Shown: positions 1 to 64,000 of the stretch, piece by piece
Position numbering within the stretch: the stretch's first letter is position 1
How the letters are laid out: each line of letters starts with the position of its first letter
DNA from: Candidatus Bathyarchaeota archaeon
GTDB lineage: Archaea; Thermoproteota; Bathyarchaeia; Bathyarchaeales; Bathycorpusculaceae
Direction: 5' to 3'
Assembly (NCBI GenBank): GCA_963806535.1
Contig: CAWDYC010000005.1
Location: forward strand, 32,001-96,000
DNA length: 64,000 bases
Program-made: the position numbers and the translations under genes
The notes under the pieces: model-generated
The model's database searches: none
Seen by the model: the letters and a program-made list of their open reading frames with translations, nothing else
What the model was told of the DNA's origin: nothing

Positions 1-198
1 TGTTTCTTTTTGCGGAATAGATTAAACGGCATTTTCTCTCTCAATCCCTTATTATCTAGGCTTCAACAGTTAAGCGTTTCTTAACCGTTAGTTTTATGTG
101 GAGTTATATTTTACATTTATTGGCACTTGCATATTTGATTTGTGTTTTAATAGTAAGTCCCTATCTCATTTCCGGCTTTCTTTTCACCGTTTCTTCGT

Positions 199-543
199 TT
201 ACCTGATTAAAATTAACAGGTTATTTGTTATTACAATAGCTAAAAAGACTAGAACACCGACGCTTGCGATTTTTATTAATTTTGATGAGTAAATAAAAGT
301 TTTAGTTCCTTTATTTTGCGTCTTCATCAAAGTTTTGTTTGCAATGACAAATGAGAACGCCGCAATCATTGTTGCTGCAAGCTTAACAATTAAGAAGGCT
401 CCAATGTTTGTGCTAACTATGCCTGTCATAAATGGGTTTAGTTCTGTGTCTCCCTGATATAGAATTCCTATAACTGTTGTTATGCAGTCGATAATACCCA
501 TTATTACAAGAAGTACACTTGGAATTATCTGTGACTTAAGCAT
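199..543 (-). CDS. DUF5658-like small membrane protein
   Basis: 114 aa, hydrophobic; D..TT..G and ELNP motif. Confidence 0.65.
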   Translation of the reverse strand: MLKSQIIPSVLLVIMGIIDCITTVIGILYQGDTELNPFMTGIVSTNIGAFLIVKLAATMIAAFSFVIANKTLMKTQNKGTKTFIYSSKLIKIASVGVLVFLAIVITNNLLILIR

Positions 544-812
544 GCTTGCCTTCTCCTTTCTCCTGAAACCATAGATTCACACTAATGACTTATGAATCAC
601 GCTTCGTTTTTCGATATATTCCGATAAAAAAACGTTTCTTAAATTTCTAAAATCTTTATGTAACTTTATTATCTAATTTTAAATTCTTTTTTTAAAATAT
701 TAAACTATCGTTTGGCTATTAAAAAAGAGAAGTTGTTAAACAAAAAGACACTATTCGCTTCACATAAGCCTTATATTTTTAATATTAAACTTCTTGCTGG
801 AAGGCTTTAAGC

Positions 813-1889
813 ATGCATAAAAAACTCTTGATTCCTGGCCCAACTGAAGTCAGCCAAGAAATACTGAACGAGCAAACTCACCTACTTATCGGTCACAGAG
901 ATAAAGAATTCTCAGACCTTTACGCTGGAATAACAGGCAAGCTAACTACGTACTTTGAATTGCCTGAAGATGTTAAGCCGACAATTACGACTTCATCGGG
1001 CACCCTGTGGTTTGACATCGTAGGCAGAAGTATCGTTAAACAAAAAGCGTTAGCATGTGTTAATGGCGCTTTTGCTAAACGATGCGCTGAAACTCTGCGT
1101 GCATGCGGCAAAACTACTGATTTCTTGGAGGTTGAATGGGGCAAAGCCGTCAAACCCGAAATGATAGCTGAAAAACTTGATAGCGGCGAATATGACACAT
1201 TAACAGTATGCCACAACGAATCTTCTACAGGTGTAAGAAATCCAATTAAAGAAATTGGTCAAATGATACGTAAGAAGTATCCAAATGTAATTTACGCGAT
1301 TGATGCTGTTTCCTCTATGGCTGGGGACAAAACCTTGCCAAGTGAAATTGGCTGCGATGTCATTTTTGCTTCAAGCCAAAAATGCTTCGCTCTACCTCCA
1401 GGATTAACAGTTGCCTTAGTTAACGACCGCGCAATCGAGAGAGCCAAAGAAGTGCCGAACAGAGGCACCTACACAGACATGGTTGAACTCTTCGAATTTG
1501 AAAAAAAACACCAAACCCCCTTCACTCCATGTGAGCCATTACTATTTGCCTTGAATAAACGCATGGACCTTCTGATTAAGGAAACATACAACCATGTTTA
1601 TCAACGCCACCTAGAAATGGCAAAATACACTCAGCAATGGGCTAAGAAACATTTTGAAATGTTCCCTGAACCAGGCTACGAATCCATAACGGTAAGTTGC
1701 ATAAAAAACACGTTAAACAAAAATTTTAAAGAACTCAACCAGAAACTCGGCGAGAAAGGCTATATGATATCTAATGGCTATGGCAAATTAGCTGACAAAA
1801 CCTTCCGTATCGGACATATGGGAGAATGGAATTTGGCTGGAATCAAAGAAGTCATTGGTTTAATTGATTCGATTTGGGGATTAAAGTGA
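813..1889 (+). CDS. Class V PLP aminotransferase (serine-pyruvate / phosphoserine aminotransferase type)
   Basis: LLIPGPT, HNESSTG, DAVSS, SSQK (PLP lysine), FRIGHMG. Confidence 0.9.
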   Translation: MHKKLLIPGPTEVSQEILNEQTHLLIGHRDKEFSDLYAGITGKLTTYFELPEDVKPTITTSSGTLWFDIVGRSIVKQKALACVNGAFAKRCAETLRACGKTTDFLEVEWGKAVKPEMIAEKLDSGEYDTLTVCHNESSTGVRNPIKEIGQMIRKKYPNVIYAIDAVSSMAGDKTLPSEIGCDVIFASSQKCFALPPGLTVALVNDRAIERAKEVPNRGTYTDMVELFEFEKKHQTPFTPCEPLLFALNKRMDLLIKETYNHVYQRHLEMAKYTQQWAKKHFEMFPEPGYESITVSCIKNTLNKNFKELNQKLGEKGYMISNGYGKLADKTFRIGHMGEWNLAGIKEVIGLIDSIWGLK

Positions 1890-2785
1890 CTTTCAAAATC
1901 CTAGTAAGTGACAAGATATTCGAAGAGGGCCTAAAGCTTCTTGAAGAGAAAAAATACCGTGTAACCCGTGCATGGGATATGCCGAAAAATGAGCTTCCCA
2001 AAATAATAGGTGACTATGACGCGTTAATTGTTAGGTCAGCAACGAAAGTTAAAGGCGAATTATTAGATAATGCGAAAAACCTCAAAGTAATCGGGCGTGC
2101 GGGGGAAGGCTTAGACAATGTTGACTATGAAAAAGCGAATTCACTTGGGATCGCTATAGTAAATACTCCGCATGTTTCTTACATGAGTGTTGCCGAATTA
2201 ACAATAGGTCACTTGCTTGCGCTTGCAAGAAGGATAGTGCAAGGTACTACTAGTTTGCGCGAAGGTAAGTGGGAAAAAGAAGAATTAATGGGTACAGAAG
2301 TAAACGGAAAAACCCTTGGTGTTATTGGTTGCGGTTATATTGGAAAAACAGTTGAGCGTTTAGCGATGTCGTTAGGCATGAAGGTATTGCCAGTTGAAGA
2401 ATGCGCTTACGACAGATTTGTTCCCCTTGGCGAAATGCTCCCGCAAGCGGACTTTATCACAATTCATGTACCCTTAACACAACATACTCGCCATATGATC
2501 TCGAAAAAGGAATTTGACTTGATGAAAGATGGCGTGATGGTTATTGATTGCTCCCGCGGTGGAGTCGTGGATCAAGAAGCTCTTTATAACGCGTTGGTTT
2601 CGGGAAAAGTTAAAAGTGCAGCCTTGGACGTTTTCGAAGAAGAACCTCCCAAAAACAGTAAACTCTTGACATTAGACAGTGTAATAGCCACGCCACATAT
2701 GGGAGCTCAAACATATGAAGCCCAGTTAAAGGCAAGTGTACAAATAGCTAAGGCCGTTATAGAAGCGCTGGAAAAAACATCTTGA
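1886..2785 (+). CDS. serA: D-3-phosphoglycerate dehydrogenase (short form, no ACT domain)
   Basis: IVRSATKV, GRAGEGLDNVD, GxGxIG, DCSRGGVVD, TPHMGAQT; GTG start overlaps the upstream TGA. Confidence 0.85.
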   Translation: MTFKILVSDKIFEEGLKLLEEKKYRVTRAWDMPKNELPKIIGDYDALIVRSATKVKGELLDNAKNLKVIGRAGEGLDNVDYEKANSLGIAIVNTPHVSYMSVAELTIGHLLALARRIVQGTTSLREGKWEKEELMGTEVNGKTLGVIGCGYIGKTVERLAMSLGMKVLPVEECAYDRFVPLGEMLPQADFITIHVPLTQHTRHMISKKEFDLMKDGVMVIDCSRGGVVDQEALYNALVSGKVKSAALDVFEEEPPKNSKLLTLDSVIATPHMGAQTYEAQLKASVQIAKAVIEALEKTS

Positions 2786-2795
2786 GCTGAAACCT

Positions 2796-4073
2796 TTGGT
2801 TGACATTCGGCCTTTCAAAGCAATTCGTTATACGCAGAAAGCAGGTGATTTAGAGAAGCTCATTAGTCAACCATACGATAAAATCGATAAAGAAATGCAG
2901 AAAGAATACTATCAGAAATCTCCCTACAATTATTGCCGAATAATTTTACCTATGGAAGAGAACAAGTACGAAATGGCAAAGCAACGTATTGAACAGTGGC
3001 TAAAAGAAGGTATATTAGCCAAGGAGAATGAACCTGTCATTTTTGTTTCACGCCAAGAATTTGCCTTAGAGGGAAAAAAATATGAGCGCATAGGATTAAT
3101 TGCCGCTTTGCGCCTCTACAATTATAATGGAAACATGGTATTTCCGCATGAATTTACCTACAAATCGCCAAAAGTTGACCGGCTAAACATGTTGCGAGCT
3201 GTACAAAAAGACCTTGAGCCGGTTTTTTTGATTTACTCTGATTCTGAAAAGAGAACTCTTAATTTTCTGCAAGAAGTCGAGAAGACAGAACCAATAATCC
3301 GAGTTACTGATCCGCTCCAGGTAAAGCATACTGTTTGGAAAGTTAATGATGTACAAAAAATAAAACAGTTGCAAGCCGATTTGAGCAGCAAAACCATGGT
3401 CATAACCGATGGGCATCACAGATACGAGAGTGCACTGGCCTATAGAGATGAAATGAGAAAGAACGGAAATTGGACTGAGGATTCAGCTTTTAATTTTCAC
3501 ATGAGTTATATGGTTTTGGTTCAAGAGGAAGGGCTGATTGTTTTACCCACGCACCGTCTTCTAAAGGACATTAAGTTAACTGATCAAGTTTTAGAAAGGT
3601 TCAAACACTTTTTTGTTGTTACAGAAATCAATCCGAAGGTAGATGCTTTGGAACAATTTTTGAAGAGCCATTTTAATGAGCATGCTTTCTGCGTCTACAG
3701 CGGCTTAAAAGCTTACGGTTTAACGCTGAAACATGAAAAAGAAGTTTATGATTTTGTTAACGCTAACGTTTCCAAAGAAACCAAAATCTTCGATGTTGTC
3801 ATACTTCGTGATATAGTTTTCAGACACATTTTGAAAACGGGGCAGTTAAAAATGGATGAAAACATCATCTATGCTCGCTGGACAAAGGAAGCAATGGAAA
3901 AAGTAGACTGCGGCGAAGCCACCATCGCATTTCTAGTCAACCCAATATCCGCAAAAACTGTGATGGAGATAGCGCAGCAACATGAATTGTTGCCTGAGAA
4001 AAGCACGGATTTTTACCCCAAAATGGCTTCAGGTTTCATGATGATGGATATTTCAGCCAACGAGAAACTTTAG
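2796..4073 (+). CDS. DUF1015 family protein (ParB/Srx-like)
   Basis: IRPFKA, PYD, PHE.T, DGHHRY, LPTHR, KSTDFYPK motifs. Confidence 0.85.
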   Translation: MVDIRPFKAIRYTQKAGDLEKLISQPYDKIDKEMQKEYYQKSPYNYCRIILPMEENKYEMAKQRIEQWLKEGILAKENEPVIFVSRQEFALEGKKYERIGLIAALRLYNYNGNMVFPHEFTYKSPKVDRLNMLRAVQKDLEPVFLIYSDSEKRTLNFLQEVEKTEPIIRVTDPLQVKHTVWKVNDVQKIKQLQADLSSKTMVITDGHHRYESALAYRDEMRKNGNWTEDSAFNFHMSYMVLVQEEGLIVLPTHRLLKDIKLTDQVLERFKHFFVVTEINPKVDALEQFLKSHFNEHAFCVYSGLKAYGLTLKHEKEVYDFVNANVSKETKIFDVVILRDIVFRHILKTGQLKMDENIIYARWTKEAMEKVDCGEATIAFLVNPISAKTVMEIAQQHELLPEKSTDFYPKMASGFMMMDISANEKL

Positions 4074-4155
4074 GCCAACCATCTTCAGGGAAAATATTAT
4101 AAGCGCTAACTTAGAGAACTGAAAGCCAATTAAAAAAGGAAAAGAGGGCGAAAAA

Positions 4156-4905
4156 ATGGAAAAAACATTAAACGAGATTCCAACTCCGCCACCAGCGGTA
4201 ACTGAAATTTCTCCAATGAAAAAATACGTTGCTGAGTTGATCGGAACTATGGTACTAGTACTGATGGGCTGCGGTAGTGCAGTTATTGCAGGTCAAATCT
4301 TCGGAGTGCAATATGCTTACTTAGCCATAGCGTTTGCTTTCGGTATTGCTGTGTTAGCAATGGTTTATGCAATAGGAGGCATTTCTGGTTGCCACATAAA
4401 TCCGGCAATTTCAATATCGATGTTTGTTGCCGGAAAACTAAGCGCAAAAGACACACTATTTTATGTTATTTTTCAATCTATTGGCGCTATAATTGGAGCA
4501 GGTATACTTTACACGATAGCACTTGGTAGCCCAATTTACAGATTAGCTAGTGGTCTGGGACAAAATGGATATGGTGCAGCTTCTATAGGTAATTACTCCT
4601 TAACTGCCGTATTGATCGCTGAAATAGTCTTGACCTTCATATTCGTACTTGTCGTTCACGGTTCAACTAGTGAAAAGGCACCAAAAGGATTCGCGGGAAT
4701 ATCGATTGGTTTAAGCTTAGTGCTCATTCATATTGTCGCAATACCTATTGATGGAACTTCGGTGAATCCTGCAAGAAGCCTTGGACCAGCACTCTTTGCC
4801 GGAAGTATAGCGCCGTATACAGCGTTAAGTCAACTTTGGGTCTTTTGGGTTGCTCCGATAATCGGCGGAATCATAGCTGCTGTAGTTTGGAAACTCTTAA
4901 AGTAA
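4156..4905 (+). CDS. aqpZ: Aquaporin (MIP family, AqpZ-like)
   Basis: Two NPA motifs (HINPA, SVNPARS); T-rich terminator follows at about 4922. Confidence 0.9.
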   Translation: MEKTLNEIPTPPPAVTEISPMKKYVAELIGTMVLVLMGCGSAVIAGQIFGVQYAYLAIAFAFGIAVLAMVYAIGGISGCHINPAISISMFVAGKLSAKDTLFYVIFQSIGAIIGAGILYTIALGSPIYRLASGLGQNGYGAASIGNYSLTAVLIAEIVLTFIFVLVVHGSTSEKAPKGFAGISIGLSLVLIHIVAIPIDGTSVNPARSLGPALFAGSIAPYTALSQLWVFWVAPIIGGIIAAVVWKLLK

Positions 4906-5327
4906 ACCTAAAAAACAACCATTTTTTTCTTTTTTAGAAATTATTTTTCACTCTTGGTTTTTTTGTTATTTTTTGTTGATGCTTTTGTATACCGATTTCA
5001 GTTAATGGCTCTTTTTGGTTGTTAACATTCAGTTTGGGTTTTTCAATTTTTTTAATTTTTTTCCCGCTACCTAGCTATAGGTCAAAATATATACGTTTTG
5101 TCAGTACAATTGTATATACAGAACGCATTGTTTGCCGAAATCCCTTAAATCTTTCTAGTTAAACATCCAGATAGTCGATAAATATAGATTTATTATTTAA
5201 AAAAAAATTGATTGAAGCGTTTGAAAAATTTTGCGAACTGGCAGTTGAGTTTGAGCTTGTTTTCATTCAACTACTAAAATAAAAAACACAGATACAAGAG
5301 AACCGCGCCATGTTGGCTACCCAAAAA

Positions 5328-5474
5328 CTATTTAATGAATTTAGTCGCATGTCTCTTGAATTTCTTCTTGCACGCGAGACTGCAGAAATGTACAGTTTCA
5401 CCCTCATAGGTTATTTTGAATTTTGCAGTCTCCTCATTAAGGACCATGCCGCAAACTGGATCTCTAAACGACAT
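5328..5474 (-). CDS. YHS-domain protein (48 aa, not in ORF track)
   Basis: Manual translation MSFRDPVCGMVLNEETAKFKITYEGETVHFCSLACKKKFKRHATKFIK; DPVCGM...FCS..C signature. Confidence 0.85.
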   Translation of the reverse strand: MSFRDPVCGMVLNEETAKFKITYEGETVHFCSLACKKKFKRHATKFIK

Positions 5475-5611
5475 TCTTTGTTTTTAAGCCTCAAGAATTC
5501 ATTCTACTTTCTGCCTTTTATGGTTAATGGTCGATTAAGTTATAATAGTCGTTAAATTTGCGGCTAAAACCGTTCTGTGAAGCTACTTCGCTGTTAATGC
5601 TTTAGTCGATG

Positions 5612-5887
5612 TTAGTCGTCTTCGGAATCTTCTTTAGCCAATTCCACAGAGATAGAGTCATCGTGGCTAATTGCGTTTTTGCGAGTTTCTTTCTTGCTTG
5701 GAGTCGCCTGTTCTCTTCCATTCATAAAACCTTCTTCAGCAGCAGTCACTTCATCGTCATCTAGCATTGTTTCTCTCTCTTCTGTATCGTAGATGTCGTC
5801 TGTTTCCTCTGACTTTTCTTCTTTGGTTAACGGGGGGCCCTCATAAAAGTGAGGCGCTGGTTTTTTTCTAGCTTTTGATTTACTCAT
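5612..5887 (-). CDS. Small acidic hypothetical protein
   Basis: 91 aa, D/E-rich; GAGGAG SD upstream. Confidence 0.7.
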   Translation of the reverse strand: MSKSKARKKPAPHFYEGPPLTKEEKSEETDDIYDTEERETMLDDDEVTAAEEGFMNGREQATPSKKETRKNAISHDDSISVELAKEDSEDD

Positions 5888-6151
5888 TTTATTCTCCTCG
5901 ATTTCAACCGTTCAAGCACTATCTCTTATACAAAATACACTGCAATTACTTTTAATACTATGTGACTGAAGCCCTACAATCACAACCGAAGATGCTGCCA
6001 TAATATTTCTTTAGAAAAAGAAGAAACCTCAACTGAAAAGGGCTTTTTGAAGAAAAGAGTAATATCTTTGGCGAAAACGGTTCCTTCAGATGTACTTAAT
6101 TGCTTAGAATCATGCTAAAGCTTTTTATAAGCCCCGCCGCACTTTTGGGGT

Positions 6152-6223
6152 TGTCACATTAACTCATGTATCACACCAAAGCTCCTGAAGCTTTTAGAGA
6201 CATCATGAACAAGTTCTGTGGCA
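6152..6223 (+). promoter_or_regulatory. Structured 5' leader of the DEAD-box helicase
   Basis: TTTATAA box at about 6124; nested pairings TGTCACA/TGTGGCA, AACT/AGTT, CATG/CATG, AAAGCT/AGCTTT ending at the AGGAG SD. Confidence 0.5.
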
Positions 6224-6239
6224 GGAGAAAAAATAGTAT

Positions 6240-7394
6240 ATGCAAATTCAAACATTTCAGGATTTACCATTAACTGGGGAAATCCTTAGAAGTATAAAAG
6301 AACTCGGGTTTGAAAGTCTTTTTCCAATTCAAGCCCAAGCAATAATGCCCTTGCTTGAAGGCAAGGACGTCATTGGGCAGGCTCAGACTGGAACAGGAAA
6401 AACAGCTGCTTTTGGCATTCCAATGGTTCAACGGTTAAACCGTGAAATTCGCGGCGTTCAAGGCCTAATTTTAGTGCCAACTCGCGAATTAGCCGTTCAA
6501 GTAGCCGAAAACATGGCTTCTTTTGCGAAATATGCAAGAGCCAAAGTTTTAGCTGTTTACGGTGGAGAATCAATCAATAAGCAAATACATGCTTTATCAA
6601 GCGGTGTCCAAATTGTTGTCGGTACACCCGGCAGATTAATCGACCTTATGGAAAGGCGTGTATTAAACCTCGGAACTGTTAAAATGGTGGTTCTTGATGA
6701 AGCCGACCGAATGTTAGACATGGGCTTCATACAAGACATAGAATTTATCCTATCAAAAACACCATACGAGAGACAAACAAGCCTATTTTCAGCAACAATT
6801 GAGCAATCAGTAATGCGCATCTGCAACAAATACATGAAAAACCCGCAGAAAATCCTTGTCAGCAAAGACGAAATCGCATTAACACAAATGAAACAATACT
6901 ACACTGTAGTTAATCAACATGGCAAATTTGATACTTTATGCGATATAATCCGCAGCGAAGGAGTCAACAAAGCTATAGTTTTCTGCAGAACACGTAGAGA
7001 AACAAGCAGACTTTCTGATCAACTATACAGGAAGGGATATCGAGTGCAAGCATTACACGCAGGCTTTACACAAGCACAAAGAGATCGAGCAATCAGCGAC
7101 TTCCGCTGTGATAGACTTAGCCTGCTAATAGCAACTGACGTTGCAGCAAGAGGCTTAGACATCGAAGGAATAACACACATAATCAACTATGACGTACCAA
7201 TGGACGCACCAGTATATTTCCACCGCATAGGAAGAACCGCTCGCAAAGGCGAAGAAGGAACCGCAATAACCTTAGTAAGCTACGGCGAAATGTCAGACTT
7301 CAACAACATCAAAGCCTTAACCAAAACCAAAATAGAAGAGATCAAATCAGGCGCCGTTGAGAAAGACGATTCGCCAATCAAGAGCTTCTATTAA
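6240..7394 (+). CDS. DEAD-box RNA helicase (CshA/DeaD-like)
   Basis: Q motif, AQTGTGKT, PTRELA, TPGR, DEAD, SAT, ARGLD, HRIGRTAR. Confidence 0.95.
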   Translation: MQIQTFQDLPLTGEILRSIKELGFESLFPIQAQAIMPLLEGKDVIGQAQTGTGKTAAFGIPMVQRLNREIRGVQGLILVPTRELAVQVAENMASFAKYARAKVLAVYGGESINKQIHALSSGVQIVVGTPGRLIDLMERRVLNLGTVKMVVLDEADRMLDMGFIQDIEFILSKTPYERQTSLFSATIEQSVMRICNKYMKNPQKILVSKDEIALTQMKQYYTVVNQHGKFDTLCDIIRSEGVNKAIVFCRTRRETSRLSDQLYRKGYRVQALHAGFTQAQRDRAISDFRCDRLSLLIATDVAARGLDIEGITHIINYDVPMDAPVYFHRIGRTARKGEEGTAITLVSYGEMSDFNNIKALTKTKIEEIKSGAVEKDDSPIKSFY

Positions 7395-7554
7395 ACAAGC
7401 TCTTCTAATTTCTTTCTCCCTTTCTCTTTTATCATCCGAAAGCGACAAAATAAATTTTGCTCTTTTCTTTTGGCACAAAACCAACCGGCTTGGTTTTTTC
7501 GACAACTTAGTGGTCAATTTTATTAACGAAAACAAATAATACAAAAGGACCGTA

Positions 7555-8451
7555 ATGAGCCAAATTAAGGACGAAGAATCATCGCAAACTCCTCTTATTC
7601 CATGGTACGTTGTTGGATTAACCTCGATTGTTTGTGTTGCAGCTTTAGTGTTAATTGCTGTTTTAGGTCCAGCAATTCTTAATGTAATTCATTATCGGAC
7701 TTCCCAGTCAGGTATTTGGCAAATGCAAGCGTTTGACTTAACAGACCTTATAGTTCTTGCGCCACTTCTGCTTGTTGGAGGAATTCTTGAACTGTTAAAG
7801 AGAAACGGCTCAAAGTTTTTCCTTATCCTGACGCCGATAACTTTGATGTATGTTGGTGTATCTTATGGATTAGGTCAAGAGTGGGGTAGCAGCGCCTACA
7901 CTGGAAATTCTGAAGCTTATTATTGGCTTTTTCTAATTCTCGTCATTGGTGGTCTAATCCTGCTTATGGGGAGCCTATCCAAGTTTACGGGTGAAGATGC
8001 ACCTAATTTTAAAAAGAAATGGCTTCGAATCTATGTAGGAGTTATGGTTATTTTTCTTGTTATGTTTATGGTAATGTGGGTTTCCCAAATTTCACAGGTT
8101 ATTTCTACCGGAAATACTTCCGCAGGCGACTATCTTACTGCACCCAACGGGTGGTGGGTTGTAAAGTTTCTTGACTTAGGCATATCAATTCCAATTGGAT
8201 TTATAGCCTTACTTCTGTTGCTCTCGAAACCAAAGAAAGCTTATCCGTTGGTGCTTCTTTTCTTTGGTTTTTTTATCACACTAGGCACAGCAGTTAATGC
8301 AAGCGCCATAGTAGAAGTGATCAACCATGACCCATCAATCGCCGGTTCAGGAGCAGGAGGACTTGTAATATTTCCAGTGCTTGGTGTGCTAGCTTATGCA
8401 GGGCTCTTCTATCTTGTAAAGGATAAATTGCACTTGACAATAAAACAATAA
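7555..8451 (+). CDS. Multi-pass membrane protein of unknown function
   Basis: 298 aa, about 8 hydrophobic segments. Confidence 0.75.
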   Translation: MSQIKDEESSQTPLIPWYVVGLTSIVCVAALVLIAVLGPAILNVIHYRTSQSGIWQMQAFDLTDLIVLAPLLLVGGILELLKRNGSKFFLILTPITLMYVGVSYGLGQEWGSSAYTGNSEAYYWLFLILVIGGLILLMGSLSKFTGEDAPNFKKKWLRIYVGVMVIFLVMFMVMWVSQISQVISTGNTSAGDYLTAPNGWWVVKFLDLGISIPIGFIALLLLLSKPKKAYPLVLLFFGFFITLGTAVNASAIVEVINHDPSIAGSGAGGLVIFPVLGVLAYAGLFYLVKDKLHLTIKQ

Positions 8452-8577
8452 GTGCCTAGCTGGCGATTTGGCTTCAGCTCATGAGTTAATTCCCAAACTT
8501 TTCGTAAAATTAATCTCGAGCAGAGCATCTTTATTAGCCAGTCTACCATAAAACAGTAACCTGATTGGGGAATATTT

Positions 8578-8847
8578 TTGACTCAAACAATTCATGGAAG
8601 AATAACTAATTATAGAACAGGTCCAAAATCACAAACATCACGAGAATGCTTAATCGAATTCGAAACAGTCAATTCAGAAGCTTTAGCCTGCAAACTTATC
8701 GGGCAAAAAGTCGCTTGGAAAAACGGAAGCAGCAAAATCTTTGGTAAAGTTAGGGGAGCCCACGGTAAAAACGGCATGGTTCGAGTAAGATTCTCACGCG
8801 GAGTACCAGGCCAAGCCATCGGAACAATAGTTGAATTAAAAAATTAA
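8578..8847 (+). CDS. rpl35ae: 50S ribosomal protein L35Ae
   Basis: G.I.NYR.G, HGKNGMVRVRF..G.PGQA.G. Confidence 0.9.
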   Translation: MTQTIHGRITNYRTGPKSQTSRECLIEFETVNSEALACKLIGQKVAWKNGSSKIFGKVRGAHGKNGMVRVRFSRGVPGQAIGTIVELKN

Positions 8848-8942
8848 TTTTTTCTTAAAAAATAATTTGCTTTTAACAAAAATAATTCTTCATTTAAAAA
8901 ATCTAAAATACTTATGAAAATTCAAAAACAATGAACTTTTTT

Positions 8943-9119
8943 TTAGAGTTCGCCTAAGTCTTTGGCTTCATAAACGTAATCTTCTAAACGAATCTTCCCA
9001 TCTTTAACCAAAACTGTATAGTCGGCTTCACAAATTGGACAAGCCACTATCTCGCCGTTTTTGAGGGTATCTTCGTCCTTTTTGAAGGTATTTCCACATT
9101 CACAACATTTTAAAATCAT
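8943..9119 (-). CDS. LysW-like zinc-ribbon protein (58 aa, not in ORF track)
   Basis: [58 protein letters not shown]; GGAGAGG SD inside/after the aIF-1A stop. Confidence 0.7.
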
Positions 9120-9137
9120 TTTTTTTAAGCCTCTCCT

Positions 9138-9440
9138 CTACATTTTTAGGTAATTGTGTGCTCTAAGCCAATCTGACTGGTTTTTTCGGTAACGCCAAAA
9201 AATGTCTCCTCGAGTGTCTGCTTGAAAATCCCAAGGTGACACCAAAACGATGTCTCCCTCTCTAATCCAAACACGTTTTTTTAGTTTGCCTCTAACTCTA
9301 CATAATCGTTCTTTACCATCTTGGCATTTAACAGTGATTCGTTCGGCGCCAAGCATCTTGACAGCCATACCTAATATATCATTTGAGGAAGGTAAAACCA
9401 TACTGTCGTTGCCTTCGTTTGTAATTTTTCTTTTTCCCAT
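9138..9440 (-). CDS. eif1a: Translation initiation factor aIF-1A
   Basis: KMLG...V.C.DG..RLCR.RGK.KKRVWIREGD.V.V.PW. Confidence 0.92.
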   Translation of the reverse strand: MGKRKITNEGNDSMVLPSSNDILGMAVKMLGAERITVKCQDGKERLCRVRGKLKKRVWIREGDIVLVSPWDFQADTRGDIFWRYRKNQSDWLRAHNYLKM

Positions 9441-9441
9441 A

Positions 9442-9487
9442 CTTTTCAACTTCTCATAATCAGAATAATTTGAGAAAAAGTTGAAAG
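9442..9487 (-). promoter_or_regulatory. Hairpin abutting the aIF-1A start codon
   Basis: TTTCAACTT/AAGTTGAAA plus TTCTCA/TGAGAA inverted repeat ending 1-2 nt before ATG. Confidence 0.5.
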
Positions 9488-9977
9488 CATTTAGTCGTTC
9501 TTACTCTTCCTCTAAGAATTCTAATAATTGAAATAATAAGGATGTGCCAACTATATTAATATGCTAATTAAAAAAACCTTTTTTCCCGTGCATTTTCGTC
9601 AATACGGCTGTTTCTGAAGCGCTAATTTCAAAATCTTAAAAATCCTATTTTCTTTTGGAAAAAAAGTCTTTTTCTCATCTATGTGTTTATAAGTGCGCAG
9701 GCTCCATCGGGTAACTGTTGAAGAGTCTCTTTTATCCTCTGGGACCTCCTATCTGTATAACAGATTCTTTTCAAAAAACAAGAGAGAGGTAAATAAATTT
9801 GTGTATATTGAGAGCAGGATTAGTAAAAAATTGTCGAAGATGCAAATCGTCTGTGCGACTAAATTGCGTTTATAGAAAGAAAGTAAGACAAAAAGTATTT
9901 TCGGATAATAAGAAAAAGGGAGAGAAAACTCCTTAGTTTTTCTTTATCAGGAAAAATAGTTTAATCGAGGTGAAAAA

Positions 9978-10169
9978 ATGTCTCAAAGAGCAACATATGA
10001 AGCGAAATGTTCAGTTTGTAATGAAGTAGCAGTTGTACCATTCAAGCCTACACCAGGCAAGCCAGTTTACTGCAAAGCCTGTTTTGCCAAACGCTTAACC
10101 AGTTCACCAGCAAGGACAGATGCAAACCACAATTTTGAACCCAAACAGGCCTGGGCGCGAAGAAGATAA
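9978..10169 (+). CDS. CxxC-x17-CxxC domain protein
   Basis: CSVC...VPFKP..GKPVYCKACF; GAGGTGA SD. Confidence 0.85.
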   Translation: MSQRATYEAKCSVCNEVAVVPFKPTPGKPVYCKACFAKRLTSSPARTDANHNFEPKQAWARRR

Positions 10170-10217
10170 ACGTAAGTTCTTCTTCAAATAATATGCCTTA
10201 TTCAAAAGTGAGAGAAA

Positions 10218-10460
10218 ATGAAATTAATTAAAGGCTGGAAAAAAATAAGCAATGAAGGCGGCTTTGTAAATGAAACTACTGGCCAAACCTTGATTGTTTC
10301 AAAAAAAGAATTCAGTCAAAACTACCATGTGCTTCTCTTTATTGGCGAGCAGACCGAGAAAAAAGAGGGTAAAAAAATCTCACCTGATTTTCGCACAGAG
10401 ACTAAAGCTGAAACCTTCGCCATCGATTGGATGGGGAAGCACCCAGACGGAACAGCTTAG
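10218..10460 (+). CDS. Hypothetical protein
   Basis: 80 aa ORF following the previous gene, protein-like composition. Confidence 0.7.
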   Translation: MKLIKGWKKISNEGGFVNETTGQTLIVSKKEFSQNYHVLLFIGEQTEKKEGKKISPDFRTETKAETFAIDWMGKHPDGTA

Positions 10461-10591
10461 TCTGCTTCAAAATATAGGGTTTAATGCTTAAGGTTTTTTG
10501 AAAAGAAATTATTTGATTTATATTCTTCTTAATAATTAATATTATAAGTTGTAAAGGACAATTTTTTACAGCGACAAGAAGGGAGAAATTT

Positions 10592-10729
10592 ATGTATAAT
10601 AGTTACAAAAACGTATTTAGTGAAAGTTATAAATGTAGAATTTGTTCAGCTCATTTCAAAAATCCTGAAGAATTAAGAGTTCACAGAATGGTTAGCCACA
10701 AAGGCCATATGCTTGCAGTAAAACGTTAA
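10592..10729 (+). CDS. C2H2 zinc-finger microprotein (45 aa, not in ORF track)
   Basis: MYNSYKNVFSESYKCRICSAHFKNPEELRVHRMVSHKGHMLAVKR; Y-x-C-x2-C-x3-F-x5-L-x2-H-x4-H; GGGAG SD. Confidence 0.75.
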   Translation: MYNSYKNVFSESYKCRICSAHFKNPEELRVHRMVSHKGHMLAVKR

Positions 10730-11033
10730 AAAAATCCTCAAAACCAATTCTACAACAGGATTATTGAATCAGTGCTGAACTATCATTTTCTAAGGCTATG
10801 AAACTTGCGAGTTTGGGTATTTCTTGCTTTGGTATTTGGCTATTAAAGACGAAGATCCAAGTTTTCGTAGGTACATTAGGCTTTGGAGATTTAGAAGTTA
10901 GTTTCTGCAGTTGAGGCAAAAAGTAAGTTTCTGCTTGTTCTTTGTCATATCTTATTTTCTGAAATTTGAGGATTGTTCGATTGAGACGTGAAAAAATAAC
11001 AAAGAATCAGAGAACAACAGACGGTAAATGTTA

Positions 11034-11074
11034 GTCAAGAAAGTTTGACTAAACCTTGGTCAAGAATCCTTGAC
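11034..11074. promoter_or_regulatory. Tandem palindromic operator pair GTCAA-N6-TTGAC
   Basis: GTCAAGAAAGTTTGAC (11034-11049) and GTCAAGAATCCTTGAC (11059-11074), just upstream of a BRE/TATA-like stretch. Confidence 0.6.
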
Positions 11075-11127
11075 GAAAACGCTTTTACATTAAAATTTTC
11101 TTCAAAGGTCTTTGGAGGAAAAGACGG

Positions 11128-11364
11128 ATGGGCGAATCAATTGATCTCGGTTTGGTCTTAACGATTCTCGCTGCTTTATTTGCTCTTGCCCCTAAACTCG
11201 CCTCACCAGAACAAATAGTGGTTGCATCTCTCTCAACTACTTTTATTGTGGGTGCATTCTGGAAAATAAGCCATTACTTAAGCACTAAACTATCAACGGC
11301 AAAAAAGTTTTGTGCCCAGCTCTCCTCCATTGTCAATTTCGGAATGTTTGCGTTTGAGGAATAA
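11128..11364 (+). CDS. Small membrane protein
   Basis: GGAGG SD; two hydrophobic segments; stop 3 nt before the next ATG. Confidence 0.5.
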   Translation: MGESIDLGLVLTILAALFALAPKLASPEQIVVASLSTTFIVGAFWKISHYLSTKLSTAKKFCAQLSSIVNFGMFAFEE

Positions 11365-11367
11365 ACT

Positions 11368-12348
11368 ATGAGCAAGGTCTTAACACTAACTCGGAAAACT
11401 AATAACAACCACGATTTATCTGAAACGCCAAGATCCCTTGAAGCACAGTGTAGAAACTGCACTCCAATAACCCCGATATATTGCATAACACGCTGCAAAG
11501 TGTACCGACTAAAAAATGAATTAAGAACTGTATACGCAGCAATGAATAATCCCAACTATGTAAATGAGCTTTTCAATGTCATAAAAAACGATGTAAGATT
11601 TCATATTCTTCAGACGATAGTAAACGGCAGATATTCAGCAAACAAGATACAAAAGGAACTTACAAGAACAGGTCATAGAATCAGTAAACACAATATCTGC
11701 GACGAATACTTGCATCCTTTGATGGCAATAGGTTTAGCCGCTGAAGAACGAAACGAATATTACCCAACTACTTTCGGCGGTCGAGTAGCCGAAACGTTAG
11801 GAGGTTTGCCCGACTTTGCTAAATTACTCCCTGCTCGTTCAGAAGGCTACGAGGAGATTCTTCTTCAATCCTTGCTTCCAGGACCTAAAACGTTTGAAGG
11901 CATAAAAGATCTTATTCTACCGAGAACTATTTCACGAACACTCAAACGTTTACGCACAGCTGGTTTGATAAAAACCAGAGCGAAGAGCGATTACATATTT
12001 TTCTTTAAATCAAGACGAAATCCAATCAAGGAAACTTTCACAACTGCGGAACAAAAGATTTACAATGCAATTGACTTAGATGGAATTTCCGCCGGAATGC
12101 TCGCAAAGAAAACAGGGTTTTCTTTGCGAAGAACCTACAAGACCTTAAGATGCTTGAAAGGCAAAAAACTTGTCTTCACAAGAAGAACGCCGAAGGTTTA
12201 TGGCTTAACCAGTAAAGGTGAAAAGTTGGCTTCAGTCCTGCAGGAAATCTATCAAATAGTCAACGAGACTTGGGGCTCTTCTGAAAAGGTTATGCAGGAA
12301 ACTCCTCTCACATTAGAAGGTGGCTTATCCAAAAATGCACTCCGCTAA
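11368..12348 (+). CDS. Multi-wHTH DNA-binding protein with N-terminal Cys cluster
   Basis: CRNC-x6-C-x3-C, then repeated wHTH-like segments (Y.PT.FG, SRTLKRL...GLI, YGLTSKG). Confidence 0.7.
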   Translation: MSKVLTLTRKTNNNHDLSETPRSLEAQCRNCTPITPIYCITRCKVYRLKNELRTVYAAMNNPNYVNELFNVIKNDVRFHILQTIVNGRYSANKIQKELTRTGHRISKHNICDEYLHPLMAIGLAAEERNEYYPTTFGGRVAETLGGLPDFAKLLPARSEGYEEILLQSLLPGPKTFEGIKDLILPRTISRTLKRLRTAGLIKTRAKSDYIFFFKSRRNPIKETFTTAEQKIYNAIDLDGISAGMLAKKTGFSLRRTYKTLRCLKGKKLVFTRRTPKVYGLTSKGEKLASVLQEIYQIVNETWGSSEKVMQETPLTLEGGLSKNALR

Positions 12349-13612
12349 ACCAATCGACATCATAAACGTGAGAATAACTCACAAGACGGCGCATGTTCCA
12401 CTTTTGGAAGCTGTGTCTTTTAAAAACAAAACAAACGCTTACTCCGAAATTAGCTTGCTTGATGGTGTGCAGGAATCGGTGCTTATCCAAACATGCAATC
12501 GCATTGAACTTTACCTTGTAAGCCAAGATGGGTACAAAACAGTCAAAGCAGCAGTGGCATATTTGGCGAACCGCGCGTCAACCCAAACAGGGGAAGCATG
12601 TGAAGCAATTGAATTTGCAGTTAACCATGATGCACTTGACCATTTGCTGAGGGTTGCTGCTGGGTTGGAATCCATGGTTATAGGCGAAGATCAGGTTACA
12701 AATCAAGTGTGGAATGCTTACCTTGAAGCTGAAAAAGCAAAAGCCGTAGGTCCTGTTCTTAGTCTTGTGTTTAATCGCGCAGTAAATGTGGGTAGACGTG
12801 TAAGGCGAGAGACGGGCATAAGCAAAGGGGCTGTTTCCGTCGGCTCGGCGGCGGTGGAATTGGCTGAAAGTTTGGTCGGAAGCCTTGATGAAAAGAAAAT
12901 TCTTGTTATGGGCGCTGGCGAAACTGGCACCCTCGTTGCCAAATCAATGGCCCGTCGATGCCTGAGCCCGATATTCATTGCAAACAGGACTTTTGAACGT
13001 GCGTTGAGATTAGCTGACGAGCTTGGTGGCAAAGCAGTAAAGTTTGACAAGTTGGGTGAAGTTCTTGTGGACGCCGATGTTGTATTTTGCTCCACCTCTG
13101 CCCCACATTATCTGTTGACAAAAGACTTAGTTTCTAACCTTGTAACAAAACGCCAAAATAATAATGACCTTCTAATAATCGATATTTCAAACCCGCGGAA
13201 CGTTGAGGAAATCATCAAAGAACTACCACATATGAAGCTATTCAACATTGATGACTTAACATCAATTGCAGACCAAAACAAAATGGAACGACAGAAAAGC
13301 ATGCAGGACGCCTTCAAAATAGTCAATGAAGAACTTGCAGTACTCGAAAATGCAATTAGAGAAGATTCCGTCCGAGAAATCGTTTCTGAATTGCTTTCGC
13401 AACTCGAAAAAAACCGCCAAAGAGAACTTACAAAAGCCCTTAACATGATGGATGAATTGGATGAGCGGCAGAGAAAGATCGTGAGTGATTTAACCAGTAT
13501 TCTTTTGAAGCACATGTTTTTACCACTTGTCGAAAACTTTCGCCGAGCCGCCGCAAATGATGAGACGGAACTTATCGAAGCTGGATCAAAGTTATTTGAA
13601 ATAAAGGCTTAG
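12320..13612 (+). CDS. hemA: Glutamyl-tRNA reductase
   Basis: TCNRIE catalytic Cys, GLESMVIGEDQ, GAGETG, ANRT, DISNPRNV; true start may be ATG 12335. Confidence 0.93.
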   Translation: MAYPKMHSAKPIDIINVRITHKTAHVPLLEAVSFKNKTNAYSEISLLDGVQESVLIQTCNRIELYLVSQDGYKTVKAAVAYLANRASTQTGEACEAIEFAVNHDALDHLLRVAAGLESMVIGEDQVTNQVWNAYLEAEKAKAVGPVLSLVFNRAVNVGRRVRRETGISKGAVSVGSAAVELAESLVGSLDEKKILVMGAGETGTLVAKSMARRCLSPIFIANRTFERALRLADELGGKAVKFDKLGEVLVDADVVFCSTSAPHYLLTKDLVSNLVTKRQNNNDLLIIDISNPRNVEEIIKELPHMKLFNIDDLTSIADQNKMERQKSMQDAFKIVNEELAVLENAIREDSVREIVSELLSQLEKNRQRELTKALNMMDELDERQRKIVSDLTSILLKHMFLPLVENFRRAAANDETELIEAGSKLFEIKA

Positions 13613-13933
13613 TAAATCCTTCCGAAGGACAAAGAAACATCAACAGGATCTAGGGCGAATATTCAAAAATGAATAGACTGGATTATGGCTTGACTTATCC
13701 TATGGCACCCCATTCGTGAAAGGCCCTTGCCCAGTCAGTGTACGCTGTAAAGACTCTATCGAAAACTTTTTTGATTTTTGATCTATAGCATGCGAAAAAT
13801 TTTCTACGACAATCCTTTCTGGGTTCTATGAAGTCTTTTCTCTTTAACTCAAACTAAATGAACCTCAAAAGAAAAATACTGCTTGGTTAATTTCATTTCT
13901 ACAGAAAATAAATGGTGTTAGAGGAAACGAAAC

Positions 13934-14158
13934 ATGACAAAATGGGAGTATGTCTCAATTGCTCTGGTAAAAGGAGTAATAGATGCCGGTGTTAAAACAC
14001 AAGAAGATTTGTTGAATAAATATGGTTTAGATGGATGGGAATTGGTTTCTATTGTTGCGCTTCAAATTAATCAAAGTTTTGAAGTAGTTGCTTATCTAAA
14101 ACGAGAATTAAGAACCAATAGTATACTTAACGATAATCAAGAGAAAGGTAACAGCTAA
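13934..14158 (+). CDS. DUF4177-like small protein
   Basis: KWEY...LNKYG.DGWELVS...YLKR. Confidence 0.75.
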   Translation: MTKWEYVSIALVKGVIDAGVKTQEDLLNKYGLDGWELVSIVALQINQSFEVVAYLKRELRTNSILNDNQEKGNS

Positions 14159-14270
14159 AAGAGATTAATCAATCAACCGAATATGTAACCGACCATTTTT
14201 TTCTTTTATATTTCTATGTAAATCCAGCTTATCGCTCTCGTTTTGCAATAGGAATTCCCCGGACGGGTTC

Positions 14271-14507
14271 TCAGGTTTTGATTTTTTTGATTCTGTCATA
14301 GGATGCGAGGTAACCCTGTCCTTTCATTGTGGTGACATATTTGTCGTTGTTTTGCATAAGCATACTTTGATTTGTGAGAATTGTCAAATAGGATTCTGCT
14401 TGCGCATCATTCAAACCTAACTTGTTCATAATTCTGCCCTTATCTTTTGATGTTTTGCAGAAACGGATAATATGAGGCACAATTCCTAATATACCACTAA
14501 AAACCAT
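14271..14507 (-). CDS. Small winged-helix protein
   Basis: IM.K.GLN..QA..YL..L...ML...Y.TT.KG..YL pattern. Confidence 0.6.
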   Translation of the reverse strand: MVFSGILGIVPHIIRFCKTSKDKGRIMNKLGLNDAQAESYLTILTNQSMLMQNNDKYVTTMKGQGYLASYDRIKKIKT

Positions 14508-14802
14508 TCAGTTCACAAGACATTGTCGGTTGGGTAACAATTAAACATGTGCGACTGTTGACCAACTGTAACAAGCGACCGTATACTCGATTCTGACTAT
14601 ACCCTTACCATATTTTGACTTGATTTCTAATACTACTCTGTCTTTTCATTTTTATTCATAGCCTGTATGAACTTGGAACGACTATGGCAAAAAAAAACGC
14701 TAGATTGTCGGTGTCGATTAACAGTCACACGCGTTTAACTCTGCCAATGGCTCTTTATAATGTAGCTCAAATCTTGGGCGTAGAAACGAAGGTTAGATAA
14801 TT

Positions 14803-15093
14803 ATGAAAAGTAAAGAGTTTATTGATAAAGATGTGTTTGCGTTAGATGAAAAAATCGGCAAAATTAAAGAAGTGGAAGTAGATGCTGATGAGTGGAAAGT
14901 TACTCATCTTGAGGTCGAATTGGAAAAGGACGTTGCTGAGTCTGTGCTTGGCGCAAAGAAAGGCGGAGTACGAAACATGCTGGACATTTCAGCTTTAGAG
15001 AAAGGGACTGGCATGTGGATGGATAATGGATTGCACTTAAAAGTTGCAAAAGACAAGCTTCACATGTACCTAAGACCAGTAGTTAAAACTTAG
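14803..15093 (+). CDS. PRC-barrel domain protein
   Basis: FIDKDV...KIGKIKEVEVD..EWKVTHLEV. Confidence 0.7.
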   Translation: MKSKEFIDKDVFALDEKIGKIKEVEVDADEWKVTHLEVELEKDVAESVLGAKKGGVRNMLDISALEKGTGMWMDNGLHLKVAKDKLHMYLRPVVKT

Positions 15094-15135
15094 GCCTGCG
15101 TAATTTTTAGCGTATTTTAGGAGGTGTAACAAATT

Positions 15136-15333
15136 ATGCCAGAACAACAAATAGACGTCAAGGAACAGATACAGAAGATGGGTGAAAAATGGAGTGAATT
15201 CCAGAAAACTTGGGTTTCACACTTCAAAGACATGGAGGTAGATGTATTAGAATGGAACTTTGGTGTTGGAAAAACCGGTGAAGACACTATCTTTGAAATG
15301 AAAGCTAAGGTCGCTGTAAGACAAAAGAAGTAG
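15136..15333 (+). CDS. Hypothetical protein
   Basis: 65 aa; strong GGAGGTG SD. Confidence 0.7.
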   Translation: MPEQQIDVKEQIQKMGEKWSEFQKTWVSHFKDMEVDVLEWNFGVGKTGEDTIFEMKAKVAVRQKK

Positions 15334-15470
15334 TGATCCTTATCGGATGCCAGGTGGACGAGCATCCTTCTTTGTTAAGACCCAGACACATTTTTTACTG
15401 TTGGTTTAGCCTTCTTCTATGTAATTGGTTTAGGAATCTCAATAGGTAAAATCTCAGTGTTGGATATATA

Positions 15471-15974
15471 TTGATAACTAAAGAAATAAAAATAAAAAAA
15501 ACAAATGATGAAATAGACAAAATAGCACAGAGGATTTTGTTAGAGCTTGAATCTGCAAGTTCCACAGATTTATCAGACGCACGTTATGCTAAAATGATGT
15601 TACGTTTGTCAGACGCCCATTACGTAAAAGGGGTACTGCAAAAGATAGGTGATGATAAATCTGGGGCTGAAAATGAGTTGGAAAAGAGAGCGATGATCAA
15701 GGTTCTGTTGTTTTCTACGTGGTTGCAGCGACTTTATTTTATTATAAGATCTTTTCTAATGGGGCTCATAAGTGCTGGGGTTACTTATCTTATTATAGGG
15801 TATCTTGGTTCAATAAATGTCATTGGAAGTATAATAATCGGCACGTTTGTGTTTGTATTTTCTCTGGCGGTAACACGATTGCTTGATACTCAAATAACGC
15901 AAGCTACAAAAAAGATTGTTGAACTCATGACAAGTCATAGTGTCATTAGGGATTTTATTATGAAACACTTCTAA
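15471..15974 (+). CDS. Hypothetical membrane protein
   Basis: 167 aa, two C-terminal TM segments. Confidence 0.65.
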   Translation: MITKEIKIKKTNDEIDKIAQRILLELESASSTDLSDARYAKMMLRLSDAHYVKGVLQKIGDDKSGAENELEKRAMIKVLLFSTWLQRLYFIIRSFLMGLISAGVTYLIIGYLGSINVIGSIIIGTFVFVFSLAVTRLLDTQITQATKKIVELMTSHSVIRDFIMKHF

Positions 15975-16184
15975 CTCAAGAGAGCGACAATCAAATCATA
16001 TTACCGCCCCTCTTGTTGCTATAGGTTAACAGTACCACCAGAGATTATGGGCAGAACCAAGGCCTTCCAAAATCTGGGGGGTATAGTGGGAATAAGGTTT
16101 TTCGGAAAATATCTTACCATCACAACATATAAAATACAACAAAATAATGAAATATCAAATTGACTATTTCTATGCCTCACTTGT

Positions 16185-16455
16185 CTATTTGGCGGGCGGG
16201 GAGGGATTTGAACCCTCGACCCCCAACTTAGGAGGCTGGTGCTCTATCCGTACTGAGCTACTCGCCCAATCCCTTTCTAAAATGGTGCTTGAATCTGGCT
16301 TTAGTTGGTCATCATCAATCTTTTGTTCAATGTGACCAATTTGACCTATAGCGATTGGATTATCTTCTTTAGGCATTTCATTAAGTTTTCTCTGAAAATG
16401 AGCTAAGGTTTGTTGTTAGTGTTGAGACTGGGGGTTGAGCATAGATGTCGAATGA
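16185..16455 (-). pseudogene. Degenerate int(N)-like ORF reading through tRNA-Arg from its 5' side
   Basis: Upstream in-frame H*QQTLAHFQRKL resembles YYHQQSLEYTSSKL of the ORF overlapping tRNA-Pro. Confidence 0.4.
16190..16267 (-). tRNA. tRNA-Arg(CCT)
   Basis: Reverse complement GGGCGAG...CCAGC-CTCCTAA-GTTGG...GGTTCAAATCC...CCCGCCCGCCA; CCA encoded. Confidence 0.95.
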
Positions 16456-16462
16456 AAAATGA

Positions 16463-16792
16463 TTATCTTTGATGTTTTTTGATTTGTTCATTAATCTTTT
16501 TTGCCATGTATTCATGGTCAGATGCGTCAGCGAACCTGTACCAGATGTTCCAGTAGTGACTGTTTATTTGTAGCTGTGCCTCCCTTTTCGTTGCCGTCCT
16601 ATTATAAGTCAAAGGGTCTTTTATTGACCAGAATTTCATCTTGCGATATAACCGATAAATATCCAACCCAAAAATCGCAAAGAAAAAACTCGCCCCAAAA
16701 AGGCTCTTAGCAAAAACAAAAACAGCAAATAGTGAGAATTCAACACTAAGGAACATACCGCTGAGAAACAATGAAGTCTTCTTATGACGCAT
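16463..16792 (-). CDS. Hypothetical membrane protein
   Basis: 109 aa, two N-terminal hydrophobic segments. Confidence 0.5.
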   Translation of the reverse strand: MRHKKTSLFLSGMFLSVEFSLFAVFVFAKSLFGASFFFAIFGLDIYRLYRKMKFWSIKDPLTYNRTATKREAQLQINSHYWNIWYRFADASDHEYMAKKINEQIKKHQR

Positions 16793-17018
16793 TAGTTAGC
16801 CTGATAAATAATGTACGATTTTAATGTTTTTGCTTTTTATTAATATTAGCCAAGCTTCTGAAGAGAAAACAACGTTTCAAAGAACATTACTAAATAGCAC
16901 TCTAAATTGTGTAGATATTAGTTCAATCACATTCGTTTTAGACAATAATTGCATGGAAGTCCACAAAGTTTTAAAGCGTTGTAATGGGAACTATGTGTTT
17001 AAGTTAACTGTGATTGCT

Positions 17019-18077
17019 TTGACTTTAAGCTACCATTACATGCAGCTTCCACGCGAAGTCACCGTTGGACAAGGAACTTTGCAGCGTGTTCCAGAAGTCG
17101 TAAAAAGACTAGGTCTTCATGGGAAAGCGTTAGTATTGTCAGACCGAATATGTTATGATTTAGCTGGAAAAAAAGTATCTGATTTACTTGTCGAGGCAGG
17201 TTTGTCTGTTGATTTTCTTTTCGTTAAGACAATGACCCCGAAAGATATTTCAGATATTCAAGTTCAAATTAAGAAGTTAAAGCCACAAGTTCTTTTCGGT
17301 GTAGGCGGCGGAACAATAATTGATTCTGCGAAAGTAAGTTCTGGAAGCCAAAATATCCCCTTTATCAGTATACCCACTAGTGTCGCCCACGACGGTATAG
17401 CAAGCCCTCTTGCTTCCATTAAAGGTTCAGATAAACCCTATTCTGTACTTGCGCAATCGCCGCTGGCAATAATAGCTGATACAAACGTTATTGCCCAAGC
17501 GCCCTGGCGATTCGTAATAAGCGGCTGCGGAGACGTCATCGCTAAGTTTACAGCCGTTAAAGATTGGAAACTAGCACACCTGGAAGCCAACGAGTACTAT
17601 GGTGAATACGCGGCAAGCTTAGCCCTAATGAGCGCCAAACTTGCAATTGAAAATGCAGAGTTAATTGTCTCCCATGAAGATGAAGGGTTACGAATACTTC
17701 TTGAAGCTTTAATTAGCTGCGGGGTTGCCATGAGTATCGCCGGAAGCAGTCGCCCCTGCAGTGGCTCAGAACATCTATTTAGCCATGCATTAGACATGAT
17801 TAATCACCATCACGCAATGCACGGCGAACAATGCGGCGTAGGCTCGATATTAATTGCTTATCTCTACAAATCAAATTGGCAAAAAATAAGAAATACCCTC
17901 AAACAGATAGGTGCACCAACAACGGCTGCCGAATTAGGCGTCGAAGACCATGAGATAGTCAAAGCGTTGGAGTTAGCAGCAAAAATAAGGCCCGAACGCT
18001 ACACTATTCTGAATAAGCTTAATCTGGATTTTGATGATTGCGAGAAAACAGCTAAGGCAACAGGAATAATCAGCTAA
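17019..18077 (+). CDS. egsA: sn-glycerol-1-phosphate dehydrogenase
   Basis: LPREV.VG, GVGGG..ID..K, HDGIASP, SRPCSGSEHLFSHALD, HGEQCG, RPERYTIL; start TTG 17019 or ATG 17040. Confidence 0.95.
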   Translation: MTLSYHYMQLPREVTVGQGTLQRVPEVVKRLGLHGKALVLSDRICYDLAGKKVSDLLVEAGLSVDFLFVKTMTPKDISDIQVQIKKLKPQVLFGVGGGTIIDSAKVSSGSQNIPFISIPTSVAHDGIASPLASIKGSDKPYSVLAQSPLAIIADTNVIAQAPWRFVISGCGDVIAKFTAVKDWKLAHLEANEYYGEYAASLALMSAKLAIENAELIVSHEDEGLRILLEALISCGVAMSIAGSSRPCSGSEHLFSHALDMINHHHAMHGEQCGVGSILIAYLYKSNWQKIRNTLKQIGAPTTAAELGVEDHEIVKALELAAKIRPERYTILNKLNLDFDDCEKTAKATGIIS

Positions 18078-18095
18078 TTGTTTTGGAAATAAATG

Positions 18096-18364
18096 TTACA
18101 ATTGCTGAATTAATGCAAACTGGGTTCCTTCGGGGTCCTTTGCAACTGCTATCCACCCAACATTAGGGTGCTTTTTGAACATGCCACCATTTACACCAGG
18201 TCTTTGTGGTCTGCCGTTTTCGTCAACAGGAACGGTTTGGATAACCCAATAATCTAATGGCAAAGGATACTCAATAATTTTCCAATCGAAAACTTTTTAG
18301 TAAAACTGTATTAGTTTTTCAATTCTTGGGCTGGTTTTTCAAAATGAACTAATGTGTGATCCAT
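18096..18364 (-). pseudogene. VOC/glyoxalase family pseudogene
   Basis: MDHTLVHFE.PA, frameshift, FY*KVFDW, GVNGGM joined directly to PNVGW...KDPEG (internal deletion). Confidence 0.7.
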
Positions 18365-18516
18365 ACCGATTTTTCGCCTCCATATTGATTGGCCTGAAAA
18401 CAAATCGGAACTGCTTAGATTCACAACCAATTATGACATGAGGGTAAATTTAGTCTTTATGCTAAACAAAAAATGAGTTGAAGTTTACTAAGAAGGAAAA
18501 GAATTGTTGGTGGCGC

Positions 18517-19278
18517 TTATTGTGGAGCGCTGGGTTGAGCTTCCGGTTCTGTTGTCGTAGTCGGTGCTGGTACTGGGGCGGGTGCTGGTTTTGGTTCGGC
18601 TTTGAATGTTTCAACGAATTTAGTCTCACACAAGTCCGGAATGAATTTCTGAATATCCATTGCGATTCCACGTTTTGCGATTTGGATGCCTTCAACGTAG
18701 AAGGTGTCTTCTGGCATGTCAATAGTTAGATTTTTGTCTTGTATGCATAGTTTGAACTTGTCTTCTTCAACAACTGGTACGCGTCGATGGATAAGTGCGC
18801 TTATTTTTTCCTCGTTTTTCTCAAGCTTCTTGGTAACTATGGTTTCATAAATTAGGGTTCTTCCTGCAAGTGGCGGATTAAAGTCCAAAAGAACTCGTCC
18901 TGCCCCGATCGAGCGCACAGTTGCCATTTTTCCTTGAAACTCTATACGTGCTCCGATGACTGGATTAATTTCTTTTGCATAAAGTTGCTTGATTGATACG
19001 CGCTTTATCTTTTCTGGGTCCCTTGGTCCAAAGCCTTTTTCCGGTGAAATTTCTACCGTACAAGGTTTGCAAAGTTCCATCGTTGTTAAACTTTCATCTA
19101 AAGCCTTGAGAACCCAACTTTCGCCTATAACAACAAGTTTAGGATCGTAAATTTCGCCTTCTTTAAAGAGGTGCTCTTTTTTGGCGACATCTTCGTATGT
19201 TGTATCAAAAACTTCGTTTGTTTCTTTCACTTTCGAAGTATAATTGATTAGTATGAAATCTCCTTTTTGTAGGCTCAT
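18517..19278 (-). CDS. slyD: FKBP-type peptidyl-prolyl isomerase (archaeal long SlyD type)
   Basis: GDFILINYT, VFDTT, PEKGFGPRDP, LDFNPPLAG. Confidence 0.9.
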   Translation of the reverse strand: MSLQKGDFILINYTSKVKETNEVFDTTYEDVAKKEHLFKEGEIYDPKLVVIGESWVLKALDESLTTMELCKPCTVEISPEKGFGPRDPEKIKRVSIKQLYAKEINPVIGARIEFQGKMATVRSIGAGRVLLDFNPPLAGRTLIYETIVTKKLEKNEEKISALIHRRVPVVEEDKFKLCIQDKNLTIDMPEDTFYVEGIQIAKRGIAMDIQKFIPDLCETKFVETFKAEPKPAPAPVPAPTTTTEPEAQPSAPQ

Positions 19279-19609
19279 TTTGAATCATCCTTTATCTTAA
19301 CGGTCGATGTTTAAGTTTCAAACGCGAATAAAAACTTTGTCCAGACAAAAACTATTTACACTAGAATTACGGACATATTTAAAAATGTGCGACTAAAAAA
19401 AGTCTGATTTTTGATTTCAGCCTATTTTATTATCAAACAAAAAACTCCAAAAAGCCAATAAAAATGCTTAAAACCAAACCGGTCGTTTAATGGGAATTGC
19501 TTTAGTTCTTCCAAAATAATCTTCGGGCGCTGTTTACGATAAAGCTTTAAATTGCGCTTAAGTCAGAGAAAGGTGGCGAAGAACTCAGTATGTATTAGTT
19601 TGAATTTGT

Positions 19610-19719
19610 GCCGGGGTATCCTAGCCAGGCAGGGAGCAAGCCTGGAGATCCCTTTGCGGGGACCAATTAGCTTGTGGCCTCTCGGGGCCGCGGGGGTTCA
19701 AATCCCCCTCCCGGCGCCA
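19610..19719 (+). tRNA. tRNA-Ser(GGA) with 21-nt intron at 37/38 (19648-19668)
   Basis: GCCGGGG acceptor, CAAGC/GCTTG anticodon stem, long variable arm, GGTTCAAATCC, CCA; relaxed BHB around TCCC/GGGA. Confidence 0.93.
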
Positions 19720-19944
19720 ATTTACCGGTTTGGGTTGTTTTTGAGTTTATTTTGTCTAAAATATACATAGTTGAAGTTCATTCAAATTAGTGATTTGCTA
19801 CATATGAAATCTTGCAAAAGCAGGAGGGCGATCAGTTCATCGATAATTAGAGGAATCCATAATTTACTGCAAGCGAATTACCTGCAAGGGGATGCACATC
19901 AATCAGCTTCTTCAGCAGAAATCCCCGTCTTTGGAGACTGAAGG

Positions 19945-20067
19945 CTATTTGCGTTTTCTGAAAAGCTTGAAATGATCCATTTCGCAAACGTATTCGTAGC
20001 CTGCTTCTATTAGTTCACAAACTTCTTGTTCCGAGTGAGCAACTTTTGCTGTATTGTTATCGCTAGC
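19945..20067 (-). pseudogene. C-terminal remnant of an archaeal tyrosine integrase
   Basis: ASDNNTAKVAHSEQEVCELIEAGYEYVCEMDHFKLFRKRK*, matching from recall the LIEAG(F/Y)EYV...LFRKRK tail of bathyarchaeal integrases. Confidence 0.65.
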
Positions 20068-20072
20068 TCTTG

Positions 20073-22248
<2,176 letters not shown>

Positions 22249-22471
22249 TCAAAATAATACAACTCCCTTTCTGAATTTTTTCTTTGAGTTTGGACAGATT
22301 TAAAGGTTAAGCAAGTTTCACTAATTTGGATAAAATACACGATTGGGACAAAGCACGCGCCAAATAGAGATGCCGCGAAAAACAAAATCGAAGCGGCAGA
22401 AGGCCACGGTGGACGAGAGTAAGTCCGGTCCAACTTGCCCCGAAAGTTTTTACCGGTAAATTGAGGCTAGT

Positions 22472-22493
22472 ATCCCCCTCCCGGCGCCAATTT
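22472..22493 (+). repeat. att-like copy of the tRNA-Ser 3' end
   Basis: Identical to 19702-19723, with weaker similarity continuing about 40 nt downstream. Confidence 0.9.
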
Positions 22494-22870
22494 TTAGGGC
22501 AGGTTTTAAGCCTATTTTGCCTAAATAGACTAAATTATAGCTTATTTGTCAATACTTCTGAATGAAGTCAAAAATTTTTGCTCGTAAAACAAAAAAGTGA
22601 AACTGCTAGGCTTGAACCCAATGGGACGAATATGTACTCTCCACCATTTTGCCATAACTTTTTCCAAGGGCGCACATACTGCTTGAACTGAAGGCCATGA
22701 TGTTGCCGACCACTTGGCATAGACGTTTGGGCTGCCGATTCCAATGGCAGTGCCAAATGTTGAGCACGACTACGTTCTTACTGATCGGAGAGGAGAAGGT
22801 GCCTTCCAGGTTTTGGCTTTCCCGATTATATTAGCTTACTGCTAAGGCTGGTCATGCTAAATATTCTGAT

Positions 22871-23527
22871 CTAACCTATGATTATTATGTAGATTCCGAC
22901 GGCGACAATAATGAAGCCTACTATTGAATCGTTGTATTTCTCAGGGACATGCTCAAATGTTTTGGCAAGTCCTTTGGCCCCAACTTGAACAAGAACCAAT
23001 TGAGTCAGAATTGAAGTTACTACGAAGATGATGAGAAGATACGATGCAAACAGTACACCAACTGTGATAGAACCAAGGAAGATGGGCGTGATACTTAAAT
23101 CGGGAGAAAGTGCCGCTCCTAAAACGGCAAAATAGCCAATCCCCTTAAGGCTTGGCGTATTCTTTTTTTCCCTCTCAAATAATTTCTCTTCCGGAGTAAT
23201 CTCCTCTTTCTTTTTGGACACAAGAGCCCTTACACCAATAAAAAGACCCACTGCAAGCATAATGAATCCGACAGCGTATGAAATGTAGGAAGAGATTAGT
23301 CTTGAAAACAATAGACCCACGACGGCGATTCCAAATCCCAACACCGCAGAAAGAAAAGAGTGACCCACCGCAGTTACAAGAGATATGCTAAACAATTTTC
23401 TGTTGTTCCAACCGGATGCGCGACTGAGAACGCAAAGCGTAACCCAGTGGTCTGGAGCAGACATATGTAAGACTCCGACAAGTGCCGCCCCAATCAACAA
23501 TGGAGCAAGGTCAGTCATGAAAATCAA
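22871..23527 (-). CDS. Putative Ni/Co transporter-like membrane protein
   Basis: LH...PDHW and GH motifs in TM1/TM2; 6 TM segments. Confidence 0.65.
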   Translation of the reverse strand: MIFMTDLAPLLIGAALVGVLHMSAPDHWVTLCVLSRASGWNNRKLFSISLVTAVGHSFLSAVLGFGIAVVGLLFSRLISSYISYAVGFIMLAVGLFIGVRALVSKKKEEITPEEKLFEREKKNTPSLKGIGYFAVLGAALSPDLSITPIFLGSITVGVLFASYLLIIFVVTSILTQLVLVQVGAKGLAKTFEHVPEKYNDSIVGFIIVAVGIYIIIIG

Positions 23528-23534
23528 CCAAACG

Positions 23535-24320
23535 CTAAACGGTTTCAGTGCTCTTGTTTAGCATTAGTGGTTTCGGTTTTTCTAATAGGAAGTAAGCTCC
23601 TCCATTAATGTCGCCTTCTTCTAGCAACCTGAAATTAGTTCGCTTGAATAGAACTCTCCAACTCTCTTTTGTTCCCATCGCAACTAAACTGAGGAAACTT
23701 GCAATGGCGAAAGTCGCATAGTTTCGTACGATTACAACAAGTAGAAACTTGCCTCCTGGTTTTAGAACACGGTTGAGTTCTTGAAGAGCAGACATTTTTT
23801 TCTCGCCAAGATGATCCATCATGTAAGAGCTGACAAGCGTATCGAAGGTATCATCATCGAATTTGAGCCTTGTCACATCACCTTGAACAACTTGGACCCT
23901 GTCAGTGATATTAGCGGTTTTTAAGTTGGCTTCCAGCAGAGTCTTGCCACCGTTTTCGATATAAGACGCATCAAACCTATCGACTGCAACAATTCTGCCT
24001 TTTCTTGCTATTTTACTCAGCGCAATTGATGTTCGGCCATGACCGCAACCTGCATCAAGAATTAAGTCATGATCGGAAGCAAAGAGGTCTACAAAAGGCA
24101 GCACTAACTCTGACTCCATACGGTTTACGAATCTGAGAATTGCATCTCCAGCGAAAAGGTTGAGAGAAATCAGGAATGGCAGTAATGCAGCTATTTTTAA
24201 GGATGGGAGAAAAATGTAAATTGCTGTGGATATGGCAAGAAAGATTACTCCTCCAGCTAAGAAACCAAACGTCCAAGTTTTTCCCCAGCCGAAATTGAAC
24301 TTAACAGTTTTTGTTTGCAT
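23535..24320 (-). CDS. Membrane-anchored class I SAM methyltransferase
   Basis: ILDAGCGHG, GDVTRL.F.D..FD, RVLKPGG; N-terminal TM segments. Confidence 0.85.
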   Translation of the reverse strand: MQTKTVKFNFGWGKTWTFGFLAGGVIFLAISTAIYIFLPSLKIAALLPFLISLNLFAGDAILRFVNRMESELVLPFVDLFASDHDLILDAGCGHGRTSIALSKIARKGRIVAVDRFDASYIENGGKTLLEANLKTANITDRVQVVQGDVTRLKFDDDTFDTLVSSYMMDHLGEKKMSALQELNRVLKPGGKFLLVVIVRNYATFAIASFLSLVAMGTKESWRVLFKRTNFRLLEEGDINGGAYFLLEKPKPLMLNKSTETV

Positions 24321-24322
24321 GA

Positions 24323-24829
24323 CTATTTCAGTCCTTCTTGTTTTGATCTTTTATCTGATGAGTCGACAATTTCGTTTACGAATTTAGTCAATATATCGCG
24401 GTTTTTGGAGATCATCATTAAATGCTGTTTGATTGCTTGCAGAAAGTCGACCATGAAACGTTTTTCTTTTTCTGAGAATTGATTATAGAGTTGCTTTGTG
24501 GCTTCGCTGTGAAGAAACCGGATCGTGGTCAAAGCCTTTTCGCCCTCTGGCGTTAGGCAAAAGTTCCACGAACGTTTGTCTTTGGGATCAAGTGTTCTTT
24601 TGATGTACCCTTTTTCCTCAAGCAGTTTTGTTTTATGAGTAATGTTTGAGTAAGTTGTTTGCAGTTTTTGCGATAGGTCTTTGGTGGTTGAAATGTTTTC
24701 GCTTATGAACCCGAGTATTTCGTAACTTGTCATAGCTATTCCGTATCTAGAGAACAGCATATCGCCAGTTCTGTCTAGCATTCTAGCGGTTTCAAGTATG
24801 CTTTCGGTTATTTCGGTATTAACGCTCAT
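24323..24829 (-). CDS. MarR family regulator
   Basis: LEEKGYIKR..DPKDKRS...LT.EG. Confidence 0.88.
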   Translation of the reverse strand: MSVNTEITESILETARMLDRTGDMLFSRYGIAMTSYEILGFISENISTTKDLSQKLQTTYSNITHKTKLLEEKGYIKRTLDPKDKRSWNFCLTPEGEKALTTIRFLHSEATKQLYNQFSEKEKRFMVDFLQAIKQHLMMISKNRDILTKFVNEIVDSSDKRSKQEGLK

Positions 24830-24953
24830 ACCAAGAAAGAATTGTTTACTTTAATAAATAGTTTACTTATATAAACCAAATATTATTGTGTAATCAAAAT
24901 ATTAAGAAAATTTCATCAACAGCCAGAATTTTCTGCAGAGAAAAGTAAGCTTT

Positions 24954-25550
24954 TCAAGAATTTGAAGTAGTGTTACTCTTTCTCGAGTTGTCTAGAGCAA
25001 CTTTAGTCTGCACAATCATTTTTCCTAAGTGCCTCGCAGAGTCTATACCTTCCTGATCTTTAGCAACTTCTCCCTTCTCTCGCGCAATCGAGAATGCTCG
25101 TCCGCCGCTTGGAATAGTCATCCCAACAGCAGTCATGAATGTAATCATCTGGTTACAGGTGTTCGAAACCCCTGACCGACGAGCAACAGCGATTACTCCG
25201 CCCACCTTCTCCGCAAAGTCTTTTCTTCTTCTGGCTAATGCGAGAAAACCTATCCTGTCAATGAAGGTCTTCATTTGAGCGGTGACCCCTTGAAAATAGG
25301 AAGGACTGCCTAATATGATTCCGTCAGCCTTCACCATCTCCTGGTAAAGGTTTTCGCCGTCATCGTCTGTAACGCATTTCTTAGTGCTAAAGCATGCCAT
25401 ACAACCGTTGCAGGGCTGAATTCGATAATCAGAAATTCGAATAAGTTTTACTTCTGCGCCATCTGCTTTTGCAGCTGCCAAAGCTTCCTGTAGAATCATG
25501 TCTGTGTTGCCGCCTACCCTGGGACTACCGCTTAGCCCAATTATAAGCAC
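24954..25550 (-). CDS. Iron-sulfur flavoprotein / flavodoxin family
   Basis: GSPR..GNT, CxxCxxCx5C, GSPSYF, KTFIDR. Confidence 0.88.
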   Translation of the reverse strand: MLIIGLSGSPRVGGNTDMILQEALAAAKADGAEVKLIRISDYRIQPCNGCMACFSTKKCVTDDDGENLYQEMVKADGIILGSPSYFQGVTAQMKTFIDRIGFLALARRRKDFAEKVGGVIAVARRSGVSNTCNQMITFMTAVGMTIPSGGRAFSIAREKGEVAKDQEGIDSARHLGKMIVQTKVALDNSRKSNTTSNS

Positions 25551-25912
25551 TTATATTACCTCAAAAGCTCACTCTTCAAACCTATTGATTAACTGTTTGG
25601 TCCAAGAACCTTGTCAGAGTTTTTCAAAATACCTTTTAGGGGGATAAACCTTAACTTTAGACAGGAGCTCTCAAAGTTAAAAACAACTGTGAAAAGATAA
25701 GAAGAAATAAAGCACGCGTTACCTAAAAAAGCAGGATTTGAGTGAAGAATATTTGGTCGAAATAAGCCCTATTTTCGGTACAATTTGAGGCGAGCTAGCT
25801 ATTAAATAATGAAAAAGATTAGAAGACTAGGCGGAAAATCCGTTGGGAGAAATATTGGAACGAGATAACGACTTGATTGTTAATTACTTTTTTAGCATTG
25901 TAATAGAACGGT

Positions 25913-27811
25913 TTGCGTCGGTTGGTATCTAAATTGCCACATGAATCATCTGCGGATGAGAAAACATCAGACAAGCAACAGAGCAAAGATATCAAACGGC
26001 AGCTCTCATTTAGCGATGTTTTCTTCCTCTCGTTTGGCGGACAATCTCCACTTCTTAGTCTTTTGACCTACGGTGCTGTGGCCCTGAGTTTAGGAGGATA
26101 TTTCGCCCCAATAATTATTCTAATAGGGACAGCCGTTGTCCTTGTAAATGGCTTGGTGGTCAATAGACTTTCGAAGCGCTTCACATCTTTTGGTGGATAT
26201 TACACGTACGCCATGAATTTGCTGTCAGAACGTTTCGGATTCCAAACTGGATGGATGTATCTCTACTTTTCAATCCTTTTTGGATCAGCATACGTTATAG
26301 GGACGGTCTACATCGTCAACTACGTTTTCGGAATATCACCCGTAGTGATTGCCTTAGCAATAACGATTCCGGCTTTTTTCTTGCTAATCTTCGGAGTAAA
26401 ACCAACAGCAAAATACGCCATATTTGCGGGGATAATTGAAATAGTTGTCTTGATAGCGTTCTTTTTATTCTCTATCTACTTTTCTCACAACACGTTTTAT
26501 TCCCCAATATCTTACCCCGGAGCCACTAACATCTCTGTGGGACAACTTGCTCTGGCCATCGTCTTTGTAATGGGTATTCCTTTGGGATACAGTGCGATAG
26601 CTCCAATCTCAGGTGAAATCATCGGTGCTGAGAAGGTTGTTGGGAAGACAATGATTTATGTAATTCTCATTGGCGGTTCTCTTGCAGCAGTTTTCATTTA
26701 CGGGCTCATAAATCTGCTTGTTTCAAACGGCGTTAGTATCACCAGTGTCTCATCTGGAAGCGGTCTTGTAGTTATCAATTTGGTAAACACATACTTCGGT
26801 AGTTTTGGAAAATATTTTGTCTTAATCCTTGCAGTAGCGGCAATAAACGATGGTGTACTGGCGGTCCTTTCCCTATCTTCTGCGGCTTCACGAACCATAT
26901 TCAAGATGAGCCTAGATCAAGCTCTCCCAGGCTTCTTTTCTAAACAACTTAGCGGACAGCCAATAGTGGCAAATGTGTCCGCGGGAATCGCATCTTTACT
27001 AATTTCAACGCTATTATTGATACCATTCCAGCCTTCCGTGGTTTTCATTGCTCTTGGAACCACTTCCATTTTTGGCGAATTGTTCATTCATCTAGCTGCG
27101 AACTTTTCTCTTTTGAGAGTCAGCCTGCGCAGAATGAGGAGAAAGCTATTTGGAGGTTTCAGTTCCCTACGCACGATATTTTATCCATTTGGAGAAATTG
27201 CCCTTGCTTTTTCTGCAGTCATTATAACCGCTCTTGTTCTGGTCTTCTCTATGCTTTCCGCTTCGCTGCTATATGTCGTTTTTTTCCTTGGGTGGATAGT
27301 TGTGGGTTATCTTCTTTCCGATGTTAAAGAGATTGCATTTCAGGTTCCAACACCCCGTGCAAGAGGCAACAAGTCTGCAAGCCCAGGGTGGCAGAGGATA
27401 AGTAGCTTGACTGCAGTTGAAATCAGCAGTGAATTGCCAGATGTAGTGGTTAATGTGGATGACCCGTTGAAGGTCGCGTTGAAAAAGTGTCTTGATCTAG
27501 ATTCTCCTGCTGCAATAGTTGTAGACAAAGAGGATAGACCAGTTGGGACGATACTTTTTCGCGACATCGTAACATTGATTGAGGACGAAATAAACACCTG
27601 CATCGTGAGTGATTATGCTTCAACTGAAGTTGTGACCGTAGCTGGTAACGCGTTAGCTTTGAATCTTGCAGAAGTTTTTGGTCAAACTTGCATGCCTATA
27701 CTTGCAATTGTTGACGATAACGGTAAACTCGTGGGCACTATCAGGGAAAGGGAAATTATAAAGAAAATAGCTTCAGTACAAGAGATCTATTTCCTTGAAA
27801 AGTCAAATTAG
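25913..27811 (+). CDS. APC-family amino acid permease fused to a C-terminal CBS pair
   Basis: GGYYTY, GF.TGW.Y, SR.IF.M..D..LP; C-terminal VVD....VG repeats. Confidence 0.85.
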   Translation: MRRLVSKLPHESSADEKTSDKQQSKDIKRQLSFSDVFFLSFGGQSPLLSLLTYGAVALSLGGYFAPIIILIGTAVVLVNGLVVNRLSKRFTSFGGYYTYAMNLLSERFGFQTGWMYLYFSILFGSAYVIGTVYIVNYVFGISPVVIALAITIPAFFLLIFGVKPTAKYAIFAGIIEIVVLIAFFLFSIYFSHNTFYSPISYPGATNISVGQLALAIVFVMGIPLGYSAIAPISGEIIGAEKVVGKTMIYVILIGGSLAAVFIYGLINLLVSNGVSITSVSSGSGLVVINLVNTYFGSFGKYFVLILAVAAINDGVLAVLSLSSAASRTIFKMSLDQALPGFFSKQLSGQPIVANVSAGIASLLISTLLLIPFQPSVVFIALGTTSIFGELFIHLAANFSLLRVSLRRMRRKLFGGFSSLRTIFYPFGEIALAFSAVIITALVLVFSMLSASLLYVVFFLGWIVVGYLLSDVKEIAFQVPTPRARGNKSASPGWQRISSLTAVEISSELPDVVVNVDDPLKVALKKCLDLDSPAAIVVDKEDRPVGTILFRDIVTLIEDEINTCIVSDYASTEVVTVAGNALALNLAEVFGQTCMPILAIVDDNGKLVGTIREREIIKKIASVQEIYFLEKSN

Positions 27812-27972
27812 GCAAAATCTCCAACGTTATGTGGCTTTTCAATTAGTGAATGCGCAGGTGTAAGCGTCTGTGCCGGAAATTTGCTTATTTCCCTGAATTT
27901 TTAATTTATTAAATGATTAATTTTTTATAGGGCATTATAACATTCGAATAACTTAATGAGAGAGGGAAAGGA

Positions 27973-28251
27973 TTGACCAGCATCAAAAAACGGTTAGACT
28001 ACGTCCTAAACGAGCTATCACACATGGACACCCAGCTTAACTTGGAAGCTTCCAATAGTGTTGCAGCTCAATTGTCAATTATAAAAGATGCCTTTAAAGA
28101 ATCCGACCAGTGTCCAGTATGTTGCTTTGATTACGACGCAAAAGCCCGTATCATTTGCGATGTTAACGGTCCGTTGCCAACTGAGGAATTCATGGGCAAA
28201 TGCAAACAATGTCAGGCTCAAATTAAGCAAGCACTTTCAATTTTATCCTAG
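27973..28251 (+). CDS. Hypothetical Cys-containing protein
   Basis: 92 aa; CPVCC and CKQC; SD upstream. Confidence 0.55.
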   Translation: MTSIKKRLDYVLNELSHMDTQLNLEASNSVAAQLSIIKDAFKESDQCPVCCFDYDAKARIICDVNGPLPTEEFMGKCKQCQAQIKQALSILS

Positions 28252-28356
28252 TTGTTATTTGACTGTGTTAGCCTTAACTTGGTTAAATGTAGCCGTCTCG
28301 TCACAGTCACACATGTTTAAAGCATTCTTTCTATCTAAGCTCTTCAGGGATTTTGA

Positions 28357-28656
28357 ATGGAAAGAAATTCTGAAAACATGATGCAGAAATACCTTGTTTT
28401 AATAAAAGTAGATACTAAACAAACCCTAGATTTCTTAAATTCAATATCTGCACTGTCAAACATGCCGGCAGAAGGTGTAAGACTTGACGCTACCTATAAT
28501 GTCTTTGGAAACTGGGATTTTGCCGTGTGGTTTGAAGCAAATACTAACGAAAACGCTGTTCATTTCGTAGGTGAACAAATTCGCTCAATAAAGGGCGTAA
28601 CTGAAACAGTTACAATGCCCGCGACAGCAGTCAAAGAATATCCTATGAATATGTAA
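28357..28656 (+). CDS. Lrp/AsnC ligand-binding (GYD-like) domain protein
   Basis: VFGNWDF, IRSIKGVTETVT. Confidence 0.7.
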   Translation: MERNSENMMQKYLVLIKVDTKQTLDFLNSISALSNMPAEGVRLDATYNVFGNWDFAVWFEANTNENAVHFVGEQIRSIKGVTETVTMPATAVKEYPMNM

Positions 28657-28782
28657 AACTAATTTCTCCATTTCTTTTTTATTTTAGAGAAAAAATGGTG
28701 ATGTGTTAACTCTATTTTTATTCTCCAGCAGGAGCTAAATTAAACATCTCATTTTAAACCCTATGCGCGGTGGCTAAGGTTT

Positions 28783-29085
28783 TTATGATGCATTAGAAAT
28801 TATCTTCTCTGCAACACTTTGGGGCTGTCGGCTAGCTTGGTCTAGGCTTGTAGACTTGGGCTCTATAGACTCCGGTTCAAATCCGGGCAGCCCCACCATT
28901 GTTCTCAATTTAGAACTTGTATATTCTAAGCTCTGTTGATGATAATAGAAGTTCTTATCTGCTCCAAAATGCCTTGCCCTAGCATAAGACACTTCTCCAT
29001 TCTTCCTAAAGAAAACTTGAATGCTTGAAACAACTTTGTTGTCTCCACAAACCTCACATGGGAATCTATAACCTTTGATTTTCAT
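28783..29085 (-). CDS. int(N)-like CxxC ORF reading antisense through tRNA-Pro
   Basis: MKIKGYRFPCEVCG...YARARHF...YYHQQSLEY..., then MVGLPGFEP (T-arm antisense); SD upstream. Confidence 0.6.
   Translation of the reverse strand: MKIKGYRFPCEVCGDNKVVSSIQVFFRKNGEVSYARARHFGADKNFYYHQQSLEYTSSKLRTMVGLPGFEPESIEPKSTSLDQASRQPQSVAEKIISNAS
28821..28898 (+). tRNA. tRNA-Pro(TGG)
   Basis: GGGGCTG/CAGCCCC acceptor, GTAGA-CTTGGGC-TCTAT, GGTTCAAATCC, ACCA. Confidence 0.95.
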
Positions 29086-29271
29086 TTTTACACTTCCTTA
29101 GTTTTTGGTCCCCAGACTGGTCAACTCTGCATTTAAGGTTCTTCTAACAATTGTTCTTTAGTGGTGTTGAATCATAAACTTAGCTATAAGAGAGTTTTGT
29201 TAAGAAATCTTGAATTGGATTAGTTAAGAAAGTTTTACTGGAAGCCTTTTATCATTTATGTTTTCATAATA

Positions 29272-30108
29272 ATGACTATGAATAGCAAGAGCCAGAGTTT
29301 CGCATTAATCCTGATTCTAATAATGGCTATCTCAAGTCTAAGTCTAATTATGGTTAAACCTTCAAATGCTCAGTCAATACCTATACCGTCTGTTCCTCAA
29401 TTTACTGTCAGGTTTGTAAATGCTTCCAGCACTATTGAAATCTCAATTGAGAGCCAACCTTTTGCTTACTCTAACAATGGTTCGCTATATCAAGAATACT
29501 TTAACATTAGGGTAAAACAGCACTTTGCGGAGTATTGGACTGAAGTCTATCCAATAGTAAATGGCACAAGTTTATTCAATGGAAAAGGACCGACACCATT
29601 AAGGACTGGGAATTTCTCTTACGCAGAATACATTTCTGCAGATTCTCCAATGCAATCGAACTCTGGAGTAAGAGCTAATTTCTATGTCATACCAGTTGAG
29701 TTTCACTTGGAAAATAACACCGTTTTTGAAGGCTATTCAATTCAGAAGATTTATGGAGTTTGGGGTGCAAATCCAATCGGGAATCGTACATTTCTGGATG
29801 AAATTCCAATCGATGCGCAACTTGATTTTCAAGTGCAGGCATTAGTTGGGCATAACTCTACTATGTGGTTTAATATTAGTGGCTTATGGGATGGAGTCGG
29901 TACCTATGTACCTGCTGTTGCTTATGACACAGAAGGCAATTGGAGTAACACACAAACTATAATCATTGGTCAAACTTCAACCTCTGCTCCTGCCTCACCA
30001 ACTCCAACTGTTCCAGAGTTTCCAATGATAGCAATTCCCTTGATTCTCTGTCTTTTATCAGTTGCCATACTTGGATTCAGAAAGTGCAAAGCAGAGAAAT
30101 TACCATAG
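29272..30108 (+). CDS. Secreted surface protein with PEF-CTERM sorting signal
   Basis: Signal peptide, PSVPQFT, C-terminal TPTVPEFP + TM + basic tail. Confidence 0.8.
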   Translation: MTMNSKSQSFALILILIMAISSLSLIMVKPSNAQSIPIPSVPQFTVRFVNASSTIEISIESQPFAYSNNGSLYQEYFNIRVKQHFAEYWTEVYPIVNGTSLFNGKGPTPLRTGNFSYAEYISADSPMQSNSGVRANFYVIPVEFHLENNTVFEGYSIQKIYGVWGANPIGNRTFLDEIPIDAQLDFQVQALVGHNSTMWFNISGLWDGVGTYVPAVAYDTEGNWSNTQTIIIGQTSTSAPASPTPTVPEFPMIAIPLILCLLSVAILGFRKCKAEKLP

Positions 30109-30445
30109 CTAATGTTTTAAAAATAAACTTAATCTTTTTTAGTTTAATATATTCTCAAAACAATTGCTCGAGACCTAACTGAAGGTTGATGAAAAGAGGC
30201 GTTTACAAAACTTGCAATTTTTGTTTTTTTTTAAATGGGAAGTTAATAGTGGTTTGAGGGATTTTGAAAGTTTGTATTATTTTGCGAAAAGTATTTCTAT
30301 TAATTTAGATGGCGAATTTAATTAATAAAAAGAGATTTAAAGTAAACTCATCCAAAATTATATATGCGAAACAATCACATTGTTTTGCTAGACGAAGTGC
30401 AATTTTATGCATTCCGTTCAATAAAATTATAGGAAAAAAGAAAAA

Positions 30446-33184
30446 ATGAAAACATTAAAAATGATAAAAATGAAAACACTGAAAAATAAAACCGCGACTA
30501 TATTGATTGCAACATTCCTTATGCTTTCAATGGCAGCTTCAATGGCACTATCACCAAATGCTCTAGCACAAGTCACTCCTGCACAAGGAACCTCAATTCC
30601 ATCATATGCTCACCTTAACGTGGGTCCCAATCCCGCAGGTGTCGGTCAGACAGTAACGCTCAACATGTTCCTTCTGATTCCAACACTTACAAGTGAACCC
30701 GCCGTAAACATGACCATCGTGGAAACAACACCCGGTGGAACAACAACGACACTTGGACCATTCAAATCAGATGCCACAGGTGGCACATATACCACAATTG
30801 TACCAGATACAGTTGGCAACTATACATTCCAATTCTTCTATGGTGGACAATTAATGACGGACAACGTTACCAACTTGCCTAGCCAAAGTGACAAAGTAAC
30901 ACTTATAGTGCAGCAAGAACCCATTTCTCGAAGTTCATATCCGATAACTCCACAGCCAACATCATGGTGGCAGACTCCAATTAGCGCAGAGAACGTACAA
31001 GAATGGTACAAAATAAGTGGACCATGGCTTGGATATGGTTCAGTTACTTTCGCAGCAACTGGCGGCTACAACAACACTGGCAACTATAATCCATACACTA
31101 CGTCGGTAATGTCTGGTCACGTCTTATGGACAAAGCCTTGGGCAGCAGGCGGAGTGGTTGGAGGAGATAATGGTGGAAACGAGCAGGGCAGCAGTTATTG
31201 GTCAACTTCGCAGTATTGGCCAAAATACGCACCAGTCATCATCAATGGCATAATGTACTCCACACATTTCGTGGAAACCACAGGCTACTCAGACGGCATT
31301 CTTGCAACAGACCTATTCACTGGAGCCAATCTGTGGACGATTAACACTACTAATGCGTTGCTATGCGGTATGGCTACTCAATGGCATACAGTTAACGCGT
31401 ACGGCACTATTGGTCCATACATATGGACAACAGGAACTCTTCCAGCAGCGGACACTGGCGGCAAAGTACCAGCCCTAGGAAGCGGACTCCAATCGTCGAT
31501 CTTTGGTCCAATGTTTGGGCCACTGACACAGTGGAACATGTATTCCGGTTTGACTGGACAATACGTACTTAGTGTTGTCAACGGTACCTCTCCAACACTT
31601 ACGACTGATGATCAAGGAGACATAATCGGCTACTACATCAACAGCACAGCTGGCACTATGACTACATATGGAAACGCACCAGCACAAGGAGTACCACCGA
31701 TAACAGGAAAAGTAACAATCACAGCCAATAATCCTGTACTAGTCGCTTGGAACATGTCACAATTACTAGCCAATACTTGGGGATGGAGTCCAAGCCTGAA
31801 CACCGTAATTGATTTCGGGCTAGGAGTTATGCGGGCTACGCCAATATTCAATAACACTGGTCCAGGCACGCCAACAATAGGTGTAGGCACGAATAATCCA
31901 GCTTTATCGATAAACGGAATAACCAACGGTGCAGTAATGATGACCACAGGATTCACTTTCGGACAAGGCTTCGGAGGCACAGTTAACGGCTTCCTCGTTG
32001 TAGCATCCATGGACGCAAACACTGGCGCTCAACTATGGATCAAGAACCTCACATACTCAGACACAACAACCTTACTACCTTTCACAAGAACACAAATGCA
32101 AATTCAAGACGGAGTTTGGATTAACGCTAACATGGCTAATTGGAACGTTGTAGCTTATGATGCACGTACAGGCGCTCAAAAATGGACAGCTACTCTTACA
32201 GGCTTCAACGGTGCTGCACCAAACCCATACGACCAATTTAACCTCAAAACCTACAATGGACCTGGCTGTATCTACCTCGAAGGCTTCGGCGGAGACATAT
32301 GGTCACTCAACGATCAGACCGGACAACTAAACTGGTACACAAACACAACTGCACTCATTGGTGATCCTGGAATTGAAACCCCGTACTCTATCTGGCCTCT
32401 ATGGACTTTCAGCTGCAGCTGCATGACCAATGATATGGCATATTTCGCTATTGGTCACGAATATAACCCACCGCTGTTCCACGGAGCACAACTACTTGCA
32501 CTTAACGCGACAACTGGACAATTGGCATGGAGCACATTGGACATGTCCATTGAATCCACATCAATCTCAGACGGCATCATGCTATCACGCAACGCATACG
32601 ACAACCAAATATACGCTTTTGGTAAAGGGCCAACCTCTACAACCGTTAATGCCCCCTCAATCGGAGTTTCAACTACCACTCCAATAACCATAACTGGTAC
32701 AGTGATGGACGTTTCCGCAGGTGTTTCCCAAAGTGCAGTCGCAAAGAACTTCCCTAATGGTCTACCAGCCGTTTCCGATTCTAGTCAGAGCCACTGGATG
32801 GAGCATGTATATCAGCAACAACCGTTCCCCGCAGGCACTACTGGCGTTCCAGTTACTATAAGCGTCATAGATTCAAACAACAACTTTAGGACTATCGGCA
32901 CTGCAACAAGCGACTCGAGCGGCACTTATGCTTACACATGGACACCTGATATACCAGGCAACTACACTGTTATCGCAGCATTCGCTGGATCAAATTCATA
33001 CTATGGATCAACAGCTGAGACCCACATCTTCGCTAGCAGCCCATCAGCATCAAATACACCAGTTGCAACTGCTAACTCAAACGTAGCAACCTCATCAGAC
33101 GTCATCTACATCGGAGTTGCAATCATAGTTGTTGTAATCATTATCGGTGCTGTATTAGCAGTGCTGATGATGAGAAAACGCTAA
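30446..33184 (+). CDS. Large PQQ-like beta-propeller cell-surface protein
   Basis: 912 aa; signal peptide; repeated A.D/N..TG...W motifs; C-terminal TM + RKR. Confidence 0.85.
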   Translation: MKTLKMIKMKTLKNKTATILIATFLMLSMAASMALSPNALAQVTPAQGTSIPSYAHLNVGPNPAGVGQTVTLNMFLLIPTLTSEPAVNMTIVETTPGGTTTTLGPFKSDATGGTYTTIVPDTVGNYTFQFFYGGQLMTDNVTNLPSQSDKVTLIVQQEPISRSSYPITPQPTSWWQTPISAENVQEWYKISGPWLGYGSVTFAATGGYNNTGNYNPYTTSVMSGHVLWTKPWAAGGVVGGDNGGNEQGSSYWSTSQYWPKYAPVIINGIMYSTHFVETTGYSDGILATDLFTGANLWTINTTNALLCGMATQWHTVNAYGTIGPYIWTTGTLPAADTGGKVPALGSGLQSSIFGPMFGPLTQWNMYSGLTGQYVLSVVNGTSPTLTTDDQGDIIGYYINSTAGTMTTYGNAPAQGVPPITGKVTITANNPVLVAWNMSQLLANTWGWSPSLNTVIDFGLGVMRATPIFNNTGPGTPTIGVGTNNPALSINGITNGAVMMTTGFTFGQGFGGTVNGFLVVASMDANTGAQLWIKNLTYSDTTTLLPFTRTQMQIQDGVWINANMANWNVVAYDARTGAQKWTATLTGFNGAAPNPYDQFNLKTYNGPGCIYLEGFGGDIWSLNDQTGQLNWYTNTTALIGDPGIETPYSIWPLWTFSCSCMTNDMAYFAIGHEYNPPLFHGAQLLALNATTGQLAWSTLDMSIESTSISDGIMLSRNAYDNQIYAFGKGPTSTTVNAPSIGVSTTTPITITGTVMDVSAGVSQSAVAKNFPNGLPAVSDSSQSHWMEHVYQQQPFPAGTTGVPVTISVIDSNNNFRTIGTATSDSSGTYAYTWTPDIPGNYTVIAAFAGSNSYYGSTAETHIFASSPSASNTPVATANSNVATSSDVIYIGVAIIVVVIIIGAVLAVLMMRKR

Positions 33185-33858
33185 ACACTGAAAACCAACA
33201 AATCAATTTCCCTTTCCCTTTTTTTGGGACTAAAAAAAAGTCGAAGAAGAAATGGGGCTGATTAGGCTCTGGTTAAATTCACGAAATCGCGGTATTTATC
33301 GTGATAGCGCATTTGCATTTGCGTTTTTCTCCTTCAAAATTCCAGAACCTCAGCAAACCCTAAATTTCTTCAAGACTGTATACACATTTATTGAAGGTTG
33401 AACTGGTTTTTAGTTTGAAAATATGTATAGACTGTATTTCAACCCAACAAATTAACATCGGGCTCATAAAAGGAGCTTTAGTGGCTTCTATGTTTCCCAA
33501 AAGTATTGGCTGGAAGGGGCTAAAGCGTTTGTAGAAATGAAGTAGCGCTCGCTGTCAAGTAATAAGCTTAGTTTATGTTGATTAACAAAATCTGTTATTA
33601 GGGAGAGTCCGTTACTGTTGACTAAACTTTTGTTCAATTGTTAAAACAAATCCATCATTTATGGTGTCAAGCATCTTTACATCTAAACTGCAGCTTGACC
33701 CAATTTCTCTTTTAAAGACCATAGCCTCAAATATTTTCAATTTTTTTGCCCACCCATCCAAATTTAGTCGCTCACTTTACCCAAAAAAATTTTGGACAGG
33801 TGATTCCAAACTTGGTTACTTACTATATATGGGCATGAGCGCTCTTAAGGGTTCGCGT

Positions 33859-34287
33859 TTAGAAAAAGCAAAATACATCCAATTCTCTCGCCAGAACCGG
33901 TTGTTTCACGCACGAATACCTTAGGACATCCTTATTGAACAAGGGGCTGGAAATTATCATGTCTGCTGTTGCTCTGTTACAGGCAGTTGGAATATTGTAT
34001 AATACGGCCAATCTTAGAACAGCTTTGACATCAACATCATGAGGCTGAGATTCCAGAGGATCCCAAAAGAATATCAGAATATCGAGTTTCTTGTTGGCAA
34101 TCAACGCTCCAAGCTCCATATCTCCACCATAAGGTCCACTTTTCAGCAGATTTATTTGCAATCCTGTTTTTTCAATTATTTGTTGCCCAGTGGTTCCTGT
34201 TGCGTATAGGTAATATTGGGATAAGGTTCCTTTGTTGAAATCACACCATTCAACAATATCCTTTTTCTTGTTATCGTGAGCTACCAA
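33859..34287 (-). CDS. mgsA: Methylglyoxal synthase
   Basis: IALVAHDNKK, ATGTTG, SGPYGGD, FFWDPL..QPHDVDVKA; true start probably further upstream. Confidence 0.93.
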   Translation of the reverse strand: MVAHDNKKKDIVEWCDFNKGTLSQYYLYATGTTGQQIIEKTGLQINLLKSGPYGGDMELGALIANKKLDILIFFWDPLESQPHDVDVKAVLRLAVLYNIPTACNRATADMIISSPLFNKDVLRYSCVKQPVLARELDVFCFF

Positions 34288-34633
34288 CGCAATAGTCTTA
34301 ATCTTGGCTCTTTCCTGTTGTGTTTTAAACTTAATGAAGTATCTAATAAAAGCATAGACAAATTTTTCCGGTTTATTTATGGAATAAGTCAGCTCATTTG
34401 CCTAAATGAATTTGAAAGTGTTTTGTCTTATTCTTTACTGTTTAGCAAGCAAGCTATTTTGATCTAATTAGAAACTGCATGGTGTAACGAGGTTTTTTGG
34501 GTGACTAGCCTATATAGTTAACATTACATTAGTAAACTATTGTCGGGATAATTCAAGAAAGAGTACAACCTGCGCCTAGAAGAACAGACTTTTTCAAGAC
34601 AATTTCTGGCAAACAACTTCATGAGGGGAATAT

Positions 34634-35290
34634 TTGAATCAAAAAAAGCCAACGATAATGGAGCATCTTGCGTTTCTTTCAGTGAAACAAGGGATTTACC
34701 TTGCAGAACTTTACGAAGCAATGGTTGCAGCCAGAGAAAAAGGAAAAATCAAATGCCAAAATCTACTGGTTGAATACCGCTGCAGCATAAAAGACGAAGC
34801 CATATTTCTAATTACCAAAGACAGCAAAGTTGTACTGCAGTTTCGAGTTGAAGAAGAACTTCTCCAGAAAAAAGACATCTGTTTCGAACACTGGATGGAC
34901 ACCGACAAAGTACGCAAACAAATGAATAGACAAAGTTTCTCGCCTAAAGCATCTGTTTTAGTTCAAGATCTGCGGCATGGAATGAAAAAAGTTAATCTGG
35001 AAGCTAAAGTTCTCGAGATTCCAACACCCTCAACAGTCCAAACAAGGTACGGAAACAGCGCCAAAGTAACTAATGCTTGGATAGAGGATGAAACAGGAAA
35101 AGTAAAGCTTTGTCTTTGGAATGAACAAGCAGAACTCTTTAGCGTCGGCGACACTGTACAGATTAAGAATGCTTCAGTTTCCACATTTAAAGGTGAAAGA
35201 CAACTTCGCCTTGGAAAAAATGGAACCGCCACTGTGCTCCAAAACTCTGTCATGCTGAAAGAAAGCAGAGACAAGCGGTCGCAAAAATAG
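34634..35290 (+). CDS. SSB/RPA-type OB-fold protein with N-terminal extension
   Basis: DLRHGMKKVN, DETGKVKLCLWN, FKGE.QL.LG. Confidence 0.8.
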   Translation: MNQKKPTIMEHLAFLSVKQGIYLAELYEAMVAAREKGKIKCQNLLVEYRCSIKDEAIFLITKDSKVVLQFRVEEELLQKKDICFEHWMDTDKVRKQMNRQSFSPKASVLVQDLRHGMKKVNLEAKVLEIPTPSTVQTRYGNSAKVTNAWIEDETGKVKLCLWNEQAELFSVGDTVQIKNASVSTFKGERQLRLGKNGTATVLQNSVMLKESRDKRSQK

Positions 35291-35329
35291 AATCTACGCC
35301 TAACTTAATTGGCTCAGAAAAACACTGTT

Positions 35330-35560
35330 TTAAATTGCGTTTGGCTGTTTAATCCATACTTTCACGTTGTTCTGTATTTTTATTCTTGCCTCTGTCTGCA
35401 TCAGTCTGATTTGCGTTTGAATTAATCTGTCATCGGTTGTGTTGAACTCTTTCTTTAATGCGTCTTCCAGCTTGGGCAAATTAATGTGTTCAGCCGAGCC
35501 AACTATATTCCAGAAGTACTTTTGGACTTTTTCTCTTTTTCTTAGTGCTTCTTTTTCCAA
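35330..35560 (-). CDS. Hypothetical protein
   Basis: 76 aa ORF downstream of the methyltransferase. Confidence 0.55.
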   Translation of the reverse strand: MEKEALRKREKVQKYFWNIVGSAEHINLPKLEDALKKEFNTTDDRLIQTQIRLMQTEARIKIQNNVKVWIKQPNAI

Positions 35561-36204
35561 ATTGGTATCCTATCCCTTAAGCCAGAATTGCAATACTGCC
35601 CTAAAAGAACCCGAAACCCGCTTTCTCTATCAAGAATTGAGCAGTTACCAAAAGTTTCACTAAAAAGGGCAGGCAACGCTTTTGCGCCGATTTTGGACCG
35701 AATAACCATTTGGAAAGTGGCTTTGTCCGCCATGACTTTTGGGGCTTGAGTCACTATTGCTTTCACTGTTTCCATACCTGCACTAACAGGTGGATTTGAA
35801 AGAATACATTCAAACTTTAAATCTTCAACTGGCTCATAAAAATGGCCATAACGCACTTCAGCATTGGTTATCTTGTTTAATGGCAGGTTTTTTCTTGCCA
35901 GGCGCACAGCTCTCACGTTCACATCTGTCATGATTACGCGAAGCTTCGGGTTTAATGCAGCTGCAACTATGCCAACAGCGCCATATCCACAGCCGATGTC
36001 AAGGATGCATCCTGTTTTCGGCAAAATCATCGATTCAATCAGTAATCTGGTGCCCAAATCAATTCGTCTCTTCGAAAAAACGCTTGACGCAGTCAAAAAC
36101 TCGAAGTTTCTGCCGCAGAGAGTTGTTCGAACTAAACCGAACCTCTCTTTAGACTTGGGCTCAGCCACAAAATAATGCTCTGTGTTATCGTTGTTCGGGT
36201 TCAT
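35542..36204 (-). CDS. RsmC-like (MTS) methyltransferase
   Basis: EHYF, VFS...IDLGTRLL, LDIGCGYG, SNPP..AG. Confidence 0.88.
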   Translation of the reverse strand: MNPNNDNTEHYFVAEPKSKERFGLVRTTLCGRNFEFLTASSVFSKRRIDLGTRLLIESMILPKTGCILDIGCGYGAVGIVAAALNPKLRVIMTDVNVRAVRLARKNLPLNKITNAEVRYGHFYEPVEDLKFECILSNPPVSAGMETVKAIVTQAPKVMADKATFQMVIRSKIGAKALPALFSETFGNCSILDRESGFRVLLGQYCNSGLRDRIPIWKKKH

Positions 36205-37210
36205 TTGCTTTACCGCTTTTCCAAACCTTCGGATAAGTGCCCCTTGGCATTAGAACTCTCTCCAAGCCAGCAACAACGCCATGCTTCAAATCCATAATTT
36301 CCTGAGTCGACACCAACGCTTTTCCCAAAGCCACTGCTTCACCCTTCAACGTGAAAATCGCTAAAATCGAACCCTTCTCAAAACCGCTTTCAACCTGACA
36401 CACACCAGGAGCAGTCAAGTTCGCACCATGGCAAAGGGCATCAACAGCTGAGTCGCGAACAACAATTTTCGGCAACAAAACCAACGCTTCTTCCATGGGA
36501 ACAATGAATTTGTGCAGGATTGCTTCATCCTTTTTCTGTTCCCACTCGCCAAACCAATAAGCTACATCATGCAGGGTGACTTTTGTGGTGCTGTTTTCAG
36601 TGAATGATCCTGATCGGGTTCTGCGGAGTTCTTGCATGTGTGCGCCGACGCCTAAGATTTCGCCTATGTCAAAGCATAGTTTGCGTATGTACGTTCCTGC
36701 TTCGCAGCCGACTTTGAAGAGAACATTGCGTCCACTGTATTCCAAGTAATCGATGTAGTATATGCGTCGGGTTCTTAGTTGCCGCTTAACTGAAGAACGC
36801 AATGGGGGACGCTGATAAATTTCATCCTCAAACTCACTTAAAACCCTCTTAATTTCCTCTTCGTTACTATCTGCATGAAGCTTCATTACACAAACGTATT
36901 CTTTGCCGCTGTAAAGAAACGCCTGAACAACCTTGGTTGAATCCTCTAATGTGATGGGTAAAACACCTGTAACTTTTGGATCTAAGGTTCCTCCATGTCC
37001 GATGGCGCTGACATGCATGATTTTTTTTACCCATGCCGCAACTTCGTGGCTTGTTGGACCAGCAGGCTTGTCAAGATTTATTGTGCCGTATTGAATGTAT
37101 TCTTTTGCTGGTCTTTCAGAGGGTCGATGTCCATATTTGGGGTCAGTCGTGTCCTCTGCTTTCGTCAACATTTCACGTTTGATTTCCCACGGCGGGGTAG
37201 ATCGAGCCAT
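36185..37210 (-). CDS. cbf5: H/ACA RNA-guided pseudouridine synthase Cbf5
   Basis: LDKPAGPTSHEV, GHGGTLDPKVTGVL, AGTYIRKLC, PUA domain. Confidence 0.95.
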   Translation of the reverse strand: MARSTPPWEIKREMLTKAEDTTDPKYGHRPSERPAKEYIQYGTINLDKPAGPTSHEVAAWVKKIMHVSAIGHGGTLDPKVTGVLPITLEDSTKVVQAFLYSGKEYVCVMKLHADSNEEEIKRVLSEFEDEIYQRPPLRSSVKRQLRTRRIYYIDYLEYSGRNVLFKVGCEAGTYIRKLCFDIGEILGVGAHMQELRRTRSGSFTENSTTKVTLHDVAYWFGEWEQKKDEAILHKFIVPMEEALVLLPKIVVRDSAVDALCHGANLTAPGVCQVESGFEKGSILAIFTLKGEAVALGKALVSTQEIMDLKHGVVAGLERVLMPRGTYPKVWKSGKANEPEQR

Positions 37211-37272
37211 CTTGCGTATTTTCTCTCCTAATTAAATGTAAGAAAAAGAAATTAGAGGTATTAAAGCTTAAA

Positions 37273-37551
37273 CTATGCAGTTTTAACAGGTTGCGTCATT
37301 TCTTGCAGTTTACCTGCAGACTCTAAGACAGAAGCAACTTCCTCATCTGACGCGCCACGTTTAACATCAACTTTATCCTGCAGAGGCATAACATGGTTTA
37401 TGTTGACTCGTCTCCGCTTGATTCCAGTGACTTTTTTTGGGCCTGTCACTAAAACAAAGCTTTTGTCCATAACATCTATGACGACGCATTTTTTGCCAAT
37501 CTCTCGGCCAGCTTGTTTTACGCATACTCTGCCAACTTCTATAGCGGGCAT
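37273..37551 (-). CDS. rpl14e: 50S ribosomal protein L14e
   Basis: IEVGRVCVK.AGRE.GKKCVV...TGPK...G.KRRRVN. Confidence 0.95.
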   Translation of the reverse strand: MPAIEVGRVCVKQAGREIGKKCVVIDVMDKSFVLVTGPKKVTGIKRRRVNINHVMPLQDKVDVKRGASDEEVASVLESAGKLQEMTQPVKTA

Positions 37552-37751
37552 CTTTTTTTGTCTCCTTAAAAACAGAATACATCAATCGGCAAATATAAGC
37601 ATAACATATTTTCACGCGAGAAAAATCCAAGCAAAAAATCTATGACACATTAATTTGATGTTGGCACATATTGGCTACAAGCAAGAAAATAGAGAAGCCA
37701 AACGGATGCAAAAAACTTAAACAATACAGTGTTGACTGTATCGGTGCTGGT

Positions 37752-37874
37752 GCCGGGGTATCCGAGCCAGGTCTAAATAGGTGGCCAGATAAAAATTTAC
37801 ACCTAAGATATGGAGGAGGACTTAAGATCCTCTGGCGCAGGCCTTCGTGGGTTCAAGTCCCACCCCCGGCACCA
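37752..37874 (+). tRNA. tRNA-Leu(TAA) with 35-nt D-arm intron (about 37777-37811)
   Basis: GCCGGGG/CCCCGGC, GAGGA-CTTAAGA-TCCTC, variable arm, GGTTCAAGTCC, ACCA; intron helix TAGGTG/CACCTA. Confidence 0.9.
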
Positions 37875-38101
37875 CTATGTTGAAAACCACTGTTTATTTC
37901 GCAGTTGTTTCCTTGATGTTTGCTTTGAAAGATATTTTCGAAGAGCGAAAGGATAGCAATGAAAATAAGAGGTTTTGTTTGATGGGTCTGATAGGCTTGG
38001 ACGTATATTTTTTACAATTTTTGGATAAGTAGATTTTCTGTCAAGCTATTGTATTTTGGTGAAACATATTATTAGGCGAAGAATAAACATTTTAAGAGAG
38101 A

Positions 38102-39454
38102 TTGAAAATACTGGGAAAGAATAGACAGGAAGGCCAAAAAAGGGGAGAGCAGTTAATTTCAAGGAATTCCTTTTTAAAAGTAGTTTTCTTCATTATTGTG
38201 CTGTTTTTAGCTTCAACTATTGTAGGGGCAACGATTTTCTCCGCCCCTAATAGCTCAAGCAATCACTATTTGCTATCACCTACGCCGTCTCGAGCCTTGA
38301 ACTTGCCACTTACAGCCAGCCCAATTGAAAAACCGACAAATATGCCAACGTTACCGCAATCAACTCCTAGCTCAGAATCAAATCCAATGCCTCTTCCTAC
38401 ATCAATCATCAATCCAACATTTTCGCCCTCACCTATTGACTCGCCAATTCCGACTCCAAGCTCTACTCCAACACCAACTCCTACGCCTACATCAACTCCA
38501 ACTTCGTCACCCACACCAACACCCAGCCCAAATCCAACAGCGACTCCTACGCTCAGCCCGTCGCCAACTCCTAGCCCAACACTCACTCCCACTCCGGAAC
38601 CGACCGTAACACCAACACCATCTCCAACTCCTTCACCAACTCCCAAACCAACGCCGACTCCAACCCCAACAGCAACCCCTACTCCTACACCTATTCCATC
38701 ACCAATACCAACGCCAATATTCTACGATGGCTTTGACAATTCAAGCACCCTATCAACTTGGAGCGACATTGCAAAAATTGATGATAGCGGCGGTTCACTT
38801 ACAGTTATCAATTCAGACTACAACACCGCGCCTAATTGCCTCGACAGTACACTTTACTCAAAAGATAACCAGCCAAATTATTATGACGTCTACACTATCT
38901 TTCCAACAGCATATAGAGCACTCTACTACAGCGAATCTGTTAAATCGATCAATTTTGTAAGCTCAGATCTGACTGGAGAATGGAATAGCGCAGTTGCAGT
39001 TGGCGGATTTGAATGTGGACCACAAGCAATCTACGCTAGCGCAGAAATTGTTGCCGTAACCCTTCCGAACGGTAGCTATTGGGGAATAATGTATCCAGTG
39101 GAACCTTTTAGAGTTTGGCAGTACGCTGTAAGCAGTATTCCAGTTGTTGATGGACAATGGATTAATTTTGTATTATACTTTGATTCAGGGAGAACGGGCC
39201 TGGATGGAAGTGTCACTCTTTGGACGGAAAACTCTCAGGGCATAATGACAATGGGTACTTCGGTTTACGGTTTTAATTCTACCTTGGACTACCAGTCAAC
39301 AGGAGTCTGGGCTGGACAATATATAGCAAACGGGCAAAATACAGGTGCACCCACTGAATTTCATGAAGATACAATTCAAGCCTCAACAAACTTTCCAATA
39401 GATATTGCTCCTCCCGCCATACAGGTTTATACAACCTATGCCGAGTCAACATGA
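38102..39454 (+). CDS. Membrane-anchored extracellular protein with Pro/Thr/Ser stalk and beta-rich domain
   Basis: N-terminal TM, long (PT/PS)n linker, then FYDGFD domain. Confidence 0.75.
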   Translation: MKILGKNRQEGQKRGEQLISRNSFLKVVFFIIVLFLASTIVGATIFSAPNSSSNHYLLSPTPSRALNLPLTASPIEKPTNMPTLPQSTPSSESNPMPLPTSIINPTFSPSPIDSPIPTPSSTPTPTPTPTSTPTSSPTPTPSPNPTATPTLSPSPTPSPTLTPTPEPTVTPTPSPTPSPTPKPTPTPTPTATPTPTPIPSPIPTPIFYDGFDNSSTLSTWSDIAKIDDSGGSLTVINSDYNTAPNCLDSTLYSKDNQPNYYDVYTIFPTAYRALYYSESVKSINFVSSDLTGEWNSAVAVGGFECGPQAIYASAEIVAVTLPNGSYWGIMYPVEPFRVWQYAVSSIPVVDGQWINFVLYFDSGRTGLDGSVTLWTENSQGIMTMGTSVYGFNSTLDYQSTGVWAGQYIANGQNTGAPTEFHEDTIQASTNFPIDIAPPAIQVYTTYAEST

Positions 39455-39571
39455 AAGTTTGTTTGAAAACATCCCTTTTTTAGTTTGCTTGTAGGTTTGT
39501 TTTATGATGTCAAAAAAAGGGAAAGAAGTTACGGAGAAACGAAGTAGCGATAACATCACCAAGAGCTTGGA

Positions 39572-39588
39572 GTTCAAGTCCCACGGCA
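39572..39588 (+). repeat. Degenerate att-like copy of the tRNA-Leu 3' end
   Basis: GTTCAAGTCCCAC identical to 37851-37863, then GGCA after a 4-C deletion. Confidence 0.55.
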
Positions 39589-39639
39589 AGCAAACACTTT
39601 TGTCAATAATTTTTTATCTTAAAGTAACCAATAACTTGC

Positions 39640-40113
39640 ATGGATAAAGAAGAGAATTCGGTAGTTATCAAAGAAGTTGATGCAGAAACCTTTGATGATT
39701 TTTTGGGTTTAATTGATAAACTTGCTGAGTATGAGAAACTGGCTCCACCTGATGAAGAAGCGAAAAGAAGGTTGCGGAGGGACTGTTTGTCTGACAAGCC
39801 TAAGTATAGAGCATTTATTGGGAAAGTTGGCGATAAATATGTTTCTTACGTCATTTTTTTCTTTACTTATTCAAGTTTTCTTGCTTTGCCAACTCTATTT
39901 CTCGAAGATATTTTTGTTCTCGAAGAGTACAGAAGACAAGGGGTAGGCAAAAAAATGTTTGACTTCTTGAAAGAAACAGCTAAACGTGAAGGATGTGGCA
40001 GGATAGAATTTACCGTTTTGAAATGGAACAAGTTAGCGCAAGAATTCTATGAAAAGAACGGCGCCCAACGTTTAGAGTGGTATTTGTATCGGGTGGCAAA
40101 GAAAGATTTTTAG
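39640..40113 (+). CDS. GNAT acetyltransferase (SSAT-like)
   Basis: LAEYEKL, YSSF, LEDIFV..EYRRQGVGK, WN..A..FY. Confidence 0.9.
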   Translation: MDKEENSVVIKEVDAETFDDFLGLIDKLAEYEKLAPPDEEAKRRLRRDCLSDKPKYRAFIGKVGDKYVSYVIFFFTYSSFLALPTLFLEDIFVLEEYRRQGVGKKMFDFLKETAKREGCGRIEFTVLKWNKLAQEFYEKNGAQRLEWYLYRVAKKDF

Positions 40114-40994
40114 TTTGATCCCCATGAGGGCTGGGTTGCTTTTCTCTGCAGAAATGTGATTACTGAATCTACGAGGGCTTCACAAGCAAACCATCTTTCT
40201 TCCAAGGAACCATCCGTCTCCAAGTTCTGGAATAGTTTCTTGAACTTTTTTATCTGCTCCACCACTGGCTCCCGTCTTCTTTCGTATTCCTCTCGAAGTT
40301 TCTTTTGCCTGGCATTAAAATCCAGTACAACTAATTCAAATTCCCTTTGTTTATTGTCTAATTCCTGCTCTATCTCGATTTCTTTCTGTTCCCTATCCTT
40401 TCTGGAAATACCTCGGAAAAATCCTGTTTTCATTTGAATGACCTTTTCCTGCTCTTTTTTCAGGCTATCTATGATTCTGTATAGGCGTTTGACTTCACGG
40501 TTTTTTCGAGTTTTAATTGCCCTCATCATAGTTACATATTCAGTGTCGATTTGTTCAAGGCTTTTTCTGGAGTCTGATAGATTTCTTATTTCTTGTTCAA
40601 GTGAAGCTTCATTGCGGCGTCTATCTTCAAGTTGCTGCTTAATAATGGAGAGTGTTTGTGAGCGCTCCCTTACAAATTGATCATCTACACTTATGTTAGG
40701 ATGAGATTCAAACTCGCTTAGAACAATCGTTACATCTGTCAGCCAACGATCGAAATGCTGGCTGAACGGCGAAGAACCAAACTTCTGGTTGCCCAGAGTA
40801 TGCAGTCGCTTGAGGGTTCCTTCTGAAATCTCTTTTTCAGTTGCAGTAGGCTTTTCTTCCCGACTTGGTCTGCCAACACGTCTGTGAATGCGTTTTCTAT
40901 CTTTGCCTTTTTCGCGAAGAGGCTTCCTGTACTCGTGAATCGCGCGTCTAGGCGACTTGGCGTGAGGTTGGTATCCCATAACAAAACGTATCAC
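40110..40994 (-). CDS. Coiled-coil hypothetical protein
   Basis: 294 aa, K/E/R-rich heptads. Confidence 0.75.
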   Translation of the reverse strand: MIRFVMGYQPHAKSPRRAIHEYRKPLREKGKDRKRIHRRVGRPSREEKPTATEKEISEGTLKRLHTLGNQKFGSSPFSQHFDRWLTDVTIVLSEFESHPNISVDDQFVRERSQTLSIIKQQLEDRRRNEASLEQEIRNLSDSRKSLEQIDTEYVTMMRAIKTRKNREVKRLYRIIDSLKKEQEKVIQMKTGFFRGISRKDREQKEIEIEQELDNKQREFELVVLDFNARQKKLREEYERRREPVVEQIKKFKKLFQNLETDGSLEERWFACEALVDSVITFLQRKATQPSWGSN

Positions 40995-41090
40995 TCTTGA
41001 AGTATTTAGTTTGTGCTTAAATTGCTCTTAACAAATAAAAAAGTTAAAGCGGGTGAACTGTTAAGGAATATCACAATTTACCTTATTTTC

Positions 41091-41187
41091 TCAGGTTTGC
41101 GCAGGTGTACGTGCTTGTGCTTCCTTTTACGTGCTTGTACATTGGTTTGCTTCTGTGTACGCAGCCTGCAAAGAATTCAAACCCTGA
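41091..41187. ncRNA. Candidate structured RNA with internal repeats
   Basis: TCAGGTTTG/CAAACCCTGA and GCAGG/CCTGC stems enclose TACGTGCTTGT x2 and TGCTT x4. Confidence 0.35.
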
Positions 41188-41259
41188 AACAAAAAAGCAA
41201 ACCAAAACACAAACAACAAAATTTGGTCGATTAATCTGAAGTGTTTTTTTTTATCCAAC

Positions 41260-42693
41260 TTAAACCTCAGCATACCGCGGCTTTTCATCAACACTTCGAG
41301 GTCGCCGTGGCCAAAAAAATGCACTGGCAAAAAGCACAATAAATGAAATAAAAATCAACATAAACAATGTATCATAAGCCTGCCCAACGGTGGTTTTCCA
41401 AAAGAAACACTGGAAATAATCATTTGCGTAAGCACCTGGACCGGGCCAACTCCATCCTCCTCCTTTTGCGCTAGACTGCCACCAAACTGGTCCACTTACA
41501 ATTAGGTCAAGTTGCCAAAGACTAAAGAAAAGCATCCCCATAGCCACCATTACCCCTGCAAGGTTAAGGACGGCGCTTGTCTTGACAAGATTGCCCCAAG
41601 ATCTCTTGAAACGTTCAGGAAATGTCTGGCGGACACATTCCTTCGCCCCAAATTTGGGCTTGCGAGTAAGTTTATTATTTAAGTAGCCCATAGCAGACAT
41701 TCTTGCAGTCTCAAACACTCCGTAAACAAAAACTGCCGTTCCTGACAGAAGCATCCCGAAGCCAGCATAATTCATTGTTGTATCTTTTGCGTAGGAACTA
41801 GCTATTAAGGATCCGTTAATTACCAGCATTGCACCAATGCCGATCGCCCATATGCTGCCCAATATGACGCTTGGTCTGTATCCACCTTCACATTCTTCAT
41901 CTATATCCAAACGGTTTTTTAGCGTAGAAACAACTGTTCCTGAAATTCCTATGCTTAAAACAGCAATACCGGAAAGTAGCATTCCAAACCCTGCATAATT
42001 CATCACCGATTGCTTAGTGTACGCACCGGCTAAAATAGAGCCAATTACGAAAAGAACTACTCCAATGCCCATCGATAAGATGCTAAAATAAAGAATCCTC
42101 GGTTTATCAACCTTGATGCCAGATCTTTTTTTATTCTGGTCCAATTCGATTTTCAGGATACCTAATGCCGTTCCAAATGCGCCAAGCACACAGATGCATA
42201 TTCCCGTCAACAGCATTGCGAATCCGGTGGTGTTTGTAACTGTGTTTTTGGCGTAAGTACCGGTTATTATTGAGCCGATTATGGCTAGAATTATGCCGAT
42301 GCCAATTGCCCATATGCTGGGTGACAGCATTTTGGGTTTGGTAACTTTGCTTTTTGTAGGGGCTTCTTCGATGAGACGGGTGACTAAAGTTGAATTTGCC
42401 GATGCACTTATGCCCAAAACGAAAATGGATATTCCCACCGTTAACATGGCAAAGCCCGCATAATTTGTGATTGTGGCTTTGTCGTAAGAACTCGATATTA
42501 CTGACCCAATAATTGCTACAACTAGACCAATAGCTATTATAGTTGTTTTGCTGCTGTGAGGTTCCCGATGTTTCTGACGGTTTACAGGGCGTTTATGTCT
42601 GTGATTCTGCTGTGGCTTTTGGCTTTCTTTCGGCTCAGGATTTTCTGACAAATTCATCCCCCTCACTAGCTTATTTTTGTTTCTGCAAACCAA
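41260..42693 (-). CDS. Membrane protein with four internal 2-TM repeats
   Basis: Unit IG.....IGS.I...Y.K....N..GF.ML..G repeated four times. Confidence 0.75.
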   Translation of the reverse strand: MVCRNKNKLVRGMNLSENPEPKESQKPQQNHRHKRPVNRQKHREPHSSKTTIIAIGLVVAIIGSVISSSYDKATITNYAGFAMLTVGISIFVLGISASANSTLVTRLIEEAPTKSKVTKPKMLSPSIWAIGIGIILAIIGSIITGTYAKNTVTNTTGFAMLLTGICICVLGAFGTALGILKIELDQNKKRSGIKVDKPRILYFSILSMGIGVVLFVIGSILAGAYTKQSVMNYAGFGMLLSGIAVLSIGISGTVVSTLKNRLDIDEECEGGYRPSVILGSIWAIGIGAMLVINGSLIASSYAKDTTMNYAGFGMLLSGTAVFVYGVFETARMSAMGYLNNKLTRKPKFGAKECVRQTFPERFKRSWGNLVKTSAVLNLAGVMVAMGMLFFSLWQLDLIVSGPVWWQSSAKGGGWSWPGPGAYANDYFQCFFWKTTVGQAYDTLFMLIFISFIVLFASAFFWPRRPRSVDEKPRYAEV

Positions 42694-42919
42694 GAGAATA
42701 TTATTATTGTGTTCTCTTGCCTATAACATTTGGCTCTGTATTTTATATTGAGTCTGAACGGTTAAAGAAGACAGTTGCCATCAAAGATCTCCTTAAATCT
42801 ACTAACGTTCAAAGCGTGTTTAATTTCCAAAACGAAAAAAACTATATTTCCTATGCGTCGCATGTCAGCAGTTAACACTTGAACAAGCTAATCGAACATG
42901 GTTAAGAATTTGTAATATT

Positions 42920-43853
42920 TTACTGTTTATCTTGAGGTTTTGCCACACCTGTAAAACTAGCATAGGTACCTTTGCGATCGAATGCGGCAACCAACTCTTT
43001 GAAGTTAACAATGATTAGAGCCAGCAAAGTGAAGAAAGGTATTAGTGCATAGTAGTAAAGCGGCGTGGTGACGGCTGAGGCAAAAACCATGCTTAGAAAG
43101 TTTGATGCCATGCCCGGATAAAGAAGCATTGCATTTGATAACGCTAACGAGCCGATTAGGCTTATCGTTGCAGCTTTGAGGTTTTTGCGATTATACATGA
43201 TGAAGAGTGGCAGCGCAAGCAATCCGAATCTTGGGTCAAAAAATCCAAAGGCTAAAGCAATTCCTGACAGGTAAGGTTTGCCTCGGTTTCCGAAGTAAAA
43301 GCTAAGTAAAAGAAGGAAGGTGAGGAAGACTTTGGCTTGTCCTTCACCCCACTGCCAATAGTAACTTAGAGATAAACCCTGATTTAGTGTGGGGAAAGGC
43401 AGCAGCAAAGCGATAACCATAACCACCAAAGCCACGGCAATGTGCTTGTTCTCAAGGAGCTTATACAGAATGTACGCCATTAAGGGAAGAAGCATAAACT
43501 GGATTATGTCGAAGGCAAGAAGCGCCTGCTGATAGTTTAGCGCCAGCAGCGGGGAAACGATTAGGAGGAAGGATGGCAGATACTTGTATTCTTCAGGATG
43601 AGGCAGGATGGTTGGTTCCCCATCGTTTAAGGCTCCAAAATTGTAAATGTGTGCTGGATTATTCCAAAGTCTCCAAGCGCCCATGTAGTAAGCTGAAAAA
43701 TCTTTTGCCAACGGGGTGCCTGAAGTGTTTATGCCTGGCGTCTATTGTGTAAGTTTCTGGGTAAGCAATTATGAAAGTGTATAAATTCAAAAGTATGATG
43801 ACTGCGACTGCTGTGATTAGAATAATTTTGGTTAAGTGTGATCGGTGAACCAT
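42920..43853 (-). CDS. GT87-like membrane glycosyltransferase (one frameshift near 43730)
   Basis: KDFSAYY..A, YKYLPSF, EGQ; N-terminus lies in ORF 43659-43904. Confidence 0.7.
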
Positions 43854-44077
43854 CTTTGCCCCAACAGCCGTTGCAGTTTGGAATCTAATATTTTTGTGGA
43901 GCATTTATACTTGATTGTTATGCTTTGGATCTTGCAATTTTTTTGGATGAATTTCTTTTGCGTTCTGGCTGATTAATTTCCTGCAATGTATTACATATGT
44001 AATACAGATGAAAATGCTTTTATTCAATTTCCCCATTCAAGCCATCAAACGCCAAAAGAACAAGGATTGAGAATGAA

Positions 44078-44695
44078 ATGATTAGGCAACAAAGCAAAGC
44101 CAAACAAGTTGCAATAACCGCAATGGTTGCAGCAATATACGCTATACTATTTTTTGGGTCAGCACCAGGTATGTTACCAGGATTTACACTTCTTTATCTT
44201 CCAGTTATTCTACTAGGCGTTTTTCCCATTTGGTTTGGCTGGAGCGGACTTGCAGGATGCATGATTGGTGCTTTTATTGGCGGAGTGTACGTCGAGCAGG
44301 TAGCACCTTATGCCGCATGGGTAGAATCCGTCACTGCACTAATTATCTTCGGATTAAATTGGATTCTTATTCCTCGAAATGCCGTTGAAAACAAAACAAA
44401 AAGAAATCTTATTCTCCTTGTGGTTGCGTATGCCATTTCTCTTTTCATTGGAACCGCCTACATCCTATGGCAATATACCTATCTCTTTAGCATCGGGATT
44501 TTAGCGTTCAGTATTCTAGGCGGATTTTCCTTTGTAGTTGTTCTGCTGGCGACCTACAGTCTCAACTTGGTTATCCAACTTGCCGTATGCCCTGCTTTGC
44601 TGAGAGCGGTTACACCGAGGTTGAAAAGCTGGGGAGTTTACTCTGGCAACTTTACTGAATGGAGACGACTCAGAGCCAAATCCCAAGTAAAGTAA
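44078..44695 (+). CDS. ECF S-component-like (QueT-type) membrane protein
   Basis: VAITAMVAAIYA, FG..G..G..IG; 5-6 TM segments. Confidence 0.6.
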   Translation: MIRQQSKAKQVAITAMVAAIYAILFFGSAPGMLPGFTLLYLPVILLGVFPIWFGWSGLAGCMIGAFIGGVYVEQVAPYAAWVESVTALIIFGLNWILIPRNAVENKTKRNLILLVVAYAISLFIGTAYILWQYTYLFSIGILAFSILGGFSFVVVLLATYSLNLVIQLAVCPALLRAVTPRLKSWGVYSGNFTEWRRLRAKSQVK

Positions 44696-44833
44696 CCATA
44701 AACTCACTTTATTTTACTATTAAATCATCAGCTGATTTTTCTTCTAAACTGTATCTAAAATATTTTGGCGCCTAAACAATTAGCAAGGCTTTTAAGTTAT
44801 CTGCTCCCTTAAAAGCAGTCCTGAGTGCCGCAC

Positions 44834-45350
44834 ATGAAAATTAAGAATAATAAAACTAACCCCTGAAATGCTTATTGAATTATTGAAGGGCAAAACAACA
44901 AATTTTACATCAAATCTTCCAAACGACACAGAACTATTAGATATAAAATTTGATTTATTTTCAAAACAAGTCCTCGCAGTAGTTAGAAGCAACAGTTTCG
45001 AGGACATCGCCGAATCCTACCCAATCCCCGAATTCAACCTAACAAGCACCATGGAAACTAAAATTACGCCCAAACAAACAACAGCTGTTAAATCGGAACC
45101 CAAGCCTGAACCTAAAATTGCACCCGCAAGTACTGCTCAACCAAGCAAAACAGCAATCAAAATGGAAAATGAATTTAGTCCAGAACAACGCAAAGTGCTC
45201 AGCTTCACAGTAAAAGGAGACTATGTTATTGTAAAGCCTATTCAATTTTTGAAGGCTGAATGGGATGACATCAACGAGGTTGTCAGAAGCTTAGGCGGTA
45301 AATGGGTGAAAGGCGACATCATAAGCTACTGGGAAATCCCTCTTCAGTAA
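44834..45350 (+). CDS. Hypothetical protein (probable 1-nt indel near the start)
   Basis: ORF 44868-45350 extends to MKLRIIKLTPEM with one base removed; C-terminal V..LGGKWV....YW. Confidence 0.65.
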
Positions 45351-45407
45351 TCTGGGGAAAATTCTTTAAACAAGTTACACCCTAAACACAGTCACGGATG
45401 TATCAAG

Positions 45408-45826
45408 ATGGCACAAGCCCGTAAACCTCTAACAAGAGATTCCTTAGTTTCCATGCAAGTAATAGATTCAAATGGACAGTTGGTTGGAAAAGTTGCAGAC
45501 ATCGCTTTTGAAGTTGGAAAGACAGGTGTTTCCCTAGCAGTCGAGACTCAAAAATGGGGAAACCAAAATAGTTGAATGGTCAGAAGTTCAAGCGGCATTA
45601 GACTTCATAATATTAAAAGCTCAATTTTCTGACAATCAAAGCGATACTGAAATCCCCCAAACTCAGCAACAAACAACTCAACCACAAGAAATCACCCAGC
45701 AACAACCAAAACAAATACTGACCAAAGCAAAAAACTCCGCCGCTTTGTCCAACATGCAATAAACCGCTCAAATGGATTCCGCAATACAAACGATACTACT
45801 GCTACGACGATAAAAAATACTGTTAA
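45408..45826 (+). CDS. PRC-barrel plus C-terminal zinc ribbon protein (two frameshifts)
   Basis: LVSMQVIDSNGQLVGKVADI..., Q-rich linker, CPTCNKPLKWIPQYKRYYCY. Confidence 0.65.
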
Positions 45827-45861
45827 AAATCAAAAATCTAATTTTTTTTTATTCTGTTTCA

Positions 45862-46483
45862 CTAATGCAAAGGCTTTTCCAGTCTTGTGATTGTTCCATT
45901 TTTTCCGAGTCGAAGTTGCTTCTCACCTTTAAAGCTGGCAACGTGTAGCATTTCTTACTTCTATGTGGTCACCTATTGAAACAGCGTTTACCTGTTGATC
46001 CCAGAGGCAAAGCATGACTTTTCCAGTTTCATCTCCAATGACAGCGTTGGACACAAGGGCATTATCTCTAAATTGAGTATGAACTTTGGAAGGCTCCGAA
46101 GTCTCCAACACTTCTGCAATCACATTTATCTTTTTCATTCCTTCCCGCAGATCCCCAATTTTCATGTGACTTGGTGTTGGAGTTTGTTTCGCTATTTCTT
46201 TGCGAACTCTGCTTGTATCCATTGAATTATCGAATGAAACATCTGTTTTTGAAAGCATTTCTTCAGAAACGCGGAATTGAGAAATAACATTGCTGCCTTT
46301 CTTAATTAGAAAGATAGCTTGGTCATTTACGCTACCTCGGTATTCAACGGTTAAATCTTCACATACCGATTTTCCATGTTCTTTTGCCTGAATTAAAGAC
46401 TGAAAGAGCTCTGTTGGGTAAACATTATGCTGGGCTGAGATGAACGCAAGCTGATCTTCCAGTGTAGGCTTTTTCGGTTTCAA
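45862..46483 (-). CDS. SSB/RPA-type OB-fold protein, paralog of 34634-35290 (frameshift near 45950)
   Basis: KKPT...LAF, VEYR, DETGKVMLCLWD; shifted frame gives FKGEKQLRLGKNG. Confidence 0.8.
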
Positions 46484-46754
46484 ACTATTTTTTTCTCCTT
46501 TAGCGAATTATCTTGAAAAAAGCAAATGATCAAACTTCAAAATTTACTTTTTCTTGATTAATTCTAACAATTAATAATTATCATAATAACTATTTAGGTT
46601 TAGCTGCAAAAAAGCGGGTTTTTCAGGGTGAAACTACAGAATCTCGATAAATTTGAATTTAGTCGGCTTTAAATTCCAAAAAGCAAAAAGACTAGACATT
46701 CACATTACACTAATAGGAACTTTTTGTTCTAACAGACTTTTTGGTGCAAACAAT

Positions 46755-47629
46755 ATGGAGGAACTAAAAAAACTAACAAAAGTCGAATTAAAAAACTTGG
46801 ACAAGATTTTCTACCCCAAAATCAAAGTTACCAAAGCTCAAATTATCGAGTATTACATTAAATTGGCTCCAAACATATTGCCAGTAATTGCTGACAGACC
46901 ATTAGTTTTAACGAGGTATCCTGATGGGGTTGAAGGCGAAAAAGTTAGTTTCTTTGAAAAAAACGCTCCTGAAGGCACCCCAGACTGGGTTAAAACAAAA
47001 AATATTTACTCACCAACATCTAAACGAGACGTACACTATATTGTCTGCAATGATTTAGATACTCTTATTTGGCTTGCAAACTTGGCAGCTTTAGAAATTC
47101 ACATGCCTTTTTCCAAAATTGACCATGTTAGATAAACCTGATTTACTGTTTTTTGATGTTGACCCCGAACCACCAGCTACTTTAAGTGATGCAGCAGAAG
47201 TGGCGCTTTTGCTTAAAGACAAACTTTTGGATTTAGGGTTAACTCCTTTTGTTAAGACTTCCGGCAAAAAAGGGCTTCATGTTGTAATTCCAATTAATCC
47301 AGACCATACATTTGAGAAAGCGCAGAGCGTTTGTTCATGAAGTTGGAATTGAATTAGCTAAAGAAAGTGAAATTGTTGTTTCCGAGTTTAAGGATACAAA
47401 GAAACCTGGAAAGGTTTTTGCTGATTACCTTCAGAATTCTCCCTTGCGAACAATGGTTGTTCCATACAGCTTACGACCTACACCTGACGCCACTGTTTCA
47501 GCACCTTTGGAATGGAGTGAAGTTAAGAAAGGAATAAACCCTTCCGACTTCAATATTTTTACTGTAGTTGAACGGAAAAGTGATCCGTGGAAAAATATTT
47601 TTGAAAAAAGATGTAAATTGGAGATTTAA
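46755..47629 (+). CDS. NHEJ primase-polymerase (LigD Pol domain, stand-alone; two frameshifts)
   Basis: NLDKIFYP, RYPDG, FFEKN, LANLAALEIH, DVDP, KTSGKKGLHV, DYLQN, PYSLR, VSAPLEWSE. Confidence 0.9.
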
Positions 47630-47631
47630 TT

Positions 47632-48456
47632 ATGGCTCAGAAAAATGTTGAGAAAAAAGAAACTAAAAAAGTAAGTGCTCAAGCCCCAAGAAGATCAATT
47701 TGGTCAGGCAGCATTACTATAGGCTTAGTTAATGTTCCTGTTAAATTGTATTCAATGATTTATGATAAGGGAATAGCTTTTCATTTTCTTCATAAAGTTG
47801 ACGGTCAACCTTTAAAATACGTTAAAATGTGCACTAAAGACGACAAAATTGTTCCGTGGAACGAAGTTATTCGAGGCTACGAAGTTTCAAAAAACGAATA
47901 CATAACTTTAGATAATAAAGAGTTAGCTGCAGCCAAACCTGAATCAGACAACAGAATTAGAATCAGCAAATTTGTGGATTATTTCTCGGTTGACCCAGTA
48001 TACTTTGACAAAACCTACGCTTTAATGCCTGAGAAAAGCAAGGACGCCTACAGCTTACTCTTAACGGCTCTTGAGAAAAAAAATAAAGCCGGAGCTGGAC
48101 GCATAACCCTTCGAACAAAAGAATATCCTGCATTGCTACATGCTTACAAAGGGACATTGGTTTTAACAACGTTACGTTACGCCTACGATGTTGTGGATCC
48201 GCAGGATTTTGAAGAAGCCCAAAAGCTAAAAGAGCCAGAAAAAGCCGAGTTAGATATGGCTATAAAAATAGTCAGTGACCTCTCAGGAGAATTTGACATT
48301 AGCGAATTCGAAGACACCTACATGAAAAGAGTTGAAGAACTAATAGCGCAAAAAGTGAAAGGTGAAAAAATCCATATTGAGAAGCCGCCGGAAGTTGAAG
48401 CTAAAGGTCTCATGGTTGCGCTGCGTGAAACTCTCAAGCAGTTGGAACAGAAATGA
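47632..48456 (+). CDS. ku: Ku protein
   Basis: RSIWSGSITIGLVNVPVKLY, RGYEV, YFDKTY.L.P, FED.Y. Confidence 0.95.
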   Translation: MAQKNVEKKETKKVSAQAPRRSIWSGSITIGLVNVPVKLYSMIYDKGIAFHFLHKVDGQPLKYVKMCTKDDKIVPWNEVIRGYEVSKNEYITLDNKELAAAKPESDNRIRISKFVDYFSVDPVYFDKTYALMPEKSKDAYSLLLTALEKKNKAGAGRITLRTKEYPALLHAYKGTLVLTTLRYAYDVVDPQDFEEAQKLKEPEKAELDMAIKIVSDLSGEFDISEFEDTYMKRVEELIAQKVKGEKIHIEKPPEVEAKGLMVALRETLKQLEQK

Positions 48457-49433
48457 GCCGTCACATCTACAAACCTATGCTTGCAAAAGAAGCTCCAGAT
48501 GCTTTCACAGATAAAGACTGGATTTTCGAAATTAAATGGGATGGCTTTCGCGCCATCTCCTATATCGATGAAAGATTCAGCGTAAAAAGCCGCAACGAAA
48601 AGGAACTAAAATATAATTTTCCAGAACTTTCAGAGCTTACAAAGTTAGCTAGTAACATAGTTGTTGACGGCGAAATCGTTGTGATGAGCGAAGGCAAACC
48701 TGACTTTCAAGCTCTTCTTGAACGAGGTCAAGCAGTTTCGTCAGGTGAAATTCAAAGGCAAACCAATCGGGCACCAGTAACATACATTGTTTTTGATATT
48801 TTAGAAAAAGATGGCAAATCGCTTACTAACTTGCCGTTGATGGAGAGGAAACAAATTTTAAAGGATTCGTTGAAAGAGGGTTCACGTGTTTTTTTGTCTG
48901 ACTTCATTGAGGAGAAAGGAGAAGCTTACTTCAAGTTGGTTTTGGAGAAAGGCTTGGAAGGGGTGATGGCGAAAAACAAAGAAAGCCATTATGAGGAAGG
49001 TTTACGGACTGGGAGTTGGTTAAAAATAAAGAAACTTAAAACTTGTGACTGCGTAATTTTTGGGTACACACAAGGCACGCAATCTAGAGGAAAAACTTTT
49101 GGGGCATTAATTTTAGGACTCTACGATAAAGATGGCAAACCAGTTTATGTGGGAAAGGTTGGAACTGGTTTTACACAGGAAATGCTGGGGATTTTAATGG
49201 ATAAATTTGAAAAATTAAAAACGGATAATGCGCCTTTTAAGCCCGAAGCTGGCGATAAAGTTACTTGGCTTGAGCCCAAACTAGTTTGCGAAGTTGCTTT
49301 TCAAGTTGTGACAAAAGATTTGAGGTTAAGAATGCCACGTTTCAAAGGATTAAGAGACGATAAGTCGCCTGCTGAATGCACTATTGATCAGCTTGACGAA
49401 GTCAAAAAAAATGAGAGCATCATCCAAAGATAA
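48453..49433 (+). CDS. ligD: NHEJ ATP-dependent DNA ligase (LigD ligase domain)
   Basis: PMLA, EIKWDGFR, DGEIV, FDIL, EGVMAK, WLKIK, GKVGTGF, LRMPRFKGLRDDK. Confidence 0.93.
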   Translation: MSRHIYKPMLAKEAPDAFTDKDWIFEIKWDGFRAISYIDERFSVKSRNEKELKYNFPELSELTKLASNIVVDGEIVVMSEGKPDFQALLERGQAVSSGEIQRQTNRAPVTYIVFDILEKDGKSLTNLPLMERKQILKDSLKEGSRVFLSDFIEEKGEAYFKLVLEKGLEGVMAKNKESHYEEGLRTGSWLKIKKLKTCDCVIFGYTQGTQSRGKTFGALILGLYDKDGKPVYVGKVGTGFTQEMLGILMDKFEKLKTDNAPFKPEAGDKVTWLEPKLVCEVAFQVVTKDLRLRMPRFKGLRDDKSPAECTIDQLDEVKKNESIIQR

Positions 49434-49884
49434 GCTATCTGAATATGCTTCTAAACGTAATTTTCAACAAACCCCTGAACCTGCAGGAGGCGAAAAAAAA
49501 GGCGAGAAACAAATTTTTGTCGTCCAAGAGCATCATGCCAGAGCTCTTCACTATGATTTAAGACTGGAAAAAGATGGGGTTTTGAAAAGCTGGGCTGTTC
49601 CAAAAGGAATACCTGAAACACCTAGTCAGCGGCATTTGGCAGTGGAAACAGAGGATCACCCATTTGAATATGCAAATTTTGAGGGTTCAATTCCCAAAGG
49701 ACAATATGGTGCTGGAACAGTCAAAATCTGGGATAAAGGACATTATGAAACTAAGTTTTGGGATGAAAACAAGATTGAGTTTACGCTTAATGGTCAAAGG
49801 CTTAAAGGACGCTATGTTTTGGTGTGGTTAAAGAAAGCTAAGGGCAATGAGAAAAGTTGGCTGCTGTTAAAGGGCAAAGATTAG
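49411..49884 (+). CDS. LigD 3'-phosphoesterase (PE) domain, stand-alone
   Basis: KRNF..TPEP, FVVQEHHAR.LHYDLRLE, SWAVPKG, TEDHP..Y, YGAG.V.IWD.G. Confidence 0.93.
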   Translation: MRASSKDKLSEYASKRNFQQTPEPAGGEKKGEKQIFVVQEHHARALHYDLRLEKDGVLKSWAVPKGIPETPSQRHLAVETEDHPFEYANFEGSIPKGQYGAGTVKIWDKGHYETKFWDENKIEFTLNGQRLKGRYVLVWLKKAKGNEKSWLLLKGKD

Positions 49885-49885
49885 C

Positions 49886-50634
49886 ATGGTTAACCTTCAT
49901 TTGGGCACGATAGGCTGGAGCTACAATTTCTGGAAAGGACAAATTTTACCCAAATAAAGCTGCTTCTAAAGAATTTTTGGCTTATTACGCAACCAAATTT
50001 GACACGGTTGAGGTTGACAGCACATTTTACCGTATCCCAACCGCAGCAAGCCGTTACAAAATGGGAAAGCCAGACGCCTAGCAACTTTTTGTTCTCATTC
50101 AAGTTCCCAAGAGTTATCACCCATATTAAAATGCTAAAAGACTGTGAGCGGGAAACAAACCTTTTTCTTGAAAGAACAAACTTGCTTGGTGGAAAACTTG
50201 GCGCTTCGCTTTTGCAGTTTCCACCCAACTTCGGAGTTGACCGCTTTTCCGATTTAGCAGATTTCCTGCAGAAGCTTCCAAAGACCCGTCGTTATGTGGT
50301 TGAAGTCAGAGACGAGGAATGGCTTAACAGCGACTTCTATTCGCTTCTGCGCGCTAATGGCGTTGCATTTGGCTTGGGTTGACAGCCCCAGTATGCCACA
50401 AAGCGATGATGTAACTTCTGATTTTCTATATATTAGGTTAGAAGGCGACCGAAGCAAAGTCAACGGCACGTTAGGCACGATAGAAGCCGACAAAGACAGA
50501 AGGGCTGAAGATTGTGGGCAGAAAAAATAAAGCCCTGGCTTAGCAAGAACATGGAGGTTTATGGTTATTTCGGCAAATACTATTCAGGCTATCCTCCTTC
50601 AGACGTAAATTCCCTTTTAAAGCTCTTAACCTAA
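49886..50634 (+). CDS. DUF72 family protein (about three frameshifts)
   Basis: GTIGWSY..W, FYP, DTVEVDSTFY, FSFKFPR.ITH, LLQFPP.F, VEVR...W, YIRL.G. Confidence 0.85.
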
Positions 50635-50680
50635 CAATACTTTAGAATTAATCAAAATGAAAACTTGGAGATTAAAATTT

Positions 50681-51297
50681 ATGTTTTTTAAACAAATTCA
50701 GCAGCATGGCGACAACTTTTCGTATATTGATAGCAGACGAAGACACTAATGAAGCAGCAGTTGTTGATTCAAGCTTTAATTCAGGTGAAATAATTAAGAT
50801 TTTAAAAGCTAAAAAATTCAATTTAAAGTATATTGTTAATACGCATGGGCATTCTGATCATACAGCTGGAAATCTTGAGTTAAAATCTATTTTTGGAGCC
50901 AAAATAGTTGCGCATAAACTGTCAAAGGTCAACTTTGATGTTGCCGTGGAAGATGGAGACGTATTAACCGTTGGCAAAGTTTCACTAAAAGTTATTTACA
51001 CTCCAGGTCACTCACTCGACAGCATTTGCATTTTGATAGATAACAAGAAACTGTTAACAGGTGACACATTATTTGTTGGAGAATGTGGACGAACTGATTT
51101 ATCGGGCGGCAACTCCAAAAATTTGTATGATAGTCTGTTCAACAAGCTCTTAAAGCTGGATGATGCCATCGGAAGTTTATCCAGGGCATGATTACGGCTT
51201 GAAATCTTCGTCAACAATAGGTGAAGAAAAAAAATCAAATTATGTTTTGCAGCCAAGAAAAGTGGAAGATTTTATTGACTTCATGAACCAGCCTTAG
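50681..51297 (+). CDS. MBL-fold hydrolase, glyoxalase II-like (two frameshifts)
   Basis: DNFSY, THGHSDH, TPGHS, TGDTLF, GRTD, YPGHDYG. Confidence 0.85.
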
Positions 51298-51305
51298 GTG
51301 CTCGC

Positions 51306-52204
51306 CTATCTTCTTAATCTGCCAATCAAAACAATAGCAATCACAAAAATGATAAGTGCCAAGATTGGCACAAGTATGATAGGATGAAGGAACAATTCAA
51401 AATCTAAAATCAAGTTTTGGAGAATTGTGTTATTCTGAAGCGTGTTTGGTCGAGCGTTTTGAGCAGATACAGGTAAATAGCTATATTGAATGTTTGATGG
51501 TAAAACTACCGGGACTGGCTCTAACCAATCGCTAACAGGGTAGAAGTTGAATTGGTTTGTCATCCATGCAAATGTGGTTGCTACGCCATACACGTCAAGG
51601 GTGGAGATTGATTTAGCAGGCACCTAATAAGGCAATATCTGGAAACATGACGTCGCCAGTGTCATTGCTATGCCCTAAACCTAAAGCATGTCCTAACTCA
51701 TGAAGAGCAATATTTTGCATATCTCCATCAATTAAAGGCTCGCCGTGATGTGTATGTGTAGCAAGATTAATGGTGCACCCGATTATTTGCGTTACTCTCA
51801 CTGGTTAATGTTGCTAGTCCAATTTCATCCACTGAACCTGCTAAGTTGCTTTGCGTCCAATTTATGATAAATGTCAAAGCCAGATTTTGTATAATTCAAA
51901 ACAGTGGGTTCCAAGTTTGAGATTAGAAAGATAAACATAGTCTGCATTGTGGAGCTGCAAAGTAGCTGATGGCGTCATTCCATTGACCTATAGCGCGAAG
52001 CGTAGAATTAACGTAGATTGGGTTCCACCATGATTCGTTATTTGGAGTGGTTAAAAGAATTTTTAATGTTGACTTATTCCAGGCTAAACCCTGAATCTCC
52101 AAAGCGTAAACGTTTTGGTTTGGGCTTTGAGCTTGGCTAATAGCAAAGCTTCCAGCCGTTAAAAACAAAGTTGAGAATAACAAAAATACCAAAAAAAATC
52201 TCAT
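51306..52204 (-). CDS. Matrixin-family secreted metalloprotease (frameshifted)
   Basis: Signal peptide, HELGHALGLGH plus Met-turn DVMFP, C-terminal TM across three ORFs. Confidence 0.75.
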
Positions 52205-52681
52205 ATTAATCTAGTAAATTATTCTTGTTGTCTCCTTTAAGTTTTATTGAGCTAACAATCCCAGATTGAATCCAGCTTTAAAGTAGCTATCTTGTAACAT
52301 TGGAAACTGTTTGGCCCAAATCTCTCAAAAGAATGATTAATTAAAACACCGATTTTTAGAACTTGTGACTTAATAGATTAGTTAAAGTCTCAATTTAGAA
52401 TGTGAAAATAAATCGGGTTTATTCAGATACTTTTTTATTGCTTCTACTCTAATTATGAGTCAATAACTCAAAAGTTTGCTATGGGTGAACAAGACTTAAA
52501 AGGGTTAAAAGGGCATTAGTGAGCTGTAATAAAAATGCTTTCATCTCCGATGGCGAATCCTGGAATAATAAATTTAGAATCGACTCTCTGCTTCAAGTCT
52601 AACGTCTTATCGGAGATTAAATATTTAGTTAAATCGGTTAATCCCACTCTTTTCTTTCGAGAGAATATTGGGGTAGATTAG

Positions 52682-53929
52682 ATGTTAATTTTTGATTTAT
52701 TTTCAGTTATTTTGCTTTCGATTTTGCTTTTTTGGACCGTGTATAATGGTTCAATTATTTACGTCGGTGTAAGAAGTAGACGAAAGAATGCTGGAGTTGT
52801 TAAGGTTGAAAATAAGGAGTTTCCAAAGTTTTCAATAATAGTGCCAACTAAAGATGAAGAATTAGTTATTAGCCGCTGCTTAAACGGAATTCAAGAGTTA
52901 GATTATCCAAAGGATAAAATGGAGATAATAGTTGTCGATGGAAATTCATCTGACTCTACCCGCAAGATATGCCAAGAATTCGCGGAGAACTATTCAGGTA
53001 ATATCAAAATAATTAATGAGAAACAGTCAAGGGGAAAACCTGCGGCTCTTAACCTTGCCTTGTCCTACGTAACAGGAGAGATCGTTGGAGTTTTTGACGC
53101 TGACAGTCTTCCAGAAAAAGATGTTTTGAGCAAAGTTGCATCTTACTTTAACGATAAACTAGTGACGGCTGTACAAGGGAGAACTACTTCACTTAACGAG
53201 AAAAAGAACATATTAACCCGTGTTATCTCTTCAGAAGAGAAAGCTTGGTTCCAAGCTTTGCTAAGTGGACGAGAACACATGCAACTGTTTGTTCCACTAA
53301 ATGGTAGCTGCCAATTCATCAGACTTGGCGTACTGAAAGAATTAGGTGGCTGGGATGAAAACTCTTTGACTGAAGATGTAGAGTTGGCGCTTAGACTTGT
53401 TGAGAAAAAACATATTATAAAATATGCACATGATGTTGTTTCGGGACAAGAAACGCCGAATGGCTTAAGGGAATTAGTAAAGCAGAGGACCCGTTGGTAC
53501 AGAGGGTATATGGAAACGGCTCTAAAATATGGGCGCCTTCTAGATAGCCTAAATAGAAGAACGATTGATGCTGAAATTTCCATGGCTGGACCTTTTATGA
53601 TGGTCGTATCGTTGCTTAGTTACATCAACTGGTTTTGTATCATGTTATTCTTTTCATCAAGCAATCCGATAGTTGGTTTTACTGGAATAGTGATAGCTTT
53701 AACGGCTGTTTCATTGGTTTCAATTGGCGTTGGGTTAACTGCCTCTGAGAAGCCCATTAAAATTAGAAATCTTGCGTGGATACCGTCAATTTGGGCTTAT
53801 TGGATGCTTCAAATGTGTATTGCCGGATGGGCTTTTCTAAAATTGATATTTAGACGAAAAAGAGTTTGGAGTAAAACACTCAAAAAAGGCTTCATAACAA
53901 CAAATTTAGATGCTAACAAACCTCTTTAG
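52682..53929 (+). CDS. GT2 processive (cellulose synthase-like) glycosyltransferase
   Basis: GKPAALN, FDAD, TED, QRTRW; N- and C-terminal TM segments. Confidence 0.9.
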   Translation: MLIFDLFSVILLSILLFWTVYNGSIIYVGVRSRRKNAGVVKVENKEFPKFSIIVPTKDEELVISRCLNGIQELDYPKDKMEIIVVDGNSSDSTRKICQEFAENYSGNIKIINEKQSRGKPAALNLALSYVTGEIVGVFDADSLPEKDVLSKVASYFNDKLVTAVQGRTTSLNEKKNILTRVISSEEKAWFQALLSGREHMQLFVPLNGSCQFIRLGVLKELGGWDENSLTEDVELALRLVEKKHIIKYAHDVVSGQETPNGLRELVKQRTRWYRGYMETALKYGRLLDSLNRRTIDAEISMAGPFMMVVSLLSYINWFCIMLFFSSSNPIVGFTGIVIALTAVSLVSIGVGLTASEKPIKIRNLAWIPSIWAYWMLQMCIAGWAFLKLIFRRKRVWSKTLKKGFITTNLDANKPL

Positions 53930-54099
53930 ATTCAAAAAAATAGTCCGATGAATTGAAAACAATGGTGTATATTCATTATTTTTCCTAAAATTTTAAATCA
54001 AGCACCAATCTATTCATTCATAATAACTAATGACAGAGTGGTTGGAAAATGGAGAATTACCCCTCACCTGAATAAACATTTCAATACGATGATCTAAAG

Positions 54100-55587
54100 T
54101 TGGTTAAATACAAAAAAATTGGTGATTTAAGAGGGTTAAGGTTTTCTTCTTTACAGGCTTCTCTTGATGTTGAATTTAAGAAAGGTTTTTTCAATGATCG
54201 TTGGCGATTTAGTAAAAAGGCCAAAGGTCTAATTGTTTTCGCGATTATTGCTGTAATGTTGATTTCTGTTTTTGCGTTTTTGCCTAAGCAAGGAAGCTCT
54301 ATAATTCCTCAAAACACAGCCCCCCCAATAAGCCCGTCGCCTTCGCCTTCATCAACTGCCAGCGTTACTCGTACAAATTATTCAATGCCACAAATTGTAC
54401 CATTGTTACCTGCTCTTACGCCTAGTCCTACACCTAAGCCTCCGGGCCTGATAGAATCAGCTCAAACTGTTAATAGTACTGTATGGCGAGGTGTGGCAAA
54501 TTATGCTTGGAACTACTTCCAACCTGATGTTGGGGTTGACCCGGGGACTGGGCTTCCTTATGCTTCAGGTATAGATTTTATGGCGTTTACTGATTGGGAT
54601 CTGGGTGTTTATATTCAAGCGGTTATAGATGCTCAGAAAATTGGTTTAGTCGGTCCTGGTGGTGACTGGGGATCTAATGCACGATTCGATAAGGTTTTAA
54701 CTTTTTTAGAAACTCGGGAGTTAAATAATGCTAGTTATCCATACCAGTTCTACAACTCCACAGACGGAGGAAACTATCACTTATTATCCGATGTATCTAA
54801 TTCTTCATATGATGTTGTGGATACTGGACGATTGTTTGTTGCTCTCAACAATCTTAGAAATTTCAATACTAACTTTACGACCCGTATAAACAACTTTGTT
54901 TACAATACAAATGGGAATAGATCAAACTATGCTGCCTTAGTGCCATCCATTGCTCAAGATGCAAATTCAAACAGCATTTATTCTTACTATTTTGATAGTG
55001 GCTTCGCAAGTTTTTGGCCTAAACAGCTCGGAAATTTACCTGCCACCATAATGAACAACATATCTAAATCTCCTACTGTACTAACTTACGGTAACATTTC
55101 ATTACCTAAAGCTGCGATTAGTTGTGACCCATTGCTCTGCTCTGTATTTGAGCTAAATAATACTAACTCAAAATTGATGGCGTTAGCAAACCAGGTTTAT
55201 TTGGCTCACGAAGCCTATTATAACTCGACAAACAATTATGTGGCTTTCAGTGAAGGTCCGGCAGGCGCTACGGGGTTCATTTGGGAATGGGTGGTTTCGC
55301 CCAACGGCGATGCGTGGAAAATACAGAATCAAGATAATCTTGGAAGCAGCGGTTACCTAAATATAGATCCTGTTTTTTACACTAAAGTCGCGTTTAGTTT
55401 CTTGGCTCTTTACAATACAACGTTTGCGCACAACATGGTGGTTTGTCTTGAGCATTATCTTGAAACTCCTACAAACGGTTATGAGGATGGCATGGATAAC
55501 AAATACAATTTGTTTGAATCTGTTGGCAGCAACACTAATGGATTAATTTTGGATGCAGCCCAATATGCTATACAGAATTATCCATAG
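54100..55587 (+). CDS. DUF3131-like secreted glycoside hydrolase / transglycosylase
   Basis: A..AWNYF, TGLP, T.WDLG.Y, DTGRL..AL, K.AF, NTNG.IL motifs; N-terminal TM. Confidence 0.65.
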   Translation: MVKYKKIGDLRGLRFSSLQASLDVEFKKGFFNDRWRFSKKAKGLIVFAIIAVMLISVFAFLPKQGSSIIPQNTAPPISPSPSPSSTASVTRTNYSMPQIVPLLPALTPSPTPKPPGLIESAQTVNSTVWRGVANYAWNYFQPDVGVDPGTGLPYASGIDFMAFTDWDLGVYIQAVIDAQKIGLVGPGGDWGSNARFDKVLTFLETRELNNASYPYQFYNSTDGGNYHLLSDVSNSSYDVVDTGRLFVALNNLRNFNTNFTTRINNFVYNTNGNRSNYAALVPSIAQDANSNSIYSYYFDSGFASFWPKQLGNLPATIMNNISKSPTVLTYGNISLPKAAISCDPLLCSVFELNNTNSKLMALANQVYLAHEAYYNSTNNYVAFSEGPAGATGFIWEWVVSPNGDAWKIQNQDNLGSSGYLNIDPVFYTKVAFSFLALYNTTFAHNMVVCLEHYLETPTNGYEDGMDNKYNLFESVGSNTNGLILDAAQYAIQNYP

Positions 55588-55718
55588 AAAGTTTTTTTTC
55601 ACAGCTCTTAAGATTGATGCTTGAGGTTAAAATCCCGTAAAAATTAGATTCTTTATTAGCGTAAGGCATTTAGGCTGGCAGTTAAAAGATAATACATTAT
55701 CCTATAAAGAATTCCCGT

Positions 55719-57257
55719 GTGAAGAAAAAAGTGACTATTACTCGTTATCCTACAATTCAACGGATTAAGCATCACCAAAAAAACATTTTTCTTTTTCTTG
55801 CATTTACGATACCTTTTGTTGTAAGAACTATACCCGAGATTTTGATGGGACCGTACATTGTAGGCTTTGATACCTTAGGCTTCTATGTTCCAAATATTTT
55901 TCAATGGCTCCATGGAGGAATAAACTTGTGGAGCTTCCTCGCAACCGCACCTTTATTGTATACAATCTTTATCTCAATAGTTGGTGCAGGCGGGTCTACC
56001 GTTTGGATGTTTAAGATTATTTCACCACTACTACTGGGATTTTTAGGTCTATCAGTTTACGGTTATGCCAAGAGAGGTTTGGGTTGGTCGCCTTCTAAGA
56101 GTTTGTTTGTTGCTTTTTTGGGGACCCTTTATTTTGTCGCCTTAAGAGCTTCTTGGGATCAACTTCGAGAAGAGCTTGGTTTAGTTTTCTTTTTTGTTGT
56201 TCTCATCTTATTGCTTGCAAACAGAAAAGATAGTTCGTGGAAGAATTATGTTGTTCTTTCTTTAGCAATGCTGGCTGTGGTGGCTTCTCATCAACTTGTA
56301 TCGGTGCTCATGTTTGGGGTTATTGTCTTCACTGTTGCCAATAATCTTTTCCGCAAATATTTTTCCCCGTCCATTCGTCTGATTGCCGTTTCTTTGCCTG
56401 CAATTCTTTATTTCGGCCTAATCTATTTAGCTGGAGTTACACAATCTGGCTTTCTTAATTACTCAACTAATACTGGCTCAACATTGCTTAGCTGGACTGG
56501 CTTTACTTCTTATCAATCCATGTTGGTAAGTGTGGGAGGGTTCTTCTTGTATTGTTTCTTACCCTTGTTGCCTTTTATTGTGGTGGGTATTTGGCGATTT
56601 AAGAATCTTCAGCTCAGATCTTGGTTTATGCTGAGTTTAATTCTGATGTTGCTTCCGTTTGCTTCTGTAAGCCCCTTTCGGTGGGTATTACTACTTATTT
56701 ATCCATTTGCGTTTTTTGTCACGGACGCTCTTAGCGGGCTTAAATCCATTAAGCTTAAAATCCGTTTCAATTTTTCTTTACGTAAAATTGCTGTTTTATA
56801 CCTTGTATTGTCAACAGCTATTTTGAGCTTTGGGTTTATTTTTATGACTTCGGAAAATCCTTTCTTTTACTATAATCCAAATTATGTAAACAAATATGCA
56901 TATCAAATTCCAACGTCGATGTTGCAAAACACAGTGTCAGTAATTGACTGTCGTGACACGGTAAACTCTTTACAATGGTTCAAAAATAATGTCAATAGCA
57001 GTGGGTTGCTGCTTTCGCATACAGTGTTTTATGGGTGGGCACTATTAGAACTCAATCAGAGCCAAGTCAAGAACTACCAATTTGATAACCCTGTCAATGC
57101 GACAAAGAGTGTTGCTCAAGAAGGGCATACGCAATTATATCTCATATGGTGGGTAAGTGGCCAAGGATGGTACGCACAACCTACTTTGCCAGCTCCGTTT
57201 CAAGAAGTTTACCACAGCGGGAGAATTGCTATCTATAGCTATAATCCGTCTGCGTAA
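55719..57257 (+). CDS. Multi-pass membrane protein, GT-C-like
   Basis: GFDT..FY, SWDQLR, SHQL; many TM segments. Confidence 0.6.
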   Translation: MKKKVTITRYPTIQRIKHHQKNIFLFLAFTIPFVVRTIPEILMGPYIVGFDTLGFYVPNIFQWLHGGINLWSFLATAPLLYTIFISIVGAGGSTVWMFKIISPLLLGFLGLSVYGYAKRGLGWSPSKSLFVAFLGTLYFVALRASWDQLREELGLVFFFVVLILLLANRKDSSWKNYVVLSLAMLAVVASHQLVSVLMFGVIVFTVANNLFRKYFSPSIRLIAVSLPAILYFGLIYLAGVTQSGFLNYSTNTGSTLLSWTGFTSYQSMLVSVGGFFLYCFLPLLPFIVVGIWRFKNLQLRSWFMLSLILMLLPFASVSPFRWVLLLIYPFAFFVTDALSGLKSIKLKIRFNFSLRKIAVLYLVLSTAILSFGFIFMTSENPFFYYNPNYVNKYAYQIPTSMLQNTVSVIDCRDTVNSLQWFKNNVNSSGLLLSHTVFYGWALLELNQSQVKNYQFDNPVNATKSVAQEGHTQLYLIWWVSGQGWYAQPTLPAPFQEVYHSGRIAIYSYNPSA

Positions 57258-57742
57258 ACTTTGTTAATTAAAACTAAGATTATTCTTATTCCCTTTAAAT
57301 TTTTTAGAGGGGCAATCGTTCAAAACATTGTAAAGAACTAAAAACGTACTCTTTAACAATAAGATTTTTTGACGATATTAGAAGTTCAAGTTAACGTAAA
57401 GTGTGATATTGCTCGTAAGGAAGCTGGAACGTTTATGAATACCGGTTTGTCAAATCATTTGAAGGTGAATGGGCTGCGCTTGGCTCAAAATCTGGTTTTT
57501 TCTAAGAAAATCAACTATTTCGGCAACTGACTTGGCGATTGATTGTTCACTCGCAATCTTTCTAGCAATAAAAAGTATTAATGACTTTAGGTGTTCAAGT
57601 GATTATGGGCATTTCATAAATTTCCTGCTATTAAATGTAGAGTATTTTTCGATTAGACGGTTTTTCCATGATAATATTCCGAGTATATGGCAAAATGTTA
57701 AATTCCTACCTCCATTCTTAAACATAGCAGTGCCTCTGGAAC

Positions 57743-57994
57743 ATGACTAAAATTAGCTTCAAAAGGATCGCGGTTAAACTGATAGGTTACGTTAAAGAGA
57801 GTTGGGGGTCTCCATTTATTGTTGGGTTTATGGTGCTTTTGCTAGCCGCTGCTATTTCTCTCTCGTTGGGTACACCTTCTTTACCTTCAAATTTAGCCGA
57901 TTTGTCGTATTATGTCTTGGTCGCTGGAATTTTGCTGGAACTTGCATCCTTTTTAAGATACCGCGGAAAAAGAAATGGTGAGGTGTCTGTGTGA
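57743..57994 (+). CDS. Small membrane protein
   Basis: WG.PF..F, YY.LV.G..L.L; overlaps the next start. Confidence 0.6.
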   Translation: MTKISFKRIAVKLIGYVKESWGSPFIVGFMVLLLAAAISLSLGTPSLPSNLADLSYYVLVAGILLELASFLRYRGKRNGEVSV

Positions 57995-58767
57995 TGGAGG
58001 AAGTGGAACTATCCTTTGTTATTCCAGCGTACAATGAGGAAAACTTCATTGAAGACACCCTTGAGACAATCGATGCAATTGTCATGGACAAAAACTTGCC
58101 TTATGAAATAGTGGTAGTTGATGATGGCAGCGGAGACAATACATTGGCAAAAGCAAAGCGATACGCAAGTAAAAATGGTCACGTCAAGGTTGTTAGTTAT
58201 AGCAAGAACGTTGGAAAAGGCTATGCGGTAAAAACCGGCTTTTTGCAATCAACTGGAAACATCGTTATTTTTGCCGATGGCGACATGGAAATTGACCTGA
58301 GAACACTTTCAAAATACCTTGATGCTCTCGAGCATGGTGATATTGTTATCGCTTCTAAGAGACATAGGGATTCACATGTAAAAGTGCCTGTTTCTAGAAG
58401 AATTTTGAGCGAAGTCTTCAATAGCTTAGTTCGCATACTTGCGGGAGTGCCTCTTAAAGATACCCAATCTGGGCTAAAAGCGATGAGAAAAAGCGCATTT
58501 ATCGATATCTTTCCTAGGTTAGCGGTGAAGCGCTATGCTTTTGACGTTGAATTATTGGCTGTAGCAAATCTTTATGGATTAAAAGTTGTGGAGATGCCTG
58601 TAAATATTAAATTAGATGCTAAGTTTAAGCCTATTGAAATGTGGCGCATGTTTCTCGATTTGCTTGGCATAGCTTATAGGCTCCGGGTCGTCCGTTGGTA
58701 TCAGCGTCCTCTTGCCAAGAAAAATAGTTTTCAGAACATGGTTTCATTTGTTCTTCACGAAAATTAA
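57991..58767 (+). CDS. Dolichyl-phosphate glycosyltransferase (GT2, Alg5/DPM-like)
   Basis: IPAYNEE, VDDGS.D, N.GKG.A, DGD, DTQSGLK, FDVELL. Confidence 0.88.
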   Translation: MMEEVELSFVIPAYNEENFIEDTLETIDAIVMDKNLPYEIVVVDDGSGDNTLAKAKRYASKNGHVKVVSYSKNVGKGYAVKTGFLQSTGNIVIFADGDMEIDLRTLSKYLDALEHGDIVIASKRHRDSHVKVPVSRRILSEVFNSLVRILAGVPLKDTQSGLKAMRKSAFIDIFPRLAVKRYAFDVELLAVANLYGLKVVEMPVNIKLDAKFKPIEMWRMFLDLLGIAYRLRVVRWYQRPLAKKNSFQNMVSFVLHEN

Positions 58768-58943
58768 TTGCTCCCATTTGTACCGTAAAGCTTTAAGGCG
58801 ATTTAGTTAACGCGTTTTTGCGTCTCTTTTTTTTAATTAATATCGTATTCTGGTAGAAATATTGCGCATTAATCAATTTGGTGAGAAAGATACATTGTTA
58901 TTAAAATGAAGATTAATTATCAGTTTGGCTCTTTTCGTTCATT

Positions 58944-60254
58944 TTGCTTCCTCCAAAAAGGTTGGCTGAAACACAGAAATACTTAATATTCGAAAGTCTC
59001 AGTTCTTATAAAGAATCAGAGAACAAGGAGGATTATCCGGTAGAGGACGTAAGAATTTGCATGGTTTCTACTCTGCCGCCCGAAGGTGGCGGAGTTTCAA
59101 CTTACACTAAAAGCCTCTTGGAATCTTTCGATTTACCCAACGCGAAAATAACTGTAATTTCTAGAAAAAGCAAATCAGTGTCGGTAATGAAGACCGAAAA
59201 CTTTCCCACTAAAAAGATAACCGTTTTCCCCTGTTGGACCCCAGGTTTTCTTTATCCTTTTAAAATTTTTAAAGCCTTTTGCAGGTACAGACCTAAGCTT
59301 ATCCATATCCAACATGAGTATTTCATTTTTGGAGGCACACTTTCTGCATCTTTGTTTCCTTTTTTATTGTTGTTTACTAGATTGCTGGATTCAAAAATAG
59401 TCGTAACTCTTCACGGTATTGTTAATCCTTCCGAAGTCAAAGACCCAGAATTAGGCGTTAATAGCAATGGAAAGATTGGGGGACTGTTTTCTCATATTGG
59501 TTTATTGTTAGTCACACGTCTAATTACTGATAATTCGGACAAAATAACTGTGATGAATAATGCACACAAGAATGTCCTAATTCAACAATATCGTTGTTCG
59601 TCTAAAAAAATTGTACTGATACCTCATGGTGTTCCGCAAAGTCAACCAATTGATCAAGAACAAGCCAAAAAAATGCTTGGGCTCAACTGCAATAAGGTTG
59701 TTTTATATTTTGGTTATATTACTAAGTATAAAGGAATTGATATTTTAATTAAAGCATTTAAAAAAATAGAAGGTTCGAACGTTGTTCTTTTAATCGGTGG
59801 AGCCCCTCATCCACGGCTAAAGAATGATCCAGAATACTTGAAATTCTGGAATTCAGTAAATAAGGAAATGTCTGAAGATAGAAGAATACGATTTGTTGGT
59901 TTTATTCCGGACAAGATTCTTTCCACTTACATTTCAGCGGCGGATGTGGTTGTTTTTCCCTATATTGCTTCATTTTCGACGGGAGGTCCAATGAATATCA
60001 CTCTTGGCTATCACAGGCCAATAATAGCTTCACGGGTTTCTTCTTTCAGTGATATCCTTCCCGCTGCTGCTGTTTTTAAAACTGGTTCTGTGTTTGATCT
60101 TTATTTTGTTCTTAACAAGGCACTTAATGATGCTGATTTTAACAGGGAACTTTCAGAATGCACAAGAGACATTGCAGAAGATCGTTCTTGGAAAAAAGTT
60201 GCCCAAACTACTGCCGATTTATACTTCAACCTGTTAAAAAAACAAAATTCTTAA
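58944..60254 (+). CDS. GT4 glycosyltransferase
   Basis: HIQHEY, IPHG, FGYI..YKG, ADVVVFPY; start uncertain. Confidence 0.88.
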   Translation: MLPPKRLAETQKYLIFESLSSYKESENKEDYPVEDVRICMVSTLPPEGGGVSTYTKSLLESFDLPNAKITVISRKSKSVSVMKTENFPTKKITVFPCWTPGFLYPFKIFKAFCRYRPKLIHIQHEYFIFGGTLSASLFPFLLLFTRLLDSKIVVTLHGIVNPSEVKDPELGVNSNGKIGGLFSHIGLLLVTRLITDNSDKITVMNNAHKNVLIQQYRCSSKKIVLIPHGVPQSQPIDQEQAKKMLGLNCNKVVLYFGYITKYKGIDILIKAFKKIEGSNVVLLIGGAPHPRLKNDPEYLKFWNSVNKEMSEDRRIRFVGFIPDKILSTYISAADVVVFPYIASFSTGGPMNITLGYHRPIIASRVSSFSDILPAAAVFKTGSVFDLYFVLNKALNDADFNRELSECTRDIAEDRSWKKVAQTTADLYFNLLKKQNS

Positions 60255-60286
60255 AAACCTCGTCAGTAGTCCATTACTAAGTTTGG

Positions 60287-61228
60287 TTGGCTTTAGATAT
60301 GAAGTGGAATAACAAGCATGTCCTCATTACGGGCGCGGCTGGCTTTATCGGTTTCAATCTCCTTCAAAAATTCATTAATTTGAATGCAGAAATTATCGCG
60401 GTTGATGATTTTTCATCTGGAAAATCAATTGAAACTTTGTCAAAAATGCCTATTGAAATTATTCGCGGAGACGTTAGCGATGGTCGTAGTTTTGAAAAAG
60501 TGCCAAACAGTATAGATTATGTTTTTCATTTTGGGGCTCCTTCTTCAATAATTCTTTTCAATAAAGATCCTGTTCTAGCGCTTAGCAACACAATTTGTGG
60601 TCTGGTTAATGCTTTTGAACTCGCAAAAAGAGTTGGCGCACAGAAGGTAATTTACCCATCAAGCGGCAGTGTATACGGAACAACTCCACCACCTCAGTCA
60701 GAAAAGAGCATACCTAAGCCCAAAAATTTGTACGGAATAACTAAATTAACTTGCGAAAGAATTGCCGCTTCTAATTTCAGTTCAGTGCCAAGCGTTGGGT
60801 TAAGAATTTTTGCAGGTTATGGTCCTGGAGAGGAGCACAAAGGGGAATATGCAAGTGTTATAACCATCTTTCTCAACAGTATGTTGAAAGATGAATCACC
60901 CGTAATTTTTGGTGATGGGACTCAGAATCGAGACTTCGTTTACATTGACGACGTTGTTGACGCTATTGTACAATCTGCCGAGAAACCGGTTTCAAATACT
61001 GTAATTAATGTTGGCACTGGTAAAAACCTGAAATTTAACGATGTTGTTGAAATAATTAATAGGCTTTTAGGAAAGAATATCCGGCCTACCTATGTTTCTA
61101 CACCTGAAAAATATTTAGACTACACTTTAGCTGACACTACAAAAATGGTTGAATTGTTAGGTGTTTCTGCAAGAAGTGCTAAGGAAGGTATTAAAGAATA
61201 TTTATCTCATGTGCGAAGGTTCAAGTGA
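60287..61228 (+). CDS. NAD-dependent nucleotide-sugar epimerase/dehydratase
   Basis: TGAAGFIG, YGITK, GDGTQNRDFVYIDD. Confidence 0.9.
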   Translation: MALDMKWNNKHVLITGAAGFIGFNLLQKFINLNAEIIAVDDFSSGKSIETLSKMPIEIIRGDVSDGRSFEKVPNSIDYVFHFGAPSSIILFNKDPVLALSNTICGLVNAFELAKRVGAQKVIYPSSGSVYGTTPPPQSEKSIPKPKNLYGITKLTCERIAASNFSSVPSVGLRIFAGYGPGEEHKGEYASVITIFLNSMLKDESPVIFGDGTQNRDFVYIDDVVDAIVQSAEKPVSNTVINVGTGKNLKFNDVVEIINRLLGKNIRPTYVSTPEKYLDYTLADTTKMVELLGVSARSAKEGIKEYLSHVRRFK

Positions 61229-61234
61229 ACATGT

Positions 61235-62302
61235 TTGAATCAAGCTTCAACTAGCCCCTTAGTTTCCGTTATTATGCTAAATTATAATGGTGCCGACGTT
61301 GTAACTAAATGTGTCGAGTCAGTTCTAGCAACGGCATATTCAAACTTTGAACTAATCTTTGTTGACAATGGTTCGGTTGATGGAAGTTATCAGTCGATTG
61401 CTGGTCAGTTTGGAAAAGATAGCCGATTGGTTTTAGTTAGGAATAATGTGAACAAGGGCTTCGCTGAAGGCAACAACATCGGATTGAAATATGCAAAGGG
61501 TTCCTTTATCACTCTTCTAAATAATGATACTGTAGTAGAGAAAGATTGGATAATTGAAACATTAAAAATTGCACAATCAGATGAAAAAATAGGAATCCTT
61601 CAAAGTAAATTGTTTTTTTGGTACGACCCCAATATGCTGGAAAGTGCAGGTGCTTTCATAGATAAAACTGGTTACGGATTCGAGCGTGGACTTGTTAAAG
61701 GCAGAGCTTTATACGATACTGTAGATGAAGTTTTCTATGCAAACGGTGCGGCTGTAACTATTAATAGAAAAGCTCTCGAAAAAATGTGTTCTGGACAGAC
61801 TGGGCTATTTGATGACGATTTTTTTTTCGCTTATGAAGACGTTGATCTCTCGTGGCGAATGAGGTTAGCTGGCTTTAAAACTGTAATTTGTCCCAGATCC
61901 ATTGTTTATCACAGAAGAAGTACGACCACTTCTCGTAAACGAGGTCGGCTTGTTTTTCATCACTGCAAAAACCGTTTATTAACTTTAATCAAGAACTACA
62001 ACTTTACGAATCTTCTTAGATATCTTCCATTACTAATCATACTTGAATCGGTTAGAGCCTTCTCCAATTTGGTTAGTGGGCAATCTGAAAGCGCGTTTGC
62101 TATGCTGAGAGCATTCGTATGGAATTTGACTAATTTCAAGCAAAGCTGGAAAAAACGCATGGTAGTTCAATATCTAATTCGTCGAATGCCCGATCAGTAT
62201 GTTACCATGTTAATGAAGAATGTTAATCCGGCAAGTTTAATATATAATCAGCGGCTTTATCAAAAGTTCTCTGCTAAGACTGGTGTTAACATAGTGAGAT
62301 GA
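61235..62302 (+). CDS. GT2 glycosyltransferase (WbbL-like)
   Basis: VDNGS.D, N.GFAEGNN, LLNND, FD..FF..YED.DL.WR. Confidence 0.88.
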   Translation: MNQASTSPLVSVIMLNYNGADVVTKCVESVLATAYSNFELIFVDNGSVDGSYQSIAGQFGKDSRLVLVRNNVNKGFAEGNNIGLKYAKGSFITLLNNDTVVEKDWIIETLKIAQSDEKIGILQSKLFFWYDPNMLESAGAFIDKTGYGFERGLVKGRALYDTVDEVFYANGAAVTINRKALEKMCSGQTGLFDDDFFFAYEDVDLSWRMRLAGFKTVICPRSIVYHRRSTTTSRKRGRLVFHHCKNRLLTLIKNYNFTNLLRYLPLLIILESVRAFSNLVSGQSESAFAMLRAFVWNLTNFKQSWKKRMVVQYLIRRMPDQYVTMLMKNVNPASLIYNQRLYQKFSAKTGVNIVR

Positions 62303-62380
62303 ATTCCAGTGCAAATGAAATGTTGTGGGCGAAAAAGCTGAGAAGAAATCAAAATAACCTAAATTGGCTGTTTCGAAATA

Positions 62381-64000
62381 ATGTATAGAATCGATTTGGA
62401 TAATCCAAAATTCGTGTTAGTGATTGCCGGTCTATTTTCAATGGTTTTATCATTCGTGATTCTTAGAGCACTTCTTCTGAACCATGGTATCGTTGAGTCT
62501 ATCGACATCCAGTGGAACAATTATGTTAACATGTTTGAACTTTGGTTTCATACCTGGAACTTTTACACTGGCGGAAGCCAAATTATCTTTGTAAGCCAGT
62601 TTCCTGTTTATTCTTTGGTTTTAGTTTTCAAAAATGTTGCCTTGGCACAGCGTGTAACTTACTTTTCGATTATTTCTTTAATAAGCTTTAACATGTTTCT
62701 GGTAACGTTCTATTCTTTGAGACGAAAAGCTCATAAAACGGGTGCTTTGTATCTTAGTTCGATCATTGCCAGCCTTTTGTACGTTCTAAATCCGCTTGTT
62801 TTTACTGAAATCTTTCATATTTCATTTTTATGGAGTTATTCCCTTTTTCCATTAGTATTCTATTTCACCTGGAGAGCCTTAAATTCAGTTTCGCGTCGAA
62901 AAGTTGTAGTTAGTTCACTTTTGTTGGGTGTATTTTTCGCTTTCATGACTGATGCTTGGGGCATGGCGGTTGGTGCTTTTCTCTTTGTTATTTTGGCTCT
63001 TTCAACCATTGTTTTGAATTTCCGCAAAAATCTTACTCGGCGATTTATTTCAAATCTACTGCTTACTGTATTTACAATGGGCTTGGCAGCATTATTGCTT
63101 GCTTCTTATTGGTTATTGCCTTACATAACGCAAAAAGCTTCAGGGCCAGTTTGGGATCCTTTTTCGGCGACAAACCTTTTTCTAAACTCGCAAGATAGTA
63201 ACTTACTTAACATTCTAGGGCTTCACAGTTGGAGTACCCAGCCTTTTTTTAATCCTACTCCTTTATGGAACAGTTTAACGTTAATTCTTTTGATTTTTGC
63301 AGTTTCCGCAATTTTGATTCGCAGAAGCAAATCGACTTTGACACTTTCTGGCTTGCTTGTTATAGGCGTTTTCTTGGCCCAAGGGACAAAGGGACTATTT
63401 GGTGAATTTTACTTATGGTTGACTTTCTACTCTCCACGGATTATTCCCAATCAAGCTTTTCTCCTAAAATATCCTTACCTTTTCCTAGCTATTGTTGATT
63501 TGGCAGCTGCACTTCTAAGCGCTGTACTAATAGTGGAAGTGTTTGAAAGAGCCAAGTTTAATGGATTTTCTTTGAAACGTTTTTTACCAAAATTTTTGAA
63601 GCGTTTTTCGCTAAAATCTTACAGTCCTGCTATAGTTCTTTTCTTCATAATAGTATCATTAATAGCTTTGGTTGGTGCACCACTATTAACGAATCTAAAT
63701 GGAGCACTAAATCCAGTCGTCTTGCCATCACAATATGATGATTTGAATCAGTATTTAACTTCTCAAGGAGGGTCATTTAGGGTCATGTGGGTGCCAGAAT
63801 CTGCAATTTTTACTTGGAGTAATAACTATTGGGCAAACAAAATAGAGTATTGGGCGAGTGGAGTGCCGCCGTTAATGTATGGATGGGGCGTATCGGCTTC
63901 TCCTACCTCAAGTTTTCTGGGAAACATGATATATGATTATTTGAACAATAACCAGACTTTGCATTTGGGTAAGATTTTAGCGTTGGCCAACGTTCGATAT
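62381..64000 (+). CDS. Large polytopic membrane protein, GT-C-like (3'-truncated by the window; not in ORF track)
   Basis: MYRIDLDNPKFVLVIAG..., LLYVLNP, many TM segments, FRVMWVP; no stop seen before the window end. Confidence 0.65.
   Translation, partial: MYRIDLDNPKFVLVIAGLFSMVLSFVILRALLLNHGIVESIDIQWNNYVNMFELWFHTWNFYTGGSQIIFVSQFPVYSLVLVFKNVALAQRVTYFSIISLISFNMFLVTFYSLRRKAHKTGALYLSSIIASLLYVLNPLVFTEIFHISFLWSYSLFPLVFYFTWRALNSVSRRKVVVSSLLLGVFFAFMTDAWGMAVGAFLFVILALSTIVLNFRKNLTRRFISNLLLTVFTMGLAALLLASYWLLPYITQKASGPVWDPFSATNLFLNSQDSNLLNILGLHSWSTQPFFNPTPLWNSLTLILLIFAVSAILIRRSKSTLTLSGLLVIGVFLAQGTKGLFGEFYLWLTFYSPRIIPNQAFLLKYPYLFLAIVDLAAALLSAVLIVEVFERAKFNGFSLKRFLPKFLKRFSLKSYSPAIVLFFIIVSLIALVGAPLLTNLNGALNPVVLPSQYDDLNQYLTSQGGSFRVMWVPESAIFTWSNNYWANKIEYWASGVPPLMYGWGVSASPTSSFLGNMIYDYLNNNQTLHLGKILALANVRY

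Follow-up and report, generated by a model that had tools for sequence, protein, structure and literature searches.

A conserved predicted NHEJ operon ending in a DUF72 gene in a Bathyarchaeia lineage

We analyzed a 64,000-nucleotide stretch of DNA from Candidatus Bathyarchaeota archaeon (contig CAWDYC010000005.1), referred to here as the window, and focused on a compact gene cluster on its forward strand. The cluster comprises a LigD-type primase-polymerase (Pol, 46755..47629), Ku (47632..48456), a ligase and phosphoesterase region (Lig-PE, 48453..49884), a DUF72 protein, i.e. a TIM-barrel protein of unknown function (49886..50634), and a small glyoxalase-II-like MBL-fold hydrolase (50657..51297). 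An SSB-like gene is located upstream on the reverse strand (45862..46489) and is separated from Pol by a divergent intergenic region (46490..46754). Pol and Ku are 2 nt apart, Ku and Lig overlap by an ATGA, and a single nucleotide lies between PE and DUF72. Ku, Pol, Lig and PE are all encoded, and a genome search showed the set to be single-copy, the window Ku being the sole Ku match. This confirms the original prediction of a full Ku-dependent gene set. Public annotation pipelines already name these NHEJ genes.

The Ku gene is intact (274 aa), covers positions 2-190 of the 190-position Pfam Ku profile (PF02735, E 1e-39, 136.7 bits, cut-off 25) and encodes a protein 97% identical to Ku of the related locus L001. 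Pol is one gene spread over three frames. Its LigD_Prim-Pol pieces (46653-47135, 47119-47340 and 47312-47629) tile profile positions 1-96, 97-160 and 162-254, and the complete domain is found only across the three frames together, which we take as an assembly artefact. FFDVDP and KTSGKKGLHVV in the window translation align to DLDP and TTGSRGLHVV of the best solved relative, 5dmu ('NHEJ Polymerase', E 6e-47). We take 5dmu to be from M. paludicola and assume the catalytic acidic DxD and the SGxxGxH to be the family-defining motifs of AEPs. The Lig part (48453-49433) matches the Pfam domains DNA_ligase_A_M (PF01068, 127.6 bits) and A_C (PF04679, 98.2 bits). Its translation contains EIKWDG, which includes the ligase motif KxDG, with K28, D30 and G31 invariant in our alignment A1. 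The PE part, starting at ATG 49411 or TTG 49384 and ending at 49884, matches LigD_N (PF13298, 49384-49884, E 5e-43, 146 bits, cut-off 31.1) over profile positions 1-106 of 107 as well as the solved structure 3p43 (E 3e-48). A further solved relative is 1vs0. NCBI equivalog-domain models were scored on the intact orthologues of the related locus L002, and all four were passed: TIGR02778 (ligD_pol) by the 295-aa Pol with 242 bits against a cut-off of 214.7, TIGR02772 (Ku_bact) by Ku with 252.2 against 150, TIGR02779 (NHEJ_ligase_lig) by the ligase with 270.8 against 227.75 and TIGR02777 (LigD_PE_dom) by PE with 191.9 against 144.

The layout was compared across 69 related Bathyarchaeia loci, 63 of which hold the whole Lig-PE gene. 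Gene order was the same in all 69; a lack of such conservation in relatives had been named as a refutation of the original reading. Lig-PE is a single-frame, fused gene of ca. 475 aa in 55 of the 63 whole-gene loci (one 479-aa ORF in L002); the other eight are themselves frame-broken, and Lig and PE were found as separate intact genes in none of the 63. All three domains are likewise carried by each of the 120 Lig-PE clusters listed, nearly all of which measure 464-490 aa, with one fragment of 349 aa. DUF72 follows Lig-PE at a distance of no more than 15 nt in 60 of the 63 loci. Among more distant members of the phylum, five genomes with Ku were retrieved, and all five show the Pol-Ku-LigPE-DUF72 arrangement, with DUF72 again no more than 15 nt from Lig-PE. 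Judged by sequence, the native operon is therefore a three-gene NHEJ set, Pol, Ku and a Lig-PE fusion, followed by DUF72 as its true, consistent and last member, with overlaps or few-base spacers between genes and the SSB-like gene divergent upstream. Of the four separate, tightly joined genes proposed originally, the tight junctions hold while the separateness does not, given a Pol in three frames and Lig and PE fused in most relatives.

To map the frameshifts, twelve proteins from L002 were searched against the window by tblastn, complemented by mapping of the DUF72 pieces. Within the frameshift-dense stretch (42962..52204), 15 shifts were detected in ca. 8 kb (43.7-51.8 kb), the first within 43680-43735 and the last at 51786-51788. 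They fall in 8 of 12 neighboring and unrelated genes, and 14 of the 15 amount to a net +1. The ORFs on either side (41263-42720, 52682-53929 and 54076-55584) carry no break and most of the remaining window is intact, so that the shifts are clustered rather than evenly spread. Pol is shifted at ~47110-47129 and ~47322, and the SSB-like gene changes between frames -2 and -1 at ~45945-45947. DUF72 is divided into five pieces (frames 2, 3, 1, 2 and 1) which together cover residues 1-244 of the L002 orthologue, the longest matching Pfam DUF72 (PF01904) at 49999-50382 (E 1e-30), and the MBL gene into three (frames 2, 3 and 1; Pfam Lactamase_B at 50706-51191, E 1e-23). At the Lig/PE boundary, the frame changes from 3 to 1 at 49393-49418 by a +1 shift inside an A8 run (49404-49411). 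Three shifts are directly visible as single extra bases in the alignment with L001, two in Pol and one in the SSB-like gene. We consider these breaks, namely the three-piece Pol, the Lig-PE split and the broken DUF72, MBL and SSB-like genes, to be probable consensus errors of the assembly and not biology.

A real and very recent decay, in which a strain is losing its NHEJ operon and neighboring genes, and Pol, DUF72, MBL and the SSB-like gene are young pseudogenes, appears unlikely to us. Clustering of the shifts in an otherwise mostly intact window would fit such a process, as would the several shifts outside homopolymers, e.g. in Pol and the SSB-like gene. Further, no Ku was detected in 4 of the 24 genomes representing the genus, which would suggest a dispensable operon, although these four genomes are 58-96% complete. 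However, no nonsense substitutions or large deletions accompany the shifts, and dN/dS of the broken genes is still 0.06-0.16 against L002, a range equal to that of intact orthologue pairs, and 0.07-0.14 against L001. The shared direction of nearly all shifts would be unexpected of natural mutations, unrelated neighbors are affected equally, and breaks of this kind also occur in an essential-type class-I aminoacyl-tRNA synthetase encoded in another part of the genome. Similar breaks were seen in a third DNA ligase of the genome, in 5 of its ~49 ABC ATPase domains and in DUF72 paralogues on contig C3. All eight relatives with a multi-frame Lig-PE share one style of isolate name, and their shift positions differ. 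A further observation counts against the artefact reading: the related locus L043, which carries another style of name, has a shifted DUF72 tail, indicating that real shifts do occur in the family. Gene splits in this genome should not be trusted without reads. Across this uncultured soil and peat Bathyarchaeia lineage, the predicted operon is kept under purifying selection.

The split between Lig and PE could alternatively be a true gene fission, in which the extra A of the A8 run is real and the two domains are made as separate proteins from overlapping genes, as in Methanocella, irrespective of how the other shifts arose. A two-gene form is conceivable in that Lig ends at 49433, the entire PE domain can be read in frame from the ATG at 49411, and the break falls within the interdomain linker. 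Runs of eight identical bases are, on the other hand, classic consensus-error sites, and the shift shares its +1 sign with 13 others nearby. Fission is also at odds with the relatives described above, where no whole-gene locus carries separate intact Lig and PE genes and every listed cluster carries both domains. Active stand-alone PE and Lig proteins are reported from other archaea in the parts of PMC3082917 used here and lend the idea some plausibility, yet we regard fission as improbable. A four-protein layout of the Methanocella type was rejected for the same reasons, namely fusion in 55 of 63 loci, no cleanly split relative and a window split that amounts to a +1 in A8. Taken together, the locus is likely this organism's copy of a conserved NHEJ operon of the Bathyarchaeia lineage (Pol, Ku, Lig-PE and DUF72) whose breaks are consensus errors.

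In case of the MBL and SSB-like genes, membership in the NHEJ system is far less consistent. The gap between DUF72 and MBL ranges from 5 to 1769 nt across loci, with MBL at most 120 nt from DUF72 in 19 loci. Nine of the 69 loci lack MBL, and six of these are cut by a contig end before DUF72. The best NCBIfam match of the MBL protein (212 aa in L002) is GSH_gloB with 123.7 bits, below the cut-off of 200.8. A nuclease of the MBL/beta-CASP type (Artemis/SNM1) was rejected as a candidate, as just Lactamase_B and a weak Lactamase_B_2 were found among matches to E 0.01. The SSB-like gene matches Pfam Ssb-like_OB (45929-46483, E 4e-07) and sits upstream of Pol in 58 of the 69 loci, at a distance of 235-332 nt. 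Its L002 orthologue is intact (215 aa) and consists of an N-terminal part of ~110 aa without a match, followed by an OB fold whose residues 112-203 match the SSB structures 1o7i/2mna (E 8e-14) and SOSS-B1 (E 3e-08). A single OB fold of the crenarchaeal type was found (PF21473, 30.4 bits against a cut-off of 24), and every NCBIfam SSB equivalog scored far below its cut-off. The intergenic region shared with Pol contains several blocks of at least 90% column identity among 63 regions aligned with MAFFT, and an inverted repeat with 91% complementarity (46517-46527 / 46542-46552).

It had been proposed that DUF72, MBL and the SSB-like gene are all extra components of the end-joining system, and we find operon membership to hold for DUF72. 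A split four-gene operon functionally extended by all three genes would be in line with the adjacency of the seven genes in the window and in many close relatives, including the spacing of MBL and the SSB-like gene given above. Nevertheless, we consider such an extended operon very improbable: Lig and PE are fused in relatives, the spacing of MBL is variable, its product resembles a small-molecule hydrolase, and the genome contains six Ssb-like OB genes in all, the SSB-like gene among them. In the five more distant archaeal genomes, both genes were missing from the vicinity of the operon, so that they adjoin it among the closest relatives only. MBL is probably a neighbor and not part of the NHEJ system.

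To characterize the link between DUF72 and end joining, a reverse scan was carried out in bacteria. Ku/LigD genes were found within 6 kb of 34 out of 80 bacterial DUF72 loci in varied arrangements, and DUF72 was directly downstream in 9 of 58 bacterial LigD loci. Besides Bathyarchaeia, records with DUF72 in Ku/LigD operons include at least one titled as a methanogen and one as Nitrososphaerota, along with bacteria whose titles fall into about ten phylum-level groups. In the tree, the archaeal DUF72s linked to NHEJ group into one clade (99) and their bacterial counterparts into another (96), both apart from three clades of unlinked paralogues of the same archaea. Such paralogues are frequent in Ku-less relatives, DUF72 being present in 36 and Ku in 22 of 41 genomes. 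Our literature search found no paper combining 'DUF72' with 'NHEJ', and none stood near the top of the results for DUF72/UPF0759/LigD.

The DUF72 protein matches 1vpq (TM1631, E 3e-17), and the model of the L002 orthologue (pLDDT 95.4) is closest to 1vpy (Z 24.8) and 1vpq (Z 24.7). Endonuclease IV structures follow with Z scores of 12.8 (6khy), 12.7 (5zhz) and 11.7 (1qtw), tied with sugar isomerases/epimerases at 12-13, and no endonuclease IV sequence match was found in Pfam or NCBIfam. The similarity of the modeled fold to endonuclease IV would thus not go beyond the resemblance shared across the wider TIM-barrel superfamily. For Tm1631 from Thermotoga maritima, a member of the same family as the operon protein, an endonuclease-IV-like enzymatic function in DNA repair was predicted computationally (Konc et al. 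2013, PMC3828134). The DNA/phosphate site given in the part of that paper considered here consists of Ser10, Tyr47/48, Lys72, His79, Gln114, Arg145 and Arg191, which by our own count along the 1vpq alignment correspond to S12, F47/Y48, K72, H79, Q110, R141 and R183. These seven positions are invariant or nearly so in 19 operon-linked archaeal proteins. The Tm1631 prediction, as presented there, was made without genomic context, whereas the link to Ku/LigD operons comes from the present analysis. On this basis we tentatively suggest, at somewhat less than even odds, that one DUF72 subfamily is an unrecognized fifth enzyme of prokaryotic end joining, an endonuclease-IV-like protein that cleans damaged or blocked ends and is encoded in Ku/LigD operons. 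The role is proposed from gene neighborhood and fold.

By analogy with the characterized bacterial and Methanocella systems, a dimeric Ku would slide onto the DNA ends at the break and bring in the enzymes. Pol would then fill or extend the ends, PE would trim 3' ribonucleotides and 3' phosphates, and Lig would seal the nick. DUF72, whose nearest folds include endonuclease IV, may clean damaged or blocked ends prior to ligation, as its fold and neighborhood suggest.

The composition of the locus is host-like, as originally noted, with a GC content of 0.383 (genome mean 0.407, sd 0.023). Its tetranucleotide distance is 0.251, and 15% of 300 random windows show a value at least as large. The stated rarity of archaeal NHEJ also finds support within this phylum: of 401 genomes sampled, Ku was found in 13. 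For comparison, the portion of PMC7719229 consulted gives Ku plus LigD ligase in 10 of 243 archaeal genomes, and a full archaeal NHEJ complex is described only from Methanocella in the corresponding portion of PMC7554672. No paper dealing with NHEJ in Bathyarchaeia turned up in our literature search.

The most useful outcome of this work is the recurrent DUF72-NHEJ neighborhood in archaea and bacteria, which makes the 2013 computational proposal for DUF72 directly testable. Should the end-joining role suggested above for DUF72 be true, a widespread family without a known function would gain one. The Bathyarchaeia operon, in addition, has an architecture of its own, combining a Lig with a C-terminal PE fusion and a stand-alone Pol.

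This architecture can be placed among known systems. The archaeo-prokaryotic NHEJ of Methanocella paludicola consists of Ku, Pol, PE and Lig (Bartlett et al. 2013, as cited in PMC7554672 and PMC7719229; also described in part of PMC4797286) and shares the same four activities and families with the Bathyarchaeia operon. In Methanocella, however, the activities reside in separate proteins, whereas the predicted Bathyarchaeia system has Lig fused to PE and DUF72 as the last gene. According to the passages of PMC7554672 used here, an ancestor of the Nitrososphaerales acquired its NHEJ complex from bacteria (Abby et al. 2020); these are likewise soil-dwelling archaea of the same broad group, reported to hold a complete NHEJ set, although they belong to a class other than Bathyarchaeia. 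One Nitrososphaerota-titled record (L108) carries the Bathyarchaeia-type Pol-Ku-LigPE-DUF72 module. Bacterial systems of Ku and multidomain LigD (Mycobacterium, Pseudomonas, Bacillus) share Ku as well as the Lig, Pol and PE domains, and the L002 proteins pass the bacterial models. They differ in order: PE precedes Lig in 56 of 58 bacterial-titled loci, with Pol mostly behind, whereas in 20 of 22 archaeal-titled loci Lig is followed by PE and Pol is a separate gene upstream of Ku.

Every gene named in the original prediction, which had described a four-gene NHEJ operon extended by three further genes, could be identified in the window via ORF listing and Pfam analysis. On the minus strand there is an SSB-like gene with an OB fold (45929-46483), another piece of which extends to 45868. 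The LigD-type primase-polymerase (Pol) is present as three overlapping ORFs tiling positions 1-96, 97-160 and 162-254 of its Pfam profile, and is accompanied by an intact Ku gene (47632-48456), an ATP-dependent ligase (Lig, 48453-49433), a LigD 3'-phosphoesterase (PE, 49384-49884) and, downstream of PE, DUF72 followed by a metallo-beta-lactamase-fold (MBL) protein. The genes are closely packed: Pol and Ku are 2 nt apart, Ku and Lig share an ATGA overlap, and a single nucleotide separates PE from DUF72. Ku, Pol, Lig and PE were all recovered as members of their families, using Pfam for the window genes and NCBIfam for the orthologues of an intact reference relative (L002). A genome search found Ku, Pol and PE as one copy each in the 2.95-Mb, 12-contig genome. 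The predicted host-like composition was borne out as well, since the locus has a GC content of 0.383 compared with a genome mean of 0.407 (sd 0.023, windows of equal size) and a tetranucleotide distance of 0.251, equalled or surpassed by 15% of 300 random windows.

With the Ku protein as query, 69 loci were retrieved (77-97% identity), whose titles name Bathyarchaeota or Bathyarchaeia in almost every case. In L002, whose Ku is 95% identical to the window Ku, the genes are intact (SSB-like, 215 aa; Pol, 295 aa; Ku, 281 aa; DUF72, 250 aa; MBL, 212 aa) and the ligase with a C-terminal PE forms one 479-aa ORF. DNA-level alignment with L002 was dropped because, at 80% identity, real indels were too numerous. 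Twelve L002 proteins were mapped onto all 69 loci, of which 63 carry a whole Lig-PE gene and six are truncated by contig ends. Lig-PE occupies a single frame in 55 of the 63 full loci; the remaining eight are broken into two to three frames at differing positions, and all eight share the isolate-name style 'MFD...bin', which we take to denote long-read assemblies. In none of the relatives among the 63 full loci were Lig and PE found as two clean genes. A Lig-PE protein search listed 120 clusters at 71-82% identity, nearly all 464-490 aa long and all containing PF01068, PF04679 and PF13298, plus one 100%-identical 349-aa fragment. Named clusters are annotated as 'non-homologous end-joining DNA ligase [Candidatus Bathyarchaeia archaeon]' at NCBI and as bifunctional LigD at JGI. 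Because Lig-PE is fused both in the relatives' loci and in the listed clusters, the native operon of the lineage reads Pol, Ku, Lig-PE, DUF72, and the proposal of four separate NHEJ genes does not hold.

Some variation was seen among the 69 loci. An insert of 1.36-2.3 kb separates Pol and Ku in 11 of them (L027, L033, L037, L041, L046, L047, L049, L050, L057, L058 and L059); in L050 it is a 402-aa ORF that, judged by eye alone, is aldo-keto reductase-like with a Cys-rich tail. Two loci with Limnocylindrales (L056) and Acidoferrum (L066) titles encode a Bathyarchaeia-type Ku (84-85% identity) with the same neighbours, and these contigs are probably mis-binned.

Across the twelve mapped genes, 15 frame changes were located between 43.7 and 51.8 kb of the window: four in DUF72, two each in Pol, MBL, a 128-aa protein and a metalloprotease-like gene, and one each in Lig-PE, the SSB-like gene and a GT87-like membrane protein. 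The other four genes are unbroken: Ku, a GT2 glycosyltransferase, a membrane protein and a protein of 176 aa. These breaks could be real, reflecting either decay of the locus or genuine fission of Lig and PE, and their clustering and the non-homopolymer context of some of them speak for such readings, as does, for fission, an in-frame ATG at 49411 that could start a separate PE. Against this, the net change is +1 in 14 of 15 cases, three changes correspond to single extra window bases in a DNA alignment with the closest relative (L001, 91% identical), and the change between Lig and PE falls in an A8 run (49404-49411). Further, dN/dS values relative to L002 are low for Pol (0.10), Lig-PE (0.096), the SSB-like gene (0.096), MBL (0.15) and the protease-like gene (0.16), compared with 0.04-0.18 for intact orthologue pairs; the DUF72 value of 0.29 is unreliable as its alignments cross five stops. 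Relative to L001, values of 0.07 (SSB), 0.14 (Pol) and 0.04 (Ku) were obtained. By this comparison, the broken genes carry no other sign of decay.

Frame breaks also occur elsewhere in the genome. A class-I aminoacyl-tRNA synthetase on contig C4 (269238-271731, minus strand) is divided between two overlapping frames (462 and 435 codons), which we take as evidence that frameshift errors of the assembly extend to indispensable genes. The third ATP-dependent DNA ligase of the genome is found in three pieces (C4:115434-116020, plus strand), DUF72 paralogues are fragmented by stops (C3:51141-53234, minus strand), and by our reading the roughly 49 ABC ATPase domains comprise 44 clean ones and 5, occurring in clusters, that are interrupted or split. 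A catalase-peroxidase-like gene of the window (Pfam 'peroxidase', 20076-22241, minus strand) is likewise in three frame pieces. Since most other window genes are whole, frameshift errors appear to be patchy. Based on the +1 bias, the extra bases relative to L001, the A8 site, the low dN/dS and the breaks elsewhere, we consider it quite probable that the window frameshifts are assembly errors, with decay and fission as minority readings. The genes of the original prediction are thus present, whereas the splitting of Lig and PE is most likely artefactual.

The catalase-peroxidase-like gene sits in an island of high GC content (0.557 vs 0.41 for the genome) with a tetranucleotide distance of 0.60 against a mean of 0.22, and has the appearance of a foreign gene. 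Another frame-broken gene may be represented by three consecutive plus-strand ORFs of roughly 99 codons each, at 27952-28248, 28085-28378 and 28357-28653, whose frames overlap; only the last has Pfam matches, all weak.

Within the genus, 20 of the 24 other genomes searched carry Ku, compared with 1 of 16 searched from other families of the order, and an even sample of the phylum gave 13 of 401 genomes searched (5 of 158 genera). In all five more distant Ku-bearing genomes that were fetched (G040, G207, G298, G400 and G425), the order Pol, Ku, Lig-PE, DUF72 is retained, with identities of 42-64%. When a Lig-PE alignment served as the query of a wider scan, 80 loci were retrieved, 22 with archaeal and 58 with bacterial titles. 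Lig precedes PE in a fusion in 20 of the 22 archaeal-titled loci (Bathyarchaeia, five Methanoregula/Methanoregulaceae/Methanomicrobiales, one Methanosarcinales and one Nitrososphaerota), and PE precedes Lig in 56 of the 58 bacterial-titled ones. In one Bathyarchaeota-titled locus (L116, 5001-6751), Pol and Ku are accompanied by a ligase whose match is confined to residues 1-315, with DUF72 directly after it; the PE part of this ligase was not found at the locus. In a quick maximum-likelihood Ku tree of 72 proteins, all 29 of this archaeal type form one clade (SH-aLRT 100), with methanogen sequences placed inside it at weaker support. With weak support (94, very short branch), this clade falls on one side of the midpoint-rooted tree together with operons of Nitrospirota, Thermodesulfobacteriota and similar groups that contain two Ku genes. 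Because sampling was biased by the locus-finding route and the midpoint root is not an inferred one, we make no claim on the donor of Ku or the direction of transfer.

DUF72 follows Lig-PE within 15 nt in 60 of 63 close loci; each of the five distant genomes and 14 of the 22 loci with archaeal titles also have it downstream. The family itself is common: 36 of 41 relatives have it, frequently with several paralogues each. A tracking of Ku presence and absence by DUF72 as a whole was therefore rejected, only the operon-linked clade being specific. In a tree of 41 DUF72 proteins, 16 operon-linked archaeal sequences form one clade (99) and eight operon-linked bacterial ones another (96), both separate from three clades of unlinked paralogues of the same archaea. 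DUF72 lies directly downstream in 9 of the 58 bacterial loci, which were selected by LigD. One record with a Ku-Ku-Pol-PE·Lig-DUF72 operon (L206) stems from a bacterial isolate. A reverse test started from an alignment of the bacterial operon-linked DUF72s, and Ku/LigD genes were found within 6 kb in 34 of the best 80 DUF72 loci inspected (22 of the 25 closest and 12 of the 55 others), raw counts that are inflated by genome relatedness and include 8 of 34 on contigs already seen. By our reasoning, far fewer than 1% of few-megabase genomes would have a random gene at 6 kb or less from LigD. The 12 more distant linked loci carry Verrucomicrobia, Gammaproteobacteria, Gemmatimonadales/Gemmatimonadota, Chitinophagales, Eisenbacteria, Bacteroidota, Thiobacillus, Gemmataceae and Thermoanaerobaculia titles and include convergent, divergent and co-directional arrangements, a variety that argues for a repeated or maintained DUF72-NHEJ linkage.

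The AlphaFold model of the L002 DUF72 protein (pLDDT 95.4) matches three DUF72 crystal structures (Z 24.7-24.8), followed by xylose-isomerase-like TIM barrels (Z 11-13). This next tier includes endonuclease IV of M. tuberculosis (Z 12.7) and E. coli (Z 11.7) and a viral AP endonuclease (12.8), scores that tie with those of sugar epimerases. A Foldseek search of the PDB singled out the DUF72 structures, with TM scores of about 0.5 for every other TIM barrel. The family member Tm1631 has been predicted to be an endonuclease-IV-like repair enzyme, based on binding-site comparison and simulation, by Konc et al. 2013 (PMC3828134), and the residues named there map, by our count along the alignment, to invariant or near-invariant positions of the operon-linked DUF72s, among them K72, H79, Q110, R141 and R183 in L002 numbering. 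A role in end-cleaning or lesion-processing during NHEJ can be tentatively suggested. A predicted complex of two Ku chains and DUF72 scored 0.00 in two runs without controls, from which nothing is drawn. The DUF72 link is the part of our finding worth an experiment.

Neither the SSB-like gene nor MBL was found near the operon in any of the five distant genomes. The L002 MBL protein is glyoxalase-II-like, scoring 123.7 bits, below the NCBIfam cut-off of 200.8, and an Artemis-like nuclease was ruled out by the lack of a beta-CASP domain (Pfam, NCBIfam). Its spacing from DUF72 ranges from 5 to 1769 nt among close loci. The OB fold of the SSB-like protein resembles a 1o7i/2mna chain (named SSB) and SOSS-B1; its N-terminal domain of about 110 residues gave no match. 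This domain recurs in a second, 50% identical SSB-like gene (34625-35287, plus strand, 221 aa), and the genome contains six Ssb-like OB genes. The SSB-like gene next to the operon is divergent from Pol at 235-332 nt in 58 of 69 close loci and not further out. As one of six paralogues it is unsupported as a dedicated NHEJ factor beyond the closest relatives. The region between it and Pol (46490-46754) contains several blocks of at least 90% identity across 63 loci. Such strong conservation in a shared intergenic region makes co-regulation of the two genes possible, and an inverted repeat (46517-46527/46542-46552) with both arms in conserved blocks is possibly an operator or leader structure. 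A scan for bacterial-type promoters and terminators, whose models exclude archaeal promoters, remained at shuffle level (12 vs 12.5 and 6 vs 5.5 expected).

Our literature search, whose scope lay outside subscription journals, found nothing relevant on NHEJ in Bathyarchaeia among the papers examined and no work naming both DUF72 and NHEJ; the top-ranked papers on DUF72, UPF0759 and LigD contained neither of the two family names. In the Bathyarchaeota literature retrieved, 'LigD' led to lignin-degradation genes or unrelated papers, and Bathyarchaeota go unmentioned in the main text of two surveys on Ku and NHEJ in archaea. The conserved operon of Pol, Ku, Lig-PE and DUF72 is a variant of a known NHEJ system. 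By analogy, it would work in the same way as the archaeo-prokaryotic NHEJ system of Methanocella paludicola and bacterial Ku-LigD, but differs from both in its domain arrangement and in the presence of DUF72.
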